This document shows positions 1 to 45,997 of a stretch of 45,997 nucleotides of DNA, one piece after another. The number at the start of each line of letters is the position of its first letter. The stretch's first letter is position 1. The notes under the pieces are model-generated. The model was given only the letters and a program-made list of their open reading frames with translations. It searched no databases and was not told the origin of the DNA. This DNA comes from an uncultured Coriobacteriaceae bacterium (lineage in GTDB: Bacteria; Actinomycetota; Coriobacteriia; Anaerosomatales; Anaerosomataceae): positions 1-45,997 of the forward strand of contig CAZGNF010000001.1 in NCBI GenBank assembly GCA_964527045.1. The letters run 5' to 3'. A program made the translations under genes and the position numbers.

Positions 1-456
1 GGAGGAACCCTCGTTGGCGGGCTTCACGACGGTCTTCTCGCCAAGCGCCGCGACGATGCCGCTGTAGTCGACCTTATCGCCCGTGGTGAGTGCAACGTAC
101 TCGGGCGAACGCAGGCCCGACGCCGCGAAGAGGTGCTTGGACATGACCTTGTCGATCGCAAGCGCGCTCGCCAGTACACCTGAGCCGATGTACGGGATGC
201 CGAGGATCTCCAGCAGGCCTTGCATCGTGCCATCCTCGCCGAAGCGTCCGTGCAGGCAGATGAAGGCGACGTCGAAGCCGCCGTCACGCAGCGTGTCCAA
301 GAATGCGAGGTTGGCGGTGTCGATCGCCTCGGCGATGGCGCCCGCTTCGCGCAGCGCGCCGATCACCTGCTCGCCGGTGTGCAACGACACTTCGCGCTCG
401 GCAGAGGTTCCGCCAAGCAGAACGGCGACCTTGCGGCCCTCGATGGAGGCGGCCAT
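1..456 (-). CDS. ddl: D-alanine--D-alanine ligase, N-terminal 152 codons; the gene continues past the window start
   Basis: Absent from the ORF track because there is no stop inside the window. The reverse complement from ATG (456-454) reads MAASIEGRKVAVLLGGTSAEREVSLHTGEQV...DVAFICLHGRFGEDGTMQGLLEILGIPYIGSGVLASALAIDKVMSK...VVKPANEGSS. This is the typical Ddl N-terminal/ATP-grasp start. Confidence 0.85.
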   Translation of the reverse strand, partial: MAASIEGRKVAVLLGGTSAEREVSLHTGEQVIGALREAGAIAEAIDTANLAFLDTLRDGGFDVAFICLHGRFGEDGTMQGLLEILGIPYIGSGVLASALAIDKVMSKHLFAASGLRSPEYVALTTGDKVDYSGIVAALGEKTVVKPANEGSS

Positions 457-480
457 GGTTCCCCTTTCGGTCACAAGCGC

Positions 481-1146
481 CTAGACGTGGAAGCCGGCGC
501 GATAGAGATCAAGCATGTAGAGCGCGACGAGCCACAGGATCACGCCAACGAACGTCGCACCTGCGGAGCGGAGCAACGCAGAGGTGAGCAGGCCCGTGCG
601 ATGCTCGGGCTCGGCTTTGGCGCGCGCAACCAGCCACACGACAAGCGCGAGGATGGGACCGAGCGCCACCAGCGCGACGCCGCCATAGACGCTCAGTGCG
701 TACTCGGGCGCCCAGAGGGCGCCGCCAGCCGCTGCCGGCGTGCGAAGCAGCACCACGGTCGCAACAGCGAGCACGACCCACAGGCCGAGGTACAACGAGA
801 ACGGCACCCAGCTTACCGAGGACGGTGCTTCCTCTGGCGCCCCGGTGGACTCGGTGGACTCTTCGGGCTCGGCGGGCTCGGCCTCGGCGACTTCAGCCTC
901 GACGGGCTCGTCGGGCTCGGCAGCTTCGTCGGGCTCGGGCTCGGGCTCGAGGTCGGCTTCGCCCTCCGGCTCCGGTGTCTCCTCGGGAGCAGCCTCGGGC
1001 TCGACATCCTCGGGGGCAGCAGTGGGTTCCTGCGATTCCTCGACCACAGCGGCATCCTCGGCGGCATCCTGCTCACCAAGCGTCAGTTGCTCATCAGCCG
1101 CATCTGTCACCGGCTGCGTTTCGCTGTTCTCAAGCTCATCACTCAC
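481..1146 (-). CDS. Membrane protein with an acidic Glu/Pro/Ala-rich low-complexity N-terminus and about 3 C-terminal TM helices; function unknown
   Basis: 221-aa ORF with GTG start at 1146, preceded by GAGGGAG. The N-terminal 110 aa are EP/PE/AE repeats. The C-terminus has hydrophobic segments (VPFSLYLGLWVVLAVATVVLL, YGGVALVALGPILALVVWLVA, FVGVILWLVALYMLDLY). It ends 24 nt upstream of the ddl start on the same strand. Confidence 0.6.
   Translation of the reverse strand: MSDELENSETQPVTDAADEQLTLGEQDAAEDAAVVEESQEPTAAPEDVEPEAAPEETPEPEGEADLEPEPEPDEAAEPDEPVEAEVAEAEPAEPEESTESTGAPEEAPSSVSWVPFSLYLGLWVVLAVATVVLLRTPAAAGGALWAPEYALSVYGGVALVALGPILALVVWLVARAKAEPEHRTGLLTSALLRSAGATFVGVILWLVALYMLDLYRAGFHV
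845..1012. repeat. Imperfect GGGCTC/GGCTCG hexamer-rich tract encoding the EP/PE repeats of the 481-1146 protein
   Basis: Runs such as gggctcggcgggctcggcctcggc and gtcgggctcgggctcgggctcgaggtcggc are visible directly in the sequence. Confidence 0.5.
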
Positions 1147-1331
1147 AGGAACTCCCTCGGCTCGCCTTCTGCGTCAGTCTAGAGGAGCGCGAACGGCGCG
1201 TAAAACGATATGACGGTCTTGTGCAGATTCGATGCGGTTTAACTGCCGGATAGGTCTGGTTGGGTTTGGTGGACATACTATAGACACGCTGAAACTCGGC
1301 AGATAGCAACGCCGCATACGGAAGGTACGCC

Positions 1332-2636
1332 ATGGATAACGACACCACGCTTCCCACACCGGACCCCACGGACGCCGAACCGACACTCGCCACCGACGCC
1401 ACGGTCGGTGTGACGCCAGACGTCATTGTCGAGTCTACGGCAGCTGAGACTCCGGAACCCTCGTCGGAGCTTCCCGCAGTCGCGACACCTGTCGCGCCCG
1501 CTGCGCAGCCCAGACCCCGCTCCCCCATGGGCACCGTCATCGCGGTCGCCATCGTCGTTGCGCTGCTCTTCGGCGGCGCAGCGGGCGTGGGCGGCGCGTA
1601 CCTCGGCTCGAAGGTCTTCAAGACGACCAAGCAGACCGTCACGGTCGTGAAGGGCGACACCGAGGAGTCCGTCGCCGCTGCGGCCGCCGCCGCACTGCCG
1701 AGCGTCGTCAACATCGACATCACCGGGACGGTGACCGACAACGAGTCACAGCTCCCCACCACGCACCCCGATGTGCCCGTTACCGGCAACGGCTCCGGCG
1801 TAGCGTTCCGGGCCGCCGATGACGGCGGCACGTATATCCTCACAAACGATCACGTGGCGGCAGACGCGAAGACACTCGTCGTCACCGATTCCACTGGCGA
1901 ACGACACGACGCCACCGTCATCGGCACCGATGCCGAGACCGATATCGCTGTCCTCAGGGTCGATGCGAAGCTTCCCACGATCGCCACAGGCGATTCCGAG
2001 CAGCTTGTTGTTGGCCAGCTGGTCATCGCCATCGGCTCTCCGTTCGGTCTCCAGCACTCGGTGACGTCCGGCGTCGTCTCGGCAATCCATCGCTCGCTCC
2101 CCGACTCCACCGGATCAAGCACCAAGTATCCGCTCGTGGACGTCATCCAGACCGACGCGGCGATCAACCCGGGTAACTCGGGCGGCGCGCTCGTCGACCG
2201 GACCGGCGCACTCATCGGGATTCCCTCGGCGATCTACTCGAACAGCGGCGCAAATGACGGCATTGGTTTCGCGATCCCCGTCAAAGCAGCGCTGCGTGTT
2301 GCCGACGCGCTCATCAAGACGGGTTCTGTCGAGCATCCATTCCTCGGCATATCGGGCCAGACGGTCACGGTCGATTTCGCCAAGACGGAGAAGCTCCCGG
2401 TGAACGAAGGTGCGTATATCGTCGAAACGACGAAGGGCACGGAAGCCGAGAAGGCCGGCCTGCGCAAAGGCGATGTCGTCGTGAAACTCGACTCGACGAC
2501 GATCCGCTCGATGGATGATCTGATCCTCGCCGTTCGCCGCAAAGCAGTCGGCGACACCGTCGTGCTTTCGCTCTACCGTGACGGCAAGCTCATCGAGGTC
2601 GACATGAAGGTCGGCGTGAAGCCTGCGGACCTCTAG
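1332..2636 (+). CDS. htrA: HtrA/DegP-family trypsin-like serine protease with an N-terminal membrane anchor and a C-terminal PDZ domain
   Basis: 434-aa ORF. Catalytic blocks are TNDHVAADA (His), ETDIAVLRV (Asp) and GNSGGALV (Ser). A TM segment (VIAVAIVVALLFGGAAGVGGAYL) is present. The PDZ-like C-terminus reads GAYIVETTKGTEAEKAGLRKGDVVVKLD. RBS is GGAAGG. Confidence 0.88.
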   Translation: MDNDTTLPTPDPTDAEPTLATDATVGVTPDVIVESTAAETPEPSSELPAVATPVAPAAQPRPRSPMGTVIAVAIVVALLFGGAAGVGGAYLGSKVFKTTKQTVTVVKGDTEESVAAAAAAALPSVVNIDITGTVTDNESQLPTTHPDVPVTGNGSGVAFRAADDGGTYILTNDHVAADAKTLVVTDSTGERHDATVIGTDAETDIAVLRVDAKLPTIATGDSEQLVVGQLVIAIGSPFGLQHSVTSGVVSAIHRSLPDSTGSSTKYPLVDVIQTDAAINPGNSGGALVDRTGALIGIPSAIYSNSGANDGIGFAIPVKAALRVADALIKTGSVEHPFLGISGQTVTVDFAKTEKLPVNEGAYIVETTKGTEAEKAGLRKGDVVVKLDSTTIRSMDDLILAVRRKAVGDTVVLSLYRDGKLIEVDMKVGVKPADL

Positions 2637-2654
2637 TCACGTCACCGGCACTTC

Positions 2655-2690
2655 GAACGGGGCGCCTTCCGGGTGCCCCGTTCTTGTACC
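2655..2690 (+). terminator. Rho-independent terminator after htrA
   Basis: GAACGGGGCGCC-TTCC-GGGTGCCCCGTTC hairpin followed by TTGT, located 19 nt after the htrA stop. Confidence 0.6.
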
Positions 2691-2775
2691 CTGAACATGT
2701 CAGAACTGTGGACTGGGTAGAATATGCTTCGTTGTTCAGCCGAACACAGCATCATTCACCCCGAGAGGAGAACCA

Positions 2776-3276
2776 ATGGTTGAGACGTACCGCTGCAAGG
2801 GTTGTGGCTACTACCACGTCGGCCCGGCACCCGACGTTTGCCCCGTGTGTGGCGCACCACAGTCGTTCTTTCTGCCGTACACCGGCGTCGGCGACCTGAC
2901 CGGCACGACGACGCTTGAGAACCTCAAGGCCGCCTTTGCCGGCGAATCGCAGGCCAACCGCCGCTACACGCTTTTCGCCCGTATCGCACGCCTCGAGGGT
3001 GACGAGGAAGCTGCTGCTGCCTTCGATCACGCTGCCGCCGAGGAGACCGCGCACGCGCTTGGGCATCTCGCCTACATGTCCGCGTTCGGCTCGACTGCCG
3101 AGAACCTGAACACCGCTGCAGAGGGCGAGAACTACGAGACCGTCGACATGTATCCGGCATTCGCTGAGGCCGCCGAGGCCGAGGGTTTCCCGGAGATCGC
3201 CTTCTACTTCCGCTCGGTCGGCTCGTACGAGCGCAAGCACCGCGATGCGTACAAGAAGGCTCTCGGCGAAGCGTAG
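2776..3276 (+). CDS. rbr: Reverse rubrerythrin: N-terminal rubredoxin-like Cys4 finger followed by a ferritin-like di-iron domain
   Basis: 166 aa. CKGC...CPVC lies within the first 26 residues. Two ExxH di-iron motifs follow (EETAH, YERKH), with GESQANRRY and EGENYE helices. RBS is GAGAGGAG. Confidence 0.85.
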   Translation: MVETYRCKGCGYYHVGPAPDVCPVCGAPQSFFLPYTGVGDLTGTTTLENLKAAFAGESQANRRYTLFARIARLEGDEEAAAAFDHAAAEETAHALGHLAYMSAFGSTAENLNTAAEGENYETVDMYPAFAEAAEAEGFPEIAFYFRSVGSYERKHRDAYKKALGEA

Positions 3277-4317
3277 GTGACAACTACCACGCCCGACATC
3301 AAGAGCCTGGACCTTGCCGGTATCGAGAACGCCCTGACCGAGATGGGTCAGCCGCGATTCCGCGTCCGGCAGGTCGTTCGCTGGCTCTACGGACGGGGTG
3401 TGGCTGCTTTCGATGAGATGACCGACCTGCCGGGGGCGCTACGCGCGCAACTCTCAGAGCGATTCGCCCTCGGCAGGCTCGTTCTCTCAGCGAAGGAGCT
3501 TTCGGCCGACGGCACAAGGAAGTACCTGTGGGAACTGCCCGACAAGACGACCGTCGAAAGCGTTGGAATCCCTGCGGGCGATCGTCTGACGGTCTGCTTC
3601 TCAACGCAAGCCGGGTGCGCCATGGGTTGCACGTTTTGCGCGACCGGCCAGGATGGGCTCACGCGTAGTCTGCTGCCCGGCGAGATGGTCGACCAGGTGC
3701 TCGGGGTCGCGGCCGACATGAACGCCCGGGTCTCCAACGCTGTTGCGATGGGACAGGGCGAACCATTCGCCAACTACGACGCCACACTCGCCGCCCTTCG
3801 GTTCATGAACTCCCCCGACGGGCCCGAGATCGGTGCACGCCACCTCACGGTGTCGACCTGCGGTCTGTTGCCGGGGATTCGTCGCTTCTCGGCAGAACCC
3901 GAACAGTTCACACTTGCGGTCTCGCTTCACTCGGCGGTTCAAGTCACGCGTGACCGACTGATGCCCGGAGTAGCTCGCTACCCGCTCGACCAGCTCCGAG
4001 AAGCGCTTGCGGCTTACGGCGTGCGGACGGGACGGCGCCCAACGCTCGAGTTCGCACTCGTGGCAGGCACGAACGACTCCGACGAGGAGCTTAAGGCGCT
4101 TGTTGCGTTCTGCCGAGGCATGCTCTGCCACGTGAATCTCATCCCGGTGAATCCTGTTTCCGGCTCCGATGCACGGCGTCCAGACGACGCGCGAGTGCGT
4201 GCGTTCGCGGCCACGCTCACATCGGCAGGCATCGAGTGCTCCATTAGAGCTGAACGAGGCGTGGATATCAGCGCTGCTTGCGGACAGCTCCGACAGCAGC
4301 ACCGCGCCTCGGATTGA
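3277..4317 (+). CDS. rlmN: 23S rRNA/tRNA adenine-C2 methyltransferase, radical SAM (RlmN)
   Basis: 346 aa. Contains the radical-SAM CAMGCTFCATGQ motif and N-terminal FRVRQVVRWLY. Conserved blocks include LAVSLHS, LEFALVAGTNDS, VNLIPVNP and C-terminal ACGQL. The GTG start directly abuts the rbr stop (TAG GTG). Confidence 0.9.
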   Translation: MTTTTPDIKSLDLAGIENALTEMGQPRFRVRQVVRWLYGRGVAAFDEMTDLPGALRAQLSERFALGRLVLSAKELSADGTRKYLWELPDKTTVESVGIPAGDRLTVCFSTQAGCAMGCTFCATGQDGLTRSLLPGEMVDQVLGVAADMNARVSNAVAMGQGEPFANYDATLAALRFMNSPDGPEIGARHLTVSTCGLLPGIRRFSAEPEQFTLAVSLHSAVQVTRDRLMPGVARYPLDQLREALAAYGVRTGRRPTLEFALVAGTNDSDEELKALVAFCRGMLCHVNLIPVNPVSGSDARRPDDARVRAFAATLTSAGIECSIRAERGVDISAACGQLRQQHRASD

Positions 4318-7300
4318 TCGGGCAGGTCCCACCAAGCGCGGGGCAGTCATCGCACACCCGGGCAGTGTATTCCGCAAGCGGCGCGAAGCTGCCGTCCGCT
4401 ATCGCCGAGACAACACGGGTCAGCCCCTCTTCGATGCGGTCCGCATCACCGGGTCCGAATTCAAAGCGCGTTTCGCGACAACCGCGCTCGATCTCCACGA
4501 ACCTGACCGTGACCCGCTTCGCCCCGGCCCTGAGAACCGCCAGCGCATAGCATTCGGCCTGTGAGTGATACCGAGCGGCGGCCTCCTCGGCGGACAACTC
4601 ACCCGAGCCCGTCTTGTAGTCGATGACCGTGGCGTCGTTTCCCGTCCATGCAAGCATGTCGATGCTGCCTTGCAGGAGCGTGTCGCCAAGGGGCACGGCA
4701 AACGGACACTCGGCATGTATCCTGTCGGCGGCTGCCACTGCACGGGCTGTCTCGCTGGAGAGGTAGTCGGCCACCACGGCCTGGAGGCGCCCGAGTTGCT
4801 CTTCACCGAGTCCGTTCGCTCGCGCTATGCACACCAGTCGATTCTGATCTGGCGCCGATCCCGAGACGGAGAGCTGCAGCGCCGCATGAACCGCGCTTCC
4901 GAAGCCGAGCGGTCCCGCAGTATCAGGAACCGAAGGGGTCTTGAGTCGCGCGATGCGGGTCGCGTAGAACTTGTACGCGCATTCGGCGTACACCGACAGC
5001 CCGGTGTACGAGACCGAGCGGGGTTGGCAAGAAGGCATCGCAGGTGCGGGTGCCGTAACCTGTTCTGGCAGCAGGCCGGGCTCGACCTCGGCGCTAGGAG
5101 CACATTCAAGGACTGCCGGAAGCGGCACGGTCGAGATGTGTACTGCCACGGAGTTGTCCGCCCCGATTCGAACCTCGGGCGCAAGTTCCGCTGCCGGCCC
5201 CGCGATCTGCGCGGCACGACGCAGGCGATCGATGTCGCACCGTCCTTCGGACTGCTTTGAGACGTCAACAGACGCGCTGAGGATGAGACACTCCCGAGCC
5301 CGGGTGCAGGCGACGTACAGGAGCCGGTCGGCCTCTGCCAGCTCCTCTGAGGCGTCGATCTCCTTCAGCTCTGTGAACGCGGCACTCTCGATCGATGTGC
5401 CGTCCGCAAAGAGGGTTCTTGGGACCTTGACGGCCAAGAGCGGCTCCTGCCCTCTGCCGACAAGCGCCTCGCCACACCCTCCGTCGCCACCAGACGCCAG
5501 GTTCCCGACCACAACGACGGGGAACTCGAGCCCCTTCGCCGCGTGCACACTCATGATCCTCACCGCGTCGATGCCCTCACCTGTGAGGGTTGCCTGCTTC
5601 TCGGGTGAGAGATCACGGTGCAGGGCAACGTGTTTGAGGAATCCGCCGAGGTCGCCTGATGAGCGCTGCTCGTATTCTTCGGCAAGCCGGCCAAGCTTGA
5701 GCACGTTGGCCCAGGCACGGGGGCCGCTCGGCCCTGACGCGAACAAGACCAGGTCATAGTCGAGGAGCTCGCACGCCTCATGGATAAGCTCCGCGATACC
5801 GCGCTTTCCGCGACTGCGTCGAAGCGTCTGGATTGTCGCAATCACACGGCTCACTGCAACCAACTCGTGCGCTGACGCATCGAGCCCCTCGGATCGCATG
5901 AGCGCGTCCCAGAGACACGTCGGGCCATCCATGGTCGCCAGCCGGTACATCGTGAGTTCCTGGAGCGCGACCATCCGACCCGCCAGGACCTTCATCAACG
6001 CCTCATCATTGCGCGGGTTGTCGATGACGGAGAGCAGCGCGATCACTTCGTCGACCTCCGCGCGATCGAAGTACGTGCCTCCCGATGCAACGTAGACGTC
6101 GAACCCCTCGGCCACCAACGCGGCTTCGACCAGCTCAGCCCGTCCCTGCATCGCTCGCAAGAGGACGACCATGTCGCCCTGTGGCGCGCCGCCAGCACGC
6201 AATGCGGCCAGCCGCTGCGCGATTGACGCCGCCTCCATGGCGCGTTTGGCTTCAGCCTTCTGCCCCTGCGCATCCGTTAGCAGGAACTGGACTCGTGACT
6301 CAGCTTCTGGCCAAGGATATGGTTCTCGCTCCTCCCGCATAGCTGCGAGCCGGACGAAGTCGTCACCAAAGAAGGTTGCGCTGTCGAACAGTTCGTTGAT
6401 GGCGCCAATCACGTCTCTGTGAGAGCGGTAGTTCGCTTTGAGCACGCTCACCGATGGCGCCTGCTCGGCCAGGGTCCGAAAGACGCTCACGTCCGCGTGA
6501 CGGAACCTGTAGATGGACTGCTTGTCATCACCCACGGTGAGCAGATCGTTTGCTGAGAGAGCTTTAGCGATGCGCAGCTGCAGCGCGTTGGTGTCTTGAA
6601 ACTCATCGATCATGACGAGCTTGAATGCGTCCTGGTACCGGGCGGCGATGTCCGGCTGAGACTCAAGCAGCGCAGCCGTCTTGAGTTGCAGGTCCTCGAA
6701 ATCGAGAACGCCACGTTCGGCTTTGGCGGCTTCGTAGGACAGATCGAACGCATCGATCACGCGCAGCAAGGCTTGCTCGTATGGCGATGCGATGATCTGC
6801 GCGACCTGTGCCCTCACAAGCGCGACCAGCCCCTTCGCGGACTCCGCGAGCTCCTTGACCTCCTGCGAGCCACGTTTGTGGAACGCAGCGTCATTGAGGG
6901 CCTCGGCGACGCGGCGAGCGACGACCTGTTTGTCCTCGGCCTGGTCCAGCGCGGCGAGTGCGTCTGCGCATGCCCGCGCCGAGCGCGCGCCTGAGTCTGT
7001 CGTCTGCGTGGATCCGAGCGCTCCGTACGAGCCCGAGAGTCCCTCGAATTCGGAGCGCCATTCCTGCAGGCACCGTCCAGACGGCTCCTCGGCACTACGC
7101 AGCTCCGCGACGCTGCGCCCCATCGAGCGGAGCGCCCCGTGGACCCGCGACACCATCGAGGCGACACGTGATGCACCGAAGTCGATGATGAGCCGTTCGA
7201 TAGCCTTGTCTGACTCCATGAGCGTGCGCGCTGCTGCCTCAAACGCCTCCTGCTCCAAGATGCCGGCTTCGACTTGCGTCGCTACCGAGAACCGCGGATC

Positions 7301-7642
7301 GAGCCCCGCCTCAAAGGCATGGCGCCGCAGAATCCGAGAACACATCTTGTGGATGGTGGACACCCAGGCCTGATCGACCCGGCGGGCCTCAGCGTCGTGT
7401 CCCTCTGCGAGCAGCGCCGCGCGAACCCGTTCCGCGATCTCACCCGCCGCCTTGTCGGTGAATGTCACCGCCAGAACGTCGGTCGCCGAGCATGGTCCGA
7501 TCTCGATCTCACCGAGAACCGCTGCGACGAATCGGGCCACGAGGACTCGCGTCTTGCCGGAGCCTGCTGCCGCAGCGACGAACAGATCGCCCGGGGCTGC
7601 GTGGACGACCGCGTCTTGCTCGGGGGCCAGCTGCATCTTCAT
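4268..7642 (-). CDS. addA: AddA/RecB-like UvrD-family helicase-nuclease subunit with a C-terminal PD-(D/E)xK nuclease and a Cys cluster
   Basis: Walker A is AAAGSGKTRVLV, with UvrD motifs (TFTDKAAGE, IDEFQDTN, YRSH). Nuclease blocks are GSIDMLAW...VIDYKTG. Cys residues are YAECAYKF plus CDDCPALGGTC. I prefer ATG 7642 (RBS GGGGGGAGAG, ATGA overlap with the upstream stop) over the track start at 7660. Confidence 0.8.
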   Translation of the reverse strand: MKMQLAPEQDAVVHAAPGDLFVAAAAGSGKTRVLVARFVAAVLGEIEIGPCSATDVLAVTFTDKAAGEIAERVRAALLAEGHDAEARRVDQAWVSTIHKMCSRILRRHAFEAGLDPRFSVATQVEAGILEQEAFEAAARTLMESDKAIERLIIDFGASRVASMVSRVHGALRSMGRSVAELRSAEEPSGRCLQEWRSEFEGLSGSYGALGSTQTTDSGARSARACADALAALDQAEDKQVVARRVAEALNDAAFHKRGSQEVKELAESAKGLVALVRAQVAQIIASPYEQALLRVIDAFDLSYEAAKAERGVLDFEDLQLKTAALLESQPDIAARYQDAFKLVMIDEFQDTNALQLRIAKALSANDLLTVGDDKQSIYRFRHADVSVFRTLAEQAPSVSVLKANYRSHRDVIGAINELFDSATFFGDDFVRLAAMREEREPYPWPEAESRVQFLLTDAQGQKAEAKRAMEAASIAQRLAALRAGGAPQGDMVVLLRAMQGRAELVEAALVAEGFDVYVASGGTYFDRAEVDEVIALLSVIDNPRNDEALMKVLAGRMVALQELTMYRLATMDGPTCLWDALMRSEGLDASAHELVAVSRVIATIQTLRRSRGKRGIAELIHEACELLDYDLVLFASGPSGPRAWANVLKLGRLAEEYEQRSSGDLGGFLKHVALHRDLSPEKQATLTGEGIDAVRIMSVHAAKGLEFPVVVVGNLASGGDGGCGEALVGRGQEPLLAVKVPRTLFADGTSIESAAFTELKEIDASEELAEADRLLYVACTRARECLILSASVDVSKQSEGRCDIDRLRRAAQIAGPAAELAPEVRIGADNSVAVHISTVPLPAVLECAPSAEVEPGLLPEQVTAPAPAMPSCQPRSVSYTGLSVYAECAYKFYATRIARLKTPSVPDTAGPLGFGSAVHAALQLSVSGSAPDQNRLVCIARANGLGEEQLGRLQAVVADYLSSETARAVAAADRIHAECPFAVPLGDTLLQGSIDMLAWTGNDATVIDYKTGSGELSAEEAAARYHSQAECYALAVLRAGAKRVTVRFVEIERGCRETRFEFGPGDADRIEEGLTRVVSAIADGSFAPLAEYTARVCDDCPALGGTCPINPRRGAAVGAVRKQR

Positions 7643-10539
7643 CTGACTCTCCCCCCGCATACCGTCGCGGCCCCGCAGAACGTGCAGGCGTCCTTGTCGC
7701 GAGGCCGGACAGCGATGATTCCGGCGCGCATGCCCTCCACGGCCCGCTCGGCTGATTGGATTGCCGCTGCGATGATCTGCGGCAGTTCATCGGCCTCGCA
7801 TACGTCGTTGCCGACAAGCCCGGGGGTTCCAGCCATCTGGTCCGCCACAAAGCCCCTGTCGCCTCCGTACTGCATGCTTCGGTACAGACCGCCAAGCAGT
7901 GGCTTCCCGAGCGCCTCGGCGGCCACAAGGCCGTACAGGGGCAATTGCACGAGCCCTTTGGTCTCCAGGTCCGCCTTCTTGGCAACAGTGGAGCCGCTCT
8001 TGTAGTCGATGATGATGATTCCGGTGTCCGAGGCATCAACGCGGTCGATTCTGCCTTTGAGGAAGAAACTACCAGTATTCACGGCGGGCTGGCCGTCTTT
8101 GGTGTTGAACCGCATCTCCTGTGCGATGGGTTCGAAGCCCGGCAGGAAGGCCGCATCCCGCTCCACGATTCGCCGGCTGCCGATCCTTGCCGCATGCAGC
8201 ATCTCCTCATCATGCAAGGATGCCGGCATCGGACCTGCCGCGAGCACCTCGACAGCGACTACACGATGCTGTTCGATCGCCTCGGTAAGGTTCGCAGGAG
8301 TCACTCTCCCCTGGCCGAGCTCCGCCCTGCGCTCGTAGAATCGCTGGAGGATCTCATGGGCGAGACTCCCCTTCTGAAGCACGTCGATCTCCTGCTCCAT
8401 TGAATCGGGGCGCAGTTTGCGCTCGTAGAACCATGCGAACGGACATGCGAGGTACTTCTCGATGTCACTCGCTGAGAACGTGTCGATTAGGGCGAGTTCG
8501 GCTGCAATCTCCTCGCTGACGCAGGCCGCACGACTCCGCGCCCTGTACGTCGCGTCTCGCGCTCGAGGGTCCGTCGTGTCGCCCTCGGTCGCAGCCGCTC
8601 TCAATCGCCGACGCTCCGCAAGCGGGGCATCCTCGGACTCCGCCAGGTCGCCAAGCTCAAGCTTCCGGACAGGCAGCTTATCACCGTATGGCTCGCCCGT
8701 GACGGGATCACGATACAGATCCAGGAATTCCTCCCACAGGGAAGAAGCGCGCACAGGGCGGCCGTCGTCATCGCATACCATCCGGCTGAGCACGAGACGA
8801 TCGTGCGCTCCGGTGACGATCTGATAGAAGAGCAAGCGCTCGTCTTCAGCGTCGATGCGTGGCCGCGCGTCGATTCCAGCGGCCAAGAGCTCGGCCGTCA
8901 TCGCCGGCGAGCTGAGCGCATCTTCGGCCGGCACAGCGGGAAACTCACCTGAATTCATGCCTGCCAGAATCACCACCGGGAAGCGTCTTGATCGCGCTCG
9001 CTCCGCACTCATGACCTGCACGCTATCGCCGCGTGTTTGGGCGGGCGTGATCGTGACTCGCGTGTTCCTCAGCGCGCTGGCGACTTCCCGAGCACCCCAT
9101 GACCCGCTTCCAAGCGCTGCTATCTCCTCGATCGCCGCCATCACGGTCGACTGCGCTGCAGCATCTACTAGTCCGCCCTCATCGAAGATAGCCGTAGGTC
9201 CGTGAGCCGCCCGCAGCATATCTGCGACCAGCCAACGCCAACCCTCAACAGCAGTGGCATCAACGGGAGCGGCCGCGAGCGCGGCTGCGCGTTCAAGCAA
9301 GAGACGGGTACGTGCGCCAGTTGTCCGCGCGGCTTCAAGGACTTCTCGGCCCGCAGTAACGCGCCTGCGCCGCAGTAGCTCGTCAGCGGAATCGACGGCC
9401 GCCGAATCGGCCCACGCATACCCGCTCCGAAGGAAGCCGAGGAGGTCGATGCGCTCGTGCCCTTCGACCAGGTAGCCAAGCAGAAGTAGGAGCGCGCGTC
9501 CGAGGCCGGTAGCTGCGACACCGATCCTGACATCGAATTCTGCCGGTACGCCCGCCTCCCGGAAGGCGGCCGCAAGACGCGCATGATGTTGCTCGGGGTT
9601 CCGGTACACCACCGCGATGTCTCCGTAGTTACTGCCAGATATTACCAGCTCTTGTATCTCCCGTGTGATCCTCGCGGCTTCGCCGGCAGACCCCGCCGCC
9701 TCAGAGAGGGATACGGCTCCCATCGACACAGGACGCTCAGAGGACCCGATTCCGCCGAAGAGCGCCTCGCCCACGGCGCGCAGCTCCGCATTGCCGTCCG
9801 TTGGCGCAGAGACGTGCATGTGGTGGGCACCCTTGACAGCATCGAACTCAGAGACCACCTTGCATGCCGCTGCGGTCGCCGGATGGTCTTCGACCCAGGT
9901 CAGGGCAACGAAGACATCGCATCCGAGATCTGCGGAGCGCACGATGAAGCGCTTCTGCGCAGGCGTGAAGCTGGCGAAGCGATTGACCGCGAGCACCTGC
10001 GGAACGTCTCGGGCGGTAAGGGTTTCGGCAAGGCGCGCATGCGCCTCACTCGGCTCGATCAACTCGTTCTCGCGAAGCAGGCACGCGTACGCGTCGACGA
10101 GCCCCAGGAGCTCCCTCGCTGCGGGCGTCGTCGCGGACCTGGCGCGCGCGCCGTCCAACGCAAGCGACTCCCCCGCTCTCTGGACGAGCGTCTCCAGTAG
10201 GCGCGCGAATCCCGGGCGCGCTGCTGATCGTGCGAGCACCTGGAGGTTGGCCTGGGACAGTACGCTGCTCAGAGCAAGCATTCGTTGAGTCGGCCGCACG
10301 ATCGATCGCCCGTCACCAAGCAGGTCCCATCGTGTACTCAAATACCGGTCGAACTGCGTGATGGTAAGACCGAGAGCTGAACCCTCTCGCGAGAATTCCT
10401 GCTCGGCGCGCCGAACCTCGGGACCAGACGGTAGCAGCAGTGTGGCATCCAGGCCACGGGCGGCGGCGTCTCGAATCGCGGCGTGCAGTACGCCGGTCTT
10501 GCCCGCATTGGCCGCGCCAGTGACGATCGTAAGTCCCAC
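7639..10539 (-). CDS. addB: AddB-like helicase-nuclease subunit with a RecB-type nuclease and CxxCx5C iron-staple cysteines
   Basis: N-terminal P-loop is IVTGAANAGKTG. C-terminal nuclease is GRIDRVD...IIIDYKSG, QLPLYG. Cys residues are YLACPFAW plus CTFCGAATVC. Start chosen at GTG 10539, preceded by GGAGGGAG with a 6-nt spacer. The track start at 10656 would overlap the upstream ytxH-like gene by 67 nt. Confidence 0.75.
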   Translation of the reverse strand: MGLTIVTGAANAGKTGVLHAAIRDAAARGLDATLLLPSGPEVRRAEQEFSREGSALGLTITQFDRYLSTRWDLLGDGRSIVRPTQRMLALSSVLSQANLQVLARSAARPGFARLLETLVQRAGESLALDGARARSATTPAARELLGLVDAYACLLRENELIEPSEAHARLAETLTARDVPQVLAVNRFASFTPAQKRFIVRSADLGCDVFVALTWVEDHPATAAACKVVSEFDAVKGAHHMHVSAPTDGNAELRAVGEALFGGIGSSERPVSMGAVSLSEAAGSAGEAARITREIQELVISGSNYGDIAVVYRNPEQHHARLAAAFREAGVPAEFDVRIGVAATGLGRALLLLLGYLVEGHERIDLLGFLRSGYAWADSAAVDSADELLRRRRVTAGREVLEAARTTGARTRLLLERAAALAAAPVDATAVEGWRWLVADMLRAAHGPTAIFDEGGLVDAAAQSTVMAAIEEIAALGSGSWGAREVASALRNTRVTITPAQTRGDSVQVMSAERARSRRFPVVILAGMNSGEFPAVPAEDALSSPAMTAELLAAGIDARPRIDAEDERLLFYQIVTGAHDRLVLSRMVCDDDGRPVRASSLWEEFLDLYRDPVTGEPYGDKLPVRKLELGDLAESEDAPLAERRRLRAAATEGDTTDPRARDATYRARSRAACVSEEIAAELALIDTFSASDIEKYLACPFAWFYERKLRPDSMEQEIDVLQKGSLAHEILQRFYERRAELGQGRVTPANLTEAIEQHRVVAVEVLAAGPMPASLHDEEMLHAARIGSRRIVERDAAFLPGFEPIAQEMRFNTKDGQPAVNTGSFFLKGRIDRVDASDTGIIIIDYKSGSTVAKKADLETKGLVQLPLYGLVAAEALGKPLLGGLYRSMQYGGDRGFVADQMAGTPGLVGNDVCEADELPQIIAAAIQSAERAVEGMRAGIIAVRPRDKDACTFCGAATVCGGRVR

Positions 10540-10589
10540 CTGCTGCTCCCTCCGAATGTCCGGAAGAAGCGTAGCACGGGGCTCTGACG

Positions 10590-10877
10590 TCAGGGCATCA
10601 TGACCGTTCGTGAGTACTTGCGCACACCTTCGCGCAGCTCTCTCACCTTGCGCCACGCGACTTCTTCTTCTCGCCCAAGGTAATGGTCCATGCGAGATCC
10701 GACGAGCTCAGCCGCTCGCTCGGCGCGATCAGCGACAGCGCGCGCGGTATCAGCCACCCGGAGCGCCTCGTTGGCTAGCCGGCGCCGAGTACGGGCACCG
10801 CTGTCCGGTGCGAACAGTAAGCCGACGACGATACCTCCGACTGTGCCGGCGATGAGACCAATGGCAAAATATTCCAT
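10590..10877 (-). CDS. YtxH-like small membrane-anchored protein
   Basis: MEYFAIGLIAGTVGGIVVGLLFAPDSGARTRRRL is the typical YtxH N-terminal motif, followed by a helical tail. ATG 10877 is preceded by GAGGA. The 29-aa extension in the track ORF (10964) overlaps the parB 3' end. Confidence 0.7.
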   Translation of the reverse strand: MEYFAIGLIAGTVGGIVVGLLFAPDSGARTRRRLANEALRVADTARAVADRAERAAELVGSRMDHYLGREEEVAWRKVRELREGVRKYSRTVMMP

Positions 10878-10887
10878 TCCTCGGCTT

Positions 10888-11763
10888 CTACGCATTCGCG
10901 CCATCCCCTTCCGGCGCACCGCTCTCAGTGAGAACGCGCATGATTCGCTCCAGATCAGCTTCATCTACGAAGTCGATCTCGATTTTGCCCTTCTTGGCGG
11001 TCTGGCGAACCCGCACGTTCGTTGCAAGCAGTCGCCTGAGCTTACGCGCAACGACTTTGTACGATTTCGGTGATATTGGCCGAGGCGTGCGCTCACCTTG
11101 GCCAGCGGCCATCAGCCGGGCGACGTTCTCGGCGTCTCTAACCGACAGTCCTTCTTCGACGATCTTGTGAGCGAGCCGGATGCGCTGTGTTTCCTCTGGC
11201 ACGGACAGAACTGCACGCGCGTGGCCAGCTGTTAGCTTGTTGTCGTACATGAGCTCTTGAACCTCTTCAGGGAGATCGAGGAGGCGGAGTGAGTTCGTTA
11301 CGCCCGATCGTGACTTCGACACTCGGTCAGCGAGCTCAGCCTGTGTCATCGAGTACTCTTCGATGAGGCGCTTGAAGCCGCGGGCCTCTTCGATTGCGTT
11401 GAGGTCCTGGCGTTGAAGGTTCTCGATTAGGGCCAGTGCGAGCGACTCCGTCTCGGTAGACGCCATCACACGGACGGGGACCTTCGTGAGTCCGGCGGCC
11501 CGTGATGCCCTCCAGCGGCGCTCACCGGCGATAATCTGATACCCCTCGGCATGCGGCCGGACGATAATGGGCTGCAGTACGCCGACTTTGGCGATCGAGT
11601 CCGCAAGTTCGTCGATGCCATCCTCGTCCATTGCGGTGCGGGGCTGGTTAGGATTCGGGGAGATGAGCTCGATCGGAAGCTCCTGGGGCTCCCCGCCGAC
11701 GAATTCCTGCCCGGCTCCCGGAATCAGGGCTGAGAGCCCCCGTCCAAGTCCACGCTTAGCCAC
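10888..11763 (-). CDS. parB: Chromosome partitioning protein ParB (Spo0J)
   Basis: MAKRGLGRGLSALIPG start, IPIELISPNPNQPR box, GERRWRA motif and HTH region. The GTG start overlaps the parA stop by 8 nt. Confidence 0.93.
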   Translation of the reverse strand: MAKRGLGRGLSALIPGAGQEFVGGEPQELPIELISPNPNQPRTAMDEDGIDELADSIAKVGVLQPIIVRPHAEGYQIIAGERRWRASRAAGLTKVPVRVMASTETESLALALIENLQRQDLNAIEEARGFKRLIEEYSMTQAELADRVSKSRSGVTNSLRLLDLPEEVQELMYDNKLTAGHARAVLSVPEETQRIRLAHKIVEEGLSVRDAENVARLMAAGQGERTPRPISPKSYKVVARKLRRLLATNVRVRQTAKKGKIEIDFVDEADLERIMRVLTESGAPEGDGANA

Positions 11764-12568
11764 GGCTGATCACTTCCTTCGCTAGGCTGCGGTACGCTTC
11801 GGCCCCGCGCCCGTTCGGATCGAACAGCGTGATCGGCTGCCCGAAGCTAGGGGCTTCTGAGAGTCGCACGCTTCGTGGAATGACGGTCTCGAACACCGTC
11901 TCGTCGAAGAAGTCCTTCACTTCTTCGACAACTTGCTGCGAGAGGCGCGTGCGACCGTCGAACATGGTCATCAGGACGCCGAACACCTCAAGGCCTGGAT
12001 TCAAGTGCGTCTTCACGAGCTTGAAGCTCTCGAGCAGCTTCGAAAGGCCTTCTAGCGCGTAGTACTCGCACTGAACCGGGATGATGACGCCATTGGCCGC
12101 AGACAACGCATTGACCGTGAGCAGCCCGAGTGATGGGGGGCAGTCGATGATCACAAAATCGAAATCGTCCACTACCGGAGCAAGCACACCCTTGAGCTTC
12201 GTCTCGCGGCTGAACGCTGAGACGAGTTCGATTTCTGCCCCCGCGAGCTGGATGGTGGCCGGCACCACGAACACATTCGGCACCTCCACTGGCTCGATGA
12301 GCCCCGCAATCGGGGTATCGCCGAGTAGCGCGTTGTAGACGCACTCTTCGCGCTGGTTCTTGTCGAGACCAAAGCCTGAAGTCGCATTTCCTTGAGGATC
12401 CAGGTCAACAAGAAGGACCTTGGTGCCGGCTTCACCAAGGGCGGCGGTAAGGTTGACGGCAGTTGTGCTCTTTCCGACACCGCCCTTTTGGTTCACAACG
12501 GCCAATACGCGCGTCGGATGAGACCTGCCACCTCGGCTCTGCGATCCAGACACAGGTGTATCGGACAC
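11756..12568 (-). CDS. parA: Chromosome partitioning ATPase ParA/Soj
   Basis: Deviant Walker A is VVNQKGGVGKSTTAVNL, with DLDPQGN and IIDCPPSLG blocks. I prefer GTG 12568, preceded by GGAGGAGG, to the TTG at 12583 used by the track. Confidence 0.9.
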   Translation of the reverse strand: MSDTPVSGSQSRGGRSHPTRVLAVVNQKGGVGKSTTAVNLTAALGEAGTKVLLVDLDPQGNATSGFGLDKNQREECVYNALLGDTPIAGLIEPVEVPNVFVVPATIQLAGAEIELVSAFSRETKLKGVLAPVVDDFDFVIIDCPPSLGLLTVNALSAANGVIIPVQCEYYALEGLSKLLESFKLVKTHLNPGLEVFGVLMTMFDGRTRLSQQVVEEVKDFFDETVFETVIPRSVRLSEAPSFGQPITLFDPNGRGAEAYRSLAKEVISRG

Positions 12569-12631
12569 GACGCCTCCTCCCAAATGAATGCTCGTGGGAA
12601 GTATAGGCGAATGAGGACCTCTTGGGAAAGG

Positions 12632-13357
12632 TTACGCGAGTGGATGCCGCTGAGCCATGCCACTTCTGCGAGGAAGGGGCACACTTGAGCCCCGAGTCTT
12701 CTCGTAGCAGACAATGGTGCGGCGCTCACCCTGTGACAACTGAAACTCGTCGAGGGAGATGCGTGACATACCGCAGATCTTAGCGACCTTGTCGCCGCGC
12801 AGCAGCTCTTCCTGGTCGAGCGGGCCCTTCATTGCAATCAGTCTGCCTCGCCTCATCAACATAGGCGTCGCGAGCTCAACCAGGGCCGGCAGGCTGGCCA
12901 GAGCACGAGCGACCACCCCCGCAAAGGCGTCAGGGTGCACTCGCGCAACATCCTCCGCCCGTTCGCCCAACACCTCTACGCCGAGACTGAGTTCTTCGGA
13001 GATTGCCGTGAGGAAGGCGGCCTTCTTCTTCACCGACTCGACAAGCGTCACTTCGCGCCCAGAGAGAATGCGCAGGACGATGCCTGGATATCCGGCGCCG
13101 GAACCGATATCCACGATGGGCCCCGCGACGAGATCACCGAGTGCCCGCATCGCTGTGGCGGAATCAGCGATGTGTAACCGGAGTACATCCGACTTCTCGG
13201 TCACCCTCGTCAAGTTCATTCGAGTGTTCTCATCGAGAACCGCGTCTGCGTGCAGGGCAATCAGCTCTAGCTCTTGGTCAGAGCCTGAGCCTCCCACGGC
13301 TGAGATTGCGGCACCCACGTCTTGCGCGTTGATCACAGCCGGTCTCAGATGTTTCAC
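12632..13357 (-). CDS. rsmG: 16S rRNA (guanine527-N7)-methyltransferase RsmG (GidB); start uncertain
   Basis: NLTRV block and SAM-binding IVDIGSGAGYPGIVL. The track ORF extends to 13423, but that extension is just two translated parS sites (MFHVKH...FHVKH). GTG 13357 has a GGAGG RBS 6 nt upstream. ATG 13387 and ATG 13423 remain possible. Confidence 0.8.
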   Translation of the reverse strand: MKHLRPAVINAQDVGAAISAVGGSGSDQELELIALHADAVLDENTRMNLTRVTEKSDVLRLHIADSATAMRALGDLVAGPIVDIGSGAGYPGIVLRILSGREVTLVESVKKKAAFLTAISEELSLGVEVLGERAEDVARVHPDAFAGVVARALASLPALVELATPMLMRRGRLIAMKGPLDQEELLRGDKVAKICGMSRISLDEFQLSQGERRTIVCYEKTRGSSVPLPRRSGMAQRHPLA

Positions 13358-13365
13358 GTGAAACC
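13350..13365. promoter_or_regulatory. parS site (ParB binding), 15/16 match
   Basis: TGTTTCACGTGAAACC versus the parS consensus TGTTNCACGTGAAACA. Confidence 0.8.
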
Positions 13366-13406
13366 TCCGATCGGACTCTGGTTTCATCCGGCTGGTCGTC
13401 CTGGAA

Positions 13407-13422
13407 TGTTTCACGTGAAACA
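13407..13422. promoter_or_regulatory. parS site (ParB binding), perfect 16-bp palindrome
   Basis: TGTTTCACGTGAAACA, starting 57 bp from the start of the first site and just upstream of the rsmG-parA-parB gene string. Confidence 0.85.
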
Positions 13423-13502
13423 TCGGAACAAGCCGGTCGCTGTCCGAAAGTCATGAGTCATGGGTTCTTGGCGGAGTCTCCGCGCACTGCATGTCGATGG
13501 TA

Positions 13503-13529
13503 TCAGAAAGGGCGCCCGTAGGCGCCCTT
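13503..13529 (-). terminator. Probable intrinsic terminator after jag
   Basis: On the minus strand, AAGGGCGCC-TACG-GGCGCCCTT is followed by TCTGAT. The hairpin lies 22 nt after the jag stop. The U-tract is short. Confidence 0.5.
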
Positions 13530-13551
13530 CGTGGTGTGAGATGTGGGAACC

Positions 13552-14292
13552 CTACTTCGGGTGCACAACCACCTGACGAAATGGCTCTTCCCCTTGGCTA
13601 GCAGTCGTGATGCGACGATCGTTCCGAAGAACCATGTGGATGACCTTGCGTTCGAAGCTCGTCATCGGCCGCAGCTCAACGGGACGGCCCTGACGCGCCA
13701 CGCGGTCGGCGGCCCGGCGCGCTATCTCCTCCAGCTTCAGGCGACGGCGGTACCGATACCCGGATACATCCACCACAATCGGGAAGCGTCGCTCGATTCG
13801 ACGGTTGGTTATGGCCGACACGAGAATCTGCAGAGCATCGAGCGTCTTGCCATGCCGGCCAATGAGAATGCCGAGATCATCACCGACGATGTCCATGATG
13901 ATTTCGTTCTCATCACCCTCGTACTCCTCGATCTCAGACTCGATGCCCAGCGGGCCGAGGATGCTGTTGATTACGGTCACAGCTTCGTCGGCGATGGAGT
14001 CGAGTTCTTCGTCGCTCAAGTCGGCGGGGGAGACGGCGTCATACCCGCTGTGGTTCACGAGTACTTCGTCTTCGAGCTCCTCCTCGACATCCTCGTCATC
14101 GGCGCTCGGAGCGACATAGCCCGCCTTGAGCCACACTCGGACCTTAGCCGTCTTTGCAGAGCCGAACAGGCCCTTGCCTCCGCCTTCGAGGACTTCGTAC
14201 TCAACGGCATCCTGCTGAACGCCCATCTCTTCGAGCGCAGCGTCGAGCGCCTCAGGTACCGATGGTCCCTCAACAATCGTTTCCTTGATCAT
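13552..14292 (-). CDS. jag: Jag/KhpB RNA-binding protein (Jag_N, KH, R3H domains)
   Basis: 246 aa. MIKETIVEGPSVPEALDAALEEMG is Jag_N-like. The KH block is IGRHGKTLDALQ. The R3H-like C-terminus is MTSFERKVIHMVL. It sits in the conserved position downstream of yidC. Confidence 0.88.
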   Translation of the reverse strand: MIKETIVEGPSVPEALDAALEEMGVQQDAVEYEVLEGGGKGLFGSAKTAKVRVWLKAGYVAPSADDEDVEEELEDEVLVNHSGYDAVSPADLSDEELDSIADEAVTVINSILGPLGIESEIEEYEGDENEIIMDIVGDDLGILIGRHGKTLDALQILVSAITNRRIERRFPIVVDVSGYRYRRRLKLEEIARRAADRVARQGRPVELRPMTSFERKVIHMVLRNDRRITTASQGEEPFRQVVVHPK

Positions 14293-15036
14293 CTATTCGG
14301 CTCCCTCTTTATGGGCGTACGTCTTCTGAAGAACCCACTGCTGGGCGATTTGGAGGACGCTCGATGTAACCCAGTAGACCAGAACACCAGCAGGGGAGAC
14401 CCAGCCGAACCACAGCATCATGAGAGACATGTAGACGGCGATGTTGCGCTGGGACTTATCGGTACCCGGCTGCATCAACTGCGGAATCACGATGCTCAGG
14501 CCGAACATGACTACAAGAATCGCGTAAGGAAGCACCGCGCCGATGCCGCCCGCTTCGAACATCTGCTGGGGGGTGCTGGTAAGGTCTGGAAGAATTATCC
14601 AGAAGCGCTTGGCCGCGATGGCGTCTGCTGCGGGCAAGGACGCTATGTGCGCTAGCAAGAGGCCGGGGACGAGCGTCTTCACACCATCGATCTTCTTGCT
14701 CACAGAGCCCAGGACGCGGAACAGCGCGAAGAATATTGGCATCTGGAGGATAAGCGGTAGGCATCCACCTAGTGGATTGACCTTGTTCTCCTGATAGAAC
14801 TTGAGCGTCTCTTCTTGGAGCTTCTCCTTGTTGTTCTTGTACTTCTCTTGCAGCTCCTTGATCTTTGGCTGAATCCGCTGCAGCTCATACGTGGACTTCG
14901 TCTGCTTCATGGTCAAAGGCAGGAGAACGACTCGGATCGCCACGGTCAGCAAGACGATCGCGATGCCGTAGTCATGTACATATGAGTAGAAGAAGCTGAG
15001 TACATCGAACAGGAACTTCTCGATAGGTTCGAGCAC
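14293..15036 (-). CDS. yidC: Membrane protein insertase YidC (short Gram-positive type)
   Basis: 247 aa with the conserved stretch AIVLLTVAIRVVLLPLTMKQTKS and blocks NPLGGCLPLILQMPIFFALF and YWVTSSVLQIAQQ. The GTG start has an AAGGAGGT RBS. Confidence 0.92.
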   Translation of the reverse strand: MLEPIEKFLFDVLSFFYSYVHDYGIAIVLLTVAIRVVLLPLTMKQTKSTYELQRIQPKIKELQEKYKNNKEKLQEETLKFYQENKVNPLGGCLPLILQMPIFFALFRVLGSVSKKIDGVKTLVPGLLLAHIASLPAADAIAAKRFWIILPDLTSTPQQMFEAGGIGAVLPYAILVVMFGLSIVIPQLMQPGTDKSQRNIAVYMSLMMLWFGWVSPAGVLVYWVTSSVLQIAQQWVLQKTYAHKEGAE

Positions 15037-15202
15037 GGGGGATTACCTCCTTGGTAAGGCACGGGGCCCAAGAATCCTCGGTTCTTCTCCACTCCGGTGG
15101 GTCCGGGGGTCCACGCTGTTTTCACTCTTCTATCTACCACACGCGCGACAATAAGAGAAACCCAACCTGCTGTGTGGTCACACATTCGGTCCAGGCGGAG
15201 GG

Positions 15203-15421
15203 CTAGGGAACGGGGTCGAAGCCGCCGGGGTTCCATGGGTGGCAACGACCAATGCGCTTCAGGGCCAACCACCCGCCGCGCAGCACGCCATGGCGCTCAA
15301 TCGCTGTAACCGCATACGCCGAACAGGTCGGCGTGAAGCGGCAGGATGGCGGAAAGAGGGGCGATAGCAGCCGCTGGTAGGTCTTGATGGGTAGTGTCGC
15401 GGCACGTCTCAGTATGTTCAT
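15203..15421 (-). CDS. yidD: Membrane protein insertion efficiency factor YidD
   Basis: 72 aa with the family signature [31 protein letters not shown]...[21 protein letters not shown] overlap with the rnpA stop. Confidence 0.92.
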
Positions 15422-15753
15422 TTCGCGCCCCGAGCACGCAAGACCGCTTCACGCAGATCGCGATCGACACTCTCTGCGGCGGCAGACTCAAGGCCAGTTC
15501 GGGCGACCAGCGCCACATCCATACCCGGCCACGGACCCCCAAGTCTGCGGCATGACGCCCGCAGCACACGCTTGCATCTGTTCCTTAACACCGCATTGCC
15601 GAGCTTCTTGCCTGCAACAAAAAGCACGCGTCCCTCTGAGAGGTCGCGTGCTTCTGGTGTTGGTAGGCCCAGGACGAGAACAAGCCTGCTGGTCCCGCGC
15701 CGGCCTTCTTTGAAGAGACGATCGATGTCGGCCGAGGCCTTGATCGTGTTCAT
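15418..15753 (-). CDS. rnpA: RNase P protein component
   Basis: The product from ATG 15753 reads [17 protein letters not shown]...[20 protein letters not shown]. The 48-codon N-terminal extension in the track ORF (15897) overlaps rpmH and is rejected. Confidence 0.88.
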
Positions 15754-15787
15754 CGTGTCCCGTGCCCGCGAAGGGACGGAACCGTTG

Positions 15788-15931
15788 CTACGCAGCGCTC
15801 GGCGTGAGGACGTGACGGCCCTTGCGACGACGGGCCGCGATGACTGCCCGACCGCCTCTGGTTGCCATGCGTGCGCGGAATCCGTGCGTCTTTGCACGCT
15901 TCCGGTTATTCGGCTGGTATGTGCGCTTCAT
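15788..15931 (-). CDS. rpmH: 50S ribosomal protein L34
   Basis: Below the track size cut-off. The reverse complement reads [47 protein letters not shown] (47 aa). RBS is GGAGGA. Confidence 0.95.
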
Positions 15932-15983
15932 AGGATCCTCCGTTCGGGGCGTCCGAGAACACGCCCGGACGACAAGCCTGGTG

Positions 15984-16013
15984 ATTATACTGACACCCCC
16001 TTGTGAGTGTCAA
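15984..16013 (-). promoter_or_regulatory. Consensus sigma-70-type promoter for rpmH-rnpA
   Basis: The minus strand reads TTGACA (16013-16008), an 18-nt spacer, then TATAAT (15989-15984), about 50 nt upstream of the rpmH ATG. Confidence 0.6.
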
Positions 16014-16101
16014 TCACATTCGATCCGAGTGTGCTCTCGCAATGGTTTCCGATACCCCTGTGCTGCTTTCCTCAGTAAGGGCACCAAAATAGTCCGGAAA
16101 T

Positions 16102-16626
16102 TGTGGATACTGTGGAAAACCCAGGATTCACGACTGGCGAACCTGTGGATAACCTGTTGTCGCTCGTTGTCCCCAGGGTGCCCCTCTGTTAGAATCGGCG
16201 CTGTTTCCACAGGCTGTGAATCGGCGTTGTTCACCTTGAAAACGACCTGGTAGGGGCCTCTTACGGGCTCTTGGTTAATCTTGGTATACGGACAGGTGTT
16301 CGGTTTTCCACAGCTTCTTTCACTTCTGTATCTTGTGTTCGCAGCACTGTCCACAGAATCCACTGGACGGAAGCGATACTGGGTGGCCTTGGAAGGGCTG
16401 TTATACACCAAATAGCCATCAACCTGGGCTTCTTGTGGATTCGGACATGTGATCGCTGCGAGATTCTCCACAGATGTGGAAAGTCCTGTGGATAAACAGC
16501 AAAACAGCAGCTTAGAGGGTTCCAGGGTTTGTGGCTACAGTCTCGGTGGAGTGTTGTGGATACGGCTTCTAGCAGGGCGTTAATACTTGGGACTTTCGTA
16601 GTGATGTGTTGATAAGTCTGTGGAGC
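16102..16626. promoter_or_regulatory. oriC part I: DnaA-box cluster upstream of dnaA
   Basis: Perfect TGTGGATAA at 16144-16152 and 16487-16495. Six 8/9 boxes: 16102-16110 (TGTGGATAC), 16111-16119 (TGTGGAAAA), 16304-16312 (TTTTCCACA), 16464-16472 (TTCTCCACA), 16555-16563 (TGTGGATAC) and 16607-16615 (TGTTGATAA). Several 7/9 boxes also occur on both strands. Confidence 0.85.
16167..16195 (+). promoter_or_regulatory. Candidate extended -10 promoter reading toward the GHKL-HTH gene and dnaA
   Basis: TTGTCC, 17-nt spacer, TAGAAT, with TGT immediately 5' of the -10 (TGTTAGAAT). It lies 15 nt downstream of a perfect DnaA box. Confidence 0.35.
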
Positions 16627-16642
16627 GAGAGGGGGGACTACG

Positions 16643-17473
16643 GTGAAATCGTTCTTTGATGGAGGGATGTCTGCCACAGCGGGCGGCCAGACAGAGAGCC
16701 TGGCAGAACGCAGGCTCACTGAAACCCCGGCTCTTGCTCCTGTAGATAGAGCTTCAACTGCAAGGGTAGCGATCTATGACTCACTCACCGCCTCGCCTCG
16801 CGTGGAGGACGTTGCGGGTCCCGATGCTCGCTCTTTTGTGGAAGCTTTGTCTTCGCGTGTATATCAGTTGTCCCATGAGCTCGGGGGATCGCTCCCTTAT
16901 ATGGTTATCCGTGAGGTTGTTGAGAACTTGATCCATGCGCACTTTACGGAAGTCGTCGTCACTGTTCTGGATGACGGAAACACCATCAGGTTCGCCGACC
17001 AAGGACCTGGGATTCCAGACAAGGACCGAGTGTTCGTCCCGGGATTCTCTACTGCCACCCATGAGATGAAGTCCGTCATCAAGGGTGTTGGTTCCGGGTT
17101 ACCTGTGGCGCGGGAGTGCCTCACATTCTCAAGCGGCACGATCACGATCGAGGACAACCTTGGCCGGGGTTGTGTTGTCACTGTTCACGTTGAGCCCGAA
17201 CCCTTGCCTTCTGATGATTCTGATATCCCTGCGATGAATGAGTCGCCGGCTCCGCGGTTGACCCTGCGGCAGAAGCAAGTGTTGTCCTTGGTGCTCGAAA
17301 TGGGATCCATAGGACCTTCGATTGTTTCAAAAGAACTTGGTGTTGGTCTCTCTACCGCGTACCGCGACCTCGCATCCTTGGAGGATTGCGGACTGATCGT
17401 GTCAGATGAGAACGGGAAGCGAGTGTTGGCTCCAATGGGTGCTGAGTCGCTGGACTCGCTCTTCAACAACTGA
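16643..17473 (+). CDS. GHKL (histidine-kinase-like) ATPase domain fused to a C-terminal winged-HTH-like module; no His-phosphotransfer domain; function unknown
   Basis: 276 aa, GTG start with a GAGAGGGGGGA RBS. N box is [10 protein letters not shown]1 is DQGPGIP, G2 is GVGSGLPVA. The acidic linker is [11 protein letters not shown]. The HTH-like segment is [48 protein letters not shown]. The gene ends 14 nt before the dnaA start. Confidence 0.7.
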
Positions 17474-17487
17474 TCCGGGGGACAGAC

Positions 17488-18870
17488 GTGCAAGATGTGC
17501 AGGAACTATGGGACCAAACCCTCGCTGTAGTCCGCGGCGAACTTAACACTCCCACCTTCAAGACGTGGTTTGAGAACACGTCCCCGGTTGGTGTCATTGA
17601 TGAGACGTTGGTTATCGCCGTCCAGAATGAGTTCGCAAGAGATTGGCTTGAGACACGTTACTCTGGTCTCTTGTCATCAGCTCTGGCCCAGGTGCTTGGT
17701 CAGCCCATGGGCGTCTCGTTCCGAGTACCCACCGATGGACCAATGCCAGCTGTTGTGGTTGGTGGATCCGTAGAACCCCCCGGAATGCCCGACCTCGAGG
17801 AGGTCGAACAGAAGCGCGTCAAAGAGGCGACTGACGGGGAGTTCAACCCGAAGTACACGTTTGACTCTTTTGTCATGGGTACTTCAAACCAATTCGCTTA
17901 CCATGCAGCCCTGGCCGTCGCTGAAACTCCAGGGGGAGCCTACAACCCTCTCTTCATCTACGGTGGCGTCGGATTAGGCAAGACTCACTTGCTGCAGTCA
18001 ATCGGTCACTATGTGAAGACGAGCTTTCCGCATATGCGCGTGAAGTACGTGTCTACGGAACAATTCACTAATGACTTCATCAACTCAATCGGCAATCGAG
18101 ACAAGAGCCGCATCGAAGGCTTCCGGCGTCAGTATCGAACGAACGACGTTCTTCTCGTGGACGACATCCAGTTCCTCGCAGGCAAAGAGGGCACCCAGGA
18201 GGAGTTCTTCCATACGTTCAACACACTGCAGCAGGCGGGCAAACAAATCGTGTTGTCTTCGGATCGCCCACCAAAAGACATAGGGAGTATTGAAGACAGG
18301 CTACGCAGCAGGTTTGAGATGGGGCTCATAACTGACATCCAGCCACCGGAACTTGAGACCCGTATCGCGATCTTGAGACGGAAGGTTGAGGCGGAGAACC
18401 TCACCGTTCCTCCTGATGTCCTCACCTTCATCGCCGACCGGATCTCGTCGAACATCCGAGAGCTCGAAGGTGCGTTGATTCGTATCGTAGCCTTCAGTTC
18501 TCTCACTCGGCACGCTATAGATACCGATCTTGCCAGGAGTGTGTTGAAGGACATCTTCCCGGAGCGCTCGATCAAGCCTATTTCCATCAACACAATCCAG
18601 CAGGAAGTATGTAAGTTCTATAGCATCAGTAAAGCGGACCTTGTTGGAAACAAGCGCTCCCAGGCGATTGTGTATCCGCGACAAGTGGCCATGTACCTCG
18701 CGCGCGAACTAACAGATATGTCACTACCTAGAATCGGCACTGAGTTTGGTGGGCGGGACCACACGACTGTGATGCATGCTACCGCCAAGATCACGAAGCT
18801 CTTGAATGCTCAACGTGAAGTGTTCACACAGATCCAAACACTCACAAACCTAGTGAAACAGCGTAACTAA
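17488..18870 (+). CDS. dnaA: Chromosomal replication initiator DnaA
   Basis: 460 aa. N-terminal [24 protein letters not shown]+ Walker A is [12 protein letters not shown], with LLVDDIQFL. Domain IV is [12 protein letters not shown]...[16 protein letters not shown]. Confidence 0.97.
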
Positions 18871-18876
18871 CAACCA

Positions 18877-18956
18877 TGTGGATAACATGGGGGTAAGGTG
18901 GGGAAGACCGGACCCACCTGTTGAAAGATTCAACACCTTGTTGAAAGTGTGGATAG
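18877..18956. promoter_or_regulatory. oriC part II: DnaA boxes in the dnaA-dnaN spacer
   Basis: Perfect TGTGGATAA at 18877-18885 and 8/9 TGTGGATAG at 18948-18956. TGTTGAAAG is repeated at 18919-18927 and 18939-18947, exactly 20 bp apart, with an inverted TTCAACA at 18929-18935. Confidence 0.7.
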
Positions 18957-19010
18957 GCGGAGCAGTTCTTTCACACCCTCACCCACAATAGACACACCGC
19001 GAACGACCTC

Positions 19011-19088
19011 GTGTTTTGAGAGATATCAACATCATCAACAAGCCCTACTACTATTACTGTTAGTTGATTATCTAAGAAAGGAATCGGA
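19011..19088. other. AT-rich candidate DNA-unwinding element
   Basis: A hand count gives 27 G+C in 78 nt (about 35%), against more than 60% in the flanks. It contains ATCAACATCATCAACA and CTACTACTATTA runs and directly precedes the dnaN ATG. Confidence 0.5.
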
Positions 19089-20186
19089 ATGAAGGTCTCT
19101 ATCGCCCGCACAGAGTTGCTAGACGCCCTCTCGATTGCGTCAAAAGGACTCTCATCAAGAACCACCCTTCCGATTCTCTCAGGCATTCTCTTCTCGGCTC
19201 AAAACGATGAGCTTCGCCTCAACTCTACGGACCTCGAGATATCGATCAAGACCAGTTCGAAGGCCCGGGTTGAGGAAGCGGGCAGTGCAGTGATTCCGGG
19301 GAAGTTGATCACAGACATCGTGAGGAATCTTCCTGAGTCAGCTGTCACGATCGAGACGACACAGAACGGCGCGACGATCTCGTGCGCTCAATCATCGTTC
19401 GTGGTTAGAACACTCTCAGCTGATGATTTTCCGAAGTTCCCAGACGTGACGCCTAGTGAGATGGTCTCTCTTCCAACAGGTGTCTTCTCCGAGGTGGTTC
19501 ACCAGGTTTCACGTGCAGTCAGTAGGGATGAGACTCGGCCTATTTTGACCGGTGTGTTGGTTGTCGTTGAAGAAGGAACACTTCGTATGGCGGCGACAGA
19601 CTCCTACCGGTTGTGTGTTCGGGAAGTCCCGGTTGAAGGCGTTCTCGGATCGCTTGAAGCCGTGGTTCCCGGTCGGGCGATCGAAGATGTAGCCCGGCTC
19701 GGAGCGTCAGCTGAAGCGATCAAGATAGGGGTCTCTGAGAACCAAGTCGTCTTCGCGTTCAACGAGACGACATTCGTCAGCCGAAGGATTGAAGGATCAT
19801 TCCCTAATCACAAGCAACTCATTCCAAAGGAGTACGTGACGCGGTTGATCATCGGCCGGCAGGATCTTCTTGAGGCCGTGAAGAGAGTCTCGCTCATGGC
19901 ACAACACAGTGCTCCGTTGAGGATGAAAGTGAACGCCACAGATAGGATCCTCACGATCTCTGCACAGACACAAGATGTCGGTGAAGCCACGGAAGATCTT
20001 GAGATCGACACACAAGGCGAGGATGTTGAGATTGCATTCAACCATGCATATCTGACCGATGGTATCTCGGTGGCTGATGGCGACAAGGTCGCAATAGAAA
20101 TCGTGAGCCCACTCAAGCCTGGGGTTATGAAGCATCCCGAGGGCGAAGACTTCATTTACTTGCTTATGCCTGTTCGTCTCGGTTAA
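19089..20186 (+). CDS. dnaN: DNA polymerase III beta sliding clamp
   Basis: 365 aa. MKVSIARTELLDALSIASKGLSSRTTLPILSGILF, DETRPILTGVL, ATDSYRL and C-terminal YLLMPVRL. Confidence 0.96.
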   Translation: MKVSIARTELLDALSIASKGLSSRTTLPILSGILFSAQNDELRLNSTDLEISIKTSSKARVEEAGSAVIPGKLITDIVRNLPESAVTIETTQNGATISCAQSSFVVRTLSADDFPKFPDVTPSEMVSLPTGVFSEVVHQVSRAVSRDETRPILTGVLVVVEEGTLRMAATDSYRLCVREVPVEGVLGSLEAVVPGRAIEDVARLGASAEAIKIGVSENQVVFAFNETTFVSRRIEGSFPNHKQLIPKEYVTRLIIGRQDLLEAVKRVSLMAQHSAPLRMKVNATDRILTISAQTQDVGEATEDLEIDTQGEDVEIAFNHAYLTDGISVADGDKVAIEIVSPLKPGVMKHPEGEDFIYLLMPVRLG

Positions 20187-20196
20187 GCCGACAGGC

Positions 20197-21297
20197 GTGT
20201 ACGTCAAGTCGCTCCGTCTTACATCGTTCCGGAACTACAGCGACCGGGAGATACACCCATCTCCTGGTCTCACTGTCCTTGTCGGGCCTAATGCGACAGG
20301 CAAGACGAACGTGATCGAGGCGTTGCAGATCATCACATCAGGACGCTCGTTCAGGCGACCGAAATGGAACGAGGTGGTGCAGTGGGGTGCCGACCACGCG
20401 ACACTTACGGCAGACATCTCGGGCGACGGGGCAGACAGTAGCGTCGAGATAATCATCAAGTCAGACGCGACCAGATCCTTCCGATTGAACAGGAACAAGA
20501 AGCGGAGGGTGTCAGACGTCACAGGTATCCTTCCTTGTGTGGTCTTCACACCAGAGGATCTTGATCTTACGAAAGGCGCGGCCGAGAAGCGGCGTTCAGA
20601 GATAGATGATCTCGGAGAGCAGCTATCAAAGACGTATGGCGCGGCCCGCAGAGACTACGCCAAAGTCATCCGACACAGAAACGTACTTCTGCGAGAGTGG
20701 CAGGCCTCGGATGCGGATCTGGAGCCATGGGACGTACAAGTCGCTTCACTTGGCAGTAGGCTCCTGGTACACAGGCGACGACTTCTGCGCAGGATAGTCG
20801 AGCGGGCAACCATCGCCTACCAAGACCTCTCCCAGAGCGAATCACTGAGCGTTGGATACATGGACAAATGCGGTGTCAACACAGCATCACTGGAAGAGGA
20901 GATCGAGGTCGACCAGGCCGAGAAAGCGATCCTCGCGTCCTTAGAGGCGAGGAGAAGCGAAGAGCGCGCGCGAAGAATGACGTTAGTGGGACCACACCGA
21001 GACGAGATCTCGTTCCTTCTCGACCATAACGACGCGCGAGCATATGCCTCACAAGGCCAACAAAGAACCATCGCCCTCGCGTGGAAGTTGGCAGAGGTAC
21101 AAGTGGTTGATGATGTCGTCCACAAGAAGCCGATTCTGCTACTTGATGACGTGATGTCCGAACTCGACGAAGATCGGCGCCGCGCACTAACAGGTCTTGT
21201 GCAACAGAACATACAGACATTCGTCTCGACGACCGACGTAGCCCATTTTGACTCAGCGCTCATGAGCGAGGCTTTGATCATCGAGTCCAAGGAGTAG
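20197..21297 (+). CDS. recF: DNA replication/repair protein RecF
   Basis: 366 aa. YVKSLRLTSFRNY, Walker A GPNATGKTNVIEA, signature ASQGQQRT and Walker B ILLLDDVMSELD. Confidence 0.95.
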   Translation: MYVKSLRLTSFRNYSDREIHPSPGLTVLVGPNATGKTNVIEALQIITSGRSFRRPKWNEVVQWGADHATLTADISGDGADSSVEIIIKSDATRSFRLNRNKKRRVSDVTGILPCVVFTPEDLDLTKGAAEKRRSEIDDLGEQLSKTYGAARRDYAKVIRHRNVLLREWQASDADLEPWDVQVASLGSRLLVHRRRLLRRIVERATIAYQDLSQSESLSVGYMDKCGVNTASLEEEIEVDQAEKAILASLEARRSEERARRMTLVGPHRDEISFLLDHNDARAYASQGQQRTIALAWKLAEVQVVDDVVHKKPILLLDDVMSELDEDRRRALTGLVQQNIQTFVSTTDVAHFDSALMSEALIIESKE

Positions 21298-21304
21298 TGG
21301 CCGG

Positions 21305-21865
21305 ATGAGACGCCGAAAGCTCGACAGTATCGGAGACATCACCGATGCGGTCATCCGGCGCGCAGACCCGAAGAAGCACCGTTACACAGCGAGGGTCGCT
21401 TTGGCATGGGAGCAGATCGCCGGGCAGGAGGTTGCGAGGCATACGGTTGCCACCTCGGTGAGGGAGGGAGAGCTCGTCGTCAGCGTCGACTCCGCGGCCT
21501 GGGCGCATCAACTCGACCTCATGAAGGATCGCTATCTGGCTAGTATCCGTTCAGAGATTGGTGAGGGCGTGGTCAGGACCATGCGGTTCACTGTCTCTAA
21601 ACGGGTTGCTCAAGAACACCAACTACAAGATGAGGCCGAGCGCATCTCTGAGTTCTATGAACCAGAAACGACCCCCTCGGTTCCATTGAGTGAGAGCGAG
21701 CGGCTGCAGGCTGAATACATCGCCGAGGCGGTGAAGGACGAGTCGCTGCGCGAAGCCGCCCTCAGGGTGATGATCAAGGATCTTGAGTGGAAAAAGGGTG
21801 CACGGGCTGAGAGCGACCCGCAGGCGCCTTCTGATGGCGCGACAGGGGACAATTCAAGCCTCTAA
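21305..21865 (+). CDS. dciA: DUF721/DciA-family protein in the conserved recF-gyrB position
   Basis: 186 aa. VALAWEQIAGQEVARHTVATSVREGELVVSVDSAAWAHQLDLMKDRYL matches the DUF721 core. Same synteny as Rv0004 in mycobacteria. The C-terminal 70 aa form an acidic extension. Confidence 0.75.
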   Translation: MRRRKLDSIGDITDAVIRRADPKKHRYTARVALAWEQIAGQEVARHTVATSVREGELVVSVDSAAWAHQLDLMKDRYLASIRSEIGEGVVRTMRFTVSKRVAQEHQLQDEAERISEFYEPETTPSVPLSESERLQAEYIAEAVKDESLREAALRVMIKDLEWKKGARAESDPQAPSDGATGDNSSL

Positions 21866-21877
21866 CACTACACGTTG

Positions 21878-21886
21878 TGGTAAAAT
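21878..21886 (+). promoter_or_regulatory. Extended -10 promoter element upstream of gyrB
   Basis: TGGTAAAAT (TGnTAAAAT) lies 73 nt upstream of the gyrB start. The predicted 5' UTR contains a GCGTCAA...TTGACGC hairpin (21896-21919). Confidence 0.45.
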
Positions 21887-21943
21887 GGGTGGGTAGCGTC
21901 AATATGTCGTAGTTGACGCCATTTCCACTCGTCACACCCATAG

Positions 21944-23875
<1,932 letters not shown>

Positions 23876-23904
23876 AGACTCCGACAGACATAGGACGGGT
23901 CGCG

Positions 23905-24432
23905 GTGGACGAGCGCGATAGACGACACAAGCGGGATTTCGAACCGCCCCCGTGGGAGCAGGAGGCGTTCGAACGTTTCGAGAAGGACCGGCGCGAGCGC
24001 GAGGAAGAGGCCAAGCTCGACGCTGCACTGGAGGCGGCGAGGGTTGCATCGGCGGTGCTCGAGCCAGCTCCTGAGGAGCCCGAGGTCGCCGAGCCATCGT
24101 CGGTAGAAGCGGCTGTGAGGGTTGAGGCTCCCAGGGAGCCAGCGCCAGAGCAGAAAGAGAGCGCGATCAGCACTGCAGAGCTCGAGACGATGCTCTTGGG
24201 GTTGCGACACGAAGAACCGACTGCAACCAAGAACTACAAGACGATCGCGAACGCAGTGAGCGCCCTGCTGGTGGTCGGCGGCATAGGGTTCGTGGTTTGG
24301 GCCGCGGTGTTGTTCGCAAGGGTCGGCGGCAATCAGGGGCCGATGCCGACGCTCGCATCGATGTTGTTGATGGTGTGGGGCTTCCTGCTCATGGGTGGCG
24401 CCGTGCTCTTGTTCCGCAAGTACAACCTGTAG
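23905..24432 (+). CDS. Small membrane protein between gyrB and gyrA: charged N-terminus and 2 C-terminal TM helices
   Basis: 175 aa with a GTG start. The Arg/Glu-rich N-terminus is RDRRHKRDFEPPPWEQEAFERFEKDRREREEEAK. The two hydrophobic helices are AVSALLVVGGIGFVVWAAVLF and LASMLLMVWGFLLMGGAVLLF. Codon pattern looks coding. Confidence 0.6.
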   Translation: MDERDRRHKRDFEPPPWEQEAFERFEKDRREREEEAKLDAALEAARVASAVLEPAPEEPEVAEPSSVEAAVRVEAPREPAPEQKESAISTAELETMLLGLRHEEPTATKNYKTIANAVSALLVVGGIGFVVWAAVLFARVGGNQGPMPTLASMLLMVWGFLLMGGAVLLFRKYNL

Positions 24433-24459
24433 CAGGCCGACGTACGAGGAGACTGAGAC

Positions 24460-27030
<2,571 letters not shown>

Positions 27031-27062
27031 CCGCGTATAACTCGTATTCACTTTGAGAGCGA

Positions 27063-27094
27063 GCGACGCGCTCCGCCTATGCGGGGCGCGTCGC
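27063..27094 (+). terminator. GC-rich hairpin after gyrA; possible terminator without a U-tract
   Basis: GCGACGCGC (27063-27071) pairs with GCGCGTCGC (27086-27094), with an inner CCGC/GCGG pair. Confidence 0.35.
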
Positions 27095-27154
27095 GCTATG
27101 ATGACCGCAGTCAATCATTGACGCCGCGGATTCAGCCCCGTCGGAGGTCGCTCC

Positions 27155-28414
27155 ATGTCACTGGATCTGCTCAAGCGTCTCGTGCGTCCCTTTCTGCCGC
27201 GCGACTATCGCGCGGCTGCTCGCTCGTTCACGCCGGATGCCTGGCGGTATCTGGCTGTCGCGGCTATGCAAAACGTTGGCTTCGGTATTCTGGGCACGGT
27301 CTTCGCCATCTATCTGAAGGACGCCGGACTCTCTGAGGCGGTCGTTGGCGACGTCGAGGGGGCCCTGGCCATCGGCAGCGCGATAACCTGTCTCGCGCTG
27401 CCGCCACTGGTGGCGCGGATCGGGTACCGCAGGCTCATCGTGCTCGCTGCGCTTGCCCTCGGAGTTTCGCGGCTCGGACAGGCATTTGTGCCCGGAGCTG
27501 TCGGCATCGTTGCGCTCGGACTGCTCTACGGGGTGGGCGAGGGCTCGATGCAGACGATCGGCACGGCGTTTCTCGCCGAGCACGCGCCCGCTCGCGCACG
27601 TACCTACCTGTTCACCGTGGACTTCACGCTTCGTGTCGGAGCGATGTTCGTGGGTGCACTTATCGGCGGCTTCCTGCCCGATATCCTTGGAGCGGCGGGG
27701 GTGGGGGAGCTTACTGCGCTGCAGGTGACAATCGCGACCGGCGCGTTGCTCATGGCCGGATCAGTGCTGCCGGCGCGCCTGATCGAACACTCGCATCCGG
27801 TTGGAAAGCCGGCCTCGTATCGCGAGTCCATTCGCGCGTTCGCATCATGGGGGCGCCTCGGCCGACTGCTTGTGCCCGAGACGCTTATCAGCTTCGGCGC
27901 CGGGCTATCCATGCCGTTCGTGGCACTGTTCCTGAAGCACAGAATGGGCGCGAGCGTCGACCAAGTCGGGATGATTCAGGCGGCGAGTTCGATCGGGATG
28001 GCGTTCGCGGCGTTTGGGTCGCCTTTGCTTGCCCGGCGCCTGGGCCTCGTGGGCACGGTGGTTACCACCGAACTGCTGTCGCTTCCGTTCCTTGTGATGG
28101 TGCCGCTGTCCACCGGGCTGCCGACCGCCGCAGCGCTGTTGCTCGTTCGCGGCGTCCTCATGAACATGTCTTGGCCGATCTACAACCAGCTCGCGACCGA
28201 GGGCGTCCCGGCTGTCGATCGTCCACTTGTGGTGGGCTGGGTGCGCTTTGGCTGGAGCATCGCATGGTTCGGCGGGAGCGTGCTCGGCGGCCGACTCATG
28301 ACACTCTCGTACACGCTCCCGTGGTATCTCACCGCGGGCTTCTACGCCGCCGGCGCACTCTCCACACTCGTCTTGCTACGAGGCGTTCGAGCAGAGGCGA
28401 CCGAGGCGCAGTGA
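27155..28414 (+). CDS. MFS transporter
   Basis: 419 aa with about 12 hydrophobic segments in a two-halves architecture. The loop motif RIGYRR lies after TM2. RBS is GGAGG. Confidence 0.8.
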   Translation: MSLDLLKRLVRPFLPRDYRAAARSFTPDAWRYLAVAAMQNVGFGILGTVFAIYLKDAGLSEAVVGDVEGALAIGSAITCLALPPLVARIGYRRLIVLAALALGVSRLGQAFVPGAVGIVALGLLYGVGEGSMQTIGTAFLAEHAPARARTYLFTVDFTLRVGAMFVGALIGGFLPDILGAAGVGELTALQVTIATGALLMAGSVLPARLIEHSHPVGKPASYRESIRAFASWGRLGRLLVPETLISFGAGLSMPFVALFLKHRMGASVDQVGMIQAASSIGMAFAAFGSPLLARRLGLVGTVVTTELLSLPFLVMVPLSTGLPTAAALLLVRGVLMNMSWPIYNQLATEGVPAVDRPLVVGWVRFGWSIAWFGGSVLGGRLMTLSYTLPWYLTAGFYAAGALSTLVLLRGVRAEATEAQ

Positions 28415-28427
28415 TAGAATCACGGCC

Positions 28428-29114
28428 ATGACGACAAGGGACAGTATGGAATCCAAGAACCGCGTGAGAACGCTCAAGGCCGTGCTCTTCGACTTCGACG
28501 GCACGATCGCCAACACCATTCCGCACATCCTCGCCTCGTTCCAACATGCCACGGCCGAGGTGCTCGGCGAGGCACTGCCCGACGCCGTCCTGATGCACAA
28601 CGTCGGTATCCCGCTGGCGCAGCAGATGATGGAGCTCTCCGAGGACGACCAGGACGTTGCCGACCGCCTGCTTGTGGCGTACCGGACGTTCAACCATGCG
28701 ACGCACGACGAGATGGCGACGCTCTATCCTGGCTCGCGCGAGGTTCTCTCGGCACTACAGGCGCACGGGATGCCGATGGGTGTGGTGACATCGAAGGGCA
28801 CGCCGATGGCGACCCGGGGACTCGATCTGTTCGACCTTCAGGCATTCTTCGAGGTCGTTGTGACCGCCGATGACGTGCCCGTCCACAAGCCGGATCCGTA
28901 CCCAGTCGTGCACGCTGCGGGATTGCTTGGGATTCCAGTGGAGGCGACCGCTTACGTGGGGGACAGCCCGCACGATATGGAGTCGGCACGCCGGGCTGGT
29001 GCGGTAGCGATAGGTGCGTCGTGGGGTGTGTCCGACAAGAAGCGGCTCATCGCCAGCGGTGCCGAGTTCGTTCTCGATGATATTCGAGACCTTCCGGCGC
29101 TGATCTTCGGCTGA
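28428..29114 (+). CDS. HAD-superfamily hydrolase (phosphoglycolate phosphatase/PpaX-like)
   Basis: Motif I is LFDFDGTIANT, motif II VVTSK, motif III/IV KPDPYP...YVGDSPHDMESARRAG. Start could be ATG 28446. Confidence 0.85.
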   Translation: MTTRDSMESKNRVRTLKAVLFDFDGTIANTIPHILASFQHATAEVLGEALPDAVLMHNVGIPLAQQMMELSEDDQDVADRLLVAYRTFNHATHDEMATLYPGSREVLSALQAHGMPMGVVTSKGTPMATRGLDLFDLQAFFEVVVTADDVPVHKPDPYPVVHAAGLLGIPVEATAYVGDSPHDMESARRAGAVAIGASWGVSDKKRLIASGAEFVLDDIRDLPALIFG

Positions 29115-29203
29115 GCGAGCCGCAGTTCGTAACACTGCACCAACTCCCGATAGGGTACAGTTTGAAGGATGGGTCAACACGTTCTCTGCCGAGGAGGATT
29201 CAC

Positions 29204-30703
29204 GTGTCTAAAGGCAAAATCATCGCGGCTGTTGTCGGGCTGCTTGTGGTTGGCGGAATCGTTGCGGCGGTGATACTCGGACGGGGCGCCAATGCTCCCG
29301 AGGTCACTGTTGAGCAGGCCACGCAGTCGTCGTTGGCTGTGACGGTAAGCGCTTCTGGCAAGACCGAAGCAGACACCAAAGGCGACATCTACCCGCCCAC
29401 AGCAGGAACACTTACGAGCATCGAAGTGACCGACGGTCAAACGGTCAAAGCGGGTGACATCATCGCGGTGATGGACACGGCACCGCTCGAGCTGCAGGTT
29501 GCACAGGCACAGGCCGCATACGAAGGGGCGCTTGCTCAGGCAGACAGCATCTCGCAGTCAGCGCCTTCCTCGGCTGATAAGGCCGCAGCATCGGCTTCCG
29601 TCTCGGCAGCGTACGGTGCGTACAAGGCAGCGAGCGACCAGTACAACGCACTTCTCGCGGTGACACCCGATCCGACAGCGATTGCTCAAGCCGAGGCCGC
29701 GGTCGCGACCGCGCAGGCGACCTACGACGCTGCGCAGGCGGCGTACGACAGCTACAAGACAACGGTGTACGATCCCGCGCCGCTTCCCCGGGATGCCTCG
29801 ATGGAGACAGCGCTTGCAGTGCTCTCGCTCGCGCGCGACCAGGCGTATGCGAACTACGTGTCGGCGCAGCAGGCGCTTGCCGCGCTGCTCTCCGGCCAGG
29901 ACCTGAGCTCTGCCATCGCTGCGGCGAAGTCCGCACGCGACCAGGCGTGGGCGGCGTACCAGGGCGCGCTTGCGCAGCAGGCGAAGCTCTCCTCGGCCAG
30001 CACGAGTGCCGCAAAGTCCTCGGCGGACGCTGCTGTAAGGGCTGCGCGCGACGCTCTCGACTACGCGACCTCGAACCTCGAGAAGGCGACGATGCGTGCG
30101 CCACATGACGGCACTGTCGTGTTCAACGGTGCGGGAGCATCGCTTGCGGGCCTTGGCGCTAGCGGGGCAGGCAAACCCACCGTCGGGGCGGCAGTCTCGC
30201 CGGCATCCGCGCCGTTCAGCATCGTCTACTTCGATCAGCTCGTCTTCAACGCGCAGGTCGACGAGGCCGACATCGCGACTGTGAAGTCCGGACTCAAGGC
30301 GATGGTCACGCTCGACGCGCTCACAGCCGAGACCTTCGAGTCGACCGTCGAGCGCGTCGACAAGACCTCGGTCGTCACGCCCACCGGCGGTACTGCCTTC
30401 TCGGTGATCATCCGGCTGACAGGCACGGGCGATAAGGTGCTGCTCGGCATGAACGGAAGCGCAGACATCGAGATCGAGTCGATCGCCGGCGCACTGACCG
30501 TTCCAGTCGAAGCTGTCTTGGATGAGGCCGGAAAGAGCTACGTCTTCGTTGCCGAGAATGGCAAGGCGAAGCGAGTCGAGGTGACGACCGGCCGCCTCAC
30601 CGACACGCGTGCCGAGATCCTCTCGGGCATCTCCGAGGGAGCGAACGTCATCGTGAGCGGCATCGGTGACCTCAAAGACGGCGTTGCGATAAGGGTGAAG
30701 TAG
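29204..30703 (+). CDS. HlyD/MacA-type membrane fusion (periplasmic adaptor) protein
   Basis: The product from GTG 29204 (RBS GAGGAGG) reads VSKGKIIAAVVGLLVVGGIVAAV, a TM anchor. A lipoyl-like block (VKAGDIIAVMD) and a long Ala/Gln coiled coil follow. The beta-barrel C-terminus reads VFVAENGKAKRVEVTTG. Confidence 0.82.
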   Translation: MSKGKIIAAVVGLLVVGGIVAAVILGRGANAPEVTVEQATQSSLAVTVSASGKTEADTKGDIYPPTAGTLTSIEVTDGQTVKAGDIIAVMDTAPLELQVAQAQAAYEGALAQADSISQSAPSSADKAAASASVSAAYGAYKAASDQYNALLAVTPDPTAIAQAEAAVATAQATYDAAQAAYDSYKTTVYDPAPLPRDASMETALAVLSLARDQAYANYVSAQQALAALLSGQDLSSAIAAAKSARDQAWAAYQGALAQQAKLSSASTSAAKSSADAAVRAARDALDYATSNLEKATMRAPHDGTVVFNGAGASLAGLGASGAGKPTVGAAVSPASAPFSIVYFDQLVFNAQVDEADIATVKSGLKAMVTLDALTAETFESTVERVDKTSVVTPTGGTAFSVIIRLTGTGDKVLLGMNGSADIEIESIAGALTVPVEAVLDEAGKSYVFVAENGKAKRVEVTTGRLTDTRAEILSGISEGANVIVSGIGDLKDGVAIRVK

Positions 30704-30706
30704 CAC

Positions 30707-31474
30707 GTGCCCGAGGCCCCCGGAGCTGCGCCGCGCATCGTTCTTGAGACGCGCGACGTCGGAAAGCAATACAAGCTCGACGGCGTGGAGGTCAATGCCC
30801 TCCGCGGCGTGAGCGTTGCCATCCATGCGGGCGAGATGGTCTCGATCATGGGGCCGTCCGGATCCGGGAAGTCGACGCTGATGCATATCGTCGGCCTGTT
30901 GGACCGTCCAACGACCGGTCAGGTCATCCTTGAGGGTGACGACATATCGAACCTGTCGCCGAACCAACTGGCGGAGCTCCGGAACAAGTACATCGGTTTC
31001 GTCTTCCAGTCGTTCAACTTGCTTGCCCGCACATCCGCTCAGGCGAATGTGGAGCTGCCGCTTGTGTACGCAGGCGTCAGTGGCGCCGATCGCTCGCGTC
31101 GTGCGATGGATGCGCTCGAGCGCGTTGGTCTCGGCAATCGGATGGGTCACTTCAGCAGTCAGCTTTCGGGTGGCCAACAGCAGCGCGTGGCAATCGCCCG
31201 GGCGCTCGTGAACAGCCCAAGCATCGTCCTTGCCGATGAGCCGACCGGCAACCTCGACTCACGCTCTGGCATCGAGGTCATGGCGATGCTTCAGGACCTG
31301 AACGCGCAAGGTATCACCGTGGTAGTCGTGACGCACGACGACCGCATCGCACGGCATGCCGAGCGCGTCATCCGTGTCTTCGACGGGCGCGTCCAGTCCG
31401 AGGAGATTGTGCAGAATCGCGTGCTGGCGGCCCAGGAACTCGCGGCGCTTCCTGCCGAGGAGGTGGCCGGGTGA
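30707..31474 (+). CDS. ABC transporter ATP-binding protein (MacB/LolD/FtsE-like)
   Basis: Walker [11 protein letters not shown]-loop, signature [15 protein letters not shown] and Walker [13 protein letters not shown]. Confidence 0.92.
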
Positions 31475-32664
31475 ACTTCGCAGAGAGCTTCCGCATCGCA
31501 CTCCGCGCGCTTAACGCGAACAAAGCCCGAAGCGTGCTCACGATGCTTGGCGTGGTCATAGGCGTAGCAGCCGTGATCCTGCTGGTTGGTATTGGCACGG
31601 GCGTTCAGGATGAGATCACAGGTCAGGTCGAAGGCCTCGGCAGCAACCTCCTCTTCATCGTGCCCGGCCAGTACGGCGGCGGTATGGGCGGCGATCAAGC
31701 GCCCCCATCACGAAGGTTCACGATTGAGGACTCGGATCTGCTGGCCCGAAGAGTACCCGGCGTCGATGCGGTGGTGCCGGTGCTGCAGGCGGGCTCCACC
31801 GTCAAGCGCGGGAACCGGTCGGTGCGAGTCGTGGTTGCCGCCGCAAACGAGCAGGGCGGTGAGGTGTTCAGCGGCACGCTCGCTGGCGGCCGCGGGTATC
31901 GGAAGAGCGAAGTGCAGGCCGCAGCGAGGGTCGTCGCCATTGGATCCACCGTACGCGACACACTCTTTCCGGGGCAGGACCCACTCGGCAAGACCGTGAC
32001 GCTTGAAGGTCAGCGGTTCATCGTCGTCGGCTACTACGAATCGATGGGCGGAGGCCTGGCGGGCGACCAGGACAGCCAGGTGTACATCCCGGTTACAACC
32101 GCTCAGCGGGTGTTCAACCTCAACTACATCAATACCATCGTGGTGAAGGCGACCGACCCCGCACGCATCGAGGTTGTGAAGGCCGATCTGCGTCGCGTCC
32201 TCACGCCGCGTTACGGCGAGGAGTTCACCGTCTTCACCCAGGAGCAGACGCTCGGGTTGCTCTCGGACCTGCTTGGTACCCTGACGTACATGCTTGCCGG
32301 TATCGCGGGCATCTCGCTTCTGGTGGGCGGCATCGGCATCATGAACATCATGCTCGTCAGTGTTTCTGAGCGCACTCGCGAGATCGGCATCCGCAAGGCG
32401 GTTGGCGCACGCACGTACGACATCCTGTCGCAGTTCGTCATCGAGGCGGTTGGACTATCGGTCCTGGGCGGCATCATCGGCATCTCGATCGGATGGGGCG
32501 GCGCGGCGCTTATGGCGAAGTTCACGCCGGTGCCGACCAACGTCACGCCATGGGCCGTGGCGACGGCGTTCTTCTTCGCCGCGGGCGTCGGCGTCTTCTT
32601 TGGTGTCTACCCGGCCTGGAAGGCAAGCCAGCTCGACCCGATCGTGGCGCTCAGATACGAGTAA
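31471..32664 (+). CDS. ABC transporter permease, MacB/FtsX family
   Basis: 397 aa. N-terminal AFRALNANKARSVLTMLGVVIGVAAV, then a large extracytoplasmic domain. The FtsX C-terminal block is ERTREIGIRKAVGA. GTGA overlap with the ATPase gene. Confidence 0.9.
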   Translation: MNFAESFRIALRALNANKARSVLTMLGVVIGVAAVILLVGIGTGVQDEITGQVEGLGSNLLFIVPGQYGGGMGGDQAPPSRRFTIEDSDLLARRVPGVDAVVPVLQAGSTVKRGNRSVRVVVAAANEQGGEVFSGTLAGGRGYRKSEVQAAARVVAIGSTVRDTLFPGQDPLGKTVTLEGQRFIVVGYYESMGGGLAGDQDSQVYIPVTTAQRVFNLNYINTIVVKATDPARIEVVKADLRRVLTPRYGEEFTVFTQEQTLGLLSDLLGTLTYMLAGIAGISLLVGGIGIMNIMLVSVSERTREIGIRKAVGARTYDILSQFVIEAVGLSVLGGIIGISIGWGGAALMAKFTPVPTNVTPWAVATAFFFAAGVGVFFGVYPAWKASQLDPIVALRYE

Positions 32665-32675
32665 GCACCGTCTCG

Positions 32676-33173
32676 CTAGCTGGTGAAGTCGCTGGGATCG
32701 ACGTGGTCGAGGAACTCCCGGAATCGCTCGACCTCTTCCTCGGCATCGTCGACAGCCTGCACGATGACGGCGGCGGCGTTCCAGACATCCTCGGCGACGA
32801 AGATGGCACAGGGGATACGGACTGCGAGCGCTATTGCGTCTGACGGACGCGCGTCGATCGCGATCACGCGTTCCTCGCCGCGCACGACGATGGCGGCGAA
32901 GTACGTGCCGCTGTCGAGACGCGTGACCTCGACGCGCAGCACCATATAGCCGAGTTGATCGATCAGCTCACGGAGTAGGTCGTGCGTCATGGGGCGGGGA
33001 AGGTCGATGCCCTGCAGCCCAAGCATGATGGCGGAGGCCTCCGGCTGCCCGATCCAGATCGGAAGGAGGCGCGCGTCCTCTCCTTCAACCTGCTGTTCGA
33101 GCGGTTTGAGCAGCAGTACCGGTTGACCCGATGTGGCGTCAGCATTCACGCTCGCTATGCGGACCTCGATCAT
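32676..33173 (-). CDS. Bifunctional nuclease family protein (DUF151/BFN)
   Basis: 165 aa. QPVLLLKP, LPIWIGQPEASAI, RPMTHDL, IDARPSDAIALAVR and the FREFLDHVDPSDF tail. Confidence 0.8.
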   Translation of the reverse strand: MIEVRIASVNADATSGQPVLLLKPLEQQVEGEDARLLPIWIGQPEASAIMLGLQGIDLPRPMTHDLLRELIDQLGYMVLRVEVTRLDSGTYFAAIVVRGEERVIAIDARPSDAIALAVRIPCAIFVAEDVWNAAAVIVQAVDDAEEEVERFREFLDHVDPSDFTS

Positions 33174-33290
33174 TGTGCCTCCGATCGCTTACAGCCATTA
33201 CCCTACCACGACCGCCGCCACATCTCTGCGGCTCCACCGAAGCAGGACAGGCGCCCAGCTGCGTGCTCGAAGCGAACCTCGGTGTTTCGC

Positions 33291-33320
33291 TTGACGCTCT
33301 CGCGGGGCCTGGGCTATGGT
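33291..33320 (+). promoter_or_regulatory. Promoter for tRNA-Ile
   Basis: TTGACG (33291-33296), 18-nt spacer, TATGGT (33315-33320), 21 nt upstream of the mature tRNA 5' end. Confidence 0.55.
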
Positions 33321-33341
33321 ATCGAAGCTGTTTCCTGGCGC

Positions 33342-33418
33342 GGGCCCGTAGCTCAGTTGGTTAGAGCGCACGGCTGATAACCGTGAGGTCGATGGTTCGA
33401 ATCCATCCGGGCCCACCA
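33342..33418 (+). tRNA. tRNA-Ile (anticodon GAT), CCA encoded
   Basis: Hand-folded cloverleaf. Acceptor GGGCCCG/CGGGCCC, D-arm GCTC...GAGC, anticodon stem CACGG/CCGTG with loop CTGATAA, and T-arm GATGG-TTCGAAT-CCATC. Discriminator A followed by CCA. Confidence 0.93.
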
Positions 33419-33429
33419 CACGAAGACCG

Positions 33430-33459
33430 AACCGGACGGGAGTCTCCTGTCCGGTTTTG
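33430..33459 (+). terminator. Rho-independent terminator after tRNA-Ile
   Basis: AACCGGAC...GTCCGGTT stem followed by TTGCGTTT. Confidence 0.65.
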
Positions 33460-33594
33460 CGTTTCCGGGTTCCATGTCTGTACCCACGCCGCGGCGCAAC
33501 GGGTACGATACTGGCATGATCCTCTCGAGGCGGCGATCATGTCTGCGTGCCTTGGATGCTCGGTGTGTGCAGTAGCGCAACGGGAGCGGGACAC

Positions 33595-36306
33595 ATGAGA
33601 ATCGACCAGGTGGTCACTGCTGATTCCCTCGATCGCCTCCTTGGCGTCATGCTTCTTGTCGGGTTGGACGGCACGATACTCGACGCCAACGCCGCTGCCC
33701 TTTCATTCTATGGATACTCGCGAGACGAGATGCTCGCATTGAGTATCCGAGACATTCGATCGCCGAGAGACCAGGAAGCGATCGCGCGTCAGATGGAGGA
33801 GGCGCAGGCCAGGGGAATCCTCTTCAGGGCGGAGCATATCCGCAAGGACGGCACCCGCATCCCAGTCGAGGTTCGCTCCTCGGTCGTTCACAGCCCAGAC
33901 GGCGATGCGCTTCTCAGCGCAGTTCGGGATATGACGGAGATCGATCGAGCCGAGACCGCGCTTCGAGAGAGCGAGCAGCGCCAGAAGCTCCTCTTCGAAG
34001 GCATGGCCGAAGGCTTTGCGGTTCACGAGATCATCCTCGACACCGACGGGCGCCCATGCGACTACCGATTCCTGCAAGTGAACCCTGGATTCGAGCGACT
34101 CACTGGGCTCAAGGCCAGCGATATCGTCGGGAAGACCGTACTGGAGGTACTTCCGGGAACCGAGCCGATCTGGATCGAACGCTATGGCAAGGTTGCATTG
34201 ACCGGAGAGCCAGCCCAGTTCGAGGACTACTTCTCTTTGCTCGATCAGTACTTCGATATTCGAGCGTATGCACCTGAGCCGGGACACTTTGCGGTGACTT
34301 TCACCGATGTCACCGAACGCCGCCGCGCCGAGAAGGCGTTGCGTGAGAGCGAAGAGAGCCTCGCCAAAGCCCAGCGGTACGCGCACATCGGCAGTTGGAC
34401 GTGGGATATCAAAGCGAACCAACTTGAGTGGTCCGACGAGATGTTCCGCGTCTTCGGTCTAGAGAAGGCGAACTTCTCAGGAGTGCTCGAGGATGTGATC
34501 GCAGCGGCGATACATCCCGACGATCGCCCGGCCGTACAAGCATCGAACGCGTCGGTCATGAACGACGGCGTCCCGATTCCACTGGAGTATCGCGTTCTGT
34601 GGCCGGACGGATCCGAGCACGTCGTCTGGGCCGAGGCCGGCGAGCTGCTCCGCGATGAGAGCGGTGCTCCGTGGAAGCTGAGCGGCACCGTGCAGGACAT
34701 AACCGCCAACACAAAGTCCGAAGAGGCACTTAGAGTCAGCGAGGATAAGTTCAAGTACCTCTTCGAGAAGTCGATCGTCGCCAAGTCGCTCACGAAGCCG
34801 GACGGCGAAGTCACCGTGAACGATGCGTTCTGCGAACTCCTTGGATACACGCGTGAGGAGATCAGTGACCGCGCGACGTGGCAGCAGCTCACGCATCCCG
34901 ATGATATCGCAAATGCCGAGCGTATCATCGCGGCGCTACTGGCCGGCGAGATGCCATCTGCGCGATTCACCAAACGGTACTTGCACAAAGACGGTCATGT
35001 CATATGGGCTGATCTAAGCACATCACTTCGGCGGGACCCCAAAGGTCAACCCGAGTACTTCATGACCACGATTCTCGACATCACCGAACGCAAGAACGCG
35101 GAGGACGAGCTTCGCGCCAGCGAGCGGTGGTTGAACGAGTCGCAGCGGGTAGCGCATCTCGGGCACTACAACTTCAACATCCAGGCGGACCACTGGAGTG
35201 GATCACCAGCCCTCTACGAAGTCCTCGGCGCGACCAACGAGGGCCGCGAGTCGTATCAAGGATGGCTTGGCCTCGTTCATCCCGATGACCGGGGTCTGCT
35301 ACACGAGCACTTCGAACACGAGGTGCTTGGCAAGGGCGCGCCGTTCGATCTGGAGTATCGAATCGTTCGACCCACAGACGGTGCCGAGCGCTGGGTTCAT
35401 GGGCTCGGCACCGTGGAGTACGACGCCGATGGCGCGCCACTCGCGCTCTTTGGCATCATCCAGGATGTCACGGAGCGTCGACTTGCGGAGAACGAGGTCA
35501 CGGAAATCAACACGCAACTCGAGCGGCGCGTGCAGGAACGCACTGAGGAACTCGGCATGATAAACGAGGAGCTTCTCTCGGCGAACTTCCAGTTGCACGA
35601 GACGAACGAGATCCTTGAGGAAGCAACACGCGCAAAGAGCGACTTCCTGGCATCGATGAGCCATGAGTTGCGGACGCCGCTGAACTCGATCATCGGGTTC
35701 TCGGACATTCTCGTGAAAGGGATGGCAGGCGAGCTCAACGAGGAGCAAAGCAAGCAGATCAGCATGATCAACAACTCGGGCCGGCATCTCCTTGGATTGG
35801 TGAACGAGGTGCTTGACCTGGCCAAGATCGAGGCGGGTCGGCACAAGCCGGATCTGCGCATGGTGGACATCTCCGCGGTGGTGCGCGGCATGTTCGAGTC
35901 CATGAAGCCTATGGCCGACGAGAAACAGCTGACAATGGTGTGTGACTGTCCTGACCTGCTGCCACCCATCATGACCGATGAGCTGCAGGTGGGGCAGATC
36001 GTTCTGAACCTGATTGGCAACGCGGTCAAGTTCACCGAGAAGGGTGACGTCACTGTAGGTGTTCGTGACGAGGGCGCCAATCTTGCCGTCGTGGTGAAGG
36101 ACTCAGGGCGGGGGATAGCCGAGGCGGACCTCGACAGGGTCTTCGATGACTTCTATCAGGTCGTACCCGAAGGTGGCATCAAGAGCGATGGTACCGGGCT
36201 TGGGCTTGCGGTTTCGAAGCGTATTGCGGCTGCGCTCGGCGCCACTATCGAAGTTGAAAGTGAACTGGGGTACGGTTCGACATTCACGCTTCGGTTGCCG
36301 CGCTAG
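33595..36306 (+). CDS. Cytoplasmic multi-PAS (about 5 PAS/PAC) sensor histidine kinase
   Basis: No TM segments. Repeated PAS cores are present (e.g. DGTILDANAAALSFYGYSRDEM, IGSWTWDIKANQLEWSDEMFRVFG, LGHYNFNIQADHWSGSPALYEVLG), then a coiled coil. The H-box is SHELRTPLNSI and the HATPase blocks are GNAVKFT, DSGRGI and GTGLGLAVS. ATG 33595 is preferred over the track start at 33547. Confidence 0.88.
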   Translation: MRIDQVVTADSLDRLLGVMLLVGLDGTILDANAAALSFYGYSRDEMLALSIRDIRSPRDQEAIARQMEEAQARGILFRAEHIRKDGTRIPVEVRSSVVHSPDGDALLSAVRDMTEIDRAETALRESEQRQKLLFEGMAEGFAVHEIILDTDGRPCDYRFLQVNPGFERLTGLKASDIVGKTVLEVLPGTEPIWIERYGKVALTGEPAQFEDYFSLLDQYFDIRAYAPEPGHFAVTFTDVTERRRAEKALRESEESLAKAQRYAHIGSWTWDIKANQLEWSDEMFRVFGLEKANFSGVLEDVIAAAIHPDDRPAVQASNASVMNDGVPIPLEYRVLWPDGSEHVVWAEAGELLRDESGAPWKLSGTVQDITANTKSEEALRVSEDKFKYLFEKSIVAKSLTKPDGEVTVNDAFCELLGYTREEISDRATWQQLTHPDDIANAERIIAALLAGEMPSARFTKRYLHKDGHVIWADLSTSLRRDPKGQPEYFMTTILDITERKNAEDELRASERWLNESQRVAHLGHYNFNIQADHWSGSPALYEVLGATNEGRESYQGWLGLVHPDDRGLLHEHFEHEVLGKGAPFDLEYRIVRPTDGAERWVHGLGTVEYDADGAPLALFGIIQDVTERRLAENEVTEINTQLERRVQERTEELGMINEELLSANFQLHETNEILEEATRAKSDFLASMSHELRTPLNSIIGFSDILVKGMAGELNEEQSKQISMINNSGRHLLGLVNEVLDLAKIEAGRHKPDLRMVDISAVVRGMFESMKPMADEKQLTMVCDCPDLLPPIMTDELQVGQIVLNLIGNAVKFTEKGDVTVGVRDEGANLAVVVKDSGRGIAEADLDRVFDDFYQVVPEGGIKSDGTGLGLAVSKRIAAALGATIEVESELGYGSTFTLRLPR

Positions 36307-36317
36307 GCGATGCCGGA

Positions 36318-36827
36318 TTACTCCATCGGTACTTGCTGCCACCTAAAGGTGCCGGTTCGCTTCAGCCATACCTGCTTCGTGAGGTCGACGATCACGAAGG
36401 CCGTCGCCTTCGGCTGCCCAAGGTCATACTGCTGGATCTGAACGACATGCCAGCCCGCGGCCTGTTGTGAGACGCCCGCACCAAAGGTGTGTTCGACGAT
36501 GACTCGCCCATCGGCGGGCACCGGGAACGTGCTCTCGTTCGCCTCCGTCAGCACGAGCGTGGATCCCGAGACCAGCCATTCCCGGCTACCCTCGGCAGCG
36601 GCCCAGGTAAGCCCCGGGGCGTAGCCCTCGATGTAGACGGTGGCCGGGTCCTTGAGGGCGACGCGCGAGGGGACCAGCCAGTCGCCTTGCACGAAGAAGA
36701 CGTCGATGAGGGGGAAGCCAGAGCCGGTCGTTCCCACTGCAGCCCTCATTCCGATGAAGGCCAGGATGAGCAAGACCGCGAGGACTGCGAGTGTCTTAAG
36801 GAGATTGACGAGCCATTTCAGCCGCAT
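36318..36827 (-). CDS. Hypothetical membrane-anchored/exported protein
   Basis: 169 aa. The N-terminal signal-anchor is LLKTLAVLAVLLILAFIG, followed by a beta-rich soluble domain. I recognise no motif. Convergent with the kinase gene. Confidence 0.5.
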   Translation of the reverse strand: MRLKWLVNLLKTLAVLAVLLILAFIGMRAAVGTTGSGFPLIDVFFVQGDWLVPSRVALKDPATVYIEGYAPGLTWAAAEGSREWLVSGSTLVLTEANESTFPVPADGRVIVEHTFGAGVSQQAAGWHVVQIQQYDLGQPKATAFVIVDLTKQVWLKRTGTFRWQQVPME

Positions 36828-36862
36828 TACAGGACTCCCTATGTTGGCATCCTCGTCCCCTG

Positions 36863-36892
36863 ACGATAGAACCTGGGCATCAAGCGAGTCAA
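36863..36892 (-). promoter_or_regulatory. Candidate promoter for the 36318-36827 gene
   Basis: The minus strand reads TTGACT (36892-36887), an 18-nt spacer, then TATCGT (36868-36863). Confidence 0.4.
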
Positions 36893-36900
36893 TCGCAACG

Positions 36901-36930
36901 CGGAGACCCGCCGTTCGCGGCGGGTCTCCG
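36901..36930 (-). terminator. Perfect 12-bp GC-rich hairpin ending the ABC-2 operon; no clear U-tract
   Basis: CGGAGACCCGCC-GTTCGC-GGCGGGTCTCCG, located 20 nt beyond the microprotein stop. Confidence 0.45.
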
Positions 36931-36950
36931 GTCGTTCAGGCGCTCTCGGG

Positions 36951-37085
36951 CTACTCGTCCTCGAGCGCCCGCTCCGCTTCCTTCTTCGCCTTCATCGAGG
37001 CCTGGATCTTGCCCCAGACCTTGAGCTTCAGGTAGCCGATGCCAACGACCCCGACCGCGATCAGAACCCACCAGTACCACTCCAC
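36951..37085 (-). CDS. Unlisted 44-aa single-pass membrane microprotein; last gene of the ABC-2 operon
   Basis: GTG 37085 is preceded by AAGGAGGG with a 6-nt spacer. The product reads VEWYWWVLIAVGVVGIGYLKLKVWGKIQASMKAKKEAERALEDE, one TM helix plus a charged tail. It starts 18 nt after the permease stop. Confidence 0.55.
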   Translation of the reverse strand: MEWYWWVLIAVGVVGIGYLKLKVWGKIQASMKAKKEAERALEDE

Positions 37086-37103
37086 TGCAATCCCTCCTTG
37101 GGA

Positions 37104-38168
37104 CTATTCGGCGACGAGCTTGCGCTGCATGCGGCGTGACAGGAGTCCGATGACAGGAATCAACGCCAGCGAGATTCCGAGAGCCACTACGAGGTCGACC
37201 CATATCGCGCCCAAACCCTTGCCCAGAACCGCCACCTGCCAGATCGGGTCGATCGCCCAGAACGTCGGGAAGATCTTCGCGATCCACTGCGGCCACTCAG
37301 GGAAGAGGTAGAACGCTACAGGAGCGAACAGGAAGATTCCGCTGCCCTTCACCAGGGTGAACATCGAGGCGCTGTCCTTCGCTGCGGTGCCGATCACGAT
37401 GCCCAGCACCGCCGAGAACGCCGATGCCCACAGAATGACCAGCACGAGCACCAACGGCTGGCCGCCAAGCGCGTCGTTCAGGAAGAGCGTCATGAACGCC
37501 ATCACGAACGCCAGGATCGTTCCCAACAGCCCCTTCGCAACGAGCACCTCGCTTGCCCTGACCGGTGAAACAAGCAACGCCGAGAGGGTCCCGTTCTCCT
37601 TCTCCTCGACGAGACTCGACGAGGGCACGAACGCACCGGCGATGAAGAGCGCGTACATCATGATGACCGGCACGAGTCGCACCGATATAGGCAGGCCCTC
37701 GTTGCCGAAGTTCTCGATACGCACATCGACCGGCGGTGCCGTCCCCTCGACCTGGCGCACGAGGTCCAACGTGGTCACGCTCAGGATGATGCGATTCGAG
37801 GCGAGGCTCTCGCCGCCGATGTAGAAGTCCAGAAGCGGCTTGTCCCCCGAGCGAATCGCGTCGTCGAATCCCTGTGGCAGCACCAAACCCGCATCGAAGT
37901 CGTTCGCCTTGACTCCCTGCTTGAGTGCGTCGGGAGCATCCAGGAGCGTGAGCTCGATGCCGTCCATCTTCTCAAGCGAGGCTGTGATCTCGGACGCTCC
38001 CTGATCGACCACGGCCAGCCGAGGCTTCGCAGTGAAGAGCGAACCGAATGCGACTTGCAGGATGAAGGTGAGCGCGAAGGGGAGGATGATCGCCCACAAG
38101 AAGATGGGAGAGCGTGGCCCGAGGGCCAGATCCTTCCGAAGAATCTTGAACATTCGCGAGAGACTCAT
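37104..38168 (-). CDS. ABC-2 type transporter permease
   Basis: The product from ATG 38168 reads MSLSRMFKILRKDLALGPRSPIFLWAIILPF. A large extracytoplasmic loop is followed by 5 C-terminal TM helices. ATGA overlap with the upstream permease stop. The 56-codon extension in the track is rejected. Confidence 0.82.
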   Translation of the reverse strand: MSLSRMFKILRKDLALGPRSPIFLWAIILPFALTFILQVAFGSLFTAKPRLAVVDQGASEITASLEKMDGIELTLLDAPDALKQGVKANDFDAGLVLPQGFDDAIRSGDKPLLDFYIGGESLASNRIILSVTTLDLVRQVEGTAPPVDVRIENFGNEGLPISVRLVPVIMMYALFIAGAFVPSSSLVEEKENGTLSALLVSPVRASEVLVAKGLLGTILAFVMAFMTLFLNDALGGQPLVLVLVILWASAFSAVLGIVIGTAAKDSASMFTLVKGSGIFLFAPVAFYLFPEWPQWIAKIFPTFWAIDPIWQVAVLGKGLGAIWVDLVVALGISLALIPVIGLLSRRMQRKLVAE

Positions 38169-39358
38169 AGCGACTCCACCTTCCGCTTGAGCGTGAACAA
38201 GCCAGCCAGGTAGATGACGATGACCCATGCGGTTGCGGCGAGCAGGTTCTGCCACACATCGGCCCAACCCAGGCCGTACGCCGTGATACCCGTGAGAACC
38301 TGCGTCATGCCGTACGTTGGCAGGAAGCGAATCCACTCACTGGCTGTACCGGGCAGCAAGATCGCAAACGCGGGGATCATGAGCGGCACGAGGAAGAGCA
38401 CCCCATAGAAGAGCGTCCCGAGGAAGTCCTTCCCGGCCGCTCCGACGATCATCGCCACACCGGTGAACATGAGCGAGCCGACCAGCATTGTGAGCAAGAG
38501 CAGCCACCAGTTGGTCGCAGTGAAGGCACCGATCGCGATCAACACGATCATCCCCTGCGACATTGCCAGCATCGTGCCGTAGATGGTCTTGGCCATCAGG
38601 AAGTCGCCGGCTCGCGCGGGGGTCACGAGCACTGCGGTCACGGTTCGGTTCATGACCTCGCTTGAGACAAGCGATGCCATCGAGAGCACCTCGACCATGA
38701 GGACGAAGAGCGCCAGCATCGGCCGCATCTTCTCTCGTATCGATATCTGATCACCAGCTCGATCGGTGCCGAGGATGATGTTTTCCTGGGCGGGCTCGGT
38801 AACGGGAACCGCATCGCCCGCGAGGGCGTACGCGATCTCGCGTACGAAGCTCTTCATGGCCCCCTGGATCTCCGGCGGGACTCCGGCATCCGAGTACACC
38901 GTAACGGCCGTCTTCTCCTTGGCGGCCGTCTTCTCCAGGAAGTCGGCCGGGAATCCGATACCGATCGCGACTGCGACCTTCTCGGCATCCTTGGGTTTCT
39001 CGTCGCCGGCCGCCTTGTCGCGCAGGAACGTCTTCGTTCCGTCGTTCGATTCCCAGTACTCAAGGTCACCCGCGACGACCTTCTTGAGTTCTTCTTCCGA
39101 GGAGAACTGCACCAGTTTCAGGCCCTCTGAGGCATCTGCGCCTTCCTGGTACTGGTCGAACAGAGAGTCCATGCCGACCTGGTGCACGCCGAGTGTGAGC
39201 GTCTCGTCGACGGTGCTCGGCGCGATGTAGAAGAAGCCGATGAAGAACACGAGCCCCAGTATCGAAAGGAACAGGTAGAGCGTGTCGCGCGAGAACTCCA
39301 CGAGGTCCTTCTTGACGATCGCGGAGACAATCGCGGCACGGGAGACGGTCCGGCTCAT
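38165..39358 (-). CDS. ABC-2 type transporter permease
   Basis: 397 aa. N-terminal IVKKDLVEFSRDTLYLFLSILGLVFFIGFF, a large loop, then 5 C-terminal TM helices. ATGA overlap with the ATPase stop. Confidence 0.85.
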   Translation of the reverse strand: MSRTVSRAAIVSAIVKKDLVEFSRDTLYLFLSILGLVFFIGFFYIAPSTVDETLTLGVHQVGMDSLFDQYQEGADASEGLKLVQFSSEEELKKVVAGDLEYWESNDGTKTFLRDKAAGDEKPKDAEKVAVAIGIGFPADFLEKTAAKEKTAVTVYSDAGVPPEIQGAMKSFVREIAYALAGDAVPVTEPAQENIILGTDRAGDQISIREKMRPMLALFVLMVEVLSMASLVSSEVMNRTVTAVLVTPARAGDFLMAKTIYGTMLAMSQGMIVLIAIGAFTATNWWLLLLTMLVGSLMFTGVAMIVGAAGKDFLGTLFYGVLFLVPLMIPAFAILLPGTASEWIRFLPTYGMTQVLTGITAYGLGWADVWQNLLAATAWVIVIYLAGLFTLKRKVESL

Positions 39359-40218
39359 CCCACCAGCCCCCTGCCCGTCATCTGGATGAAGATGTCTTCG
39401 AGCGTGGCCTCCTCGGTATGGATCGTGAGGACCTCACCCGAACCGACGACCTCCTTGAGCAGCTCGCCGGATTGCGGCGTGTCGAGCGCGACGATCTCCT
39501 CGCGGACGCCAGAGCCGTCGCGGAGCCGCACCTTCACCGAGCGTTTGCCGAACTTGAGCTTCAGGTTCTCCGGGGTGTCGATCGCCACGATGACGCCGTC
39601 GTTGATGAACGCGACGCGGTCGGAGAGTTCATCGGCCTCGAACATGTCGTGCGTTGTGAGCAGCACCGCAGAACCTCGGCCTGCCTCTTCCTTGATCGTG
39701 TTACGGATCGATGCCGAGGTCACCGGGTCGAGTCCGTCTGTCGGCTCGTCGAGGAAGAGGACGTCGGGCTTGTTGATGAAGGCGCGGGAGATCATCATGC
39801 GCTGCCGCATGCCCTTGGAGTACGTCTTCACGCGATCCTTGGCGCGGTCCGCGAGTCCTACTCGCCGCAGGACTTCGATCGAGTCGGCGTCTTTGATGCC
39901 GTAGAGCGATGCATAGAAGTCGAGGTTCTCCTTGGCGGACATTGAGAGGTAGAGGTTCTTCTCCTCGAAGCAGACGCCGATCCGTGCCTGGATGTCCGGG
40001 TCATCGAGCGTGATGTCTTTGCCCAGGATCTGGGCGACTCCGCTCTTGGGGGCAATCTGACCGGTGAGCATCTTGATGGTGGTGGACTTTCCGGCACCGT
40101 TGGGGCCGAGGAAGCCCAGGATCTCACCGGGTTGGACCTCGAACGAGATGCCCTTCACAGCCAGCAAGTCACCGTACGAGTACGTTATGTCCTCGACTTT
40201 GATGGCGGCTTCCGTCAT
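39355..40218 (-). CDS. ABC transporter ATP-binding protein (ABC-2/DrrA-like)
   Basis: Walker A GPNGAGKSTT, signature YSKGMRQR and Walker B VLFLDEPTDGLD. ATG 40218 forms an ATGA overlap with the regulator stop. Confidence 0.92.
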   Translation of the reverse strand: MTEAAIKVEDITYSYGDLLAVKGISFEVQPGEILGFLGPNGAGKSTTIKMLTGQIAPKSGVAQILGKDITLDDPDIQARIGVCFEEKNLYLSMSAKENLDFYASLYGIKDADSIEVLRRVGLADRAKDRVKTYSKGMRQRMMISRAFINKPDVLFLDEPTDGLDPVTSASIRNTIKEEAGRGSAVLLTTHDMFEADELSDRVAFINDGVIVAIDTPENLKLKFGKRSVKVRLRDGSGVREEIVALDTPQSGELLKEVVGSGEVLTIHTEEATLEDIFIQMTGRGLVG

Positions 40219-40682
40219 GACATGCCCCTCTCTCGCCAATGCTGCATCACGGTCTGGTACTCGCCCTCAAAGAACGAGTAGATGTCGTACATCTCCTGGA
40301 GCCGTTCTTTCGCCTTGTCGGTCTCGGCCATTGCAAGCGCTTCGCGGGCGGTGTTGGTCACGGCGGTCATCGCCTCGAACTTCTTTGCGAGGATCGGCCC
40401 CCAAACGCCCTTGAGCAGACGGTAGTACGCTTCGCGAGAGTTCTTGACGCGGTAGCGCTCGGCGAGCCCCATCGCCAACAGCAGCTGGGTCGAGGTGCTA
40501 ACGGATGCTTTGCTGATCTCCAGCTCCTCGACGATCTGACTCGTCGACAGCCCTTCTCCTTCTGCAAGCATCAGGGCCGAGTAGATGCGTGCCGTCAGGT
40601 GGGGAAAACCCAGAGTCTCCATCATGGTCGTCATGCGCTCGAAGAGAACCGAGCGCTTCTTGGCCTGTTCGGTGTCTGCCAC
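40215..40682 (-). CDS. GbsR/MarR-type winged-helix transcriptional regulator
   Basis: 155 aa. METLGFPHLTARIYSALMLAEGEGLSTSQIVEELEISKASVSTSTQLLLAMGLAERY matches the GbsR-like wHTH layout. GTG start with a GAGGAGG RBS. Confidence 0.75.
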   Translation of the reverse strand: MADTEQAKKRSVLFERMTTMMETLGFPHLTARIYSALMLAEGEGLSTSQIVEELEISKASVSTSTQLLLAMGLAERYRVKNSREAYYRLLKGVWGPILAKKFEAMTAVTNTAREALAMAETDKAKERLQEMYDIYSFFEGEYQTVMQHWRERGMS

Positions 40683-40716
40683 GGGACCTCCTCTCGCTAG
40701 TATTCAATCCTTTCCC

Positions 40717-40746
40717 AACGTTCAGTATCTTCTAAACGTTCCAGTA
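40717..40746. promoter_or_regulatory. Direct repeat AACGTTC(C)AGTA x2 over the predicted gbsR-like promoter; candidate operator
   Basis: AACGTTCAGTA (40717-40727) and AACGTTCCAGTA (40735-40746). The minus strand also carries TTGACT, a 16-nt spacer, then GATACT spanning these repeats. Confidence 0.4.
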
Positions 40747-40768
40747 GTCAATATCCGCCGCCGACCAG

Positions 40769-40828
40769 TTGACACGCTCATCGCCAATGTACTATACATA
40801 GCTAGGTACTATGCAACGTACAGTACGT
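40769..40828 (+). promoter_or_regulatory. padR promoter with two palindromic operator candidates
   Basis: TTGACA (40769-40774) followed by a TACTAT/TATACA -10 window (40790-40798). Palindrome ATGTACTATACAT lies at 40787-40799. Perfect palindrome ACGTACAGTACGT lies at 40816-40828. Confidence 0.5.
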
Positions 40829-40847
40829 ATCACGGGACGAGGCTGTG

Positions 40848-41189
40848 ATGGGCGGGGACTTCGAGAACTACTCGGCACAGTTGAGGAAGGGCGTCGTGCA
40901 GCTGCTTGTGCTGCAGGTGCTCAGCACAGGACCGCTGTACGGATATGCCCTCGTGAAGCGACTTGAGGAACTCGGCGAGTTCGTGGCAGGCGAAGGCACG
41001 GTGTATCCCGTGTTGCGACGCCTTGAGGCGGATGGACTTCTCTCGGCGGACTGGGTGAACGATGTGCCCGGCAACCCAAGGAAGTACTACGCGGTGACCG
41101 CGGCAGGCGCGGCGTTTCTGGAGCGCACGCTTGAGGAGTGGGATCGGATCGTAGCGGCGGTGCACGGGCTGAGGGGGGCCGAGCAGTGA
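40848..41189 (+). CDS. PadR-family transcriptional regulator
   Basis: LRKGVVQLLVLQVLSTGPLYGYALVKRLEE...GTVYPVLRRLEADGLL...PRKYYAVTAAG is the PadR signature. Start is ATG 40848 or GTG 40845. Confidence 0.9.
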   Translation: MGGDFENYSAQLRKGVVQLLVLQVLSTGPLYGYALVKRLEELGEFVAGEGTVYPVLRRLEADGLLSADWVNDVPGNPRKYYAVTAAGAAFLERTLEEWDRIVAAVHGLRGAEQ

Positions 41190-42316
41190 CGGAGAACCGG
41201 AGTGAGGGAGCGGTGGCCGCGTTGGATATCGATGAGTACCTTGCGGCGTTGCGCATGGGCCTGCGGGGGCTGGCCCGACCGGATGTCGACGCGATCGTAG
41301 CGGAGACGCGATCGCATCTGCGCGACACGATGGCGGACGGCGTTGCGCTTGACGCGGCGATCGGTGAGTTCGGGCCGGCCCATGCGGTCGCCGCTGAGAT
41401 CATCGAGGGGCGCATCCGGCCCGAGGGCGGCGAGCCGCTTCGTGCTCCCGGCCGTGGCCGGAGGTTCCTCGCGTGGCTTGTGGACGTCTTCATCGGCTGG
41501 GGGCCGCTCGCAATCAACCCGGTGTGGATGTCGCTCATCGGTTGGGTGCAGTTCTTCGTGATGATGAACGCCGAGGAGCGCGCTGCGATGGAGGCTGTCG
41601 TGGGCAGCGAGATGTACTCGGCGCTGTTTTCGCCGCTCATGATGGCGACCGCCGCGACATCGCTCGCCTGGGGCCTCTTCTACTGGCTGTGGCCGCGCCG
41701 TGCAAGAAGTTCGAGTGTTGGGATGCGGATGGCAGGCATCTCGCGTGTGATCGGGAAGTCGGGCGTCGAGGTAGTCGATGCCGCGTCGCTCGCGGTGACG
41801 GAGCCGGCTGTGATCGTTGCACGGCCGAAGTGGTATCTGGCGGCGCCCACGGCCTTGTTCGGCGTCATCGTGTTGCTGGCCGTTGCGTACTACAGCGTGA
41901 TGGCAGTGGGGTCGTTCTTCCAGCCGTTCAACCGGCTGCTCGGCGAGCAGGCGACGGCTGCCGAGCTTGAGGGCGCGCGCGACACATACGCCGCATTCTA
42001 TGATGCGGTTGTCGCTGGCGATGCGGCCACAGCGAGGAGCTACGTGACCGGAGCTGCCGCAGCCGAGGTGGACGCGTTCGTCGCTCGTCGCATGGCGGAC
42101 GGCGTGACAGCGTGGACCTTTGGGCCGGCACTGCCTCCCAACGAGTGGATCATCGTCGAAACGCTCGGTTCGGGACCCGACGCCAAGACGAGAGACGTGT
42201 TCGTGGCCGTTCAGCGAACGGAAGACGCCAGCGATCCGGCGAACACGATCGTCCGCTATCGAATCAGCCTCTTCACCGAGGATGCTATGAGCAAGGACCG
42301 TCCGGGCAATCAGTAG
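41186..42316 (+). CDS. PadR-associated membrane sensor: DUF1700-like N-terminal helical module, RDD-like TM domain and a C-terminal extracytoplasmic domain
   Basis: The GTG at 41186 overlaps the padR stop (GTGA). N-terminal IDEYLAALRMGLRGLARPDVDAIVAETRSHLRD is DUF1700-like. RRFLAWLVDVFIGWG...VGMRMAGI is RDD-like. One further TM helix follows, then a roughly 125-aa soluble tail. Confidence 0.65.
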   Translation: MTENRSEGAVAALDIDEYLAALRMGLRGLARPDVDAIVAETRSHLRDTMADGVALDAAIGEFGPAHAVAAEIIEGRIRPEGGEPLRAPGRGRRFLAWLVDVFIGWGPLAINPVWMSLIGWVQFFVMMNAEERAAMEAVVGSEMYSALFSPLMMATAATSLAWGLFYWLWPRRARSSSVGMRMAGISRVIGKSGVEVVDAASLAVTEPAVIVARPKWYLAAPTALFGVIVLLAVAYYSVMAVGSFFQPFNRLLGEQATAAELEGARDTYAAFYDAVVAGDAATARSYVTGAAAAEVDAFVARRMADGVTAWTFGPALPPNEWIIVETLGSGPDAKTRDVFVAVQRTEDASDPANTIVRYRISLFTEDAMSKDRPGNQ

Positions 42317-42319
42317 CGT

Positions 42320-43468
42320 TCAGTAGCGGAACAGCGCCACGGCCGCACCGTCCCTCGGCATTTCCGAGGGGGGCACCGAGAAGACACTTCCGCCTGCGAG
42401 GATCGTGCGAAGCGCCGCAAGGTCGAGCAGGTCATCGTCAGCGGGCTGGCGAAGCGAGTGGATATCCACGCTGTTTGCCTTCTCATCAACCGTGCCCCAG
42501 AGCTCGGCCTCGTTGTTGACGAAGAGCGCTTCTACGCGCCCGTGGACGGCCGCCAGAACGAAGATCTCCGGGTCCGACGTCGCGCGTGGTGTGGCCCAGA
42601 GCTCATCGACGCGCTGGACGGCATGTCGCTGCTCGGCCGAGAACGCCTCTGCAGCGATGTCGGCGGATCGCTCGTGGAGTGTCTCGTCGCCGAGCGACTC
42701 GGGGTTGCCGATGACCGCCCGCTCGCTCAGCGCGGGGTAGGAGTTGATCTCGTGGTAGAGCGGCAGCAGATAGTCGACACCGGCCAGGATAAGCGGCGCT
42801 CCGTCTTTCACGTGTTCGACGAGAGCGCGGTCGATGTCACGGAAGTAGCGCATGATCTCGTCCTTGGGATCAGGTTCACCAGACCCGTGGAACACCGGCG
42901 ACCGACGCCCGCCCGAGACACCGTTGGTGGCGCTGTGGTATTGCAGCGACTGCTTCTCAAAATCGGTCCACTTGAGCGCGTCGGCAAGGCTCGATGGAGC
43001 GTCTCCCAGGTCGACCTCGGCGAGGCCGGCCACGGAGCCGCGCAGCAGGCGTGCCCGATTCTGTGACAGCGTGAGCAGGTAGTAGTGGCGATCACGGCCC
43101 AGGAGCTGGAGCAGCGGGCGCAGGTGATACTGCGTGCCGACCACGACCATCTCCGGCGGGGCCTCGGGGAGCCGAAACACTCGGACGCCGCCGTCGGCGA
43201 AGAGCGCGAGGCCTTCCTCGGCGCGGAGCCAGAACGGTCGGTCATCGGAGAGCTGGCGGACGGGGTCGAGCACAGCGTCGATTTCGGTCGGGCGAAGGCC
43301 CATCTCGGCCAGTTGCGCCGAGGCCGACTTGAGGAGGTTCTTGAGGCGCCCGACGTTCTCGATCTGGCTGTCAGGCCCGAAGGGTTGGGTCGGCATGTAC
43401 ATCGACACGAGCGGGCCGCCAGTGTGCCCGGAGAGTTCCTTGAGGTCGGGAAGTGACAGTACGTCCAT
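42320..43468 (-). CDS. eRF1-like protein resembling the bacterial archaeo-eukaryotic release factor (baeRF) families; tentative
   Basis: 382 aa from ATG 43468. Blocks that I associate from memory with baeRF proteins: GPLVSMYMPTQPFGPDSQIENVGRLKNLL, VVVGTQYHLRPLL, YYLLTLSQNRARLL, PVFHGSGEPDPKDEIMRYFRDIDRAL and LILAGVDYLLPLYHE. The track start at 43603 adds 45 unlikely residues. Confidence 0.55.
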   Translation of the reverse strand: MDVLSLPDLKELSGHTGGPLVSMYMPTQPFGPDSQIENVGRLKNLLKSASAQLAEMGLRPTEIDAVLDPVRQLSDDRPFWLRAEEGLALFADGGVRVFRLPEAPPEMVVVGTQYHLRPLLQLLGRDRHYYLLTLSQNRARLLRGSVAGLAEVDLGDAPSSLADALKWTDFEKQSLQYHSATNGVSGGRRSPVFHGSGEPDPKDEIMRYFRDIDRALVEHVKDGAPLILAGVDYLLPLYHEINSYPALSERAVIGNPESLGDETLHERSADIAAEAFSAEQRHAVQRVDELWATPRATSDPEIFVLAAVHGRVEALFVNNEAELWGTVDEKANSVDIHSLRQPADDDLLDLAALRTILAGGSVFSVPPSEMPRDGAAVALFRY

Positions 43469-43499
43469 GAGAGGTCCTTTCTGCCGGAGTTCCGAGGTG

Positions 43500-44147
43500 T
43501 CAGCGTCCGAAGACGCCGGTGATGGTGCCAGACGCCAGGGTGTGTCCGGAGACCGCTTGTGCGATCTCGGCTGCGTCAGGCTCCTTGGAAAGCGAGAGTC
43601 CATCGATATCGAGCGCGTACACCGTTACCACGTAGTCGTGATCGCCAGAGCCGACGGGCGGTTTCGGTCCGCCGTAGCCAACACGACCAGCGGTGTTCTT
43701 GAGCTCCGTGGCCGGCGCATCCAGGGACCCTGATGCCCCTTCTGCCATCTCGGTCATGGATGAGGGGATGCCGATGACGACCCAATGCACCCACATTCGG
43801 GCGACGGGATGATGGTCCACGATCGTGACGACGATCGAACGAGTGCCCTCCGGAGGCGCGCTCCATGCGACCTGCGGCGAGGTGTTGGAGGCGCCTTCGA
43901 CGCCAATGGCGCAGAACTTCGCCGGGATCGTGCCGCCATCACTGAATGCCGTCGAAGTCACAGTGAGCATCCCGGGCGCGCCTCCATCTGGTGCAGTAAC
44001 AGCTGCCGGGGCGCCGGGGGCGGCCGATCTCGAACAACCGGAGGGAGTAGTACCCACGAGCGCGAGCAAACAGGCCAGACACATGAGCCAGTTGCGGTGA
44101 CCTGTCAAAGCCCGCCCCCTTGTGTGGCGCCACGACAGAAGGTACAT
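43500..44147 (-). CDS. YbhB/YbcL (PEBP) family protein, probably a lipoprotein; start uncertain
   Basis: GYGGPKPPVGSGDHDYVVTVYALD and HWVVIGIP are PEBP-family signatures. The hydrophobic leader LMCLACLLALVGTTPSGC is lipobox-like. Candidate starts are ATG 44147, TTG 44108 (AAGGGGG RBS), ATG 44084 and TTG 44186. Confidence 0.75.
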   Translation of the reverse strand: MYLLSWRHTRGRALTGHRNWLMCLACLLALVGTTPSGCSRSAAPGAPAAVTAPDGGAPGMLTVTSTAFSDGGTIPAKFCAIGVEGASNTSPQVAWSAPPEGTRSIVVTIVDHHPVARMWVHWVVIGIPSSMTEMAEGASGSLDAPATELKNTAGRVGYGGPKPPVGSGDHDYVVTVYALDIDGLSLSKEPDAAEIAQAVSGHTLASGTITGVFGR

Positions 44148-44269
44148 ACCCACTCGGCGGGAGGACGGGGACGTGATTCTTGCCAACGAGGCAGCCGCAC
44201 TTGGCGCGAACTGTGCAACGTGGCACTCTAGGTAGACCCTGACCGGACTCGTTAGCCGAGGAGTACGTG

Positions 44270-45997
44270 ATGCGCCGCGCCCTGAACAGCACGATCGCTA
44301 CGCTTGTGACGACCGTGCTGCTGCTCGGTCTGGTCGCACCGGCGGTCGCGCGCCCCGAAGCGCAGGTCTCGGCGCACGCGCCAGCCACAGGCGTTATCGT
44401 GCGCTGGGAGGACGGAGCTGCGGCTACCGTTAAGGCGGCGCTTGCGAAGCGCGGTCTGCGCGTTCAGCGGATGATGTACGGCAATCGCGGCGCGGTCGTG
44501 GCGATTCCCAACGGCGCGGACCCCGAGGCGCTGCGCGCGTCGCTCGCGGCCGAACCCGGTGTGCGAATCGCCGCCGAGGATGGTCAGGTCATCCGTCCGC
44601 TGTGGACGCCGGATGACCCGCGGTATGAGGCGCAGTGGGCGTACTCGCGAATCCAGGCTGAAGAGGCGTGGGACATCGAACGCGGCGAGGCGTTCGTCAC
44701 CGTTGGCGTTATCGACACAGGTGCCGATCTCGCGCACCCGGAGCTGATTCCGGCCCTCGACCTGACGCGCGACTATGACTTCGTCTCCGATGATGACAGC
44801 GCGGATGACCTGAACGGCCACGGTACGCACGTATCCGGGATCATCGCTGCAGCGAGCAACAACGCGACCGGTGTCGCCGGCACGGCTCCGGGTGTGAGGA
44901 TCGTGCCGATCAAGGTCATTGGCAAGTACACGGGATCAAACGCGGACTTCATCGATGGCCTGTACTATGCGGCCGATCTTGGCGTAGACGTCGTGAACAT
45001 CAGCCTCGGAGGCACTGCAGCTGAGATCGGCGCGAGCGGCCGTGTCGCCATGCAGGAGGCGGTGGATTACGCACACTCGAAGGGCGTAGTGATCATCGGC
45101 GCGGTCGGCAACGAGGGCCGCAACGATATCTACTACCCGGCAGCGTGCGAACATGTCATCGGCGTGGGTGCCACTGACTCGGCCGACGTGGTAGCGACGT
45201 ACTCGAACTACGGAAGCCGGTTGGATATCATGGCGCCCGGCGGGACCTCAGGGACCGCCGGGGTTCTCTCCACGTACACGTACACCGGACTTCACACCTA
45301 CACGTATCTGTTCGGTACCTCGATGGCGGCGCCGTTCGTCACGGGAGCGGCGGCGTTGCTGCGTTCCCACGCTCCGGGGGCCACGTCGGCCGAGATCGAA
45401 AATGCACTGCTCTCCTCGGCAAAGGACCTTGGCGCGCCCGGGTGGGACCTCATGTACGGGCACGGCCTCCTGCAGCTGCGCGATGCTCTTGAGACCATCG
45501 TGCCGCCTCCCGCGCCAAGCGTGACGCGGATCTACGGGGCTGATCGGTACGCCACCGCGATCGCGCAGTCGGTTGCTGGCTTTGAGAGCGGGACGGTGAC
45601 CACGACGGTGGTGGCGTGCGGTGAGGACTTCCCGGATGCGCTCACCGGCGGCTCTCTTGCCGGCGCCTATGGAAGCCCACTACTCCTGACGCGGCGCACG
45701 TCGCTTCCCACCGGGCTCCTCGCCGAGATCGGGCGTCTGGGCGCGACGAAGGTCGTGCTCATCGGTGGAACGGCTGCTGTCGATCAGTCCGTTGCGCAGG
45801 CGCTCACCACAGCGGGGCTCGACGTGCAGCGCATCGCGGGCGCAGACCGGTACGCGACGGCCGCCGCTGTTGCGTCGGCGCTCACAACGGTGACCGGACA
45901 GGCGTCGATCCCGCAGGCGTTCCTCACACGAGGCGACGTGTATGCCGACGCGCTCGCGGTATCGCCGCTCGCTGCCGAGAACGGCATCCCGGTGCTG
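44270..45997 (+). CDS. Secreted subtilisin-like S8 serine protease with C-terminal cell-wall-binding (CWB2-type) repeats; 3' end beyond the window
   Basis: Not in the track because there is no stop in the window. ATG 44270 follows GAGGAG. The signal peptide is MRRALNSTIATLVTTVLLLGLVAPAVARP. The catalytic triad blocks are VIDTGAD, NGHGTHVSG and GTSMAAPFV. From about 45520 there are repeats of the form R(I)xGADRYATA. Confidence 0.88.
   Translation, partial: MRRALNSTIATLVTTVLLLGLVAPAVARPEAQVSAHAPATGVIVRWEDGAAATVKAALAKRGLRVQRMMYGNRGAVVAIPNGADPEALRASLAAEPGVRIAAEDGQVIRPLWTPDDPRYEAQWAYSRIQAEEAWDIERGEAFVTVGVIDTGADLAHPELIPALDLTRDYDFVSDDDSADDLNGHGTHVSGIIAAASNNATGVAGTAPGVRIVPIKVIGKYTGSNADFIDGLYYAADLGVDVVNISLGGTAAEIGASGRVAMQEAVDYAHSKGVVIIGAVGNEGRNDIYYPAACEHVIGVGATDSADVVATYSNYGSRLDIMAPGGTSGTAGVLSTYTYTGLHTYTYLFGTSMAAPFVTGAAALLRSHAPGATSAEIENALLSSAKDLGAPGWDLMYGHGLLQLRDALETIVPPPAPSVTRIYGADRYATAIAQSVAGFESGTVTTTVVACGEDFPDALTGGSLAGAYGSPLLLTRRTSLPTGLLAEIGRLGATKVVLIGGTAAVDQSVAQALTTAGLDVQRIAGADRYATAAAVASALTTVTGQASIPQAFLTRGDVYADALAVSPLAAENGIPVL

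Follow-up and report, generated by a model that had tools for sequence, protein, structure and literature searches.

Several described proteins come close to parts of the product studied here. The GHL ATPases (MutL, GyrB, Hsp90 and MORC) are known as ATP-operated dimerising clamps. SpoIIAB/RsbW and the mitochondrial kinases PDK/BCKDK are stand-alone or DHp-less GHKL proteins with an E-x-x-x-N motif I, and in SpoIIAB and PDK the glutamate four residues before the asparagine is the catalytic base. Noc, a ParB-family CTPase, and MinD are nucleotide-gated, amphipathic-helix membrane binders. DIP2311 of Corynebacterium diphtheriae (PDB 3LMM; about 555 aa) we take to be a COG2865 'RecG-like' putative regulator composed of AlbA_2, HATPase_c_4 and a winged helix-turn-helix (wHTH); to our knowledge, it is not dnaA-linked.

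What controls DnaA is understood in only a few model organisms, with different factors in each, and we know of no DnaA or oriC regulator that is a GHKL protein or is encoded as an obligatory upstream operon partner of dnaA. For Coriobacteriia, Thermoleophilia, Limnochordia and related uncultured lineages, almost nothing is known about DnaA control; Coriobacteriia such as Collinsella and Atopobiaceae are abundant human gut and vaginal bacteria. Here we describe a predicted GHKL-wHTH gene, locked to dnaA, in a 45,997-nucleotide stretch of DNA from an uncultured Coriobacteriaceae bacterium (the window). This makes the gene a specific candidate, open to testing, for the regulator of initiation or dnaA expression that is missing in these groups.

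Results

A Gene under Purifying Selection Lies Directly Upstream of dnaA

The coordinates of the locus are collected in Table 1. The 276-aa ORF starts with GTG at 16643 on the + strand, 6 nt beyond the end of the Shine-Dalgarno GAGAGGGGGG, and its stop codon ends at 17473, with the GTG of dnaA following at 17488. The original prediction, which was made from the letters of the window, had claimed just such an ORF with a GTG start and a strong RBS, a stop 14 nt ahead of a same-strand dnaA and at least eight preceding DnaA boxes; the coordinates bear out each of these points, the boxes numbering eight between 16102 and 16615 at no more than one mismatch. A ParA/ParB pair is encoded apart from the ORF, at 10888-12583.

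Comparison with seven orthologues gave pN values of 0.10-0.28 versus a saturated pS of ~0.7-0.77 (dN/dS ~0.05-0.11, with synonymous sites saturated), and the start of the ORF is kept among orthologues as MKSFF, with ATG, GTG or TTG as the start codon. Given the distance between pN and pS, the ORF is kept by strong purifying selection and is a real gene; the earlier claim that it is genuine is upheld by the low dN/dS, the conserved start and the strong RBS. The probability that it is instead a pseudogene or a chance ORF within the origin spacer is negligible: the unusual location is the sole point favouring such a reading, which is contradicted by the dN/dS values, by the invariant catalytic motifs and by the numbers of homologues (1144) and of clusters at 50% identity (379, E<=1e-30), and we rejected it.

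No promoter- or terminator-like site was found in the 14-nt junction with dnaA, and comparable junctions of 13-17 nt occur in loci L001-L008. A dnaA promoter embedded in the 3' end of the ORF was considered and discarded: this end has no sigma-70-like site, and no embedded promoter stands out there because third-codon-position invariance stays low (<=0.27 in any 15-codon window). Some lineages have a larger gap (~220 nt in L023, 96 nt in L024), and in L111 a 60-aa ORF intervenes between the family member and dnaA; strict translational coupling is therefore not universal.

Table 1. Features of the rpmH-recF region of the window
Feature	Coordinates	Strand	Basis
rpmH (ribosomal protein L34), divergent left neighbour	about 15788..15931	-	translation
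rpmH promoter, perfect TTGACA-18-TATAAT	15984..16013	-	scan score 12/12
Upstream cluster of 8 DnaA boxes	16102..16615	.	<=1 mismatch to TTATCCACA
Sigma-70-like promoter candidate, TTGTCC-17-(TG)TTAGAAT	16167..16195	+	promoter scan and 8-way spacer alignment
Shine-Dalgarno GAGAGGGGGG of the 276-aa ORF	16627..16636	+	G-rich block kept in spacer alignment A4
Predicted GHKL-ATPase/winged-helix gene, 276 aa	16643..17473 (stop codon included)	+	ORF, Pfam, homologues, model
Conserved N-terminal MKSFF motif and variable disordered spacer, residues 1-37	16643..16753	+	pLDDT, alignment
Predicted Bergerat/GHKL ATP-binding domain, residues 38-190	16754..17212	+	Pfam HATPase_c, invariant motifs, Foldseek
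Variable disordered inter-domain linker, residues 191-205	17213..17257	+	pLDDT <50 at 192-199, column variability
Predicted MarR/TrmB/IclR-N-type winged helix-turn-helix, residues 206-276	17258..17470	+	Pfam, PDB profile, model
Junction with dnaA RBS GGGGGA, 14 nt	17474..17487	+	sequence; no room for promoter or terminator
dnaA, 460 aa	17488..18870	+	ORF; Pfam Bac_DnaA called on neighbours of divergent members
dnaA-dnaN spacer, second origin half	18871..19088	.	box scan, repeats, A+T content
dnaN (beta clamp)	19089..20186	+	
recF, after dnaN	20197..21297		

The Family Is Found Next to dnaA in Three Phyla

As judged from its homologues, the dnaA-upstream GHKL-wHTH protein is a widespread unannotated family of about 380 clusters at 50% identity, carried by deep-branching lineages of Gram-positive bacteria, namely Coriobacteriia (Collinsella, Atopobiaceae), Thermoleophilia, Ca. 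Aquicultoria, Limnochordia and Ca. Sysuimicrobiota; the metagenome scan used a 24-sequence subset of the alignment. Neighbours in essentially all loci are rpmH/rnpA/yidD/yidC/jag and dnaA/dnaN/recF. The gene directly downstream, on the same strand, is dnaA in 88 of the 88 loci with enough sequence, and the same is true of three divergent members, P0186, P0403 (Thermoleophilia) and P0408, over 5 further loci. Members at 35-40% identity in three phyla keep this linkage, to which the 88+5 loci offer no exception, and it persists in seven loci that lack the rpmH cluster (L052, L068, L074, L078, L094, L101, L107). A fixed position between rpmH and dnaA, which had been proposed as a check of the original prediction, was found in full on the dnaA side (88/88), and rpmH is kept upstream in 63 of 69 testable loci.

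Homologues scattered over unrelated loci or carrying an assigned role had been named beforehand as arguments against the prediction. Neither turned up: dnaA was next in every locus just counted, and the sources call the homologues only 'ATP-binding protein', 'hypothetical protein', 'histidine kinase' or give them automatic COG labels. No curated NCBIfam model scored above its cut-off, and the histidine kinase equivalogs fell far below theirs (e.g. 31 bits vs 242). A full-text literature search found no paper on a dnaA-upstream GHKL-wHTH family, and no curated family or defence model describing such a protein was found. An anti-phage defence gene was also considered and rejected, the PADLOC matches being only to the generic wHTH of Csa3/CasR-type proteins.

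The Product Combines a Predicted GHKL ATPase with a Winged Helix

Five parts can be told apart in the 276-aa product: a hydrophobic N-terminal motif, a disordered spacer of ~30 aa, an ATP-binding domain, a linker and a winged helix. In the AF2 model pLDDT is below 50 over residues 1-35; MKxFF is conserved, and the following ~30 alignment columns are variable. Among 108 family representatives, the helical hydrophobic (amphipathic) moment of the N-terminal 10-mers was 0.345 versus 0.231 for 10-mers of their own spacers (Wilcoxon p=1.5e-7), and ~30% exceed 0.45. Carried on its disordered spacer, the conserved hydrophobic motif probably serves to dock the protein onto a partner or the membrane. 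Beta-clamp-binding peptides have the form QL[SD]LF or QLxLxL; MKSFF and its relatives do not resemble them, and this assignment was dropped. Residues 38-85, just before the ATPase motifs, are conserved and modelled with good confidence as a beta-hairpin plus helix. Hence, of the '~85 unassigned N-terminal residues' of the original prediction, the description fits residues ~1-37, variable and disordered, but not residues 38-85.

Pfam HATPase_c matches residues 86-185 (E=1.3e-13, 51.7 bits; cut-off 26.4) and was also matched by 57 of 57 diverse family members. The domain contains the hairpin ARIAVYD...P, motif I (E91-x-x-x-N95), G1 (D119-Q-G-P-G123), an F-box-like PGFSTA, G2 (G148-V-G-S-G152-L-P) and GxxVT180. 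Residues D119, G121, G123, G148, G150, G152, T180, E91 and N95 are invariant or nearly so in members at 35-84% identity, and all ATP-site motif residues are invariant in alignments A1, A2 and A3; across the 57 diverse members N95 is invariant and E91 is kept in at least 90%. The core of the AF2 model has a pLDDT of 78-93, and its Foldseek matches are histidine-kinase CA domains (probability 1.00) and DIP2311. By its motifs and its model, the protein belongs to the GHKL/Bergerat fold with a complete predicted nucleotide-binding site. Motif I reads E91-V-V-E-N95 and aligns to MutL KELVEN, to GyrB and to CpxA LENIVRN; going by this alignment, it is of the E-x-x-x-N type of MutL/GyrB (hydrolase) or of Ser kinases, and not the N-x-x-x-N of histidine kinases.

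The C-terminal region of the window protein matches the TrmB wHTH over residues 209-262 (E=2.3e-5) at 24.6 bits, just below the cut-off of 25.6. Among the 57 members the matching HTH families were HTH_IclR (45/57), TrmB (35/57) and MarR (21/57), with HVO_A0261_N also frequent and best E-values running from 1.7e-8 (HTH_IclR) to 7.9e-7 (MarR). PDB profile matches were to Lrp/AsnC, MarR, MntR, AspA and Csa3 (E ~5e-5 to 1e-3), and the model has the topology H-H-H-strand-strand-H at a pLDDT of 88-93. The C-terminus is thus, on profile and model evidence, a MarR/TrmB-type winged helix on a flexible linker and a predicted DNA binder. In Collinsella the linker is ~250 aa long and Q/P-rich, as in a 450-aa Collinsella ORF (L016, 5869..7221).

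No Pfam match to HisKA/DHp was obtained at E<=1 in the window protein, and HisKA/DHp is absent from the 25 commonest Pfam families among the 57 members. A phospho-acceptor histidine was sought as well: H78 (helix 62-79) is not kept in A2, and the sole invariant histidine, H98, lies within motif I. The Bergerat-fold ATPase motifs, the wHTH-like C-terminal module and the lack of a DHp/His box, all named in the original prediction, therefore stand. So does its statement that the product is not recognisable as a known initiation regulator, since the Pfam and NCBIfam scans give only HATPase and HTH families; in these scans no homology to YabA, SirA, Soj/Spo0J, DnaD, Hda, DiaA, SeqA or HobA was found, nor any sequence or domain relationship to CcrZ or to oriC binders of the MtrA/AdpA/CtrA type.

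The Gene Sits within an Origin That Looks Bipartite

A non-coding spacer of ~710 bp separates the ORF from rpmH, in whose promoter TGTCAA and GTGATTATA are invariant in alignment A4. With a DnaA box defined as at most one mismatch to TTATCCACA, boxes are located in this spacer at 16102, 16111, 16144, 16304, 16464, 16487, 16555 and 16607; two more lie in the dnaA-dnaN spacer (18877 and 18948), and none within the ORF or dnaA. The whole window holds 13 boxes versus 2.85 +/- 1.58 expected, a number reached in 0 of 100 shuffles. When the spacer was aligned with 7 orthologous spacers, the main invariant blocks were DnaA boxes, including a conserved pair ~25 nt ahead of the ORF start codon, and 77 related upstream regions have a median of 5 boxes each. 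The cumulative GC skew has its minimum at ~16 kb.

The sigma-70-like candidate TTGTCC-17-(TG)TTAGAAT is the sole promoter-like site on the + strand in 15700-19200. It lies within the box cluster, facing the ORF and dnaA, and its -10 TGTTAGAAT and the TTGT of its -35 are conserved in 8/8 aligned spacers; the putative leader would be ~440 nt long. DnaA-box control of the ORF and dnaA is plausible in view of the 8 upstream boxes and their conservation in orthologous spacers. A terminator-like hairpin occurs at 16251-16273, with seeming covariation by eye in A4. A short leader RNA or attenuator after the promoter-like site was rejected, as RNAalifold on 8 orthologues gave no consensus hairpin (-0.41 kcal/mol). 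A known RNA was likewise rejected: an Rfam search of the spacer and operon at E<=1 returned only a sub-threshold AsdA match (24.7 bits vs 52), antisense inside dnaA, which is attributable to the conservation of the dnaA sequence.

The dnaA-dnaN spacer contains, besides its two boxes, degenerate boxes at 19023-19040, CACCT(T)GTTGAAAG repeats at 18915 and 18934, and a DnaA-trio-like CTACTACTATTAC at 19045-19057 (TAA TAG TAG TAG on the - strand). The spacer is richest in A+T (77%) in 30-nt windows that start at 19046-19055. Four consecutive TA[GA] units occur in 22 of 72 related dnaA-dnaN spacers versus 0 of 77 upstream regions. The arrangement of the sequence elements looks bipartite, and the unwinding site is probably in the dnaA-dnaN spacer, where degenerate boxes, TA[G/A] DnaA-trio-like repeats and AT-rich DNA come together; the ORF and dnaA would therefore sit between the origin halves.

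An operator for the winged helix was sought in a k-mer census of the 77 upstream regions and the 72 dnaA-dnaN spacers and in the 8-way alignment, and no convincing independent palindrome was found. Apart from derivatives of the DnaA box, these analyses brought up essentially only promoters, TA[G/A] trios and two short blocks, CACCTTGAAAAC and CACCT(T)GTTGAAAG; the latter is one substitution away from the local extended DnaA box CCTGTGGAAAA.

Discussion

The reading that we tentatively favour, at somewhat under an even chance, is that the ORF opens a conserved ORF-dnaA(-dnaN) transcription unit and encodes an ATP-switched DNA binder that works with DnaA at the origin or the dnaA promoter. From operon position and architecture, we infer that the product regulates either initiation or the expression of dnaA, and does so under the control of the DnaA boxes. 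The ORF and dnaA would be co-transcribed and co-regulated from the DnaA-box-controlled promoter region, and because of this co-regulation the dose of the product would track DnaA. ATP binding would dimerise the GHKL domains by analogy with GHL ATPases, and the conserved N-terminal hairpin of our protein, with ARIAVYD (strap segment 38-59), may hold the dimer together. In the dimer two winged helices would be juxtaposed to bind DNA at or close to oriC or the dnaA promoter, and hydrolysis of ATP would return the switch to its starting state. Such a switch would modulate transcription of the dnaA operon and/or the assembly of DnaA on the bipartite origin, possibly with a link to the energy state. 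Weighing against this reading are the k-mer and alignment analysis of the 77 upstream regions, which gave no clear palindromic operator; the tight placement near dnaA of recF, jag, rsmG and yidC, which are not initiation regulators; and the combination of E-x-x-x-N with a histidine-kinase-like ATP lid, which equally fits a protein Ser/Thr kinase.

The placement of these other genes leads to an alternative that we regard as unlikely, namely that the product is a housekeeping transcription factor or nucleoid-associated protein without a direct initiation role, its place being kept, as for recF, jag and rsmG, for gene dosage or growth-rate-coupled expression. The jag-yidC-yidD-rnpA-rpmH / dnaA-dnaN-recF-gyrB-gyrA block is indeed conserved whole, most of its genes are unrelated to initiation control, and at oriC no specific motif beyond those of DnaA emerged as a target of the winged helix. 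A mere passenger, however, is hard to reconcile with a link that is to dnaA specifically, that survives loss of the rpmH-side context and that has no exception across the three phyla at the low identities given above. Moreover, with its place after the DnaA-box cluster and before dnaA, the gene cannot escape whatever regulates dnaA. Quite unlikely, in our view, is a GHKL protein Ser/Thr kinase or anti-factor of the SpoIIAB/RsbW or PDK/BCKDK kind, which would bind and phosphorylate a partner (DnaA, a sigma factor or some other protein of replication, for example), with the winged helix only localising it on DNA. The motif I glutamate does stand four residues ahead of the Mg-binding asparagine, the ATP lid with its F-box-like PGFSTA and G2 box resembles kinase CA domains, PDK isozymes are among the weak PDB sequence matches (E ~0.006), and several homologues bear the automatic JGI label 'anti-sigma regulatory factor (Ser/Thr protein kinase)'. 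Yet HATPase_c_2 (PF13581, the SpoIIAB family) gave no match at E<=1 in the window protein and is outside the 25 most-matched families of the 57 members; no STAS, anti-sigma-antagonist or PP2C gene is found among the conserved neighbours; there is no identifiable substrate; and the N-terminal half aligns best to the hydrolases MutL and GyrB.

By analogy with Noc and MinD, the protein could also be an ATP-gated tether between origin and membrane, a reading to which we assign a low probability: a weak N-terminal amphipathic membrane-targeting peptide would gain avidity through ATP dimerisation of the GHKL domains, and the winged helices would hold origin-proximal DNA. The conserved extreme N-terminus and the variable disordered spacer next to it form a layout like that of Noc, whose extreme N-terminus is likewise conserved and followed by a variable disordered spacer (Adams et al., 2015; PMC4331003). 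Many representatives have MinD/Noc-like starts (MSWFKRLFGG, MNLIKRWFGK, MFSFFSKLLKKFKK, MGIFSRFFGPKK, MALFKFLFGR), and the moment of the N-terminal 10-mers is raised over that of the spacers. Computed the same way, what we take to be the Noc peptide and the MinD MTS have moments of 0.43 and 0.55, respectively. The motif of the window protein, MKSFFDGG, is however very short and has an acidic residue next to it (moment 0.35-0.51 by frame), and the acidic versions in other subfamilies (MESFLDRLLADEG, MADAFYPFVDKND) would be poor membrane binders and are more like protein-docking peptides. About half of the representatives are without such a motif or have uncertain start codons, and what links the family to Noc and MinD is only a resemblance.

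Beyond the favoured ATP-switched partner of DnaA, it is conceivable, if doubtful, that the family is a previously unrecognised, ancestral dnaA-operon component of basal Gram-positive (Bacillati) lineages that acts directly on initiation and represents a new mechanistic class of regulator. In such a protein a GHKL ATP switch would be joined to a winged helix and to an N-terminal docking or membrane peptide, and its direct action might be, for instance, to remodel or bridge the bipartite oriC in an ATP-dependent way, to control how DnaA is loaded or to attach the origin to the membrane. If true, neither the E. coli nor the B. subtilis paradigm includes this class. Should the protein be a regulator at all, a GHKL-type ATPase would be added to the initiation toolkit, and the 'non-coding' rpmH-dnaA origin half could host a dedicated gene. 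If it is only a passenger, it is still a widespread unannotated family that deserves its own model over misleading 'histidine kinase' or 'anti-sigma factor' labels.

Compared with known systems, the histidine kinase CA domain (HK853, CpxA, EnvZ, KinB) provides the best Pfam match and the commonest class of structural match, and shares with the protein the G1 (DxGxG), the F-box-like element, the G2 (GxGxGL) ATP-lid layout and the fold size. Unlike histidine kinases, the protein is without DHp/HisKA, a conserved phospho-acceptor histidine, and sensor or transmembrane domains; no response regulator is encoded nearby, motif I is E-x-x-x-N and the C-terminus is a winged helix. A histidine kinase was rejected on the missing DHp/His box and response regulator and on motif I. 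SpoIIAB/RsbW and PDK/BCKDK likewise are stand-alone or DHp-less and have the same motif I; they differ in that our protein has a wHTH and neither a HATPase_c_2 match nor STAS/PP2C partners. The known DnaA/oriC regulators are comparable through the role at DnaA or oriC proposed here, and Hda and Soj are nucleotide-switched as well. With Noc and MinD the layout is common (a conserved peptide of hydrophobic or amphipathic character at one end, a variable spacer, a domain that binds nucleotide and dimerises, and another that binds DNA), but the folds are unrelated, the nucleotide of Noc is CTP, and the motif in our family is short and heterogeneous.

Likeness to the GHL ATPases is seen in the motif I-II segment, which is best aligned to MutL (PVDVVKELVENSLDA...IRVKDNGTGI) and GyrB, in the glutamate at the general-base position, and in the conserved N-terminal segment ahead of the fold, which could be a dimerisation strap. 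The protein differs from them in having no transducer (S5-fold) domain with its gamma-phosphate-sensing lysine and in its kinase-like ATP lid; beyond the motif I-II segment there is no MutL/GyrB resemblance, and the E-values are weak (0.03-0.2 vs PDB). DIP2311 has a large extra N-terminal part, and neither PF04326 (AlbA_2) nor PF13749 (HATPase_c_4) gave a Pfam match in the window protein, so that the relation to COG2865 and DIP2311 is one of structural resemblance in the two C-terminal domains only. Identity is 16-17%, and with an rmsd of ~12 A the relative orientation of the domains is not shared. DIP2311 is nevertheless the top Foldseek match (E=3.6e-8), with an alignment of ~270 columns that covers nearly the whole query and matches both the Bergerat-type domain and the winged helix that follows it, and 3LMM is the only solved structure that we found with the same two-domain order.

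A conserved gene lies between the DnaA-box cluster and dnaA

The original prediction placed a 276-aa ORF with a GTG start and a strong RBS 14 nt before dnaA, and such an ORF is present. Its Shine-Dalgarno sequence, GAGAGGGGGG, ends 6 nt 5' of the start codon, and the 14-nt gap between its stop codon and the dnaA GTG contains dnaA's own RBS, GGGGGA. The neighborhood is that of a canonical chromosome origin: jag, yidC, yidD, rnpA, and rpmH run leftward on the opposite strand, with rsmG, parA, parB, and an AddAB-like helicase-nuclease pair as outer left neighbors, gyrB and gyrA lie to the right, and cumulative GC skew reaches its minimum at ~16 kb in the window. The recF-gyrB gap (21298-21958, ~660 nt) has no ORF of at least 200 aa and may hold a small gene (e.g., DUF721-like). 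A Thermoleophilia MAG locus (L109, 7670-7933) carries a small S4_2-domain gene between dnaN and recF, positioned like B. subtilis yaaA; the window lacks it, and recF begins 10 nt past the end of dnaN. AsdA is an antisense RNA of dnaA mRNA in Salmonella; a sub-threshold Rfam match to it (17959-18036, minus strand; 24.7 bits versus a gathering score of 52, E = 0.046) most likely reflects dnaA coding conservation and not an antisense RNA gene.

Comparison of the ORF with seven orthologues sharing 60-84% protein identity showed saturated synonymous sites (pS 0.70-0.77), a non-synonymous divergence of 0.10-0.28, and, where computable, a dN/dS of ~0.05-0.11. The MK(S/T)FFD N terminus and the RBS block are kept among orthologues, with ATG, GTG, or TTG as start codon. 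A word-indexed search returned 1,144 homologues at E <= 1e-3; the family profile, run exhaustively against 1.84 billion cluster representatives, matched 379 50%-identity clusters at E <= 1e-30 and 528 at E <= 1e-10, beyond which the matches trailed off at length into generic HATPase proteins. We conclude that 16643..17473 is a real gene; a chance ORF in the origin spacer is excluded.

Features of the origin region (window nucleotides) and of the modeled protein (residues)
Feature	Position	Strand	Remarks
rpmH	about 15788..15931	-	leftward, divergent from the ORF
rpmH promoter, perfect sigma-70 consensus TTGACA-18-TATAAT	15984-16013	-	both hexamers in invariant alignment blocks
Promoter-like TTGTYC-17-TGTTAGAAT	16167-16195	+	conserved in eight-way alignment; window reads TTGTCC-17-TGTTAGAAT
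GHKL-wHTH ORF	16643..17473	+	276 aa, GTG start; six-frame ORF list
dnaA	17488..18870	+	next after the ORF; six-frame ORF list
Good DnaA boxes	18877, 18948		dnaA-dnaN spacer, 18871-19088
dnaN	19089..20186	+	six-frame ORF list
recF	20197..21297	+	six-frame ORF list
Strands	residues 38-45, 53-59		AlphaFold2 model
Helices	residues 62-79, 86-98		AlphaFold2 model
Remaining strands and helices of ATP-binding domain	to residue 183		AlphaFold2 model
Winged helix, H-H-H-strand-strand-H	residues 208-275		AlphaFold2 model

The gene is linked to dnaA

Gene position is the strongest evidence in the case. A genome scan yielded 26 loci, in 25 of which the homologue lies between divergent rpmH and dnaA; the remaining one, from Micavibrio and 27% identical over just the ATPase part, was rejected as an unrelated HATPase protein. 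A metagenome scan with the family alignment contributed the best 80 of 504 confirmed relatives (42-64% identity). In the pooled loci, which are somewhat redundant (Collinsella contributes ten that are near-identical, and a few metagenome contigs are duplicates), dnaA follows as the adjacent same-strand gene in all 88 that extend 400 nt or more downstream, and rpmH lies upstream in 63 of the 69 with at least 1.5 kb of upstream sequence. Three divergent family members checked one by one (P0186, P0408, and P0403, the last from a Thermoleophilia MAG) are likewise directly upstream of dnaA. The positional conservation next to dnaA that the original prediction required holds, and linkage to dnaA is obligatory across the loci examined. 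Two loci (L107 and L108) have unrelated genes upstream, a fucose-isomerase-like gene among them, and dnaA is still next; hence it is dnaA, not rpmH, to which the gene is linked.

The junction with dnaA measures 13-17 nt in the closest relatives and 15 nt in Collinsella; in Limnochordales and a single Coriobacteriaceae lineage it widens to ~96-220 nt. An additional 60-aa ORF without a Pfam match separates the two genes in one divergent lineage (L111, 4759-4941) and touches both. Carriers include, within Coriobacteriia, Collinsella spp. (C. vaginalis among them) and Atopobiaceae, and elsewhere Thermoleophilia, Ca. Aquicultoria, Limnochordia (Bacillota), and Ca. Sysuimicrobiota.

The product combines a GHKL domain with a winged helix

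Both domains expected of the product, a Bergerat-fold ATPase and a C-terminal wHTH-like module, were recovered. In the window protein, Pfam HATPase_c covers residues 86-185 (E = 1.3e-13, above the gathering score) and a TrmB-type winged helix residues 209-262 (E = 2.3e-5, one bit below it). HATPase_c matched 57/57 diverse family members, and winged-helix matches among them were to HTH_IclR (45), HVO_A0261_N (36), TrmB (35), and MarR (21). The family profile also matches solved winged helices of Lrp/AsnC, MarR, MntR, AspA, and Csa3; judged by these profiles, the winged helix is secure at the family level. The ATP site is intact, with E91, N95, D119, G121, G123, G148, G150, G152, and T180 (near-)invariant from 84% down to 33% identity. 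As predicted, no HisKA/DHp family was detected by Pfam in the window protein or among the 25 families most often matched by the 57 members, and H78, the sole His of helix 62-79, is not conserved.

An AlphaFold2 model built from a 42-sequence alignment (mean pLDDT 77) is confident for both domains and disordered at residues 1-35 and 192-199. The ~85 N-terminal residues originally left unassigned are so for ~37 only: residues 38-85, modeled as strands and a helix, are conserved (ARIAVYD..P..R.E...Y...GG..PY) and lie directly N-terminal to the ATPase motifs. The Collinsella orthologue (L016, 5869-7221; also L014-L022 and L025) has 450 aa, with a low-complexity Q/P/M-rich linker of ~250 aa between the domains, which argues that the GHKL and wHTH domains work as flexibly tethered modules. 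Many Collinsella database entries for the gene are truncated (~150-340 aa), probably through assembly or gene-calling problems in the linker repeat. Collinsella DnaA is elongated too (574 aa).

The protein is a GHKL superfamily member whose winged helix belongs to the MarR/TrmB clan. It lacks the features that define histidine kinases, SpoIIAB-type kinases, GHL ATPases with a transducer domain, and COG2865 proteins. For the segment spanning motifs I and II, the best alignments are to MutL (PVDVVKELVENSLDA...IRVKDNGTGI) and GyrB, E91 falling on the general-base Glu and N95 on the Mg-binding Asn of MutL, whereas CpxA has Asn at the position equivalent to E91. The motif E-x-x-x-N is typical of hydrolytic GHL ATPases and of Ser-kinase GHKLs (SpoIIAB, PDK), not of histidine kinases. 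The C-terminal half of the domain (ATP lid, F-box-like PGFSTA, G2 box) resembles kinase CA domains, e.g., those of KinB and CheA. From its motifs, this DHp-less GHKL module should bind ATP.

The extreme N terminus is conserved, and the following ~30 residues are variable and disordered in alignment and model. The conserved hydrophobic/amphipathic motif (residues 1-12, window 16643-16680) was compared with cluster representatives P0121-P0270; N termini across representatives include MKxFF/Y and M..(A/D)FYPFV. Many representatives have amphipathic MinD/Noc-like versions (MSWFKRLFGG, MNLIKRWFGK, MFSFFSKLLKKFKK, MGIFSRFFGPKK); in some subfamilies MSWFKRLFGG and MGIFSRFFGPKK are near-identical to the MinD or Noc membrane-targeting peptides. 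Other subfamilies have acidic versions (MESFLDRLLADEG, M..AFYPFVD). The helical hydrophobic moment of residues 2-11 was 0.345, versus 0.231 for 10-mers of the proteins' own spacers (Wilcoxon p = 1.5e-7, n = 108), and ~30% of N-terminal 10-mers exceeded 0.45; the same calculation gave 0.43 for the Noc peptide and 0.55 for the MinD MTS. Noc has a conserved N-terminal amphipathic helix followed by a variable spacer, and its weak membrane affinity makes assembly necessary (Adams et al., PMC4331003); the N-terminal layout of the family is the same. Given the shortness of the window motif and the acidic versions in other subfamilies, we treat it as a putative docking peptide, a lead whose partner may be membrane or protein.

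The gene and dnaA lie between two probable origin halves

DnaA boxes were scored at no more than one mismatch to TTATCCACA. At least eight had been predicted ahead of the ORF, and eight were counted within 16102-16615; the dnaA-dnaN spacer adds two, and the coding sequences of the ORF and dnaA are free of them. The window as a whole holds 13, against 2.85 +/- 1.58 expected (0/100 shuffles reach 13). Conserved blocks were read from an eight-way alignment of the rpmH-ORF spacer (window plus seven related), in which DnaA boxes are conserved, including a pair ~25 nt before the ORF start. The promoter-like site on the plus strand is inside the box cluster, ~440 nt 5' of the ORF start. It is followed by a terminator-like hairpin (16251-16273) with apparent covariation by eye, for which RNAalifold on eight orthologues gave no consensus structure; a short leader RNA is thus not supported. 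We found no promoter- or terminator-like site in the ORF-dnaA junction, and no embedded dnaA promoter stands out at the ORF 3' end, where third-codon-position invariance is low; co-transcription with dnaA is the most economical reading of this arrangement.

In the dnaA-dnaN spacer, two degenerate boxes (ATATCAACA and TCATCAACA; region 19023-19057) are followed by CTACTACTATTAC, whose minus strand reads TAA-TAG-TAG-TAG and is DnaA-trio-like, and the most AT-rich DNA (77% A+T in the best 30-nt windows) lies just 5' of dnaN. Of 72 related dnaA-dnaN spacers, 22 contain (TA[GA])x4, versus 0 of 77 upstream regions. Boxes, trio-like repeats, and AT-rich DNA together suggest that the origin is probably bipartite, with unwinding downstream of dnaA as in B. 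subtilis, and that the ORF and dnaA sit between its halves. The same spacer has direct repeats CACCTGTTGAAAG and CACCTTGTTGAAAG (18915-18947), to which a conserved upstream-spacer block, CACCTTGAAAAC (16232-16243), is related; CCT(T)GTTGAAA occurs in 16 of 72 related dnaA-dnaN spacers. The repeats and CACCTTGAAAAC may be weak variants of the DnaA box, differing by a single change from the local extended box CCTGTGGAAAA, or else candidate sites for another protein, e.g., the ORF's winged helix.

A possible role in initiation control

We tentatively favor, at slightly less than an even chance, an ATP-switched DNA binder. Expressed together with DnaA from a DnaA-box-controlled region, the protein would dimerize through its GHKL domain, driven by ATP, and so pair two winged helices; the output would be modulation of dnaA-operon transcription and/or of DnaA action at the bipartite origin. 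Alternatively, the gene may be a passenger conserved in the operon whose regulon is unrelated; the specific linkage to dnaA speaks against this reading, which is unlikely, if still to be reckoned with.

A Ser-kinase or anti-factor directed at a protein partner would fit E-x-x-x-N; the SpoIIAB-type features are lacking, and we consider it improbable. Amphipathic N termini would suit an ATP-gated origin-membrane tether in the style of Noc or MinD, and acidic ones would not; to this we give little credence. An invariant, predicted ATP- and DNA-binding partner gene before dnaA in three phyla would surprise a replication specialist, and through it initiation control in Coriobacteriia and their allies is opened to direct test.

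Comparison with known proteins

The product had not been recognized as a known initiation regulator, and Pfam and NCBIfam agree: they gave no relationship to any known DnaA/oriC regulator (window protein; Pfam also on the 57 members) and no curated family specific for the protein. Source labels of homologues read "ATP-binding protein," "hypothetical protein," or "histidine kinase," the sole PADLOC match was a generic winged helix, and a full-text literature search returned nothing on a dnaA-upstream GHKL-wHTH family. The obligatory association with dnaA is undescribed; the domains are known, and their architecture has one structural precedent, of no known function. The top Foldseek PDB match of the window model is DIP2311 (3LMM; E = 3.6e-8), aligned over ~270 columns, nearly the full query length, so that the match takes in the winged helix as well as the Bergerat-type domain before it; after DIP2311 come many histidine-kinase CA domains (EnvZ, HK853, CpxA, WalK, PhoQ).
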